Translations under genes and position numbers: made by a program
Part shown: piece after piece, positions 1 to 37,308 of the stretch
Numbering within the stretch: position 1 is the first letter of the stretch
Layout of the letters: each line of letters begins with the position of its first letter
DNA from: a virus
Lineage: Duplodnaviria > Heunggongvirae > Uroviricota > Caudoviricetes
IMG/VR virus record: IMGVR_UViG_2684623059_000004
Direction: 5' to 3' (one strand)
DNA: 37,308 nt
The notes under the pieces: generated by a model
What the model was told of the DNA's origin: nothing
The model's database searches: none
What the model saw: only the letters and a program-made list of their open reading frames with translations

Positions 1-258
1 ATGCAAACCGTTATTTTTGGGCGCCCGGGATGTCCTTACTGCGTGCGAGCGAAAGATCTGGCAGAGCAGTTGAGCAACGAACGTGATGATTTTCAGTATC
101 AGTATGTTGATATTCGTGCTGAAGGGATCACTAAAGAAGATTTGCAGCAGAAAGCCGGGAAGCCTGTAGAAACCGTGCCGCAGATTTTTGTCGATCAGCA
201 ACACATTGGCGGCTATACCGATTTTGCCGCATGGGTGAAAGAGAATCTTGACGCCTGA
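1..258 (+). CDS. grxA: glutaredoxin 1
   Basis: 85-aa ORF starting at base 1; CPYC active-site motif (GRPGCPYCVRAK); host backbone gene. Confidence 0.9.
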   Translation: MQTVIFGRPGCPYCVRAKDLAEQLSNERDDFQYQYVDIRAEGITKEDLQQKAGKPVETVPQIFVDQQHIGGYTDFAAWVKENLDA

Positions 259-289
259 TCGCCGGATAAGCCCTCTCTGTTTGAGGGCT

Positions 290-667
290 TTATTGATTTT
301 TTCTGTGATGTGGCTTGAACAGATTGCTGATAAATAAGAAGCACAACGCTCCCAGCGCACACCAGAAGACTGCACTTAATAACCACGCCAGCTCCTGCCA
401 AAATGAGCGGGTGGGAGAAAAAAACAGTCGCATAATTAACATCGAGCACGGTGCTGCCAGCATTGCGCCAAACAGCGGTTTAAGAACTTCTCTACGCTGT
501 GAAAAAAAGCTGGCAACCGCTCCAGGAAGAATGAAAAACAGCAGACCGATTTCAGGGTGCCCGGCAGCCCGAAAAGCGCCTTTCATATGCGTCGCCAGAA
601 AGAGGCACACCACAATGAAAAGGACAAAACAGCAGATTGCCCCCGCCCAACGTTGTTTATGTTTCAC
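290..667 (-). CDS. ybjM: inner membrane protein YbjM
   Basis: 125-aa hydrophobic ORF between grxA and ybjL, matching the known E. coli grxA-ybjM-ybjL neighbourhood. Confidence 0.65.
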   Translation of the reverse strand: MKHKQRWAGAICCFVLFIVVCLFLATHMKGAFRAAGHPEIGLLFFILPGAVASFFSQRREVLKPLFGAMLAAPCSMLIMRLFFSPTRSFWQELAWLLSAVFWCALGALCFLFISNLFKPHHRKNQ

Positions 668-935
668 TCGTTCCTCCTGACACTGCGTCTATCGAACACA
701 TTTTTCGCCAGTGTGGCGTTCAGTAAGATAAAGCCGCTTCGCATTCCATGCTAATATAGGCCAACGCAATTCTTATAGCCGCTGGTACCTAATGTGATTA
801 CACTAGTAAAATATATTGTTGCTTTACTATCGTTTAGGTGCGCTGAATGAATCTGCGCCCTGAGTTCTGGTAAAAACATTATCGTAAATTACCATTTCTT
901 TCAACAGCTTACTCGTAAACAAGAAGTTAGTCTCC

Positions 936-2621
936 GTGAATATAAACGTCGCCGAATTGTTAAATGGGAATTACATTCTGTTATTATTTGTGGTCCTCGC
1001 GCTTGGGCTGTGTCTCGGGAAATTACGACTTGGCTCAATCCAACTGGGTAATTCCATTGGCGTTTTGGTCGTATCGCTGTTATTAGGCCAACAACATTTC
1101 AGCATTAACACCGACGCACTGAATCTTGGTTTTATGCTGTTTATTTTCTGCGTCGGGGTCGAAGCCGGACCCAACTTTTTTTCCATTTTTTTTCGCGATG
1201 GGAAAAATTATCTAATGTTAGCCCTGGTAATGGTCGGCAGTGCGCTGCTGATCGCCTTAGGGCTGGGTAAGCTGTTTGGCTGGGACATCGGCCTGACAGC
1301 CGGGATGTTAGCTGGCTCCATGACTTCAACACCAGTTCTGGTTGGTGCCGGCGATACGTTACGCCATTCTGGTATGGAAAGCAGGCAGCTCTCTCTGGCA
1401 CTGGATAATCTTAGCCTCGGGTATGCGTTAACCTATTTAATTGGTCTGGTCAGTCTGATTGTCGGCGCGCGTTATTTACCGAAGTTGCAGCATCAGGACT
1501 TGCAGACCAGTGCTCAACAGATCGCCCGTGAACGAGGTCTGGACACCGACGCCAGCCGTAAAGTCTATTTACCTGTCATCCGCGCCTACCGCGTCGGCCC
1601 GGAACTGGTTGCATGGACCGACGGCAAAAATCTGCGAGAACTGGGCATCTATCGGCAAACGGGTTGCTATATCGAGCGTATCCGCCGTAATGGGATTCTG
1701 GCGAACCCGGATGGCGATGCCGTGCTGCAAATGGGTGATGAAATTGCGTTGGTCGGTTACCCTGACGCCCACGCCCGACTCGATCCCAGCTTCCGTAACG
1801 GTAAAGAAGTTTTTGATCGTGACCTTCTCGATATGCGTATCGTCACTGAAGAGGTAGTAGTTAAAAACCATAACGCCGTTGGTAAACGTCTGGCGCAATT
1901 GAAATTGACCGATCACGGTTGCTTCCTTAACCGCGTCATCCGCAGCCAGATAGAGATGCCAATCGATGACAACGTGGTACTTAATAAAGGTGACGTGTTG
2001 CAAGTCAGTGGTGATGCCCGTCGCGTGAAAACCATCGCCGATCGCATTGGCTTTATCTCAATTCACAGCCAGGTTACCGATTTGCTGGCATTCTGCGCAT
2101 TCTTTGTCATTGGTCTGATGATTGGGATGATCACTTTCCAGTTCAGTACATTTAGCTTTGGCATGGGTAATGCTGCCGGATTGTTATTTGCCGGTATTAT
2201 GCTGGGCTTTATGCGCGCCAACCATCCTACCTTCGGCTATATTCCGCAGGGTGCCTTAAGCATGGTGAAAGAGTTCGGTTTGATGGTGTTTATGGCAGGC
2301 GTTGGTTTAAGCGCCGGTAGCGGCATCAATAACGGCCTTGGTGCAATTGGCGGTCAAATGCTAATTGCCGGATTGATTGTCAGTCTGGTGCCAGTGGTTA
2401 TCTGCTTCCTGTTCGGTGCTTACGTACTGCGTATGAACCGCGCGCTGTTATTCGGCGCAATGATGGGAGCACGTACTTGCGCTCCGGCAATGGAGATTAT
2501 CAGCGATACTGCGCGCAGTAATATCCCGGCGCTGGGCTATGCAGGTACCTATGCAATAGCTAACGTGCTACTGACGCTGGCGGGGACAATCATTGTAATG
2601 GTGTGGCCAGGACTCGGATAA
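936..2621 (+). CDS. ybjL: putative AAE-family transporter YbjL
   Basis: 561-aa ORF with hydrophobic N- and C-terminal halves separated by a soluble central region; position next to ybjM. Confidence 0.8.
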
Positions 2622-2733
2622 ACCTGAAGTTGCCCTGAGAATGAAATTTTTTTGCACAAGCGCAGAACTTTTCTTCGGGGCATCAGTCTTAATTAGTGCC
2701 ACTGCTTTTCTTTGATGTCCCCATTTTGTGGAG

Positions 2734-2777
2734 CCCATCAACCCCGCCATTTAGGTTCAAGGTTGATGGGTTTTTTG
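2734..2777 (+). terminator. rho-independent terminator-like hairpin downstream of ybjL, near the prophage junction
   Basis: perfect 10-bp stem cccatcaacc (2734-2743) / ggttgatggg (2761-2770) followed by tttttt. Confidence 0.5.
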
Positions 2778-2856
2778 TTGCCTGATTTTTATGCCGTTTA
2801 AAATCATGATGTTAGAAGCATTGCTTTTTAATGATGGCGACAAAATGGCGGCAGCG

Positions 2857-3075
2857 TCAAAGAGAGAGCGCCACCTGTCCTGATTTCATTGGATGCGGCT
2901 GAACCGGATTTGACTCTTTTGGCGTTGCAATCGAACGAACAAAAGTTTCATGGGTAACAAAAGTGTGGCTGCAGTTAATGTTCTGGCACTGGTTGTAACG
3001 CTCTTTGGTCAATGAAGATACCTGAAAACTGCTGCGAGTATGGGCAGCACTTCCACACAGTGGGCAAATCATCAT
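2857..3075 (-). CDS. ogr: Ogr/Delta-type zinc-finger late-gene activator
   Basis: CPLC...CQNINC zinc-finger pattern; 72 aa from the internal Met (MMICPLCG), which matches P2 Ogr length; the first ATG at 3108 is probably not the start. Confidence 0.75.
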   Translation of the reverse strand: MMICPLCGSAAHTRSSFQVSSLTKERYNQCQNINCSHTFVTHETFVRSIATPKESNPVQPHPMKSGQVALSL

Positions 3076-3165
3076 TTTTCGAGTTCTCCCCATTTTTGCT
3101 AAATTCACAATAATGATACCGTATTATTCCATTTTGCAAACTTAAAAGTTCTCCATTGCGAAGAA

Positions 3166-4266
3166 TCACTCCATTTCGAAATCATCAATCCTCACTTCAA
3201 GCTCCAGACTGGTCGTAAAACCGTTATCCGGGCTGACAGTATGCGTCAGGGTGGTAATAGTCCATTCCGCATCATCTATCGGCTGTTTAAAGCCACTGAC
3301 TTTCACTGGCATTTCCGTGTAGAGATCTGCCCGCCCTTCTGCCAGTTGTAACGAGAATGACGCAACGCCGCGTTGCAGGCGTTCCCACTGCATTTTCGCC
3401 GCTCGTTCGGCGTTGCTCCGGTTGGCATAAGTGCGATTAAGTACCAGCACGTTTTCATCCGTACCCACCAGGTAATCGCCCTGCTTCGCTTCTGGCTCTT
3501 TCTTCTGCTTCTTAGTTCTGCGCTTACGCTTCACCGTGGTGCTTTCTTTCTTCGCGGGTTCGCGGGTATGCAACCAACTGGCAATTACGCCCGTATAGGC
3601 TCCGCGATCTGCCAGGGTAAAGCGGTGACTGTCGCCGTCCTTGCGTGTGATAGTGATCACCGGCAGAGGTCTACCGCTGGCGCTTTTGCCCTGTCCCTGC
3701 CGGATGAATAACAGATTGCCATTTTTCACCGACGCAATAGCACCGTACTGGCGCGCCAGCCGCATCAGAAAACTGCCGTCACTCTCATTGGTCTGGTCTA
3801 TATGTTCCACGGGCTTATCCGACAGGTCTTTACCCAGTGCCACCTTCAGCTTGTGCCGCGCGGCTATTTCCTTCACCACTTCCCCGACGGTGGTCTTGTG
3901 CCACGACTTTTCACGACGGGTATTCAGCGTTTCCCGAAAATCAGCACTTCGCGCCCGGATAGTCAGGCGGTCCGGTGCGCCAGTGTGTTCAATCTCGTCC
4001 ACCGTGAATGCCCCTTTAGGGAAAAGCGGCTGCCCCTTCCAGCCCAGCGCCAGCGTAATGACCGCACCACGGCGCGGCAGCACGATTTTTCCGTCAGCGT
4101 CGTCCAGCTCCAGATCAAGCTGGTCTGCCTCAAAGCCCCGATTGTCCGTCAGCGTCAGACTCATCAGGCGGTTATCCAGCACAGTGGTGATATCCCTGCC
4201 CTCAATACTGATGCTGAATGCCGGAGTTTTGTTGCCTTTGTTAAGCAGCTCAGAGCTGAAATTCAC
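3166..4266 (-). CDS. D: tail protein D
   Basis: 366-aa ORF in the P2 gpD position, ATGA-coupled to U; sequence resembles P2 D from memory. Confidence 0.8.
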   Translation of the reverse strand: MNFSSELLNKGNKTPAFSISIEGRDITTVLDNRLMSLTLTDNRGFEADQLDLELDDADGKIVLPRRGAVITLALGWKGQPLFPKGAFTVDEIEHTGAPDRLTIRARSADFRETLNTRREKSWHKTTVGEVVKEIAARHKLKVALGKDLSDKPVEHIDQTNESDGSFLMRLARQYGAIASVKNGNLLFIRQGQGKSASGRPLPVITITRKDGDSHRFTLADRGAYTGVIASWLHTREPAKKESTTVKRKRRTKKQKKEPEAKQGDYLVGTDENVLVLNRTYANRSNAERAAKMQWERLQRGVASFSLQLAEGRADLYTEMPVKVSGFKQPIDDAEWTITTLTHTVSPDNGFTTSLELEVRIDDFEME

Positions 4267-4748
4267 GACAGCAGCCCTCCCACCGTTTTACTTATATCGC
4301 TTAAGGCAGATGTTGCCGTTTCCTGCAGATTATTCAGTTGCACACTGAGATCACCGAACATATCGGACAGGGATTCATCCACCCGTTTGAGCGACAGGGT
4401 GAATTCAATCCGGCGCGGCATACCGTCGCGGAAAAACTCCGTTTTAGTCTGATTCAGTCCCTCAATCACATACATGCCATAAATCGTGCCGCTGCCTTCA
4501 ATCAGGGGCCATGCTTTCCCCTGTTCTGCCATCTGCTCCAGTGCCAGCAACGACAGCCTGCCACCTGTTATCTCCGGCATAAGAACACCGGAAAGCGTCA
4601 GCATGTCGTTGTCCGGTCCCAGAAACTGCGTGGACGGACGTCGGTTTACCCGGCTGTTTGCCGCATGTCGCCAGCTGCGTTGATACTGCAGCTCCTGATA
4701 CGGCACGGTGCGCAGCATAAACACGTACAATCCCAGCACCATCATCAT
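4263..4748 (-). CDS. U: tail protein U
   Basis: 161-aa ORF between T and D, overlapping both. Confidence 0.8.
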   Translation of the reverse strand: MMMVLGLYVFMLRTVPYQELQYQRSWRHAANSRVNRRPSTQFLGPDNDMLTLSGVLMPEITGGRLSLLALEQMAEQGKAWPLIEGSGTIYGMYVIEGLNQTKTEFFRDGMPRRIEFTLSLKRVDESLSDMFGDLSVQLNNLQETATSALSDISKTVGGLLS

Positions 4749-7700
4749 GCGTCGTATCCCCCCTGATCGCTGTAGTTACTCCTGGCTTTTGCCTTCAGCC
4801 TGCGTTCACGTTCATCAAGCTGGCGTGCCACCTCCCGCGCAATATCCTGCGCACTTTGTCCTGGCTGCGTCTGGATGATGATCTGCGTCGGTGCCTCAAT
4901 CCGGTGAACGGGCGGCACTGTAGCTGCGCGACTCACCATCGCTTCGCCGCCTTTCGCGGGAAGCGCCAAAGGATGCAACGGTGGAAGCTCTGCTGGCGCG
5001 GCAGCAACGCCCATCATTCCGGCGACAACCGCAGCCAGTGCAGCTGTATTTCTCCGGCTGGTCACGTTTGCCGGACCGTTGACAATTTCAGGCCCGTTTT
5101 CACCGACAATGCCGAACTGCCCGCGCGGGATATAGCCGCCGCTGTCATACATCCCCGCAAAGCCATATCCCCATGACGGAAAACCACCCGATGGCATCAT
5201 CACTTTACCGTCTGCATTCACCGTCGCAGGTTGCTGACGCGTCACGCTTTCCGGCAGTTTCGCCTTTGCAGCCTCTTTACTGACAATGCCGAGTTTATCA
5301 AGCAACCAGGAAACGCCGGATTTCAGGGAGTCCAGCGGATGCATGACCATATTCAGCCCTTCCGCCAGTGCCTCCCCGAATCGTCGCCCCATTGCCGCTG
5401 CACTCTGCAGTTCGGCAGAGGTCGACTTAACGGGCGTCAGCAGATCAGTAAACCAGTCCCACAGCGCCTGTACTTTGTCGCCAATCCACTGGAACACGGG
5501 CTTAAGCGGTTCGAATGCTTCACTGACGGAACCTGCCGCCGCTTTGAATCCTTCCACCACGCCACCGAGAAATGCGGTGATGGGTTGCCAGTATTTCCAG
5601 ACAACCAGCGCCACGCCCGCCAGTGCAGTAACCACAAGACCTATCGGACTGAGCAGAGCACCTAACAGACCAGATACGGCATACAGGGCAACGCGCAGCA
5701 TCGCCAGTGGACCAGATGCCAGTACTCGCAGCACCGTGCCTGCGGCGGCCAGTCCACCGCGCAGTACCGCCAGAGGATTCATAAACATCACAGCAACAGC
5801 ACGTAAACCGGATAATCCAGACCGCAAAAGTGCAACTGGCGCACCTGCTACAGTTTTCAGGACATTTCCCGTCAGTGATGCCGTGCGGCGCAAAGACGAC
5901 AACGGCGCAGTAAGTAAACCTGCGGCGTTGCCCGATGAAGCAAGCCCGCGTCGCAGCAGTGCCAGTGGAGCGCCAGCCAGCCAGGACAACGCGTTGCTGG
6001 TTCGAGTTACTGCTGCCGTAACGGAAGGTAACGTTTTGATACCCAGCACAGAGAATCCCAGACGGATCACTGCCAGCGGCCCCAGCACTGCAGCCAGCGC
6101 CACCGCTAAGGTGCCGAGGCCTACGGTAACCGCAGCCACAACAGCCGCTACTTTCATCAGTGTGCCTGTCAGTTCCGGGTTAGCTTCCACCCAGCGGCGC
6201 AACGCCCCCGTAATGCTTTTCACCGTGTACAGAATATCCATCAGCGGCTGGCGCAGCGTTTCGCCCAGGCTGCTGAAGGTGTTCTGCGCTCCGGTTTTGA
6301 CCAGCAACCACTGAGCGGAAAGTGAGTCTTTGTTGATGTCGGATTCTTTCTGCATGGAACCGAGCGCATCATTGCCCGCTGTCAGTTTTAGCTGGCGCTG
6401 CAGTTCCGGAAGGTTGTTCGCCAGTTTCGCTGCATCATCACCAAACTCTTTACCAAACAACATGGTCATGGCAGACAGACGCTTGTCCTGCGGCAGTGCG
6501 TTCACCTTCTCCAGCACACGCTGGATAGTTCCCATCGCATCCTTCGTCATCTGCTTTTCAATCACTTCAGGATTGAGTTTCAGCAGATTCATCCCTTCAA
6601 AGAAACTCTTGCTTTGCATGGTGGCAATGGACAATTCACGCACCATCGCGTTTGCTGCACTGGCTGCAACCTCCGGCGCAGCACCCAGTGTCAGAAAGGT
6701 GGAACCCAGTGCCGCCGCTTTACGATAATCCAGACGGTCAGCCACACCGCCCAGACGTTGCATCACATCAATGATGTCCGCCCCTTTCGACATGGCGTTA
6801 TCATCCAGATAGTTCAGCGCATCGCCGAGCTGTTCAATATTGCGGGTAGGTATTTTGTAGAGCTGGGCGATTTTCCCCAGACTTTCTGACAGTTCATCCG
6901 CTGGCAGCTCAAAGGCTGTTGCCGCCTTTGCTGCCGTACTGGCGAAGGCCAGCAGGTCACGTTTCTGGTCTTCCCAACTGTCGTCAGGGTTTGCGACGTT
7001 CATGCGCGCACCACCTTCAACCAGTGCAGCGAAGTCCACCGCACCGTTTTCCATCGGCAACTGTTCGCTGGCAGCCTTGATGGCATCCTGCATTTCATAA
7101 AAACGTGCAGTGCGGTTGCCATTATCGTCACGCAGACCATTGACCTGCTTTGCCACACCTTTCATGGCATCTTCCATGCTGGTATAGCTTTTTACTGCCG
7201 CCATCACTGGCGCACCCATTGCCAGCCCTGCAGCCGTGGTAGTGGCTCCGGCTCCTGCGATGCGATCGCGCACTTCAAGCCGTCTTGAGTATTGTTCTCT
7301 GGCAGCGTTCATCCGTGCCTGTTGCTCACCCAGACGTTTAAGTGCTTTTTGCTGGCCCTCCAGTGCCTGCCTTGTTTCTTCAGCATTTTTCTTAAGTTCT
7401 CGCTGGGCACTACTGAGTTGTCTGGTATCAATCCCTGATTCTTTAAGTGCCTGACGTTGTCTCTGGACCGCCCCCAACAAGCCGTTATAGGTCTGCTGAA
7501 GTTCCTGTACTCGTGTTTTGGCCTGACTGAATAACTTTGCCTGCGCGGCGGTTGGCCTGTTAGTGGCAGCAAATTGTGTGGCGAGTTTTGCCGCCTCTTC
7601 GCGGGCTGCGTTCAGGTTGTTGGCTGTTATGGCTAGTTGCGAGCGCGTCTTGCGAAATTCATCAATTCTGCCAGCCTGCTTATTCAATTCTTTGAGGCTG

Positions 7701-7822
7701 TTTCGGGTATTCTGAATTGCGCCAGCCAGCTCTTTCGAACTGGCCTGTGCAGCACGGAATGGGCGGGTGAGTTTGTCAACCGCATTAAGAATGACCTGCA
7801 GGCGCAGGTTATTATCACTCAT
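4745..7822 (-). CDS. T: tail tape measure protein
   Basis: 1025-aa ORF, coiled-coil-rich N-terminus, central repeated hydrophobic PLAxLRxGL motifs; position after E/E'. Confidence 0.85.
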   Translation of the reverse strand: MSDNNLRLQVILNAVDKLTRPFRAAQASSKELAGAIQNTRNSLKELNKQAGRIDEFRKTRSQLAITANNLNAAREEAAKLATQFAATNRPTAAQAKLFSQAKTRVQELQQTYNGLLGAVQRQRQALKESGIDTRQLSSAQRELKKNAEETRQALEGQQKALKRLGEQQARMNAAREQYSRRLEVRDRIAGAGATTTAAGLAMGAPVMAAVKSYTSMEDAMKGVAKQVNGLRDDNGNRTARFYEMQDAIKAASEQLPMENGAVDFAALVEGGARMNVANPDDSWEDQKRDLLAFASTAAKAATAFELPADELSESLGKIAQLYKIPTRNIEQLGDALNYLDDNAMSKGADIIDVMQRLGGVADRLDYRKAAALGSTFLTLGAAPEVAASAANAMVRELSIATMQSKSFFEGMNLLKLNPEVIEKQMTKDAMGTIQRVLEKVNALPQDKRLSAMTMLFGKEFGDDAAKLANNLPELQRQLKLTAGNDALGSMQKESDINKDSLSAQWLLVKTGAQNTFSSLGETLRQPLMDILYTVKSITGALRRWVEANPELTGTLMKVAAVVAAVTVGLGTLAVALAAVLGPLAVIRLGFSVLGIKTLPSVTAAVTRTSNALSWLAGAPLALLRRGLASSGNAAGLLTAPLSSLRRTASLTGNVLKTVAGAPVALLRSGLSGLRAVAVMFMNPLAVLRGGLAAAGTVLRVLASGPLAMLRVALYAVSGLLGALLSPIGLVVTALAGVALVVWKYWQPITAFLGGVVEGFKAAAGSVSEAFEPLKPVFQWIGDKVQALWDWFTDLLTPVKSTSAELQSAAAMGRRFGEALAEGLNMVMHPLDSLKSGVSWLLDKLGIVSKEAAKAKLPESVTRQQPATVNADGKVMMPSGGFPSWGYGFAGMYDSGGYIPRGQFGIVGENGPEIVNGPANVTSRRNTAALAAVVAGMMGVAAAPAELPPLHPLALPAKGGEAMVSRAATVPPVHRIEAPTQIIIQTQPGQSAQDIAREVARQLDERERRLKAKARSNYSDQGGYDA

Positions 7823-8251
7823 CGTTAGCCCCGCTTCTCTGAATCGCTTTATACCGCCATTCCAGCACTTCGGTCAGCGGCATAACGTCAGTAACGGATG
7901 GCGGCCAGTGAAAAATGGTGGCGATATCTGCCACCAGATCGTCAACCGTCAGGCTGTCGGTAAACCGGCAAGCACCGACTTCTTCAACAAAAAAGTGACA
8001 ACCTCAACCGACATGGCAGTGAGATCTGCCGGGTCCATCTCTGCAATTTCCTGTGCAGTCAGCGCCGGGCTGGAGATGCGGGGGATCACGGTCATCATCG
8101 CGTTCACATCCATATCCATAATGGCCTGCAGGCGTGTACCGCGCAGCGCACCGGACTGCGGTTTACGCAGCACAATTTCGGTAATTTCTGTTTTACCACG
8201 CATGATGGGGGTATCCAGTAGAATGGTCTTTTCAGTCTGCTTATCGCTCAT
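7815..8251 (-). CDS. E+E' chaperone produced by programmed -1 frameshift
   Basis: slippery site on the minus strand at 7994..7988 in correct phase; -1 frame stays open for 57 codons and stops at 7817..7815, overlapping the T start. Confidence 0.6.
7949..8251 (-). CDS. E: tail assembly chaperone E
   Basis: 100-aa ORF upstream of T; contains the T TTT TTG slippery heptamer near its 3' end. Confidence 0.75.
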   Translation of the reverse strand: MSDKQTEKTILLDTPIMRGKTEITEIVLRKPQSGALRGTRLQAIMDMDVNAMMTVIPRISSPALTAQEIAEMDPADLTAMSVEVVTFLLKKSVLAGLPTA

Positions 8252-8305
8252 TTTGCTGTCCTGTAAATTGGGTTCTGGCGCGGCATTCCGCGCCGTTCAG
8301 ATACA

Positions 8306-8821
8306 TCAGAGGCCGAGGGCGTTGCGGTGCGCTTCCATCAAGTCCACACCGTCCACAATTTCCACCATGTTGATAAGGTCCACTTCATAGAGCACCTCAC
8401 CATTGATAGTCAGCTTCGCGTAGCTGTTGGTACTGGTCACTTTGGTGGTGTTGCTTTCGCCCGTCTTCCACTCGCCGGAATCCACTTCTTTGTGACGTCC
8501 ACGCACCACAAGCTCCACGGCCTGCACTTCCCCGGTATCATCACGCTGGATAGAGCCGGTAAAGCGCAACTGGATGCCATCCACCGTGGCTTTGCCCATC
8601 TGTTTAAACAGCAGCAGTTCAGTACCACCAATGGAAAATTCTGTGTCCAGCGCACTGTCATCAAGCCCCAGATCCACATCCACTGCACCCGGCATTCCGC
8701 CGCCGCGATACTTCTCATATTTGCGGGTGAATTTCGGCAGCGTCAGCGACTCAACGATCCCCTGCCAGTTATTCCCGTCGTTAAACAGGTTCAGGTGTTT
8801 TAATTTACGTGGTAAAGCCAT
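8306..8821 (-). CDS. FII: tail tube protein
   Basis: 171-aa ORF in the P2 FII position and of P2 FII size. Confidence 0.85.
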   Translation of the reverse strand: MALPRKLKHLNLFNDGNNWQGIVESLTLPKFTRKYEKYRGGGMPGAVDVDLGLDDSALDTEFSIGGTELLLFKQMGKATVDGIQLRFTGSIQRDDTGEVQAVELVVRGRHKEVDSGEWKTGESNTTKVTSTNSYAKLTINGEVLYEVDLINMVEIVDGVDLMEAHRNALGL

Positions 8822-8830
8822 GTTGTCCCC

Positions 8831-10003
8831 TTACGCGCTGACCTGGCTGGCGAAATTCACCAGGTACTGATCGGTGATGCGCTGACGCAGCATCAGGTTT
8901 TCAAGTGGTGGCACTGGCGTGTAGTCGTAATCGATGGTGAGTTTTCCGGCTTTCAGAGTGTCTTTGTCGTTCACCGACTCATCCAGCCAGCAATCGCCAC
9001 CAATGAGATAGCCCTGACTGACCAGGCTGCGCATTTTGGCGCGGATACCTTCGATAATGTCCCGGGCCAGCGACGGGTTAAGCGGTTTATCCACCGCCCA
9101 CATGTGTGCTTCTGCCATCGTGTCCATCAGCACCTGCGCCGTGCGGGTGTAGTTTTCGAAGGCAAAGAGCGGGTCATCACTCAGGCAGCGGGAACCCCAG
9201 AAGCGGAAACCGTCTTTGCGGATAAGGGTGGTGACGTCGTTCTGGTTCAGCAGTCCAGCATCGGTTGCCGTGTCCTGCAGATCCCAGAACACATCAGCAG
9301 AAATTCCGGTGACACCGTTAACGCCCACATTGGACAGGCTTTTGTGCCATCCGATCTGCTCGTCAATTTTTGCGCGCAGACCAAGCGCACGGGCGGTGGC
9401 ATATGCCGTTGCTTCGGCATTCAGCACCGTGTCCCAGCCAGTAAAGTCGGGCCAGATCAGCATTCCTTCGCGCTGGCTGAAGTTTTCACGGTAAGTGATC
9501 GCCTCCTGCACCGTCTTGCAGCCATACGCTGACAGGTAAGCAAACCCACGCAGGCTTTGCGCCACACTCAGCAACTCAGTAGCAACGGCTTTGTTATCGT
9601 GACCTGGCACGCCGAGAATGCGCGGTTTAACGCCGAGCTGTGACTGGGCAGATAACAGGGCTTTCATGCCTGTTTTTTTACCTTCAGCGGTCACTGCTCC
9701 GATGATATTGGTCGTGGTTTCTTCTTCCGTTTCACCCTGCGGCACACGCACAACAACGGTCACGGGTTTTGCCTGGTCAGCGATGGCGTCCAGCGAACGG
9801 GCCAGCGTACCGGACTCACCCGCTTTACCGCTGGCAGTCAGCACATCAGTGATCAGCACGGGTTTATTAAGAGGAAACATTTTTGCATCGGCATCATCGC
9901 CCGTGCAGACCATACCCACGATGGCGGTGCTCACCGTGGTAATGGATCGGGTGCCTTCGTTGACTTCAACAACGCGCACTCCGTGGTGGTAATCCTGAGC
10001 CAT
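8831..10003 (-). CDS. FI: contractile tail sheath protein
   Basis: 390-aa ORF in the P2 FI position; AGGAGG Shine-Dalgarno upstream. Confidence 0.85.
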
Positions 10004-10079
10004 AGTGGCGAACCTCCTGATTGGATTAGGCTTCGCCCTATGTTGAAGTGATTGTGCCTGACAAACAGCTAAGCGCAGT

Positions 10080-10097
10080 TGTGTCGTTATTCACACA
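10080..10097 (-). promoter_or_regulatory. candidate Ogr-dependent late promoter element upstream of FI
   Basis: exact TGT-N12-ACA dyad (tgtgtcgttattcacaca) about 85 bp upstream of the FI start codon. Confidence 0.45.
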
Positions 10098-10145
10098 AAA
10101 TAACGGTATTTGTCCGCTTACAGGAAAAATCAAAATAATGCTGAC

Positions 10146-19679: not shown

Positions 19680-19883
19680 TCAGTCCCATAGCTGGACGGT
19701 CTGCACGGTGGTGGTGGTCGGAATGTCCGGCAGCTCCACCTGCAGCCCGTGAGGTAAAAAGGGGCCGTATTCGGCAAGCCCCGGATTTGCCTTCAGTACC
19801 TGCTCCGTGACACCCTGCGTGCGCCCGTAATGACGCCAGCAAAGCGCGTCCACCGTGTCATACTGATGCGCACGCACTTTCAT
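19680..19883 (-). CDS. X: tail protein X
   Basis: 67-aa ORF, same size and position as P2 X. Confidence 0.7.
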   Translation of the reverse strand: MKVRAHQYDTVDALCWRHYGRTQGVTEQVLKANPGLAEYGPFLPHGLQVELPDIPTTTTVQTVQLWD

Positions 19884-20410
19884 CAGATAAGCTCCACTGT
19901 GCAGTGCGGCGCATCCTGTACCCGGCTGATGGCCCAGCGGGCGTCACGCCATAAATCACCGCTGGCTTCTGCCAGTTCCTCGCCTCGCTTCACACCGGAT
20001 GCCGTGGCGTCATAGTCCTGGTATCGTTCGTTGAGCATGGCGCGTGCCCAGCAGTAAACCGCGTTGAAATAGTGCTGAATACGCTCACTTTTCCCATCCA
20101 GCTGTTCTGCCGGAACCTCTGCCAGCGAGGCATATCCCAGCATCTGCTGGCGTCTGCGAAACTCATACAGCTCTGCGTTGACCTCCGAAATTGCCGACAG
20201 GGCAACCTGTTTTAAACGCGGCTGCGTCACCGTGCCGTCAGTGCGCATAACACTTCGAAACTCCGACAGGTCCACATCAGGCCAGAACGGCGTATTTCTG
20301 ATGATTTCCGCCTGTTCCGGTGCCTGTTCTGGCGCAACAAACTTCATGCTGCTTTCTCCTGAAATAAAGGGCGGTGGACGGGGTTTTGATGTGGCAGTGC
20401 CTTTCGCCAC
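19883..20410 (-). CDS. L: head completion protein L
   Basis: 175-aa ORF in the P2 L position. Confidence 0.8.
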   Translation of the reverse strand: MAKGTATSKPRPPPFISGESSMKFVAPEQAPEQAEIIRNTPFWPDVDLSEFRSVMRTDGTVTQPRLKQVALSAISEVNAELYEFRRRQQMLGYASLAEVPAEQLDGKSERIQHYFNAVYCWARAMLNERYQDYDATASGVKRGEELAEASGDLWRDARWAISRVQDAPHCTVELI

Positions 20411-20442
20411 CCCGTGCCGCCCGTGCGCGGGGGCACGTTCTG

Positions 20443-21093
20443 TCAGCGGCTGTCATTGCGCAGTCTGCGCTCCAGCTGCTGTTTGTCTTTTTTCACGCCA
20501 CAGCGGGGATCGAGCTGTAACGCATGGTTGAGATGATTAAGGGCGGAAGCCGGATTGCTTTCACTCAGGACAGCGCCAATCGCTTTATGCAGACGCGCCC
20601 GTGACTGGTCTGGCATATCCAGACCGTCTGTCAGCTCCAGCGTCTGCAGCAACAGATCGGCATCAAAGCCGGTGGCGGCAAGCATTGCGCTCTGCGCTGC
20701 ATCTGCCATTTCTTCTGCCAGCACGGTCTGCACGTTGCGGTTACCCAGCGGCATCACCCAGCCATGACGCAGGGCATGACGCCCGATCTCCAGCGCCCCG
20801 GCATAATCTCCGGCATCAATGCGCCACAGCATCACGTACATCAGCACGTCATCCTGTTGAGCGCCTCCGGCAGCCAAGACGCCCTCCGCCCAGGCGGCAT
20901 ATTTCGGCAGCAGCTCCACCTTTATTTCCGCTTTTTTCACCGTGGACTGAACGCCCTTGAGACGGCGGCGGTCTTCCGCCAGTTGCAGCAGCATCAGGTC
21001 ATAGCCCGACGCGTGGCGAACACTGCCGCCCTCACGGGCGGCCTGTTCAGCCTGAACGCGCAGGCGATGCTGCCGTGCGGGACTCAGGCTCAT
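20443..21093 (-). CDS. M: terminase endonuclease/small subunit M
   Basis: 216-aa ORF in the P2 M position. Confidence 0.8.
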   Translation of the reverse strand: MSLSPARQHRLRVQAEQAAREGGSVRHASGYDLMLLQLAEDRRRLKGVQSTVKKAEIKVELLPKYAAWAEGVLAAGGAQQDDVLMYVMLWRIDAGDYAGALEIGRHALRHGWVMPLGNRNVQTVLAEEMADAAQSAMLAATGFDADLLLQTLELTDGLDMPDQSRARLHKAIGAVLSESNPASALNHLNHALQLDPRCGVKKDKQQLERRLRNDSR

Positions 21094-21096
21094 GGA

Positions 21097-22155
21097 TTAC
21101 GCTCCGGTTTCTGCTGCGGCGGCGCTGAAGTCGCCAATCTGGATGTTTTCCACCAGTGCGGCGCAGCGGTAGTCCTCAACCACATAGGCTTCGTTAACAG
21201 ATTCAAAGTTTTCAATCCGGTCACGTTTCGGGTTGTCAATAACTGAACGGCGGCGGGTGTCTTCCTGCCAGTAGATGGACAGGTTATCCAGACGGGTGAT
21301 CAGCAGCGCATTCGGCGGGAAGAACGGCGCACGCACGGCCTGCAGGCCCCCCATGCGTTTCTGACTGATGATCATATCGGCAGCCAGTTTTTCACTGTTT
21401 TCCTGCTCTTTGTTGACCAGCGGGAAATACTTGTCAGACAGCAGTTCACGCCCGCAAATCACCACCAGATCGTCATCGTCCTGGTAAACCACGTCGATAA
21501 GCTCATTGACGGCATCCATCACTACGGCGTCCAGGTTGGCATATTCGCCACCTTTCCCGACTTTCACCGCACCCGGTGTGGTTTCACCACCCGTGGTGGT
21601 GCTGCCCATGACGTGATCCGGTGCATCCTCACGGATTTTCTGCAGCCAGCCTTTATTCACATCCTGCAGCAGCGGGTTTTCGCTACGGTTGGAGGTTTTC
21701 GCACGCTTCACGCCGTTAAAGCCGATCATGATGCGGTCCAGTGCCTGACGTTTCACGATGGCGTCACGGATACGCACCTGGAAATCCTGAAACTTCGCCC
21801 ACAGGTCCAGCTTCGCGTAGGTCAGTACCGTGTCAAAGTTGGTCTGCTCGCATTTGTATTCAACATCGACCATCAGCGTAGGATCGACAGGTTCACGCTC
21901 TTTCGCGGTGGTGTCAGTGGTTCCGGCAATGGTGCTACCAACACCCAACCCCAGCAGCTGACCGGACTGCTCAGTCACTGGCGTGACGTTAATCAGCGTC
22001 AGGAAAGCGGCGGACTGCTGGATCTGGTCTTCCAGCGTCTGCTGTACAGACGGCTCCACGGTGAACTTGCTGGACAGTTCTTCAACTGCCACACCGTTCA
22101 GACGCGCCAGCTGCTGCAGGTAAGCGTTAAAAGCAAAGCGGGTATTCTTCTTCAT
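21097..22155 (-). CDS. N: major capsid protein
   Basis: 352-aa ORF in the P2 N position and of P2 N size. Confidence 0.85.
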   Translation of the reverse strand: MKKNTRFAFNAYLQQLARLNGVAVEELSSKFTVEPSVQQTLEDQIQQSAAFLTLINVTPVTEQSGQLLGLGVGSTIAGTTDTTAKEREPVDPTLMVDVEYKCEQTNFDTVLTYAKLDLWAKFQDFQVRIRDAIVKRQALDRIMIGFNGVKRAKTSNRSENPLLQDVNKGWLQKIREDAPDHVMGSTTTGGETTPGAVKVGKGGEYANLDAVVMDAVNELIDVVYQDDDDLVVICGRELLSDKYFPLVNKEQENSEKLAADMIISQKRMGGLQAVRAPFFPPNALLITRLDNLSIYWQEDTRRRSVIDNPKRDRIENFESVNEAYVVEDYRCAALVENIQIGDFSAAAAETGA

Positions 22156-22171
22156 CAGGTTTTGTGCTCCA

Positions 22172-23005
22172 TCAGCAATTGGTCAGAGTGTCAGCGGGGG
22201 CGTTACCGCCTGTTGCACGCTGGCGGTAGTCCTGGCGGCTGTCTTCATGACTCAGCTTATTCACCAGTTCTTTAAAGGCGGTTTGCTGCTCCTGCAGAGC
22301 AGTCTCCAGCTCAGACAGGCGTTCTTCCTGTTCAGCCAGGGATTTTTCGGTGCGTGTGCTCAGGTTCTGCTGCTCAGTGGCGACCAGCTCCACGGCCTTA
22401 TGCACATCAGAGAACCGGGCATCGTCTGACTGCTCGTTTTTGGTGAACAGCGCCGTGACGCGGGCAAACAGGGACGGTTTGTCATCCTGGACTTCTTCCA
22501 GTTCGATCACCGTTTCCTCTGCAGCGGTAAAAAGATTGGCGGGATTCTGCTTGCGGTTTGCCAACGGGTTATGGGCTGCACTGGCGCTGAATGTCAGCAT
22601 TTCCGTACCCAGACTGGCTGGATCATCAGTGGCAGCCAGGCCAACCAGGTAGGCTTTGCCCGTATCAGCGAACTTCGGGCTGACTTCCATAGAGGTGAAT
22701 AATTTCTGGCCTTTTTTCACCAGCTCCACCAGGGACTCCGTTGGCTCAACGTCGGCATACAGCGCCATCTTGCCTGCCAGCGGGCCTTCCGTGATTTCTT
22801 CAGCAAACAGCGCCGTCACCTTGCCGTAGCGGTTAAAGGTGCTGTCCGGCAGATAAGACTTGATGTGCTCAAGGTTAATCAGCGCGGTATACACTGCGGA
22901 GTTGTAGCTGGCTGCCATCTGTTCCAGCCATTCACGCTGGATTTCGCGTCCGTCGGTGGTGGCACCTTCCACCCCGATGCGAAAACGCTTTGCTTTCACT
23001 GTCAT
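22172..23005 (-). CDS. O: capsid scaffold protein
   Basis: 277-aa ORF with acidic coiled-coil C-terminus, in the P2 O position. Confidence 0.8.
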   Translation of the reverse strand: MTVKAKRFRIGVEGATTDGREIQREWLEQMAASYNSAVYTALINLEHIKSYLPDSTFNRYGKVTALFAEEITEGPLAGKMALYADVEPTESLVELVKKGQKLFTSMEVSPKFADTGKAYLVGLAATDDPASLGTEMLTFSASAAHNPLANRKQNPANLFTAAEETVIELEEVQDDKPSLFARVTALFTKNEQSDDARFSDVHKAVELVATEQQNLSTRTEKSLAEQEERLSELETALQEQQTAFKELVNKLSHEDSRQDYRQRATGGNAPADTLTNC

Positions 23006-23083
23006 GAGCCGTGCTCCGTTAGAAAAAACTTACTGGAGCCTTATGGTTGCGGTGATGAGGGCAGTGAAACAATGCGCGGTATT

Positions 23084-23101
23084 TGTACCGACAACCACAC
23101 A
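23084..23101 (-). promoter_or_regulatory. candidate Ogr-dependent late promoter element in the O/P divergent intergenic region
   Basis: exact TGT-N12-ACA dyad (tgtaccgacaaccacaca) about 87 bp upstream of the O start codon. Confidence 0.45.
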
Positions 23102-23147
23102 AACCGCAGGCGGGGAAAGCCTTCATTCAAGACTGTAGGTTTGTGCC

Positions 23148-24914
23148 ATGAACACCACACTGACACCCGCAGATCTCGATCCCCGTCGGCAGGCCATGCT
23201 GCTGTACTTTCAGGGATACCGCGTAGCCCGCATTGCTGAAATGCTGGGCGAGAAAGTTGCAACCGTTCACAGCTGGAAAAAACGCGACAAGTGGGGTGAC
23301 TATGGGCCGCTGGATCAGATGCAGCTCACCACCGCCGCACGCTACTGCCAGCTCATCATGAAGGAGCACAAAGAAGGGAAAGATTTCAAAGAGATTGACC
23401 TGCTGGCGCGCCAGTCGGAGCGCCACGCGCGGATCGGCAAGTTTAACAATGGCGGCAACGAAGCCGACTTAAACCCTAACGTCGCCAACCGCAACAAAGG
23501 CCCGCGCCGTCAGCCGGAAAAGAATGTTTTCACCGATGAGCAGATTGAGAAGCTGGAAGAAATCTTCCATTCCTCCATGTTCAACTACCAGCGCCACTGG
23601 TGGGAAGCCGGAAAAACCAACCGCATCCGCAACCTGCTGAAGTCTCGCCAGATCGGCGCGACCTTCTATTTTGCCCGTGAAGCCCTGATTGACGCCCTGC
23701 TTACCGGACGTAACCAGATTTTCCTTTCTGCCAGTAAGGCTCAGGCCCACGTCTTTAAACAATACATCATCGACTTCGCCAAAGAAGTCGAGGTGGAGCT
23801 AAAAGGCGATCCGATGGTGCTTCCTAACGGAGCCACGCTTTACTTCCTCGGCACCAATGCCCGCACGGCCCAGAGTTATCACGGCAACCTGTATCTGGAT
23901 GAATATTTCTGGATACCGAAATTCCAGGAGCTGCGCAAAGTGGCTTCCGGGATGGCTATTCACAAGAAATGGCGACAAACCTATTTTTCCACGCCATCCA
24001 GCCTGACCCACAGTGCTTATCCGTTCTGGTCCGGTGCGCTGTTCAACCGTGGACGCAACAAAGCTGACAAGGTGGACATCGACCTGTCCCACAGCAATCT
24101 GGCCCCCGGCCTGCTGTGCGCAGACGGGCAATACCGCCAGATAGTCACCGTGGAAGATGCGGTGCGCGGCGGCTGTAACCTGTTCGACCTCGACCAGCTG
24201 CGCATGGAGTACAGCCCGGACGAATACCAGAACCTGCTGATGTGCGAGTTCGTGGACGATCTCGCGTCCGTGTTCCCGCTCAGCGAACTGCAGGCGTGCA
24301 TGGTGGACAGCTGGGAAGTCTGGACCGACTTTCATGCACTGGCCCTGCGCCCGTTTGGCTGGCGCGAAGTGTGGATCGGTTATGACCCGGCAAAAGGTAC
24401 GCAGAACGGCGACAGTGCCGGATGCGTGGTGGTGGCTCCGCCAGCCGTGCCGGGTGGTAAGTTCCGCATTCTTGAGCGTCACCAGTGGCGCGGGATGGAC
24501 TTCCGCGCCCAGGCTGACGCCATCAAAAAACTGACCGAACAGTATAACGTGACCTATATCGGTATCGACTCGACCGGCGTCGGTCACGGGGTTTACGAGA
24601 ACGTGAAAGCGTTTTTTCCTGCCGTCAGGGAGTTTGTCTATAACCCCAACGTTAAAAACGCCCTGGTACTCAAGGCCTACGACATTATCAGCCACCGCCG
24701 TCTGGAGTTTGACGCCGGGCACACCGACATTGCGCAGTCATTTATGGCAATCCGTCGCGCTACCACTGCCAGTGGCAACCGCCCGACCTATGAAGCCAGC
24801 CGCAGCGAAGAAGCCAGCCATGCCGATCTGGCCTGGGCAACAATGCACGCACTGTTTAACGAACCGCTGCAGGGCGAGTCCGCCAATACCAGCAATATTG
24901 TGGAGATTTTTTGA
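23148..24914 (+). CDS. P: terminase large (ATPase) subunit
   Basis: 588-aa ORF, P2 P size; divergent from O. Confidence 0.85.
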   Translation: MNTTLTPADLDPRRQAMLLYFQGYRVARIAEMLGEKVATVHSWKKRDKWGDYGPLDQMQLTTAARYCQLIMKEHKEGKDFKEIDLLARQSERHARIGKFNNGGNEADLNPNVANRNKGPRRQPEKNVFTDEQIEKLEEIFHSSMFNYQRHWWEAGKTNRIRNLLKSRQIGATFYFAREALIDALLTGRNQIFLSASKAQAHVFKQYIIDFAKEVEVELKGDPMVLPNGATLYFLGTNARTAQSYHGNLYLDEYFWIPKFQELRKVASGMAIHKKWRQTYFSTPSSLTHSAYPFWSGALFNRGRNKADKVDIDLSHSNLAPGLLCADGQYRQIVTVEDAVRGGCNLFDLDQLRMEYSPDEYQNLLMCEFVDDLASVFPLSELQACMVDSWEVWTDFHALALRPFGWREVWIGYDPAKGTQNGDSAGCVVVAPPAVPGGKFRILERHQWRGMDFRAQADAIKKLTEQYNVTYIGIDSTGVGHGVYENVKAFFPAVREFVYNPNVKNALVLKAYDIISHRRLEFDAGHTDIAQSFMAIRRATTASGNRPTYEASRSEEASHADLAWATMHALFNEPLQGESANTSNIVEIF

Positions 24915-25939
24915 TGGGAAAGAGTAAGAAGAACCGCGCTGCGTCGACGAAACAGATCCAGCATAAAAGCCAGACTTCAGCCGAAGCATTCAGCTTCGGT
25001 GATCCCGTTCCTGTTCTGGACCGCCGCGAACTGCTGGACTATGTGGAATGCGTACAGATGGATCGTTGGTACGAGCCGCCTGTGAGTTTCGACGGACTGG
25101 CGCGAACCTTCCGCGCCGCCGTGCATCACAGCTCACCGATTGCAGTGAAGTGCAACATTCTGACCAGCACCTACATCCCTCACCCGCTGCTCAGCCAGCA
25201 GGCTTTTTCGCGTTTTGTACAGGACTATCTGGTTTTTGGTAACGCCTACCTGGAGAAACGCACGAACCGCTTCGGTGAAGTTATCGCCCTTGAGCCTGCA
25301 CTGGCAAAATACACCCGACGCGGGTTAGACCTTGATACCTACTGGTTTGTGCAATACGGCATGACTACGCAGCCGTATCAGTTCACGAAAGGCAACATTT
25401 TTCATCTGATGGAACCGGACATCAACCAGGAGATCTACGGCCTGCCCGGTTATCTTTCTGCCATTCCGTCAGCTCTGCTCAACGAGTCCGCCACGCTGTT
25501 CCGCCGCAAGTATTACATTAACGGCAGTCATGCAGGCTTCATCATGTACATGACCGATGCAGCGCAGAACCAGGAGGATGTGAACAACCTCCGCAATGCG
25601 ATGAAAAGCGCCAAAGGTCCTGGTAACTTCCGTAACCTGTTTATGTACTCGCCTAACGGTAAAAAGGACGGGCTTCAGATTATCCCGTTGTCAGAAGTGG
25701 CGGCGAAGGATGAGTTTCTGAATATCAAAAATGTCAGCCGCGATGACATGATGGCAGCGCACCGTGTGCCACCGCAAATGATGGGGATTATGCCAAATAA
25801 TGTCGGGGGGTTTGGGGATGTGGAAAAAGCGAGTTTAGTGTTTGTGAGGAACGAATTAATACCCTTACAGAAAAGGATGCAGGAATTAAATAAATGGCTT
25901 GAAGATAATATATTACAATTCAAACCATATAAATTTTAA
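24911..25939 (+). CDS. Q: portal protein
   Basis: 342-aa ORF, P2 Q size; ATGA-coupled to P. Confidence 0.85.
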   Translation: MMGKSKKNRAASTKQIQHKSQTSAEAFSFGDPVPVLDRRELLDYVECVQMDRWYEPPVSFDGLARTFRAAVHHSSPIAVKCNILTSTYIPHPLLSQQAFSRFVQDYLVFGNAYLEKRTNRFGEVIALEPALAKYTRRGLDLDTYWFVQYGMTTQPYQFTKGNIFHLMEPDINQEIYGLPGYLSAIPSALLNESATLFRRKYYINGSHAGFIMYMTDAAQNQEDVNNLRNAMKSAKGPGNFRNLFMYSPNGKKDGLQIIPLSEVAAKDEFLNIKNVSRDDMMAAHRVPPQMMGIMPNNVGGFGDVEKASLVFVRNELIPLQKRMQELNKWLEDNILQFKPYKF

Positions 25940-25980
25940 CGAAAAATCAGCCTTAGCGTTCATAACGTTAGGGCTGTTCA

Positions 25981-27927
<1,947 letters not shown>

Positions 27928-27979
27928 TCAACTTTCTGTTTTCCAGAAGTATTTTGCCTATTTTACGTGATAGCGCGCG

Positions 27980-27998
27980 CTCGTATCCCCGCCACGCC
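27980..27998 (-). other. cos-like cohesive-end site
   Basis: minus strand reads GGCGTGGCGGGGATACGAG followed by CGCGCGCT; first 13 nt and the GCGCGCT run match the P2/186 cos ends as I recall them. Confidence 0.5.
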
Positions 27999-28040
27999 TG
28001 CCCGCTTTATGTAGTGGTTTTCATGCACCTGCATGATCTA

Positions 28041-28068
28041 CGCAAAAGCCCGCCAGAACTGGCGGGCC
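28041..28068 (-). terminator. rho-independent terminator downstream of the lipoprotein gene
   Basis: 9-bp GC stem gcccgccag / ctggcgggc with 2-nt loop, followed on the minus strand by UUUU. Confidence 0.65.
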
Positions 28069-28171
28069 TTAACACAAAAGATCCTCAAACGATCATGCGA
28101 TCTCATGCAGCATAGACATGCGCGTTTATGCAGAATGTGCAAAATCGTAACATACTCAGTAAGCGTGAAAC

Positions 28172-28849
28172 CTAGAACGTGACAGCCTTGTCAAAGCCAG
28201 AAATAATTGTATAAGAAATAGACGAGTTATCAGCCTTGTTCACTTTGAACTTGGCACCTTTGTAAGCGATAACATCACTTCCCTTAGAATCTACAGAAAA
28301 ATCTGTTGTAAATGCTGCACGAGCCATATCGTTTGCAAATTCACGATAGGTGAACTTCATTACACCGCCTGCATTTCCATTGTATTCGATAGTCTTAACC
28401 AATGAATTACTCACTCGACACAGCCCATCAGGAACACGTTTGATAGAAATTTCTGATGCAGTATAAGAAGTGCCATTTGGCGGTGATATCTCATTTTTTG
28501 CAGCATCGTAACTAACATAATCAACATAGTTACCGATTTGCCCATAGAGATTTTTTAACGCAACAGCTTGAGGATTATGATAATTGCGGTAAATTCCATT
28601 CCCCTCACTGCAATATGTACCAGCAGCGATAGAAGACAATGCACCATTAGCCGCACCAAGTTCTAGTACGTCCGTTTTAAATCCAGTAGCAGATGTGATA
28701 ATGGGATCGCCCATGTAGGCGGTAGCACTTTGCCCAATAGCTGGCTTCACCACTTCAATAGCAGTGATATTTCGGTTAGAAGCATGTGGCACGCAACCAG
28801 TTAGGATTACAGCAAGAGATATTGGTAACGCTACATTATTAATTTTCAT
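28172..28849 (-). CDS. prophage lipoprotein at the P2 old/tin position
   Basis: signal peptide MKINNVALPISLAVILTGC with lipobox; start taken at Met19 of the longest ORF; own terminator. Confidence 0.7.
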   Translation of the reverse strand: MKINNVALPISLAVILTGCVPHASNRNITAIEVVKPAIGQSATAYMGDPIITSATGFKTDVLELGAANGALSSIAAGTYCSEGNGIYRNYHNPQAVALKNLYGQIGNYVDYVSYDAAKNEISPPNGTSYTASEISIKRVPDGLCRVSNSLVKTIEYNGNAGGVMKFTYREFANDMARAAFTTDFSVDSKGSDVIAYKGAKFKVNKADNSSISYTIISGFDKAVTF

Positions 28850-28962
28850 TTTTAGCCTATTATTCTTTTCTTGACAAAAAACAAGGCGATATCTGATTGA
28901 CATCGCCTCTCACTCATATGTAACCCTTTTTGATTAGTAAAAACAAGCGTCTATTGACAAAA

Positions 28963-29196
28963 TCAATGCAGCCAGCTGTCGTCTTCCCACACCTTCTGCA
29001 AAATTTTCATCACTTGTTTTCTTTCTTCGTCCAGTTGCAGTCCGGTCAGTTCCACACCGTTAGAGCTACCTTTACGGATACGGATTACCGTTTTGGGATA
29101 CAGGGGGCGCAGATTGCGGTAAAGCTCGGATTCAAGGGCGTCCAGGGTAGACTGGCTAATCTTCTGCTCTTTATCGATCATTATTTCAATGCGCAT
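28963..29196 (-). CDS. DinI-like protein
   Basis: 77 aa from internal Met (MRIEIMIDK...) with AGGTGA Shine-Dalgarno; C-terminal KILQKVWEDDSW resembles DinI. Confidence 0.65.
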   Translation of the reverse strand: MRIEIMIDKEQKISQSTLDALESELYRNLRPLYPKTVIRIRKGSSNGVELTGLQLDEERKQVMKILQKVWEDDSWLH

Positions 29197-29206
29197 AAAA
29201 GTCACC

Positions 29207-29395
29207 TCAACTGATGACATCCATTGAGCGGTTGTATTCGTGGGTTCTGATTTTTGCCATGAGTTCATCAGTCAATTCAGAAACCCACTGCAGAGCCAGC
29301 CCCTTCTCTTCATCACTACACTCACTAGCCGCTACAAGCTTAAGAAAAAAATCAATGCGCTGGAGCTTCAAAGACTCCAAAAAATAGTCCTGCAT
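29207..29395 (-). CDS. small protein, first gene of the LexA-boxed operon, possible Tum-like antirepressor
   Basis: 62-aa ORF with GGAGG 5 nt upstream of ATG; LexA box immediately upstream; function inferred from position only. Confidence 0.5.
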   Translation of the reverse strand: MQDYFLESLKLQRIDFFLKLVAASECSDEEKGLALQWVSELTDELMAKIRTHEYNRSMDVIS

Positions 29396-29437
29396 CTTTC
29401 CTCCTATGACACCACAAGCAATACTGTATACATAACC

Positions 29438-29457
29438 ACTGTTTATATTTACAGTAT
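29438..29457 (-). promoter_or_regulatory. LexA box
   Basis: ACTGTTTATATTTACAGTAT fits CTGT-N8-ACAG with AT-rich spacer; a half-match (TACTGTATACATAACCAC) lies at 29422-29439. Confidence 0.55.
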
Positions 29458-29547
29458 ATAATAATCTTACTGATGTAAAACGTTTTTTACGTTCATCGGC
29501 CTGATATGCCTGGTATTATTAAGAGCACGAATTGTTAACCCGCGTAA

Positions 29548-37308: not shown

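Follow-up and report, generated by a model that had tools for sequence, protein, structure and literature searches.

The ogr-side junction of a retron Ec67-bearing P2/186-group prophage at the 3′ end of the small RNA gene rybB in Escherichia albertii

Introduction

The attachment site considered here has been on record since 1990 and has been identified explicitly as rybB since 2014. Retron Ec67 was described on a 34-kb element that is bounded by 26-bp direct repeats and contains a Dam gene (Hsu et al. 1990, as quoted in a passage of PMC7826664). In a passage of PMC6868368 that quotes Dodd and Egan (1996), the retron lies in a 186-related prophage, with cos on one side and a packaging gene on the other. 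A prophage of CFT073, at 908870-942351, is listed at the integration site of PhiECO1 in the available portion of Nilsson and Haggard-Ljungquist (2011, PMC3448106). The text of the paper contains neither ybjK nor ybjL, and that portion makes no mention of rybB. According to the same portion, the attB of coliphage 186 is in a tRNA-Ile gene, the attB sites of Fels-2 and SopE-phi are in ssrA, and the 186-group arm-site consensus of P2-like integrases is tgccGCCActt.

Other reports name rybB directly. The Kpn38RybB island was located ‘precisely within the gene for RybB’ (PMC4048246), and E. coli defence hotspot #29 was found to hold only Felsduovirus prophages, integrated within rybB (Hochhauser et al. 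2023, PMC10121019). Hudson et al. are also among the publications documenting the site. In the annotation of Klebsiella phage 4LV2017, a rybB copy ends in a 19-bp attR, ATGGGTTTTTTGTTGCCTG.

We analysed a 37,308-nt stretch of DNA from a viral sequence record, hereafter the window. An earlier note, made from the sequence alone, had recognized a prophage junction downstream of ybjL. The results presented below make the following reading very probable: a temperate P2/186-group phage (Peduoviridae) of ∼34.6 kb, carrying retron Ec67, is integrated at the 3′ end of rybB in E. albertii, and 2622-2860 is its ogr-side junction. This finding is correct but already known: it is a textbook case of integration at the 3′ end of a structured RNA gene.

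Results

The gene order at the left end of the window was established from ORFs, Pfam matches and RefSeq homologues. As the earlier note had read it, grxA, ybjM and ybjL are followed by ogr and the tail genes (Table 1). ybjL is the last host protein gene ahead of the junction, and gpD is followed by the tape-measure gene, tail genes and the remainder of a P2/186-type late region. The host flank is ∼90.3% identical to E. coli at the DNA level. In the earlier note, ogr was also said to follow ybjL directly. This part of the description does not hold, as the sRNA gene rybB intervenes: the two protein genes are separated by a non-coding stretch of 235 bp, in which the prophage abuts the 3′ end of a complete rybB gene. 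The same ybjL-ogr-D junction was present in 1115 of the 5426 complete E. coli genomes searched, such that ∼20% carry a prophage at this position.

Table 1. Coordinates of host, attachment-site and prophage features in the window.
Feature	Position	Strand	Basis
grxA	1-258	+	ORF list; name from RefSeq annotation of homologous loci
ybjM	290-667	-	ORF list; name from RefSeq annotation of homologous loci
ybjL (aspartate:alanine antiporter family)	936-2621	+	ORF; RefSeq homologues; exact protein in E. albertii genomes
Putative sigma-E-type rybB promoter	2665-2691	+	-35 GAACTT 2665-2670, 16-nt spacer, -10 TCTTA 2687-2691
rybB sRNA gene, complete	2698-2779	+	Rfam RF00110; identity to prophage-free conspecific loci (L037-L044)
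RybB intrinsic terminator	2732-2776	+	Stem 2732-2743 with 2761-2772; T6 2771-2776
att identity block, 20 bp, ATGGGTTTTTTGTTGCCTGA	2766-2785		Common to E. albertii attB and phage attP
ogr-proximal attP arm (phage DNA)	2786-2856		Contiguous with int-proximal arm in KP12 and L020; absent in empty sites
Two tandem 11-bp putative arm-type Int sites, 186 type (TGATGGCGACA, AAATGGCGGCA)	2832-2853	+	Consensus match
ogr (late-gene activator), first prophage gene	2857-3075	-	Pfam Ogr_Delta, 78 bits; RefSeq homologues
gpD	3166-4266	-	Pfam Phage_GPD
Retron Ec67 (Eco2) RT-Toprim gene	25981-27741, in ORF 25981-27870	-	PDB 9i2f; PADLOC
int, tyrosine integrase, 350 aa	36256-37308	+	Int_N, 111.6 bits; Phage_integrase, 78.4 bits
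Two tandem putative arm-type Int sites (AAGTGGCGACA, AAGTGGCGGCA)	37266-37287	+	Consensus match; within int codons for GDKVAAA

An Rfam scan of the whole window returned a single match, RF00110 (RybB), at 2701-2779 (+). The match covers the full model (1-79/79) with a score of 106.5 bits, the gathering score being 40, and an E-value of 3.7e-21. In empty E. coli and E. albertii loci, ybjL is followed by rybB and then by either rcdA (ybjK) or a TetR-family gene. rybB is on the same strand as ybjL and, in the window, the prophage parts it from rcdA.

RybB is an Hfq-dependent, sigma-E-dependent sRNA that regulates omp mRNAs; a transcript of ∼80 nt, dependent on sigma-E, is published for E. coli and Salmonella. 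In the window, the TCTTA element is followed by 6 nt and then by a G at 2698, the rybB +1 as read from the sequence. Positions 2665-2698 would fit the sigma-E consensus and the known 5′ end of RybB.

The perfect 10-bp-stem hairpin with a T tract that the earlier note reported after ybjL was confirmed by sequence and by folding. Its 5′ arm, CCCATCAACC (2734-2743), pairs over all 10 bp with the 3′ arm, GGTTGATGGG (2761-2770), and the Rfam structure lengthens the stem to 12 bp through G2733-U2771 and A2732-U2772. Folding of 2728-2782 yielded −23.3 kcal/mol (z = −3.68), and 0 of 200 shuffled sequences were equally stable. The stability of the hairpin exceeds chance. A simple terminator scan flagged neither this hairpin nor the phage hairpin described below; the RybB terminator was missed because its 17-nt loop exceeds the scanner limit of 8.

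The hairpin could instead be a plain terminator of ybjL, or a generic intergenic palindrome, in which case the phage would target an intergenic site without an RNA gene. ybjL is indeed on the strand of the hairpin, the terminator scan found no other terminator-like site between the ybjL stop at 2621 and the hairpin, and ybjL transcripts may also end there. However, the 79 nt up to the hairpin are a full-length RybB match that scores far above the gathering score, what appears to be a sigma-E-type promoter precedes this match at the right spacing, and rybB is explicitly named as the target in the literature (PMC10121019, PMC4048246). We consider the intergenic reading very unlikely. The hairpin is the intrinsic terminator of RybB, and that it belongs to an sRNA gene had escaped the earlier note. 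The phage thus targets an RNA gene at its 3′ end, just as tRNA and tmRNA genes are targeted. Separately, the A at 2754 in the terminator loop, where E. coli has C, was considered as a phage-derived mark and rejected, as A occurs in all eight prophage-free E. albertii loci.

The junction was delimited using prophage-free loci and unrecombined attP sequences. An exact look-up of the window's YbjL protein yielded eight empty sites (L037-L044), all of them prophage-free; CP099887 and CP126912, two of their accessions, have been cited as genomes of Escherichia albertii. Positions 1-2785 of the window are 99.6-100% identical to these loci, one of which (L042) has no mismatches. On the right, the match of all eight to the window ends at exactly 2785. 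Beyond ...GTTGCCTGA, the empty sites continue with AATTTGTCTCC toward an rcdA homologue, and the window continues with TTTTTATGCC. The earlier note had placed the integration site within ∼240 bp after ybjL and had proposed a comparison with prophage-free loci; the comparison puts the junction in that interval at the same nucleotide in 8/8 loci.

The left limit was provided by Klebsiella phage KP12, which has an unrecombined attP with the order int, ...CCCGTTTACATAA-ATGGGTTTTTTGTT-GTCTGAAATTTATGCCGTTTAAAATC..., ogr. The KP12 attP and all int-side junctions have CATAA before ATGGG, where rybB has GGTTG, and KP12 departs from the window left of 2766. Since the empty sites diverge after 2785 and the KP12 attP left of 2766, the identity block is 2766-2785. 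Within the block are 5 bp from the end of the terminator stem, the T run and a further 9 bases. If mismatches are allowed, the similarity reaches ∼27 bp (ATGGGTTTTTTGTTGCCTGAwwTTTrT). The annotated attR of 4LV2017 is identical to window positions 2766-2784.

The first 14 bp of the block (2766-2779, ATGGGTTTTTTGTT) are common to every host and junction examined. In E. coli empty sites (ybjL-rybB-rcdA), homology to the window stops at 2779 or 2792. In K-12-type hosts, identity stops after 2779, and the sequence to the right of the 14-mer is phage-type on the ybjL side and host-type on the rcdA side. We therefore infer that strand exchange occurs within the 14-mer. Both junctions of the E. coli lysogen L003 (NZ_CP063503.1) contain ATGGGTTTTTTGTT: the rcdA-side junction is ...CCCGTTTACATAA-ATGGGTTTTTTGTT-ATCTAAAAC and the ybjL-side junction is ...GGTTG-ATGGGTTTTTTGTT-GCCTGATTTTTATGCC.

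Two attB alleles occur in E. coli. The K-12 type, GTTATCTAAAACTTAT (L001, 3367-3393), matches attP over 14 bp. The UPEC129 type, GTTGCCTGAAATTTAT (L002, 3367-3393), matches attP variants over up to 27 bp and may be either ancestral or the footprint of a past integration and excision.

Through 2785, RybB is the same in the window as in non-lysogens. It is unchanged by integration because the identity block spans the end of the terminator stem and the T run. The earlier note had suggested that the hairpin is a host terminator regenerated through the att core, and this suggestion is borne out: the empty sites have the hairpin as well, and the att identity block contains both its T run and its 3′ half. 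Integration therefore reconstitutes the terminator.

We also weighed whether the true boundary is further right, within 2786-2856, such that the 70 bp ahead of ogr would be host DNA. The only point in favour of this placement is that 2786-2856 is non-coding. Against it, the eight conspecific empty sites part from the window at 2786, the same 70 bp are joined straight to the int-proximal arm in phage KP12 and contig L020, and 2786-2856 bears arm-type sites at the conserved +69/+80 positions. We give a boundary to the right of the identity block virtually no credence and take 2786-2856 to be phage DNA.

Intact attP sequences that join both arms were also present in the IMG/VR contigs L012, L020 and L024. 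The pattern used to search viral contigs, CCCGTTTACATAAATGGGTTTTTTGTTGYCTGA, was meant for attP and also matches int-side junctions in hosts whose attB reads GTTGCCTGA. The contigs were accordingly sorted by the arm motifs at +69/+80, by which only L006, L012, L020 and L024 are clear attP sequences; L018 is a probable attP in which the motifs are shifted.

The repeat units at 2832-2853 and 37266-37287 match the reverse complement of the 186-group consensus, tgccGCCActt. The earlier note had missed this 186-type arm repeat and its copy in int. In ∼45 related loci, a pair of arm motifs occurs at -114/-103 from the start of the core. The +69/+80 pair was confined to loci with phage DNA on the right, where it recurs in four or more ogr-side arms of otherwise unrelated sequence; no host flank or empty site examined contained it. 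The int-proximal motifs are coding, so their conservation could reflect constraint on the protein; the non-coding copies on the ogr side answer this objection. Overall, positional conservation in divergent non-coding arms is good indirect evidence that these motifs are functional.

The attP also contains a hairpin 3′ of int, CCCGTTTA-CA-TAAATGGG-T6, whose 3′ half and T run are the core. In L004, this structure folds with −9 kcal/mol (z = −2.9) and is weaker than the RybB hairpin. It may act as the int terminator. In relatives, two direct repeats of CTAACTTRTTGTTTT occur between the int stop and the core (e.g., L004 4630-4670), where an accessory factor, Apl or IHF, may bind. Between CI and CII, where Apl would be expected, is a 73-aa ORF (34944-35165, -) with no Pfam match. 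Inspection of the int-proximal arm by eye revealed no convincing match to the IHF consensus. In L003, a two-gene cassette encoding a Panacea-domain protein and a hypothetical protein is present between int and the core (8620-9870). Downstream of the cassette is a 43-nt duplicate of the int 3′ end. The duplicate carries the arm sites and the -114/-103 spacing to the core is therefore kept.

At the other end of the element, int ends at the window edge, as the earlier note stated: the TAA stop is the last three bases (37308). An identical Int protein was found in 15,860 blocks of the protein collection and is beside rcdA in many genomes. The int-side junction was studied in relatives, namely E. 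coli L004/L005, in which int is 99.8-99.9% identical in DNA, and L046-L054, which have an identical Int protein. In these relatives, 74 nt separate the int stop from a second copy of the core, which thus begins 75 nt past the stop and is followed by the rcdA flank. The direct repeat that the earlier note anticipated at the far end is thus present in the relatives (ATGGGTTTTTTGTT by rcdA), and the window's own copy is beyond its end. This copy is predicted at ∼37383-37402, which would make the element 34,617 bp. The predicted int-side junction is TAACCACCACTGACC...CCCGTTTACATAA-ATGGGTTTTTTGTTGCCTGA-AATTTGTCTCCAGTCCCGCG, continuing into an rcdA homologue.

The exact-Int look-up returned only hosts other than E. 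albertii, and no lysogen of this species showing the predicted int-side junction was found. The flanks returned were of the E. coli type, of a host type with a 187-aa TetR gene and, in one case, a secondary site. The predicted E. albertii junction pattern had no match in metagenome or viral contigs. In genome contigs, a 46-nt degenerate pattern for the ogr-side junction proved too stringent and had no match. The int-side junction, sought with a 24-nt pattern, was present in representative genomes of nine enterobacterial species, from Raoultella, Klebsiella, Enterobacter, Leclercia, Silvania, Scandinavium, a Citrobacter MAG and two Escherichia species.

The element encodes retron Ec67. The RT-Toprim protein shares 584/586 aa with PDB 9i2f, ‘Retron Ec67 protein’, and was assigned by PADLOC to RT-Toprim_I-C with 721.6 bits. 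The retron adjoins the portal gene (24911-25939), between this gene and the presumed cos region. The msr/msd would be expected upstream of RT at ∼27742-28100 (-), where Rfam gave no match at the gathering threshold. The regulatory genes are 186-like (CI, CII and Fil) and a Dam methylase is present.

Two further ORFs were noted. A 311-aa ORF at 16245-17180 (+), on the opposite strand within the tail/baseplate block, matched the PADLOC candidate defence family PDC-S15 with 108.8 bits. The equivalent position in L003 holds a DUF2971 gene, and the position is probably a slot for cargo (moron) genes. A 243-aa ORF at 28172-28903 (-), between the retron and the region of the DinI-like gene, has an apparent lipoprotein-like signal sequence (...ILTGC) and matched no PADLOC family.

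Decay probably does occur at this site. Elements of ∼6.7, 8 and 9.9 kb with the same two junction types are present in the IMG/VR contigs L025, L023 and L011, respectively, and the element in the window could likewise be an immobile remnant, its junction the fossil of an att site that no longer works. However, the window holds the full P2/186 set: ogr, D, tape measure, sheath and tube, baseplate, capsid, terminase, portal, replication gene A, dam, CII, CI and int. Moreover, Int is intact and identical to the protein of the 15,860 blocks mentioned above, the arm sites and core are intact, and the predicted length of 34,617 bp matches the size of viable relatives (33.4-34.8 kb in phage records). 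A decayed element is unlikely. As to the short elements themselves, the rybB-side junctions of L023 and L025 have the +69/+80 arm motifs and that of L011 does not; all three have the int-side junction. Such elements could be decayed prophages, or else small integrative elements that use the same att system.

Discussion

We propose that the phage integrates into the 3′ end of rybB by site-specific recombination catalyzed by its tyrosine integrase. The attP block, ATGGGTTTTTTGTT(GCCTGA), coincides in sequence with the descending half of the RybB terminator stem and its U tract. In this model, the core is the common 3′ half of two structures, each a hairpin with a T run: the RybB terminator and the phage hairpin. 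Int presumably binds the tandem 186-type arm sites that flank the core. The most likely place of strand exchange is within the 14 bp common to all hosts. Recombination would swap the partners of the two 5′ halves and leave neither hairpin changed. After integration, the promoter, seed region and 5′ half of the terminator of rybB are host DNA. The 3′ half is of host or phage origin; its sequence is identical in the two, and RybB is therefore unchanged. The phage hairpin would be rebuilt at the other junction, beside rcdA.

We identify the element as a copy, in E. albertii, of the classic 186-like prophage of retron Ec67. It resembles the published element in its RT, its Dam, its 186-type CI/CII/Fil and its size of ∼34 kb. 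The position of the retron beside the portal gene fits the cos/packaging-gene position given in the quoted passage. The imperfect direct repeat of ∼27 bp is similar in length to the quoted 26-bp repeats. The two differ in their hosts, E. coli versus E. albertii, and the perfect repeat here would be 20 bp.

The CFT073 prophage of the PhiECO1-type site is located between rcdA and ybjL, with int on the rcdA side and ogr on the ybjL side. The site and orientation are the same as in the window, and the Int is of the 186-type arm-site consensus in the available portion of PMC3448106. The K. pneumoniae elements Kpn38RybB and 4LV2017, taken as one group with E. coli hotspot #29, share integration at the rybB 3′ end, and the ogr-side arm is 97% identical to that of the window. 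This group differs from the window in host genus and cargo genes.

Coliphage 186, Fels-2 and SopE-phi share the integrase family and arm-site type, and in these phages, as here, the 3′ end of a structured RNA gene is replaced by an identical phage copy. The target differs, being an Hfq-dependent sRNA here and a tRNA or tmRNA in those phages. Just 14 nt of the gene (2766-2779) are shared here: the final 5 bp of the stem, the U tract and GTT. For tRNA targets, tens of nucleotides are typical.

For annotation, the value of these results lies in the prophage boundary, with the crossover within 2766-2785, in an element size of ∼34.6 kb, in an intact rybB and in the retron Ec67 identity. The 3′ end of the sRNA terminator, which is strongly conserved, forms the 14-bp core and illustrates why the host range of this phage lineage is broad.

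A further idea concerns transcription across the junction. Read-through of the sigma-E-driven rybB transcript past its terminator would cross the ogr-side att arm and continue antisense into ogr, such that envelope stress could modulate the occupancy of the arm by Int or the expression of ogr. The support for this idea is the geometry, namely the same strand, 78 nt from the RybB terminator to the 3′ end of ogr, and 80 nt from the T run to the ogr stop. We view such coupling as highly improbable. If it were true, the common 3′ half of the hairpins would represent regulatory coupling, beyond a convenient conserved target.

Secondary attachment sites are known for P2. In L045 (CP129108.1, ∼4100-4160), a prophage with a closely similar int region is located beside the ilvL leader. 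The int called in this genome is 44 nt longer than the 1053 bp of the query and was flagged as not translating to it. The junction reads ...CATAAATGG, then TTATTTTTTTAGCCGGAAATTCAT, with a loose likeness to the rybB core, and the position looks like a secondary attachment site.

Follow-up and report, generated by a model that had tools for sequence, protein, structure and literature searches.

A programmed -1 frameshift in the tail genes of phage P2, reported for the FETUD tail operon (Christie et al. 2002, J Bacteriol 184:6522, as cited in PMC3091744 and PMC3931495), gives rise to two proteins, a 91-aa E and a 142-aa E+E' (PMC3091744). The G/GT pair of phage lambda is made in the same way, and a frameshift is a generally conserved feature of the tail genes of dsDNA phages (Levin 1993; Xu, Hendrix and Duda 2004, 2013, 2014; reviewed in PMC5009743). 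In lambda, the roles of G and GT are to chaperone the tape measure protein and to recruit tube subunits (PMC5009743). That both products are made at a low fixed ratio and that both are required for tails has been established for P2 and lambda only. The frameshift is also already known in the lineage studied here, as the record of Salmonella phage Fels-2 carries the note "forms functional gpE+E' if translational slippage occurs". The records of phages L-413C and Wphi include a joined CDS marked "-1 frameshift", and slippage is likewise annotated in the records of 186, KS5, Smp131 and Mannheimia phage 1152AP.

The DNA examined here (the window, 37,308 nt) is, by its sequence, a Fels-2-like prophage (Felsduovirus, Peduoviridae) flanked on the left by some host DNA. 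The first-pass annotation had identified a frameshift site in it as that of the P2 E/E' genes, and this identity was backed by Pfam matches, gene order, alignment with P2, conservation of the heptamer and the annotation of relatives. The locus is thus supported as a further case of the P2-type E/E+E' tail chaperone frameshift, which has been described before, and we are highly confident that it encodes the programmed -1 ribosomal frameshift of this type in a Fels-2-like (Peduoviridae) prophage.

The P2 fusion built here was 142 aa, agreeing with the published length, and included a 57-codon extension. When the fusions of P2 and the window were compared, as the first-pass annotation had recommended, they aligned without gaps, including across the junction, and were 48% identical over 141 aa (BLASTP, E = 6e-50), with the junction VVGFLVAELGA in P2 and VVTFLVEEVGA here. 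The two loci also share the heptamer T TTT TTG, the aligned Phe-Leu position, the -1 direction, the 57-codon extension, the 8-nt overlap of E' with the start of T and the gene order FI-FII-E-E'-T-U-D. They differ in the length of E (91 aa in P2, 100 aa here), of the fusion (142 and 145 aa) and of the 0-frame tail after the slip site (6 and 12 residues), and their DNA has so little identity that blastn picks up no more than short stretches. In an alignment of the window with P2, 186, Fels-2 and KS5, the heptamer was found at the identical position in all five.

The geometry in Fels-2 (STM2699/STM2697.1) is identical to that in the window, with the TTG of the heptamer 13 codons before the stop and a fusion of 145 aa; the two are 85% identical in DNA sequence over the locus and are separated only by point differences. 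The closest matches to the locus were found in the Klebsiella and Escherichia Fels-2-like phages 4LV2017, Cartapus and 500465-1 (96.6-98.4% identity, blastn). Lambda shares the chaperone and recruiter roles, which are assigned here by analogy; it has no sequence similarity, a different heptamer (G GGA AAG) and a non-contractile tail.

Gene order and anatomy of the locus

The E/E' pair is located between the tail tube (FII) and tape measure (T) genes, as seen from the list of open reading frames and Pfam matches, in the order FI-FII-E-E'-T followed by GpU and GpD (U, D). The features of the locus are listed in Table 1. The product of gene T is the presumed client of E and E+E'.

Table 1. Features of the E/E' locus and the adjacent tail genes (positions in the window)
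Feature	Position	Strand	Basis or remark
Gene FI, tail sheath protein	8831..10003	-	Pfam PF04984, PF17482, PF22671; upstream of FII
Gene FII, tail tube protein	8306..8821	-	Pfam PF04985 Phage_tube, 8.8e-60; immediately upstream of E
Gene E, 0-frame tail assembly chaperone, 100 aa	7949..8251 (including stop codon)	-	List of open reading frames, translation
Shine-Dalgarno-like GAGG (GAGGT, 8005..8001), possible 5' stimulator	8002..8005	-	7 nt upstream of heptamer
Slippery heptamer T TTT TTG	7988..7994	-	X XXY YYZ phase, codons Phe87-Leu88
E' extension, -1 frame, 57 codons and TGA	7815..7988	-	Translation; G 7988 read twice
Dual-coding overlap, C-terminal tail of E and N-terminal linker of E'	7949..7987	-	Least variable stretch of the locus
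Candidate small hairpin GUCGGU-N12-ACCGAC, 6 bp	7956..7979	-	Begins 8 nt after heptamer; in centroid fold
Gene T, tape measure, 1,025 aa	4745..7822	-	Pfam PF10145 PhageMin_Tail, 2.2e-18

The E reading frame runs on the minus strand from the ATG at 8251 to a stop codon at 7951..7949. Its product matched the Pfam family PF10109 Phage_TAC_7 ("tail assembly chaperone proteins E, or 41 or 14"; E = 1.1e-17) and phrog_103 'tail protein' in PHROGs (2e-41). The first T of the heptamer is the third base of codon 86, giving the local reading ACT TTT TTG (Thr-Phe-Leu), and translation bore out both the X XXY YYZ phase claimed in the first-pass annotation and its placing of the site 13 codons before the E stop, counted from the TTG codon. 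In the 0 frame, 12 residues follow the slip site (LKKSVLAGLPTA). Directly after a TGA at 8006..8004, the -1 frame becomes open at 8003 (9 nt before the heptamer) and contains no stop until the TGA at 7817..7815. A -1 frame stop between 7988 and 7820, which the first-pass annotation had said would count against the site, was looked for and none was present, and the 57 sense codons that it had counted after the slip proved correct.

The conceptual E+E' fusion is composed of 88 residues of E and 57 of the extension and is therefore 145 aa, not the approximately 143 aa first estimated, though it is near the 142 aa of P2 as had been proposed. The TGA that ends E' does not overlap the start codon of T, as had been thought, but lies 2 nt beyond the ATG at 7822..7820 (ATGAGTGA); the E' and T reading frames overlap by 8 nt. 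The E' part corresponds to PF06528 Phage_P2_GpE (Pfam, 2.9e-18, residues 107-143 of the fusion), and phrog_1756 covers residues 85-145, including the junction. A further PHROGs family, phrog_6416, was also among the matches to the E/E' proteins. No NCBIfam model matched the fusion and a search of PDB sequences with it revealed no solved relative.

By homology and from the literature, we infer slippage by the ribosome, with an efficiency that would set the proportions of two chaperone proteins. Most ribosomes would continue to the E stop at 7949 and produce the 100-aa chaperone. A minority would slip back by one base with tRNA-Phe and tRNA-Leu on UUU-UUG, re-pair on UUU-UUU, and read 57 more codons to the TGA at 7817..7815, yielding a 145-aa E+E' with the same N-terminus as E. 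If the roles are those of lambda G/GT and P2 E/E+E', binding or coating of the tape measure protein T would fall to the part that E and E+E' share, and recruitment of tube subunits to the E' domain. A low fixed ratio of the products, set by the efficiency of the slip, would be needed for correct tail assembly. Neither E nor E+E' would be expected to end up in the virion, if lambda is a guide (PMC5009743).

Conservation of the heptamer and the reading of the overlap

Examined in one sequence alone, a slip site of this kind is only suggestive. TTTTTTG was not enriched in the window (17 copies versus 12.2 +/- 3.3 expected), and heptamers in the X XXY YYZ phase were found at 29 of the 9,612 codons in its genes (0.3%), so that about 5% of 17-codon stretches, the length of the overlap here, are expected to include one by chance. 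These figures leave some room for the view that E is the sole product and that neither the heptamer nor the open -1 frame is more than a coincidence. The conservation data are decisive: the heptamer and the relation between the frames are conserved universally among the loci compared, the -1 frame holds a Pfam domain, and it is under purifying selection. The coincidental reading is accordingly negligible in our estimate, having effectively been refuted already by the comparative sequence data set out below.

A tblastn search with the fusion matched 427 phage records, of which 387 cover at least 80% of the query. Each of the 56 best-covering of the 60 matches listed consisted of two pieces, as expected because the match changes reading frame. 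A set of 19 loci was fetched, 18 from diverse phage records and one from the record of an E. coli replicon, and in all of them E' was in the -1 frame and an in-phase slippery heptamer was found inside the overlap. In most this was T TTT TTG. T TTT TTT was found in Smp131 and a Vibrio phage, and T TTT TTC in Aeromonas phage 3. Two records have a non-homopolymeric heptamer at the corresponding position: Xuanwuvirus P88_4B11 has A AAT TTT, and a Mannheimia phage has G GGA AAG, as in lambda.

A species-level scan, using one genome per bacterial species, recovered 80 loci from Gamma- and Betaproteobacteria, with identity to E as low as 45%. The search pattern (L/M-DPADL...) was peptide-based, derived from an alignment of six sequences, and the heptamer was not part of it. 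One locus was cut off by a contig end, and in each of the remaining 79 the -1 frame encoded E' and an in-phase T TTT TTN was present, with the final base being G in 67, A in nine, C in two and T in one. In the IMG/VR collection, all 80 near-identical contigs also had a -1 E' and the heptamer (TTTTTTG in 79, TTTTTTA in one); these copies are 98-100% identical and confirm the site while giving little information on divergence. Homologues lacking the heptamer, the other finding that the first-pass annotation had listed as adverse, were absent from all three sets (79/79, 19/19 and 80/80).

The run of T residues was retained even in genomes with 67-69% G+C, despite their codon bias. In the flanking genes in these hosts, TTT makes up approximately 5-10% of Phe codons and TTR approximately 1-10% of Leu codons, and T is found at 2-7% of third positions. 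The joint expectation for the T-run from codon usage has a median of approximately 0.003 per locus, a value that is not to be multiplied over loci that are phylogenetically related. Because the run persists where the codons that compose it are rare, the heptamer is, on this comparison, conserved at the nucleotide level and beyond what Phe-Leu alone would require.

The diversity of the locus was examined in 22 distinct Fels-2-like sequences. Past the E stop, variability tracks the -1 frame, with pi values of 0.085, 0.028 and 0.228 at codon positions 1, 2 and 3, a pattern that shows purifying selection on E' in this lineage. Mean pairwise diversity was lowest in the overlap (0.064, versus 0.179 in the E-only part and 0.114 in the E'-only part).

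An independent small gene, in which a 39-aa peptide is initiated at GTG 7934 with no frameshift, is the model adopted by PGAP. In RefSeq and GenBank records, a 'GpE family phage tail protein' CDS of 120 nt stands alone at the equivalent position, and the Pfam PF06528 model starts at exactly the residue encoded by this GTG (107 of the fusion). However, the GTG is the earliest ATG, GTG or TTG in the -1 frame and lies 18 codons past the slip site, and no homologue compared has a -1 frame stop within these 18 codons. Residues upstream of it are conserved with the P2 protein (F..LxVDDL), and phrog_1756 spans fusion residues 85-145. No AGGAGG-like Shine-Dalgarno sequence was seen in the approximately 20 nt before the GTG (GACAGCCTGACGGTTGACGATCTG) when these were inspected by eye, unscored, and an in-phase heptamer kept against codon bias would have no role. 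Independent initiation at GTG 7934 is therefore unlikely, and a gene without any frameshift is in our view highly improbable. Because PF06528 begins at the PGAP start residue, its extent suggests that truncated ORF calls were used to build the model in place of the full frameshift extension.

Slippage could also take place during transcription, with RNA polymerase adding an extra U in the U6 run so that some mRNAs encode E+E' in one frame; residue 88 would then be Phe instead of Leu (...VVTFF-VEEV...). In keeping with this, nearly all homologues have a T6-T7 homopolymer (79/79 at the species level, and T7 in Smp131 and a Vibrio phage), and the base that follows it differs between loci (G, A, C or T), making the run itself the conserved part. 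However, the run here is just 6 long, and efficient transcriptional slippage in bacteria usually requires approximately 8-9 or more A or T residues. The homologues with A AAT TTT and G GGA AAG offer no run on which RNA polymerase could slip, and tandem tRNA slippage is favoured because such non-homopolymeric heptamers occur. Ribosomal slippage is also preferred over transcriptional slippage because the heptamer always keeps to the X XXY YYZ phase, a constancy that matters for tRNA re-pairing and not for the polymerase. In addition, P2 and lambda have been published as ribosomal frameshifts (PMC3091744, PMC5009743). Slippage by the polymerase is thus very unlikely to account for E+E', and the programmed -1 ribosomal frameshift remains the preferred reading.

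Candidate stimulatory elements

The sequences on either side of the heptamer were examined for elements that might stimulate the ribosomal frameshift. Downstream segments of 58 nt and 95 nt from the window, P2, 186, KS5 and a Kapieceevirus were folded, and none was significantly stabler than its shuffles (z from -1.6 to +0.2 across the folds; for the hairpin region of the window, the MFE gave z values of +0.18 and -1.62). Covariation in the candidate hairpin (Table 1) was counted on 21 distinct Fels-2-like sequences: a single pair was compensatory (U-A, U-G, C-G), four were invariant, and 103 of 500 shuffles scored equally. The invariance of the hairpin is uninformative because the stretch codes for two proteins. 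A different 5-bp pairing (17-21 with 26-30), which includes no compensatory pair, is just as possible. Neither of the two candidate downstream hairpins was distinguishable from the shuffle control, and no stimulatory role is claimed for them.

Upstream of the heptamer, (T/G/C)GAGG was found in 30 of the 79 species-level homologues and a G-rich stretch in most, commonly 7-16 nt upstream; this GAGGT or G-rich signal is confounded with Glu/Lys-Val and Gly coding and with high G+C content. When the whole window was searched with Rfam at gathering thresholds, only the host RNA RybB was found, with no frameshift element and nothing at the locus. Lambda is not known to need a strong stimulatory structure. 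No clear stimulator has been reported for P2 or for the P2-like phages of Burkholderia either (PMC3091744). That the Fels-2-like lineage has added stimulators of its own to the P2 site, in the form of the 3' hairpin, the upstream GAGGT or both, seems doubtful. If it has, these lineage-specific elements could tune the ratio of E to E+E', whereas P2 reportedly has none.

Prophage context, prevalence and annotation

At the left end of the window, a gene for an Asp-Al_Ex/TrkA_C permease (936..2621, plus strand; 9e-84) belongs to the host chromosome, as does the sRNA RybB at 2701..2779 (plus strand; Rfam, 106.5 bits). Phage homology was found from approximately 2891 onward, and the prophage appears from this arrangement to be integrated beside rybB. 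An integrase gene (36100..37308) reaches the right end of the window.

Several other features of the prophage were observed. Close to the end of T, an in-phase G GGG GGA heptamer is found at approximately 4757..4763 (minus strand), 4 codons before the T stop (4747..4745). The -1 frame at this point is the frame of gene U, which overlaps T at an ATGA, and a slip would fuse T to U; this heptamer is probably a coincidence. A serine recombinase gene (10146..10718, minus strand) had NCBIfam matches, the DNA invertase Mpi family among them, all under the curated cut-offs. Near it are 27-nt inverted repeats (10768-10794 and 12673-12699) that are 81% complementary, share an AAACC..GGTTT core, and enclose approximately 1.9 kb with ORFs for the C-terminal part of a tail fibre and for tail-fibre assembly on both strands. 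The recombinase and repeats together look like an invertible host-range switch of the Gin/Cin/Hin type.

A 629-aa reverse transcriptase is encoded at 25981..27870 (minus strand) and matched Pfam RVT_1 (5e-31) and, over its full length, the PADLOC retron type I-C RT-Toprim models (1.5e-217). The neighbouring 243-aa ORF (28172..28903, minus strand) had no match in Pfam or PADLOC, and no msr/msd RNA was found in the window by Rfam at the gathering threshold. The matches of the reverse transcriptase point to retron-type anti-phage defence cargo beside the capsid and portal genes.

When 5,426 complete genomes of E. coli were considered, 1,002 had the E/E' region. The matching places in such genomes numbered 1,039, with 1,030 on chromosomes and nine on plasmids. 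Essentially identical phages have been deposited as circular E. coli 'plasmids' (CP019275.1, 37,446 bp, and NZ_CP148327.1, 42,418 bp), one of which is 100% identical to the window over the E/E' region. These records may represent excised or replicating phage genomes that were assembled as circles, or a phage-plasmid lifestyle.

In RefSeq/PGAP records of this element, a 39-aa 'GpE family phage tail protein' is given as a CDS apart from E and no slippage is marked. The stand-alone E' CDS corresponds to 7815..7934 (minus strand) in the window, and its equivalents in the loci L002 and L179 of the two circular records lie at L002:1967-2086 and L179:2846-2965.

The locus adds nothing conceptually new to the tail chaperone frameshift paradigm of P2 and lambda. 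Its comparative data illustrate selection at the nucleotide level on a slippery site, seen in the T-run of genomes with 67-69% G+C. The main value of the finding is for annotation, as PGAP splits the product and misses the 145-aa E+E' in a very common prophage.

What the first reader, a model, noticed from the sequence alone, without database searches (positions are those of the whole stretch)
28172..28960. Lipoprotein cargo gene at the P2 old/tin position with its own promoter-like region and terminator
ORF 28172..28849 (-) encodes a protein with a classical lipoprotein signal peptide and lipobox (ILTGC) and no similarity I recognise to phage structural or replication proteins. It occupies the right-end slot next to cos where P2 carries old and tin, has an AT-rich upstream region with several TTGACA/TTGTCA-like hexamers, and ends in a strong terminator. 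Prophage lipoproteins in such slots often act as receptor-blocking superinfection exclusion factors.
Basis: inference. Interest (0 to 1): 0.55.

Follow-up and report, generated by a model that had tools for sequence, protein, structure and literature searches.

The report
SOS-operon lipoprotein cargo beside phage cos
A real but uncharacterised outer-membrane lipoprotein gene is the last gene before the packaging site of a P2/Fels-2-like prophage; it appears to be switched on with the phage's DNA-damage operon rather than from its own promoter, and belongs to a large unnamed family carried by many mobile elements, often beside anti-phage genes.

Summary
The ORF 28172..28849 (-) is a real gene for a 225-aa lipoprotein. 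Its lipobox (LTGC) is conserved in all 22 aligned homologues, and residue +2 is Val, never Asp, so it is probably sorted to the outer membrane. It is the last gene before cos (27980..27998), the slot where P2 carries old/tin. The retron Ec67 downstream lies on the other side of cos and reassorts independently.

The "own promoter" claim is not supported. The 113 nt upstream hold a conserved terminator-like hairpin with a U-run, and no usable -35/-10 pair. The "strong terminator" is real but belongs to the conserved cos-proximal backbone.

The gene sits inside a coliphage-186-type SOS operon: LexA box 29439..29454, then orf62, DinI/Tum, hairpin, lipoprotein, terminator. In a published microarray, all three genes of the Fels-2 orthologous operon rose 2.6- to 14.8-fold after a mutagen.

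The protein has no Pfam, NCBIfam, PADLOC or PDB relative, and no convincing structural match. It nevertheless belongs to a family of about 2,400 clusters at 50% identity. Members recur as single-gene cargo in unrelated prophages, islands and a plasmid, often near defence genes.

An envelope-level exclusion role is plausible but untested. Moderate interest.

The parts
29439..29454 (.). LexA box CTGTTTATATTTACAG, the operator of the SOS (tum-type) promoter upstream of orf62
   Evidence: It is the only exact CTGT-N8-ACAG in the window and lies 44 nt upstream of the orf62 ATG. It is conserved in L001, L022, L039 and the Buttiauxella locus L037.
29207..29395 (-). orf62, first gene of the SOS operon (phrog_698, function unknown)
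   Evidence: Annotated in all related prophages.
28963..29196 (-). DinI-family, Tum-like gene (77 aa)
   Evidence: Pfam DinI at 9e-23 and phrog_189. Annotated as 'DinI family / TumB-like' in Fels-2. The Fels-2 orthologue STM2727 was induced 14.8-fold by the mutagen MX.
28122..28964 (-). The lipoprotein cassette as an insertion/deletion unit: conserved 5' leader, CDS and 50-nt 3' tail
   Evidence: It is absent from the retron-only prophages L022 and L023. In L022, 83 unrelated nt replace it, while both flanks stay 96-98% identical.
28875..28909 (-). Terminator/attenuator-like hairpin (11 bp, loop AAUCA) followed by GUUUUUUG, 26 nt before the lipoprotein ATG
   Evidence: Detected by the terminator scan. 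The fold gives about -16.6 kcal/mol for the stem and z -3.7. Across 3 diverged sequences, 97% of cells pair, there are 2 compensatory pair changes, and the U-run is invariant.
28172..28849 (-). Lipoprotein CDS, 225 aa. Signal peptide with lipobox L-T-G-C19. Mature protein is 207 aa, all-beta, with invariant C80 and C144.
   Evidence: PHROG 1353 at 3e-105. The exact protein was seen on at least 1000 public contigs, and a UniRef entry calls it 'Lipoprotein'.
28043..28070 (-). GC-rich intrinsic terminator that ends the operon 45 nt before cos
   Evidence: It lies in the backbone block 27972..28121 shared with prophages that lack the lipoprotein. A comparable hairpin is present in Buttiauxella.
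27980..27998 (-). cos cohesive-end sequence GGCGTGGCGGGGATACGAG, marking the boundary between the right-end and left-end cargo slots
   Evidence: It aligns to the annotated P2 cosR/cosL, GGCGAGGCGGGGAAAGCAC, with conserved flanks. Homology with Fels-2, Klebsiella and ATCC 8739 prophages stops 8-19 nt beyond it, at 27961-27972.
25981..27911 (-). Neighbour, not part of the unit: retron Ec67-type system in the cos-to-Q slot (msr/msd about 27779..27911 with a1/a2 repeats; RT-Toprim CDS 25981..27741)
   Evidence: NCBIfam retron_Ec67_fus at 4.7e-212 and PADLOC RT-Toprim I-C. The a1/a2 repeats were located. It occurs without the lipoprotein in 15 E. coli genomes.

Best explanation
**Shown.** The gene encodes a Sec/Lgt/LspA-type lipoprotein that is probably sorted to the outer membrane. 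The mature protein is about 22 kDa and all-beta, with two invariant cysteines. It is optional single-gene cargo at the right end of a Fels-2/P2-like phage chromosome, the last gene before cos.

It lies inside the LexA-operated operon of coliphage-186 type:
- LexA box
- orf62
- DinI/Tum
- a conserved hairpin with a U-run
- the lipoprotein
- the terminator

**Inferred about expression.** It has no promoter of its own. It is transcribed by read-through of the internal hairpin, so it is made at a low, attenuated level that rises when DNA damage removes LexA, at the moment the prophage is being induced.

**Inferred about function.** Once in the outer membrane, it changes a conserved envelope component or process, which protects the induced or lysogenic cell and the phage's investment. 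The most likely form of this is exclusion of other phages, at adsorption or at DNA entry. It acts independently of the neighbouring retron and of the phage's own tail-fibre specificity.
For: **Lipoprotein.** The lipobox is invariant in 22 homologues and residue +2 is V/A/S, never D.

**Real, constrained gene.** The family has 2,434 clusters at 50% identity with E<=1e-3, and 1,256 with E<=1e-10.

**Cargo.**
- The cassette is an indel at 28122..28964.
- It is in 50 of 5,426 E. coli genomes, against about 1,280 with the flanking DinI region.
- It is combined with different neighbours: AbiU/AIPR (Fels-2, Klebsiella), an HNH candidate system (ATCC 8739), a TIR/SEFIR protein (Buttiauxella), a STAS-containing trio (NCTC11121), and retron Ec67 here.

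**SOS operon.**
- There is a perfect LexA box at 29439..29454, conserved in relatives.
- No credible promoter lies between DinI and the ATG.
- The hairpin is kept by 2 compensatory changes.
- The whole block 27972..29547 is 97-99% identical among the window, Fels-2 and a Klebsiella phage. By contrast gpA is 82% and dam 72% identical to Fels-2.
- In Salmonella TA100, which carries Fels-2, all three genes of STM2726-STM2727-STM2728 were up after MX. Fold changes were 2.6 to 14.8, with p from 0.01 to 3e-5. No other Fels-2 gene appears in the paper's table of induced multi-gene operons (PMC2225428).

**Envelope or exclusion role, by association.** Relatives are single-gene cargo in:
- a Klebsiella aerogenes siphophage prophage, and Acinetobacter prophages and phages, next to the tape-measure gene;
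- a Moraxella phage tail region;
- a Psychrobacter integrase/DUF3987 element;
- islands carrying a retron (Geobacter), putAbiC (K. pneumoniae) or OLD nucleases (Citrobacter, Pantoea);
- a RepL/MobA plasmid.
Against: - There is no functional data for any family member, and no similarity to any known exclusion protein or defence model.
- Three relatives are ordinary chromosomal singletons, in Cronobacter, Kluyvera and Erwinia, so the family is not exclusive to mobile elements.
- The hairpin looks like an efficient terminator. If it is, little lipoprotein mRNA would be made.
- The microarray does not say which gene had the 2.6-fold value, and 30-min induction could include other read-through.
- A weak promoter in the conserved leader (CTTGTTTTT...GGGTTACATAT) cannot be excluded.
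- Defence neighbours are expected in any cargo hotspot, so the association is weak evidence.
Confidence: 0.4

Rival explanations
1. Classical autonomous moron. The gene has its own constitutive promoter, is expressed in the lysogen, and masks an outer-membrane receptor in the manner of Cor or Llp.
For: It is AT-richer than the backbone. TTGTCA hexamers are present. About 90 nt of 5' leader travel with the gene even where the upstream gene differs, and this leader could hide a promoter. The cargo position is the same as old/tin, which have their own promoter in P2.
Against: There is no -35/-10 pair with workable spacing; the only one found overlaps the start codon. A conserved hairpin with a U-run sits between any upstream promoter and the ATG. 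The protein is identical in phages with unrelated tail fibres, unlike receptor-matched Cor/Llp.
Confidence: 0.2
2. An envelope fitness or virulence factor unrelated to phage exclusion. Examples would be Bor/TraT-like serum resistance, protection against bacteriocins, tailocins, T6SS effectors or lysozyme, or envelope stress tolerance during SOS.
For: Chromosomal singleton relatives exist. The Cronobacter copy lies next to four LprI-type genes and a PG-binding protein. The family spans very diverse Gram-negatives. Sequence is highly conserved across host genera.
Against: There is no homology to Bor, TraT, MliC or LprI. Most sampled contexts are phage or defence-island cargo slots rather than virulence loci.
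Confidence: 0.25
3. A helper for phage lysis or release, timed by SOS. This would be analogous to colicin lysis lipoproteins, which sit behind a partial terminator in LexA-controlled operons, or to o-spanins.
For: The operon architecture is the same: LexA boxes, first gene, leaky terminator, lipoprotein. The gene is induced by DNA damage.
Against: The mature protein is 207 aa and folded all-beta, not the roughly 30-60 aa of lysis lipoproteins or o-spanins. The phage already has LysB/LysC homologues. Most P2-like phages lack this gene. Relatives occur in non-phage contexts.
Confidence: 0.08
4. An accessory component of the adjacent retron Ec67 defence system.
For: It is immediately upstream of msr/msd on the same strand.
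Against: A terminator and cos separate the two. The retron occurs without the lipoprotein in 15 complete E. coli genomes. The lipoprotein occurs with AbiU, TIR, HNH and other systems instead. No complete E. coli genome has both together. PADLOC describes RT-Toprim I-C as a single-gene system.
Confidence: 0.02

Closest known systems
Cor (phi80/N15/HK022/T1) and Llp (T5): phage outer-membrane lipoproteins that block FhuA (from established knowledge)
   Same: Phage-encoded lipoprotein with a lipobox, probably outer-membrane, single gene, non-essential cargo. Llp is likewise made during lytic development rather than only in lysogeny.
   Different: No sequence relationship: Pfam, PHROG and PADLOC show no shared family. 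This protein is about three times larger, with a different predicted all-beta fold. No PDB or BFVD hit was found. It is not matched to its phage's tail fibre.
P2 old and tin (right-end lysogenic-conversion genes)
   Same: Same chromosomal slot, between gpA/orf91-equivalent genes and cosR. Variable cargo of the known gpA-gpQ hotspot (PMC9122126).
   Different: old/tin are cytoplasmic and transcribed leftward from their own promoter near cosR. This gene is an exported lipoprotein, transcribed towards cos inside the SOS operon.
Coliphage 186 SOS operon (p95: tum, orf97; Brumby et al. 1996 as cited in PMC5322425)
   Same: A LexA-repressed promoter after the replication gene drives a DinI-domain antirepressor plus a further downstream gene.
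   Different: The downstream gene here is an unrelated lipoprotein preceded by a hairpin with a U-run. tblastn found no homologue of the lipoprotein in any deposited phage genome apart from Klebsiella and Salmonella P2-like phages and Acinetobacter and Moraxella phages.
Colicin operon lysis lipoproteins (bacteriocin release proteins; established knowledge)
   Same: A LexA-controlled operon in which a lipoprotein gene lies behind an internal terminator and is expressed by partial read-through.
   Different: Lysis proteins are about 30 aa when mature and cause quasi-lysis. This protein is 207 aa with a folded domain, and no homology was detected.
Lambda Bor and plasmid TraT (outer-membrane lipoproteins giving serum resistance or surface exclusion)
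   Same: Outer-membrane lipoprotein carried by a mobile element and acting on the host envelope. TraT is of similar size.
   Different: No Pfam match to Lambda_Bor or TraT, even at E<=1 across 41 family members.

Membership tests
Bacterial lipoprotein (Lgt/LspA/Lnt substrate, Lol-sorted) | N-terminal signal peptide ending in a lipobox [LVI][ASTVI][GAS]C | tested here: met
   MK-INNVALPISLAVI-LTGC19. G18 and C19 are invariant in 22 homologues. A lipobox-like motif is found in 133 of 165 full-length family representatives. Pfam LPAM_1 hits some members.
Bacterial lipoprotein (Lgt/LspA/Lnt substrate, Lol-sorted) | Outer-membrane sorting: no Asp at position +2 | tested here: met
   Residue +2 is Val here. 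It is A, V, S or T in most of the family and never D. Localisation itself is inferred.
Bacterial lipoprotein (Lgt/LspA/Lnt substrate, Lol-sorted) | Actual acylation and globomycin-sensitive processing | not testable with these tools
   Needs palmitate labelling or globomycin treatment.
PHROG 1353 (phage protein family of unknown function) | Full-length HMM match | tested here: met
   E 3.1e-105, residues 1-223 against profile positions 1-230 of 230.
Known exclusion or conversion lipoproteins (Cor, Llp, Bor, TraT) | Sequence or fold homology to the family | tested here: not met
Known or candidate anti-phage defence systems (PADLOC-DB v2) | HMM match to a catalogued defence protein | tested here: not met
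   0 families. So it is also not the lipoprotein-containing system of Vassallo et al. 2022.
P2-like gpA-gpQ cargo hotspot (Rousset et al. 2022) | Located between replication gene A and portal gene Q, next to cos, and variably present among related prophages | tested here: met
   Gene order is shown. cos was located. Presence is 50 versus about 1,280 genomes. WP_000700647 is listed as 'hypothetical' in Table S5A of that paper.
LexA-regulated tum-type SOS operon (coliphage 186 p95 type) | LexA operator at the promoter, followed by a DinI-domain antirepressor gene | tested here: met
   Exact LexA box at 29439..29454, conserved in relatives. DinI domain at 9e-23.
LexA-regulated tum-type SOS operon (coliphage 186 p95 type) | The lipoprotein is co-transcribed with, and DNA-damage-induced with, the operon | tested here: inconclusive
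   In favour: there is no intervening promoter, and all three Fels-2 orthologues were induced 2.6- to 14.8-fold. Against: a terminator-like hairpin intervenes, and no transcript mapping is available.
Retron Ec67 (type I-C) system | Obligate co-occurrence with the msr/msd-RT-Toprim module | tested here: not met
   The retron occurs without the lipoprotein. The lipoprotein occurs with other systems.

The most novel reading that the evidence does not exclude
The gene represents a large, unnamed family (about 2,400 clusters at 50% identity, with no Pfam entry and no structural match in PDB or BFVD) of mobile-element-borne outer-membrane lipoproteins. These would form a new class of envelope-level anti-phage or exclusion factor. 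In Fels-2-like phages the factor would be timed by the SOS antirepressor operon through a leaky terminator, so that the cell surface is closed to competitors exactly when the prophage commits to lytic growth.
Probability: 0.3. Interest if true: 0.65.

Novelty: new variant of a known kind. Interest (0 to 1): 0.45.

Why it matters
Prophage hotspots have mostly been mined for cytoplasmic defence systems. Exported single-gene cargo like this one is usually left as "hypothetical".

This protein is carried at 99-100% identity by P2-like prophages of Klebsiella pneumoniae (including epidemic carbapenemase clones), Salmonella and Escherichia. If it alters the outer membrane, it could affect susceptibility to therapeutic phages, bacteriocins or host factors.

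The work also gives a concrete, testable example of cargo wired into a LexA-controlled antirepressor operon behind an attenuator. That is a different expression logic from the usual constitutive moron.

It further clarifies that the P2 "gpA-gpQ hotspot" is really two slots separated by cos. The right-end slot holds the lipoprotein (old/tin in P2). The left-end slot holds the retron, AbiU, TIR and similar systems.

Tried and rejected
**Annotation searches that found nothing**
- Pfam, NCBIfam and PADLOC scans of the protein gave nothing. The one NCBIfam hit, a polysaccharide lyase at 13.9 bits against a 366-bit cutoff, is noise.
- A Pfam scan of 10 distant relatives, and then of 41 family members at E<=1, found only the lipid-attachment motif.
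- The PDB sequence-profile search gave 0 hits.
- Foldseek against BFVD and PDB gave nothing at E<=0.001.
- The afdb50 library was unavailable.

**Context and literature searches with little return**
- The genome-contig scan returned only one locus.
- Searches for the accessions or locus tags found one paper, the MX microarray.
- Table S5B of Rousset et al. was truncated in the held text, so the system-level entry could not be read.
- The "lipoprotein" defence hit of Vassallo et al. could not be identified in the supplements, but the PADLOC result argues it is a different protein.

**Readings rejected**
- The 243-aa upstream start is not conserved.
- The gene is not a retron accessory.
- The TTGTCA-18-AAAAAT "promoter" overlaps the ATG.
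- The gene is not tied to DinI: the Buttiauxella prophage has orf62 followed directly by the lipoprotein, with no DinI gene.

**Database artefact**
- In the protein database, the 90% cluster of the exact protein is wrongly merged with IlvE. This is why the first homology search did not list the identical protein.

Full report
**1. The observation**

The window is a P2/Fels-2-like prophage with its early genes on the minus strand. It is inserted beside grxA and rybB. That host flank is only about 91% identical to every E. coli genome, so the host is probably a non-coli Escherichia.

ORF 28172..28849 (-) encodes 225 aa beginning MKINNVALPISLAVILTGC. In an alignment of 22 homologues with 36-88% identity, the Gly-Cys of the lipobox is invariant, as are two further cysteines, C80 and C144. 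Across 165 full-length family representatives, 133 carry a lipobox-like motif. The residue after the lipid-modified Cys is A, V, S or T and never Asp. By the established +2 rule this predicts outer-membrane sorting.

The longer 243-aa reading from ATG 28903, used in some Salmonella annotations, is not conserved in the Buttiauxella homologue. PGAP annotates 225 aa. The gene is therefore real and is a lipoprotein.

**2. The position next to cos is right, and there are two slots**

The minus-strand sequence GGCGTGGCGGGGATACGAG at 27980..27998, with its flanks, aligns to the annotated cohesive ends of P2, GGCGAGGCGGGGAAAGCAC. The lipoprotein is thus the last gene of the virion right end, the slot between gpA and cosR where P2 carries orf91, tin and old.

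Homology to Fels-2, Klebsiella P2-like phages and the E. coli ATCC 8739 prophage runs from 29500 down to 27961-27972. That is 8-19 nt past cos, where it stops.

Beyond that point each phage carries something different between cos and the portal gene Q:
- retron Ec67 in this window (msr/msd about 27779..27911; RT-Toprim 25981..27741);
- AbiU/AIPR in Fels-2 and the Klebsiella phages, and an HNH candidate system in ATCC 8739;
- a TIR/SEFIR protein in Buttiauxella;
- a STAS-containing trio in NCTC11121.

The published gpA-gpQ hotspot (PMC9122126) is therefore two slots separated by cos.

**3. The gene is variable cargo and independent of the retron**

Retron-Ec67 prophages of E. coli match the window at 27600..28121 and at 28965..29500. 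They lack 28122..28964, and in one of them 83 unrelated nucleotides replace it. That interval is the lipoprotein cassette.

The gene is in 50 of 5,426 complete E. coli genomes. The flanking DinI region is in about 1,280, and the retron is in 15, none of which has the lipoprotein.

Rousset et al. list the protein (WP_000700647) as "hypothetical" in several hotspot arrangements.

**4. Promoter and terminator claims**

The 113 nt between the DinI stop (28963) and the ATG (28849) contain two TTGTCA hexamers. The only -35/-10 combination found ends inside the start codon. The regional count of promoter-like sites is 7, against 4.2 +/- 1.9 in shuffles, which is unremarkable.

What the leader does contain is an 11-bp hairpin followed by GUUUUUUG (28875..28909). 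Among the window, a 94%-identity E. coli allele and the Buttiauxella homologue (82% amino-acid identity):
- the stem keeps 97% pairing;
- there are two compensatory double changes, C:G to U:A and G:C to U:A;
- the U-run is invariant.

This is only three distinct sequences, but they support the same structure.

The "strong terminator" is real (28043..28070; -27 kcal/mol, z -5.3). It lies in the 150-nt cos-proximal block that all relatives share, including those without the lipoprotein. It is therefore the backbone's end-of-operon terminator.

**5. What drives the gene**

Upstream of orf62 is the only exact CTGT-N8-ACAG in the window, at 29439..29454. It is flanked by a second imperfect box and lies 44 nt before the orf62 ATG. 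It is conserved in Fels-2, E. coli and Buttiauxella relatives.

The layout is that of the coliphage 186 SOS operon (tum, orf97), as cited in PMC5322425:
- LexA-controlled promoter
- orf62
- DinI/Tum-like gene
- a further gene

The whole block 27972..29547 is 97-99% identical among the window, Fels-2 and a Klebsiella phage. The adjoining gpA and dam genes are 82% and 72% identical to Fels-2. The block, including the lipoprotein, therefore moves as one module.

In Buttiauxella the DinI gene is absent, and the lipoprotein with its leader follows orf62 directly, again behind a LexA box.

Experimental support comes from a microarray of Fels-2-carrying Salmonella TA100 treated with the mutagen MX:
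- the predicted operon STM2726-STM2727-STM2728 had all three genes significantly up, with fold changes from 2.6 to 14.8 and p from 0.01 to 3e-5;
- STM2727, the DinI/Tum gene, is listed among the top LexA-regulon genes;
- no other Fels-2 gene appears in the paper's table of induced multi-gene operons (PMC2225428).

STM2726 is the orthologue of this gene, with 99.1% nucleotide identity.

The best reading is that the lipoprotein is expressed by partial read-through of the internal hairpin, at a low level that rises with SOS. This step is inferred. A weak promoter in the conserved leader cannot be excluded.

**6. What the protein is**

It has no Pfam, NCBIfam or PADLOC family. It matches PHROG 1353, "unknown function", at 3e-105.

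An exhaustive profile search found 2,434 cluster representatives at E<=1e-3. Nearly all are 210-240 aa. They come from Enterobacterales, Acinetobacter, Psychrobacter, Geobacter, Gallionella, Desulfuromusa and Planctomycetes, and all are named hypothetical. None has a Pfam domain.

The AlphaFold2 model has mean pLDDT 80, and about 90 over residues 30-220. It is all-beta behind a disordered tether. It has no convincing structural match:
- Foldseek against PDB and BFVD gave nothing at E<=0.001.

AFDB could not be searched.

**7. Context of relatives**

| Context | Host or element |
|---|---|
| Single gene next to the tape-measure gene | K. aerogenes siphophage prophage; A. soli prophage; A. baumannii Vieuvirus phages |
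| Tail region | Moraxella phage |
| Cargo end of an integrase/DUF3987 element | Psychrobacter |
| Beside an integrase in an island with a PRTase retron | Geobacter |
| Island with putAbiC | K. pneumoniae |
| Islands with OLD-family nucleases | Citrobacter, Pantoea |
| RepL/MobA plasmid contig | not determined |
| Chromosomal singleton | Cronobacter, Kluyvera, Erwinia |

No partner gene is conserved. The pattern is that of a self-sufficient accessory gene repeatedly captured by mobile elements, often among defence genes.

**8. Mechanism**

*Shown:* an exported lipoprotein; optional cargo; embedded in the SOS operon; independent of the retron.

*Inferred:* outer-membrane location; read-through expression; action on the envelope.

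I favour an exclusion or defence role at the cell surface, with confidence about 0.4, because of the cargo slots and their neighbours.

A Cor/Llp-type block of the phage's own receptor is unlikely. The protein is 99-100% identical in phages of three host genera whose tail-fibre regions share no detectable DNA similarity. Any target should therefore be a conserved envelope component.

The rivals are:
- an autonomous constitutive moron (0.2);
- a non-phage envelope fitness or virulence factor (0.25);
- a lysis or release helper analogous to colicin lysis lipoproteins, which share the "LexA operon, leaky terminator, lipoprotein" layout but are ten-fold smaller (0.08);
- a retron accessory (0.02, contradicted).

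**9. Verdict**

The gene and its position are confirmed. The promoter claim is not. The terminator is real but belongs to the backbone. The exclusion idea remains an untested but reasonable hypothesis.

The gene is already in the databases as a hypothetical protein and in a published hotspot table, so it is not a discovery of a new locus. The additions here are:
- its operon wiring;
- the two-slot anatomy around cos;
- the size and orphan status of the family;
- its recurrent capture by mobile elements.

Interest is moderate, at 0.45.

Noticed in passing
window 25981..27911 (-): A complete retron Ec67-type system. The msr/msd has a1 (27898..27909) and a2 (27779..27790) inverted repeats, followed by a 586-aa RT-Toprim fusion (27741..25981). 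It is about 32% GC and lies between cos and the portal gene Q. No complete E. coli genome in the collection combines it with the lipoprotein cassette.
   Followed up: partly
window 27972..28121: A 150-nt block conserved at 96-99% in all related prophages compared here that share this cos-proximal backbone. It holds the operon terminator and the cos site (27980..27998) and is recognisably homologous to the right end of P2. Its conservation probably reflects terminase recognition as well as termination. Variable cargo begins only 8-19 nt past the cohesive-end sequence.
   Followed up: partly
window 16245..17180 (+): A 311-aa FRG-domain protein on the opposite strand to the surrounding tail genes. 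This is the second P2 cargo hotspot, the Z/fun position. It matches the PADLOC candidate defence family PDC-S15 at 8.5e-32.
   Followed up: partly
window 1..3100: The host flank ybjL-ybjM-grxA with RybB sRNA (2701..2779) is only about 91% identical to all 5,420 E. coli genomes that match. The host is therefore likely a non-coli Escherichia. The prophage ogr end abuts this flank.
   Followed up: partly
window 31959..32876 (-): A D12-class Dam methyltransferase lies just upstream of gpA. This is the gene historically annotated 'retron Ec67 DNA adenine methylase'. It is a backbone gene, present in relatives without the retron (Fels-2, ATCC 8739, Klebsiella phages).
   Followed up: no
window 10146..10718 (-): A Cin/Gin-type DNA invertase lies next to the tail-fibre genes, suggesting an invertible tail-fibre segment as annotated in Fels-2. 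The tail-fibre region shows no DNA similarity to Fels-2 over 10802..12673, and none to the Klebsiella phage over 10004..13921.
   Followed up: no
protein database cluster of window:28172-28849:-: The 90%-identity cluster that holds the exact lipoprotein sequence (1,023 members) has a branched-chain amino-acid transaminase (IlvE) as its representative. This is a clustering artefact, and it hid the identical protein from the first homology search.
   Followed up: no
L037 (Buttiauxella P2-like prophage), 2543..4400: The same architecture without a DinI/Tum gene: LexA box, orf62, leader hairpin, lipoprotein, terminator, cos (GGCGTGGCGGGGATAGCAT). A TIR/SEFIR protein then follows before the portal gene.
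   Followed up: partly

Follow-up and report, generated by a model that had tools for sequence, protein, structure and literature searches.

The window (the whole 37,308-nucleotide stretch of DNA analyzed) belongs to a Fels-2/186-type, P2-like prophage of Escherichia coli, and the region described here is its SOS induction module. Gene A (Pfam Phage_GPA; E value, 4e-126) ends at 29548 and is followed on the same strand by a putative LexA-repressed promoter, a 62-residue open reading frame (orf62) that starts at 29395, a DinI-like gene, and an intrinsic terminator (Table 1). The placement of orf62 after gene A is that found in 186, PSP3, and Fels-2. Both Fels-2 and DuoHS, a prophage of E. coli HS, shared 98% identity with the module DNA, and about 1,100 of 5,426 complete E. 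coli genomes contained matching DNA. Every element listed in the original prediction was present, including orf62 with an upstream GGAGG and the DinI-like gene; the LexA-box letters that it quoted (+ strand, 29438..29457, ACTGTTTATATTTACAGTAT) were read correctly, with the canonical 20-mer shifted one base to the left.

Table 1. Coordinates of the features of the SOS induction module and of the cI-int region in the window
Feature	Position	Strand	Basis or remark
Intrinsic terminator, 11-bp stem then UUGUUUUUUG	28875..28909	-	Ends the two-gene unit
DinI-like gene (tumB-like)	28963..29196	-	Pfam DinI PF06183, E value 4.6e-23
Small hairpin over the orf62 stop codon and the GAGGTG Shine-Dalgarno sequence of the DinI-like gene	29201..29218	-	-9.4 kcal/mol
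orf62, Tum-type antirepressor (tumA-like half of a split tum)	29207..29395	-	Homology to 186 Tum-N
Shine-Dalgarno sequence GGAGG of orf62	29400..29404	-	4 nt before ATG
Candidate LexA box 2 (CAGTGGTTATGTATACAGTA on the - strand; GTGG-N8-ACAG)	29422..29441		15.4 bits; 15-bp offset from box 1
LexA box 1 (TACTGTAAATATAAACAGTG on the - strand)	29437..29456		23.6 bits; begins at the first base of the -10 hexamer
-10-like hexamer TACTGT	29451..29456	-	Identical to the annotated -10 of 186 p95
-35-like hexamer TTTACA, tum promoter	29474..29479	-	Read from the sequence; putative assignment
cI, 186-type immunity repressor, presumed target of orf62	35291..35860	+	32% identical to 186 CI, E value 8e-38
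Second strong LexA box	36207..36226		23.7 bits; in TTGACA-17-AAAAAT spacer

Predicted LexA boxes and tum promoter

LexA box 1 had a perfect CTGT-N8-ACAG core and agreed with TACTGTATATATATACAGTA at 17 of 20 positions. A count of bare cores was rejected as proof of a LexA site because it was not above chance (one found in the window versus 0.45 expected; at least one in 36 of 100 shuffles), so a weight matrix and conservation were needed. The matrix was derived from a training set of 29 E. coli LexA boxes (12.7 to 27.1 bits). Box 1 scored above the best site of all 200 shuffles (best site per shuffle: mean, 11.8 bits; maximum, 22.0 bits), and the next unrelated LexA-like site in the window reached 7.5 bits. 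Judged as an enterobacterial SOS box, it had a perfect core and a score inside the range of proven boxes. Eight relatives, HS and Fels-2 among them, had the box unchanged, and each of the 15 related phage loci examined, including 186, PSP3, and distant relatives in which Tum was just 41 to 49% identical, had a strong LexA box ahead of its tum homologue.

The second half-match, noticed beside this site in the original prediction, was recovered as candidate box 2, which shares one base with the core of box 1. Its score lay within the training range, but one half-site was GTGG and not CTGT (the conserved C is missing). A box of at least 12 bits at the 15-bp offset was found in HS, Fels-2, Kp4860-7, Cartapus, 500465-1, ST13phi12.1 (18.4 bits), and ST437phi4.1 (16.7 bits); the equivalent fell below 12 bits in three relatives (813R9, Kp4845-2, and SEN8), and among the related loci compared, 186, PSP3, and ESSI-2 had none. 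Across relatives, the half-sites of box 2 were kept and the central 3 nt varied. LexA would contact box 1 directly and may also contact candidate box 2.

The TTTACA hexamer was invariant among 8 close relatives and stood 17 nt upstream of TACTGT, a layout that matches annotated 186 p95 (TTTGCC, 18 nt, TACTGT). As annotated for p95, box 1 starts exactly at the first base of TACTGT. A consensus promoter scan did not list this -10 because just 3 of its 6 positions fit TATAAT, which is likewise the case for the p95 -10. The intergenic DNA is AT rich, and no strong terminator was evident between gene A and the tum promoter, which, together with the 0.45 bare cores expected per window, would suit an operon that is constitutive or transcribed by read-through from gene A, its LexA-like sites being chance palindromes. 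We consider this extremely improbable and already contradicted: the full-site score beat all 200 shuffles, box 1 sits on the -10 exactly as the 186 p95 box does, and the strong box was kept in all 15 relatives though the flanks had diverged. Experiments on near-identical loci point the same way, as MX, a mutagen that damages DNA, raised the Fels-2 operon STM2726-STM2727-STM2728 by as much as 14.8-fold (PMC2225428) and induction of DuoHS is blocked by lexA(Ind-) (PMC12055606).

Products of the two genes

orf62 was identical at 61 of 62 residues to DuoHS tum (ECHS_RS04495, the 62-amino-acid open reading frame after gene A) and 98% identical to Fels-2 STM2728. Profile comparisons further indicated true, though remote, homology to the N-terminal half of 186 Tum (Tum-N). 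By direct BLASTP, orf62 aligned with neither 186 Tum nor PSP3 TumA, and shallow alignments gave only a weak hhalign match (25.8% probability; P value, 7e-4). Homology became clear when distant representatives from a search of 1.8 billion proteins were added to the alignments, with orf62 then matching the 186 Tum-N family at 95.1% probability (hhalign; E value, 3.2e-8; columns 3-44 on 3-44). BLASTP intermediates (P0272, P0266, and P0284) matched both orf62 and 186 Tum (1e-11 to 1e-19), and PHROG searches cross-matched (186 Tum to phrog_698, the family of orf62 itself, 2.4e-5; orf62 to phrog_1993, 0.0022). Identity to 186 Tum-N was about 21%; at this identity, and with no BLASTP match, the direct binding of orf62 to CI that 186 would lead one to expect is extrapolated over a large distance.

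Searches of Pfam and of PDB sequence profiles returned no match for orf62. Its AlphaFold2 model was a two-helix hairpin (mean pLDDT, 90), for which Foldseek against the PDB found generic helical hairpins, none with an E value of ≤0.001. RefSeq, phage records, and PHROGs list the antirepressor as a "hypothetical protein" or, mistakenly, as "levan regulatory protein"; the second label, carried by orf62 homologues in some records, has no support in profile searches. 186 Tum is labeled only as DinI. Treating phrog_698, phrog_8554, and phrog_1993 as a single family of Tum N-modules would put many records right.

The DinI-like call of the original prediction was borne out by a full-length Pfam match (81.8 bits against a cutoff of 24.2; profile positions 1-63 of 63), by phrog_189 (8.6e-30), and by the solved structure of E. 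coli DinI (1GHH; E value, 1.4e-6; residues 1-75). The acidic C-terminal helix (W-E-x-x-D-x-W) was represented by QKVWEDDSW, aligned to QETWESADDW of E. coli DinI. The protein shared 77% identity with PSP3 TumB; against the last 77 residues of 186 Tum, the figure was 43%. The hairpin over the orf62 stop codon was a modest signal (z, -2.1) in which only loop bases varied among the window, HS, and Fels-2; it may possibly couple the translation of the two genes. The terminator fold was stronger (-16.6 kcal/mol; z, -4.85; equaled by 0 of 200 shuffles) and lay at the same position as 186 t95a, an annotated partial terminator. The next open reading frame after the operon (243 codons) was considered as the equivalent of 186 orf97 and rejected (E value, 4.5; no similarity), the equal length being a coincidence.

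Proposed SOS induction and the presumed target of orf62

The SOS-tum arrangement is real but ordinary, having been described and deletion-tested earlier in a 98% identical prophage. DuoHS is no longer inducible by mitomycin C when tum carries an in-frame deletion or in a lexA(Ind-) background (PMC12055606), and Lemire et al. 2011 (PMC3121763) describe tum of Fels-2 and PSP3 as divided between two genes, one for the antirepressor and one homologous to dinI. The present analysis established which sequence elements are there, how strong they are statistically, how far relatives conserve them, and what the genes are homologous to; others, working on 97 to 98% identical loci, showed that DNA damage causes induction, that LexA must be cleavable, and that the 62-amino-acid gene is required. 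The original prediction had taken orf62 for a compact Tum-like antirepressor that makes the prophage SOS inducible. Each part of that interpretation holds, supported by the profile homology and by the published DuoHS and Fels-2 results, but the idea is not new, as the split tum was already set out in PMC3121763. The parallel that it drew with phage 186 is also correct: in the 186 record, gene A is immediately followed by the p95 promoter, a LexA site, and tum.

With high confidence, the whole is best explained as a DNA-damage switch, in which one promoter under LexA repression serves the genes for a Tum-type antirepressor and a DinI-like protein. During lysogeny, LexA of the host, sitting on the two abutting boxes, would shut off the promoter directly after replication gene A, with box 1 covering the -10 hexamer and the likely transcription start (predicted near 29444) and box 2 lying just downstream. 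DNA damage would activate RecA, LexA would cleave itself, and the promoter would turn on, giving a transcript of about 560 nt that would end at the strong terminator. The first product, orf62, predicted to be an acidic helical hairpin of 62 residues and the equivalent of PSP3 TumA, would act as the antirepressor, binding the 186-type CI stoichiometrically and taking it off its operators, upon which the lytic promoter would fire and the prophage would be induced. The second product, a separate DinI-like protein that corresponds to PSP3 TumB and to the C-terminal part of the fused 186 Tum, would presumably act on RecA filaments, tuning the strength or duration of the SOS response, and would be dispensable for induction. 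The SOS-tum module sets the timing with which prophages of this widespread type exit the chromosome.

The prophage copy in the window carries a retron, so induction would also govern the spread of this cargo. Beyond the terminator lie a lipoprotein-like open reading frame and the retron. An Rfam scan at the gathering threshold reported only RybB and no retron RNA.

ESSI-2-type phages have an orf62 homologue and a LexA box after gene A but no DinI-like gene there; antirepressor activity was reported in the upstream gene of PSP3 (a personal communication cited second-hand in PMC3121763); non-polar dinI deletions in the Gifsy prophages left induction unchanged (PMC3121763); and in the 186 record, the separately translated DinI-like product only "modulates" induction. 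It is very unlikely, in view of these, that the induction effector is the DinI-like protein, or both products jointly with orf62 alone merely accessory or chaperone-like. Joint action would fit the organization of 186, whose modules form a single polypeptide named after DinI in databases, and the single hairpin that holds both the orf62 stop codon and the Shine-Dalgarno sequence of the DinI-like gene; since translational coupling is possible, the DuoHS tum deletion may also lower expression of the DinI-like protein, and the two products are not strictly separated by it. orf62 is retained here as the probable effector.

CI is the presumed target of orf62 by analogy with 186, in which Tum is an anti-CI factor that works by sequestration and is expressed from the LexA-regulated p95 (PMC7708051); Tum-CI binding there is biochemically established (Shearwin 1998, as cited in PMC3121763 and PMC7708051). 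Compared with DuoHS, CI was 96%, Apl 100%, CII 100%, and Tum 98% identical. Elsewhere, an identical or 98%-identical Tum was found with CIs that were 38 to 55% identical overall (N-terminal domains, 64 to 77%; C-terminal domains, 24 to 43%), and Tum paired with CIs conserved only in the N-terminal domain was not described in the literature examined. The occurrence of an identical orf62 with very different CI and Apl but a nearly constant CII (94 to 100% identical) could mean that orf62, though needed for induction, acts on CII, Apl, or a host protein, and of tum, the DuoHS paper states no more than that it "inhibits pro-lysogenic regulators" (PMC12055606). Such a target is nonetheless highly improbable: orf62 is homologous to a CI binder, the CI N-terminal domains of the Tum-sharing phages contain long invariant stretches that would make a plausible docking surface, and physical linkage of the cII-A-tum block accounts equally well for the constant CII. 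With CI as the presumed target, either the specificity of this one Tum is broad or some of the pairings are non-functional. Fels-2 and DuoHS, which share the Tum, are both reported to be SOS inducible (PMC3121763, PMC12055606).

Outside the tum operon, a LexA box as strong as box 1 was found in the spacer of a promoter-like site (TTGACA-17-AAAAAT) located 25 nt upstream of the int ATG (36256). It was conserved in HS, Kp4860-7, and 813R9 with diverged flanks and would place int under common SOS control with tum. A literature search found no description of LexA-controlled int promoters in P2-like phages (the Phollow paper and preprint are without "int promoter"). The presence of one Tum with CIs alike mainly in the N-terminal domain suggests a broader reading, which we put forward tentatively and with rather more doubt than confidence: in the Fels-2 group, Tum may have a broad range as an antirepressor, acting on the conserved N-terminal DNA-binding domain of CI and cross-inducing heteroimmune prophages, and LexA may directly control a separate int promoter, licensing CI-independent excision. 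If this were true, one orf62 protein would lift the repression of several heteroimmune prophages at once, as in Gifsy cross-induction. The int LexA box and the pairing of one Tum with many CIs are the only additions made here to the published work on 186, PSP3, Fels-2, and DuoHS.

Comparison with known systems

The closest system, DuoHS (ECHS_RS04495 and its DinI-like neighbor ECHS_RS04500), has the gene order, promoter, and LexA box 1 of the window, and its DinI-like protein is 99% identical. It differs by three base changes in the center of box 2, by one T51S change in Tum (61/62 identical), and in its downstream cargo, which is a retron RT-Toprim gene in the window and another gene in HS. 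Fels-2 of Salmonella LT2 (STM2728 and STM2726.1, the "split tum") is 98% identical in DNA over the whole module, whereas its immunity region differs (CI, 38% overall, with the N-terminal domain at 69% and the C-terminal domain at 24%; Apl, 22%), its int directly follows cI, and no LexA box precedes int.

The Tum protein of 186 (146 amino acids, expressed from p95) is encoded after gene A behind the same -10 hexamer as in the window, likewise with a LexA box on it, comprises the same modules (antirepressor N-terminal half and DinI-like C-terminal half), and is followed by an equally placed terminator. In 186, however, the modules are fused in one polypeptide, the DinI-like part is also annotated as made separately from an internal GTG start, only one LexA box is present, and the N-module is only about 21% identical to orf62. 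PSP3, a Salmonella phage, has a split pair (TumA and TumB) with a LexA box upstream, as in the window, but its LexA box is single and its TumA is 22% identical to orf62 and belongs to phrog_1993, not phrog_698. The Gifsy operons (GfoA/GftA with a dinI homologue; PMC3121763) resemble the window in being LexA-controlled units of a small antirepressor and a DinI-like protein; there, the repressor is inactivated by binding and not by cleavage, and the antirepressors are able to act in trans on other prophages (PMC3121763). They differ in that dinI comes first (the reversed order), the phages are lambdoid, and the repressor family is unrelated.

Promoter and boxes of the tum operon

The window is a P2/186-like prophage of Escherichia coli with its regulatory genes at the right end (see table). 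The Dam methylase, replication gene A, orf62 (a 62-residue Tum-type antirepressor gene), the DinI-like gene, a lipoprotein-like open reading frame (ORF), and a retron-type reverse transcriptase lie on the minus strand, and cI, a 63-codon ORF, and int lie on the plus strand. Over the 700 bp around the tum operon, the DNA shares 98% identity with Salmonella phage Fels-2 and with many Peduoviridae of Klebsiella, Salmonella, and Escherichia; ~1,125 of the 5,426 complete genomes of E. coli searched have a match to the tum region.

Features of the prophage and its tum operon
Feature	Coordinates	Strand	Remarks
RybB sRNA	2701..2779	+	Rfam RF00110, 106.5 bits; host chromosome flank, left end of window
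RT-Toprim fusion, retron-type reverse transcriptase	25981..27870	-	PADLOC RT-Toprim_I-C, E 1.5e-217; Pfam RVT_1
Lipoprotein-like ORF	28172..28849	-	225 residues; signal LAVILTGC; phrog_1353, family without assigned function
Predicted terminator	28909..28875	-	11-bp hairpin and U-tract; -16.6 kcal/mol, z -4.85
DinI-like gene	28963..29196	-	Full-length DinI family member, Pfam 4.6e-23
orf62	29207..29395	-	GGAGG Shine-Dalgarno
LexA box 2	29422..29441		15.4 bits
Variable centre of box 2	29430..29432	-	GTA; most variable positions among eight close relatives
LexA box 1	29437..29456		TACTGTAAATATAAACAGTG (coding strand); 23.6 bits
-10-like TACTGT	29456..29451	-	First base is the start of box 1
-35-like TTTACA	29479..29474	-	Followed by 17-nt spacer
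Replication gene A	29548..31962	-	
Dam-type orphan DNA adenine methylase	31959..32876	-	PADLOC oMTase, E 8e-111; overlaps gene A start
cI	35291..35860	+	
63-codon ORF	35876..36067	+	phrog_6000, family without assigned function; between cI and int
Region with promoter-like site and int start codon	36203..36258	+	TTGACA/AAAAAT, 17-nt spacer
Second strong LexA box	36207..36226		CACTGGTTATACATACAGTA; 23.7 bits, equal in strength to tum box
int start codon	36256	+	Preceded by GGAGGG

The LexA 20-mer of the original prediction was found at 29438..29457, one base off the canonical site (box 1). Box 1 has the sole CTGT-N8-ACAG core in the window, which alone proves nothing, since 0.45 matches are expected by chance. 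As had been proposed, sites were scored with a weight matrix (symmetric, from 29 E. coli LexA boxes known from the literature; training range, 12.7 to 27.1 bits). Box 1 exceeded the maximum of 200 shuffles (22.0 bits; best-site mean, 11.8 bits), and the fourth-ranked site in the window (7.5 bits) fell far below the three tabulated boxes. Given its score, the half-match previously described beside box 1 counts as a probable second box (box 2, GTGG-N8-ACAG), whose core overlaps that of box 1 by one base. Colicin promoters typically carry abutting double SOS boxes that give tight, delayed induction, and boxes 1 and 2 may be likened to these by analogy.

Box 2 lies 15 bp beyond box 1 in the coding-strand direction, followed by the Shine-Dalgarno and orf62, as predicted. 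A 10-nt gap including GAGGTG separates orf62 from the DinI-like gene, and a small hairpin around the orf62 stop codon and the next Shine-Dalgarno (-9.4 kcal/mol; z -2.1, a modest signal) may couple their translation. The phage 186 record annotates p95, a LexA site, and tum, in line with the original prediction, and has the same design: a -35 hexamer, 18 nt, -10 TACTGT, and the LexA site from the first base of the -10, with tum and then the partial terminator t95a downstream, as in the window's order.

The matching region of 15 relatives was scanned with the same matrix. All 15 had a LexA box of 21 to 28 bits, ~20 to 85 bp ahead of the tum homologue, including ESSI-2-type phages in which Tum is 41 to 49% identical and no DinI-like gene occupies that position. 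Seven relatives had box 2 at the 15-bp offset with a score of 12 bits or more; they include ST13phi12.1 (18.4 bits) and ST437phi4.1 (16.7 bits), in which the sequences of both boxes are altered. Box 2 scored below 12 bits in three relatives and was absent from 186, PSP3, and ESSI-2. The 105-bp upstream region hardly varied among eight close relatives outside the three bases at the centre of box 2, whose half-sites (GTGG and ACAG) were fixed.

Identity of the operon products and neighboring genes

Pfam gave no match to orf62, nor did BLASTP against 186 Tum or PSP3 TumA; in a MAFFT alignment, it was 21 to 22% identical to both and shared the motif C-x6-(L/I)AL-x2-(I/V)(A/S)(E/D)(L/I). When 1.84 billion representatives were searched with a profile, 86 relatives were recovered, including intermediates (P0272, P0266, and P0284) that matched orf62 at 1e-16 to 1e-19 and 186 Tum at about 1e-11 by BLASTP. 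With intermediates included, the orf62 family aligned to the N-terminal module of 186 Tum (Tum-N) in exact register over residues 3 to 44 (hhalign; 95.1% probability, E 3.2e-8). 186 Tum matched phrog_698, the family of orf62 (2.4e-5), and orf62 matched phrog_1993, to which 186 Tum-N and PSP3 TumA belong (0.0022). The BLASTP intermediates, hhalign, and PHROG cross-matches establish homology and place orf62 in the Tum N-module family, as a divergent member. AlphaFold2 modelled the protein as a hairpin of two helices, 2-23 and 28-61 (mean pLDDT, 90), for which Foldseek returned generic hairpins only.

The DinI-like assignment held: the protein matched the E. coli DinI structure 1GHH (1.4e-6). Its identity was 77% with PSP3 TumB and 43% with the last 77 residues of 186 Tum, for which the 186 record additionally lists a product with its own start that "modulates SOS induction."

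The lipoprotein-like ORF lies directly past the operon terminator (Fels-2 counterpart, STM2726) and showed no similarity to 186 orf97 at the equivalent position. The RT-Toprim gene, presumably an Ec67-type retron, occupies a cargo slot that separates the tum operon from the head genes, where relatives have the portal gene, and is on the strand of the tum operon. An Rfam scan (gathering threshold) detected no msr/msd RNA in the window. The Fels-2 record annotates the methylase counterpart as similar to "retron EC67 DNA adenine methylase." The 63-codon ORF (E. coli HS counterpart, ECHS_RS23290) has a start resembling a signal peptide and several cysteines.

A LexA box before int and exchange of the immunity cassette

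The second strong LexA box occupies the spacer of the promoter-like site 25 nt upstream of the int start codon, suggesting that the int promoter is under LexA control. It is kept in the E. coli HS prophage DuoHS, in Kp4860-7, and in 813R9 despite diverged 813R9 flanks, and is absent in Fels-2-type relatives, where int directly follows cI. About 1,100 genomes, out of 5,426 complete ones from E. coli, contain the 161-bp stretch that holds it. No paper describing a LexA-controlled int promoter was found in the literature on P2-like phages.

The window's cI was compared with loci L006-L017. Tum (98 to 100% identical) is linked to a 98% identical gene A and a nearly constant CII (94 to 100%), and the CIs paired with that Tum are 38 to 55% identical overall, with Apl at 22% to 100%. 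The cI-apl cassette has therefore been swapped between otherwise near-identical phages, with tum retained. The CI N-terminal DNA-binding domain (residues 1-72) is 64 to 77% identical with long invariant stretches, and the remainder is 24 to 43% identical. Fels-2 and DuoHS, with such diverged CIs, are both reported SOS inducible. The conserved domain and the inducibility of both suggest that Tum recognizes the CI N-terminal domain, and it may act on several heteroimmune repressors (a correlation across seven phages). The literature found on these phages did not address this pairing of one Tum with differing CIs.

Mechanism and comparison with known systems

A DuoHS mutant with an in-frame tum deletion and a lexA(Ind-) mutant neither lyse nor make virions after mitomycin C (PMC12055606). 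DuoHS tum (ECHS_RS04495) is, in its RefSeq record, a 189-bp ORF straight after gene A, and its product is 61/62 identical to orf62; the result transfers to the window with little risk, because CI, Apl, and CII are 96%, 100%, and 100% identical. If the two genes are translationally coupled, that deletion does not strictly separate the effects of orf62 from those of the DinI-like gene; as a counterweight, ESSI-2-type phages keep the orf62 homologue alone. In Gifsy phages, dinI deletions had no effect (PMC3121763). The observation of a LexA box, orf62, and a DinI-like gene is confirmed, and its reading as an SOS antirepressor operon with a Tum-like orf62 is supported by homology and the published deletion of the near-identical DuoHS tum.

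For 186, Tum is described as a factor that counteracts CI by sequestering it and whose promoter, p95, is LexA regulated (PMC7708051); this scheme is the most likely mechanism here. LexA, presumably bound directly at the tum promoter, would open it upon cleavage; the antirepressor would titrate CI, probably by direct binding, so that the lytic promoter fires; and the DinI-like protein may tune RecA activity.

Treatment with the mutagen MX induced the predicted operon STM2726-STM2727-STM2728 in the Fels-2 carrier Salmonella TA100 (each gene p < 0.05; fold change, 2.6 to 14.8) (PMC2225428); the grouping of STM2726 with the other two hints at terminator read-through into the lipoprotein-like ORF.

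In practice the finding is useful chiefly for annotation, since nearly all records still label the antirepressor "hypothetical." According to Lemire et al. 2011 (PMC3121763), 186 Tum resembles a fusion of an antirepressor with DinI, and Fels-2 and PSP3 have tum divided into an antirepressor gene and a dinI homologue; the upstream PSP3 gene is credited as an antirepressor in a personal communication (Bunny et al. 2002, as relayed in PMC3121763). The system is already known, having been described in 186, PSP3, and Fels-2 and deletion tested in an E. coli prophage of 98% identity.
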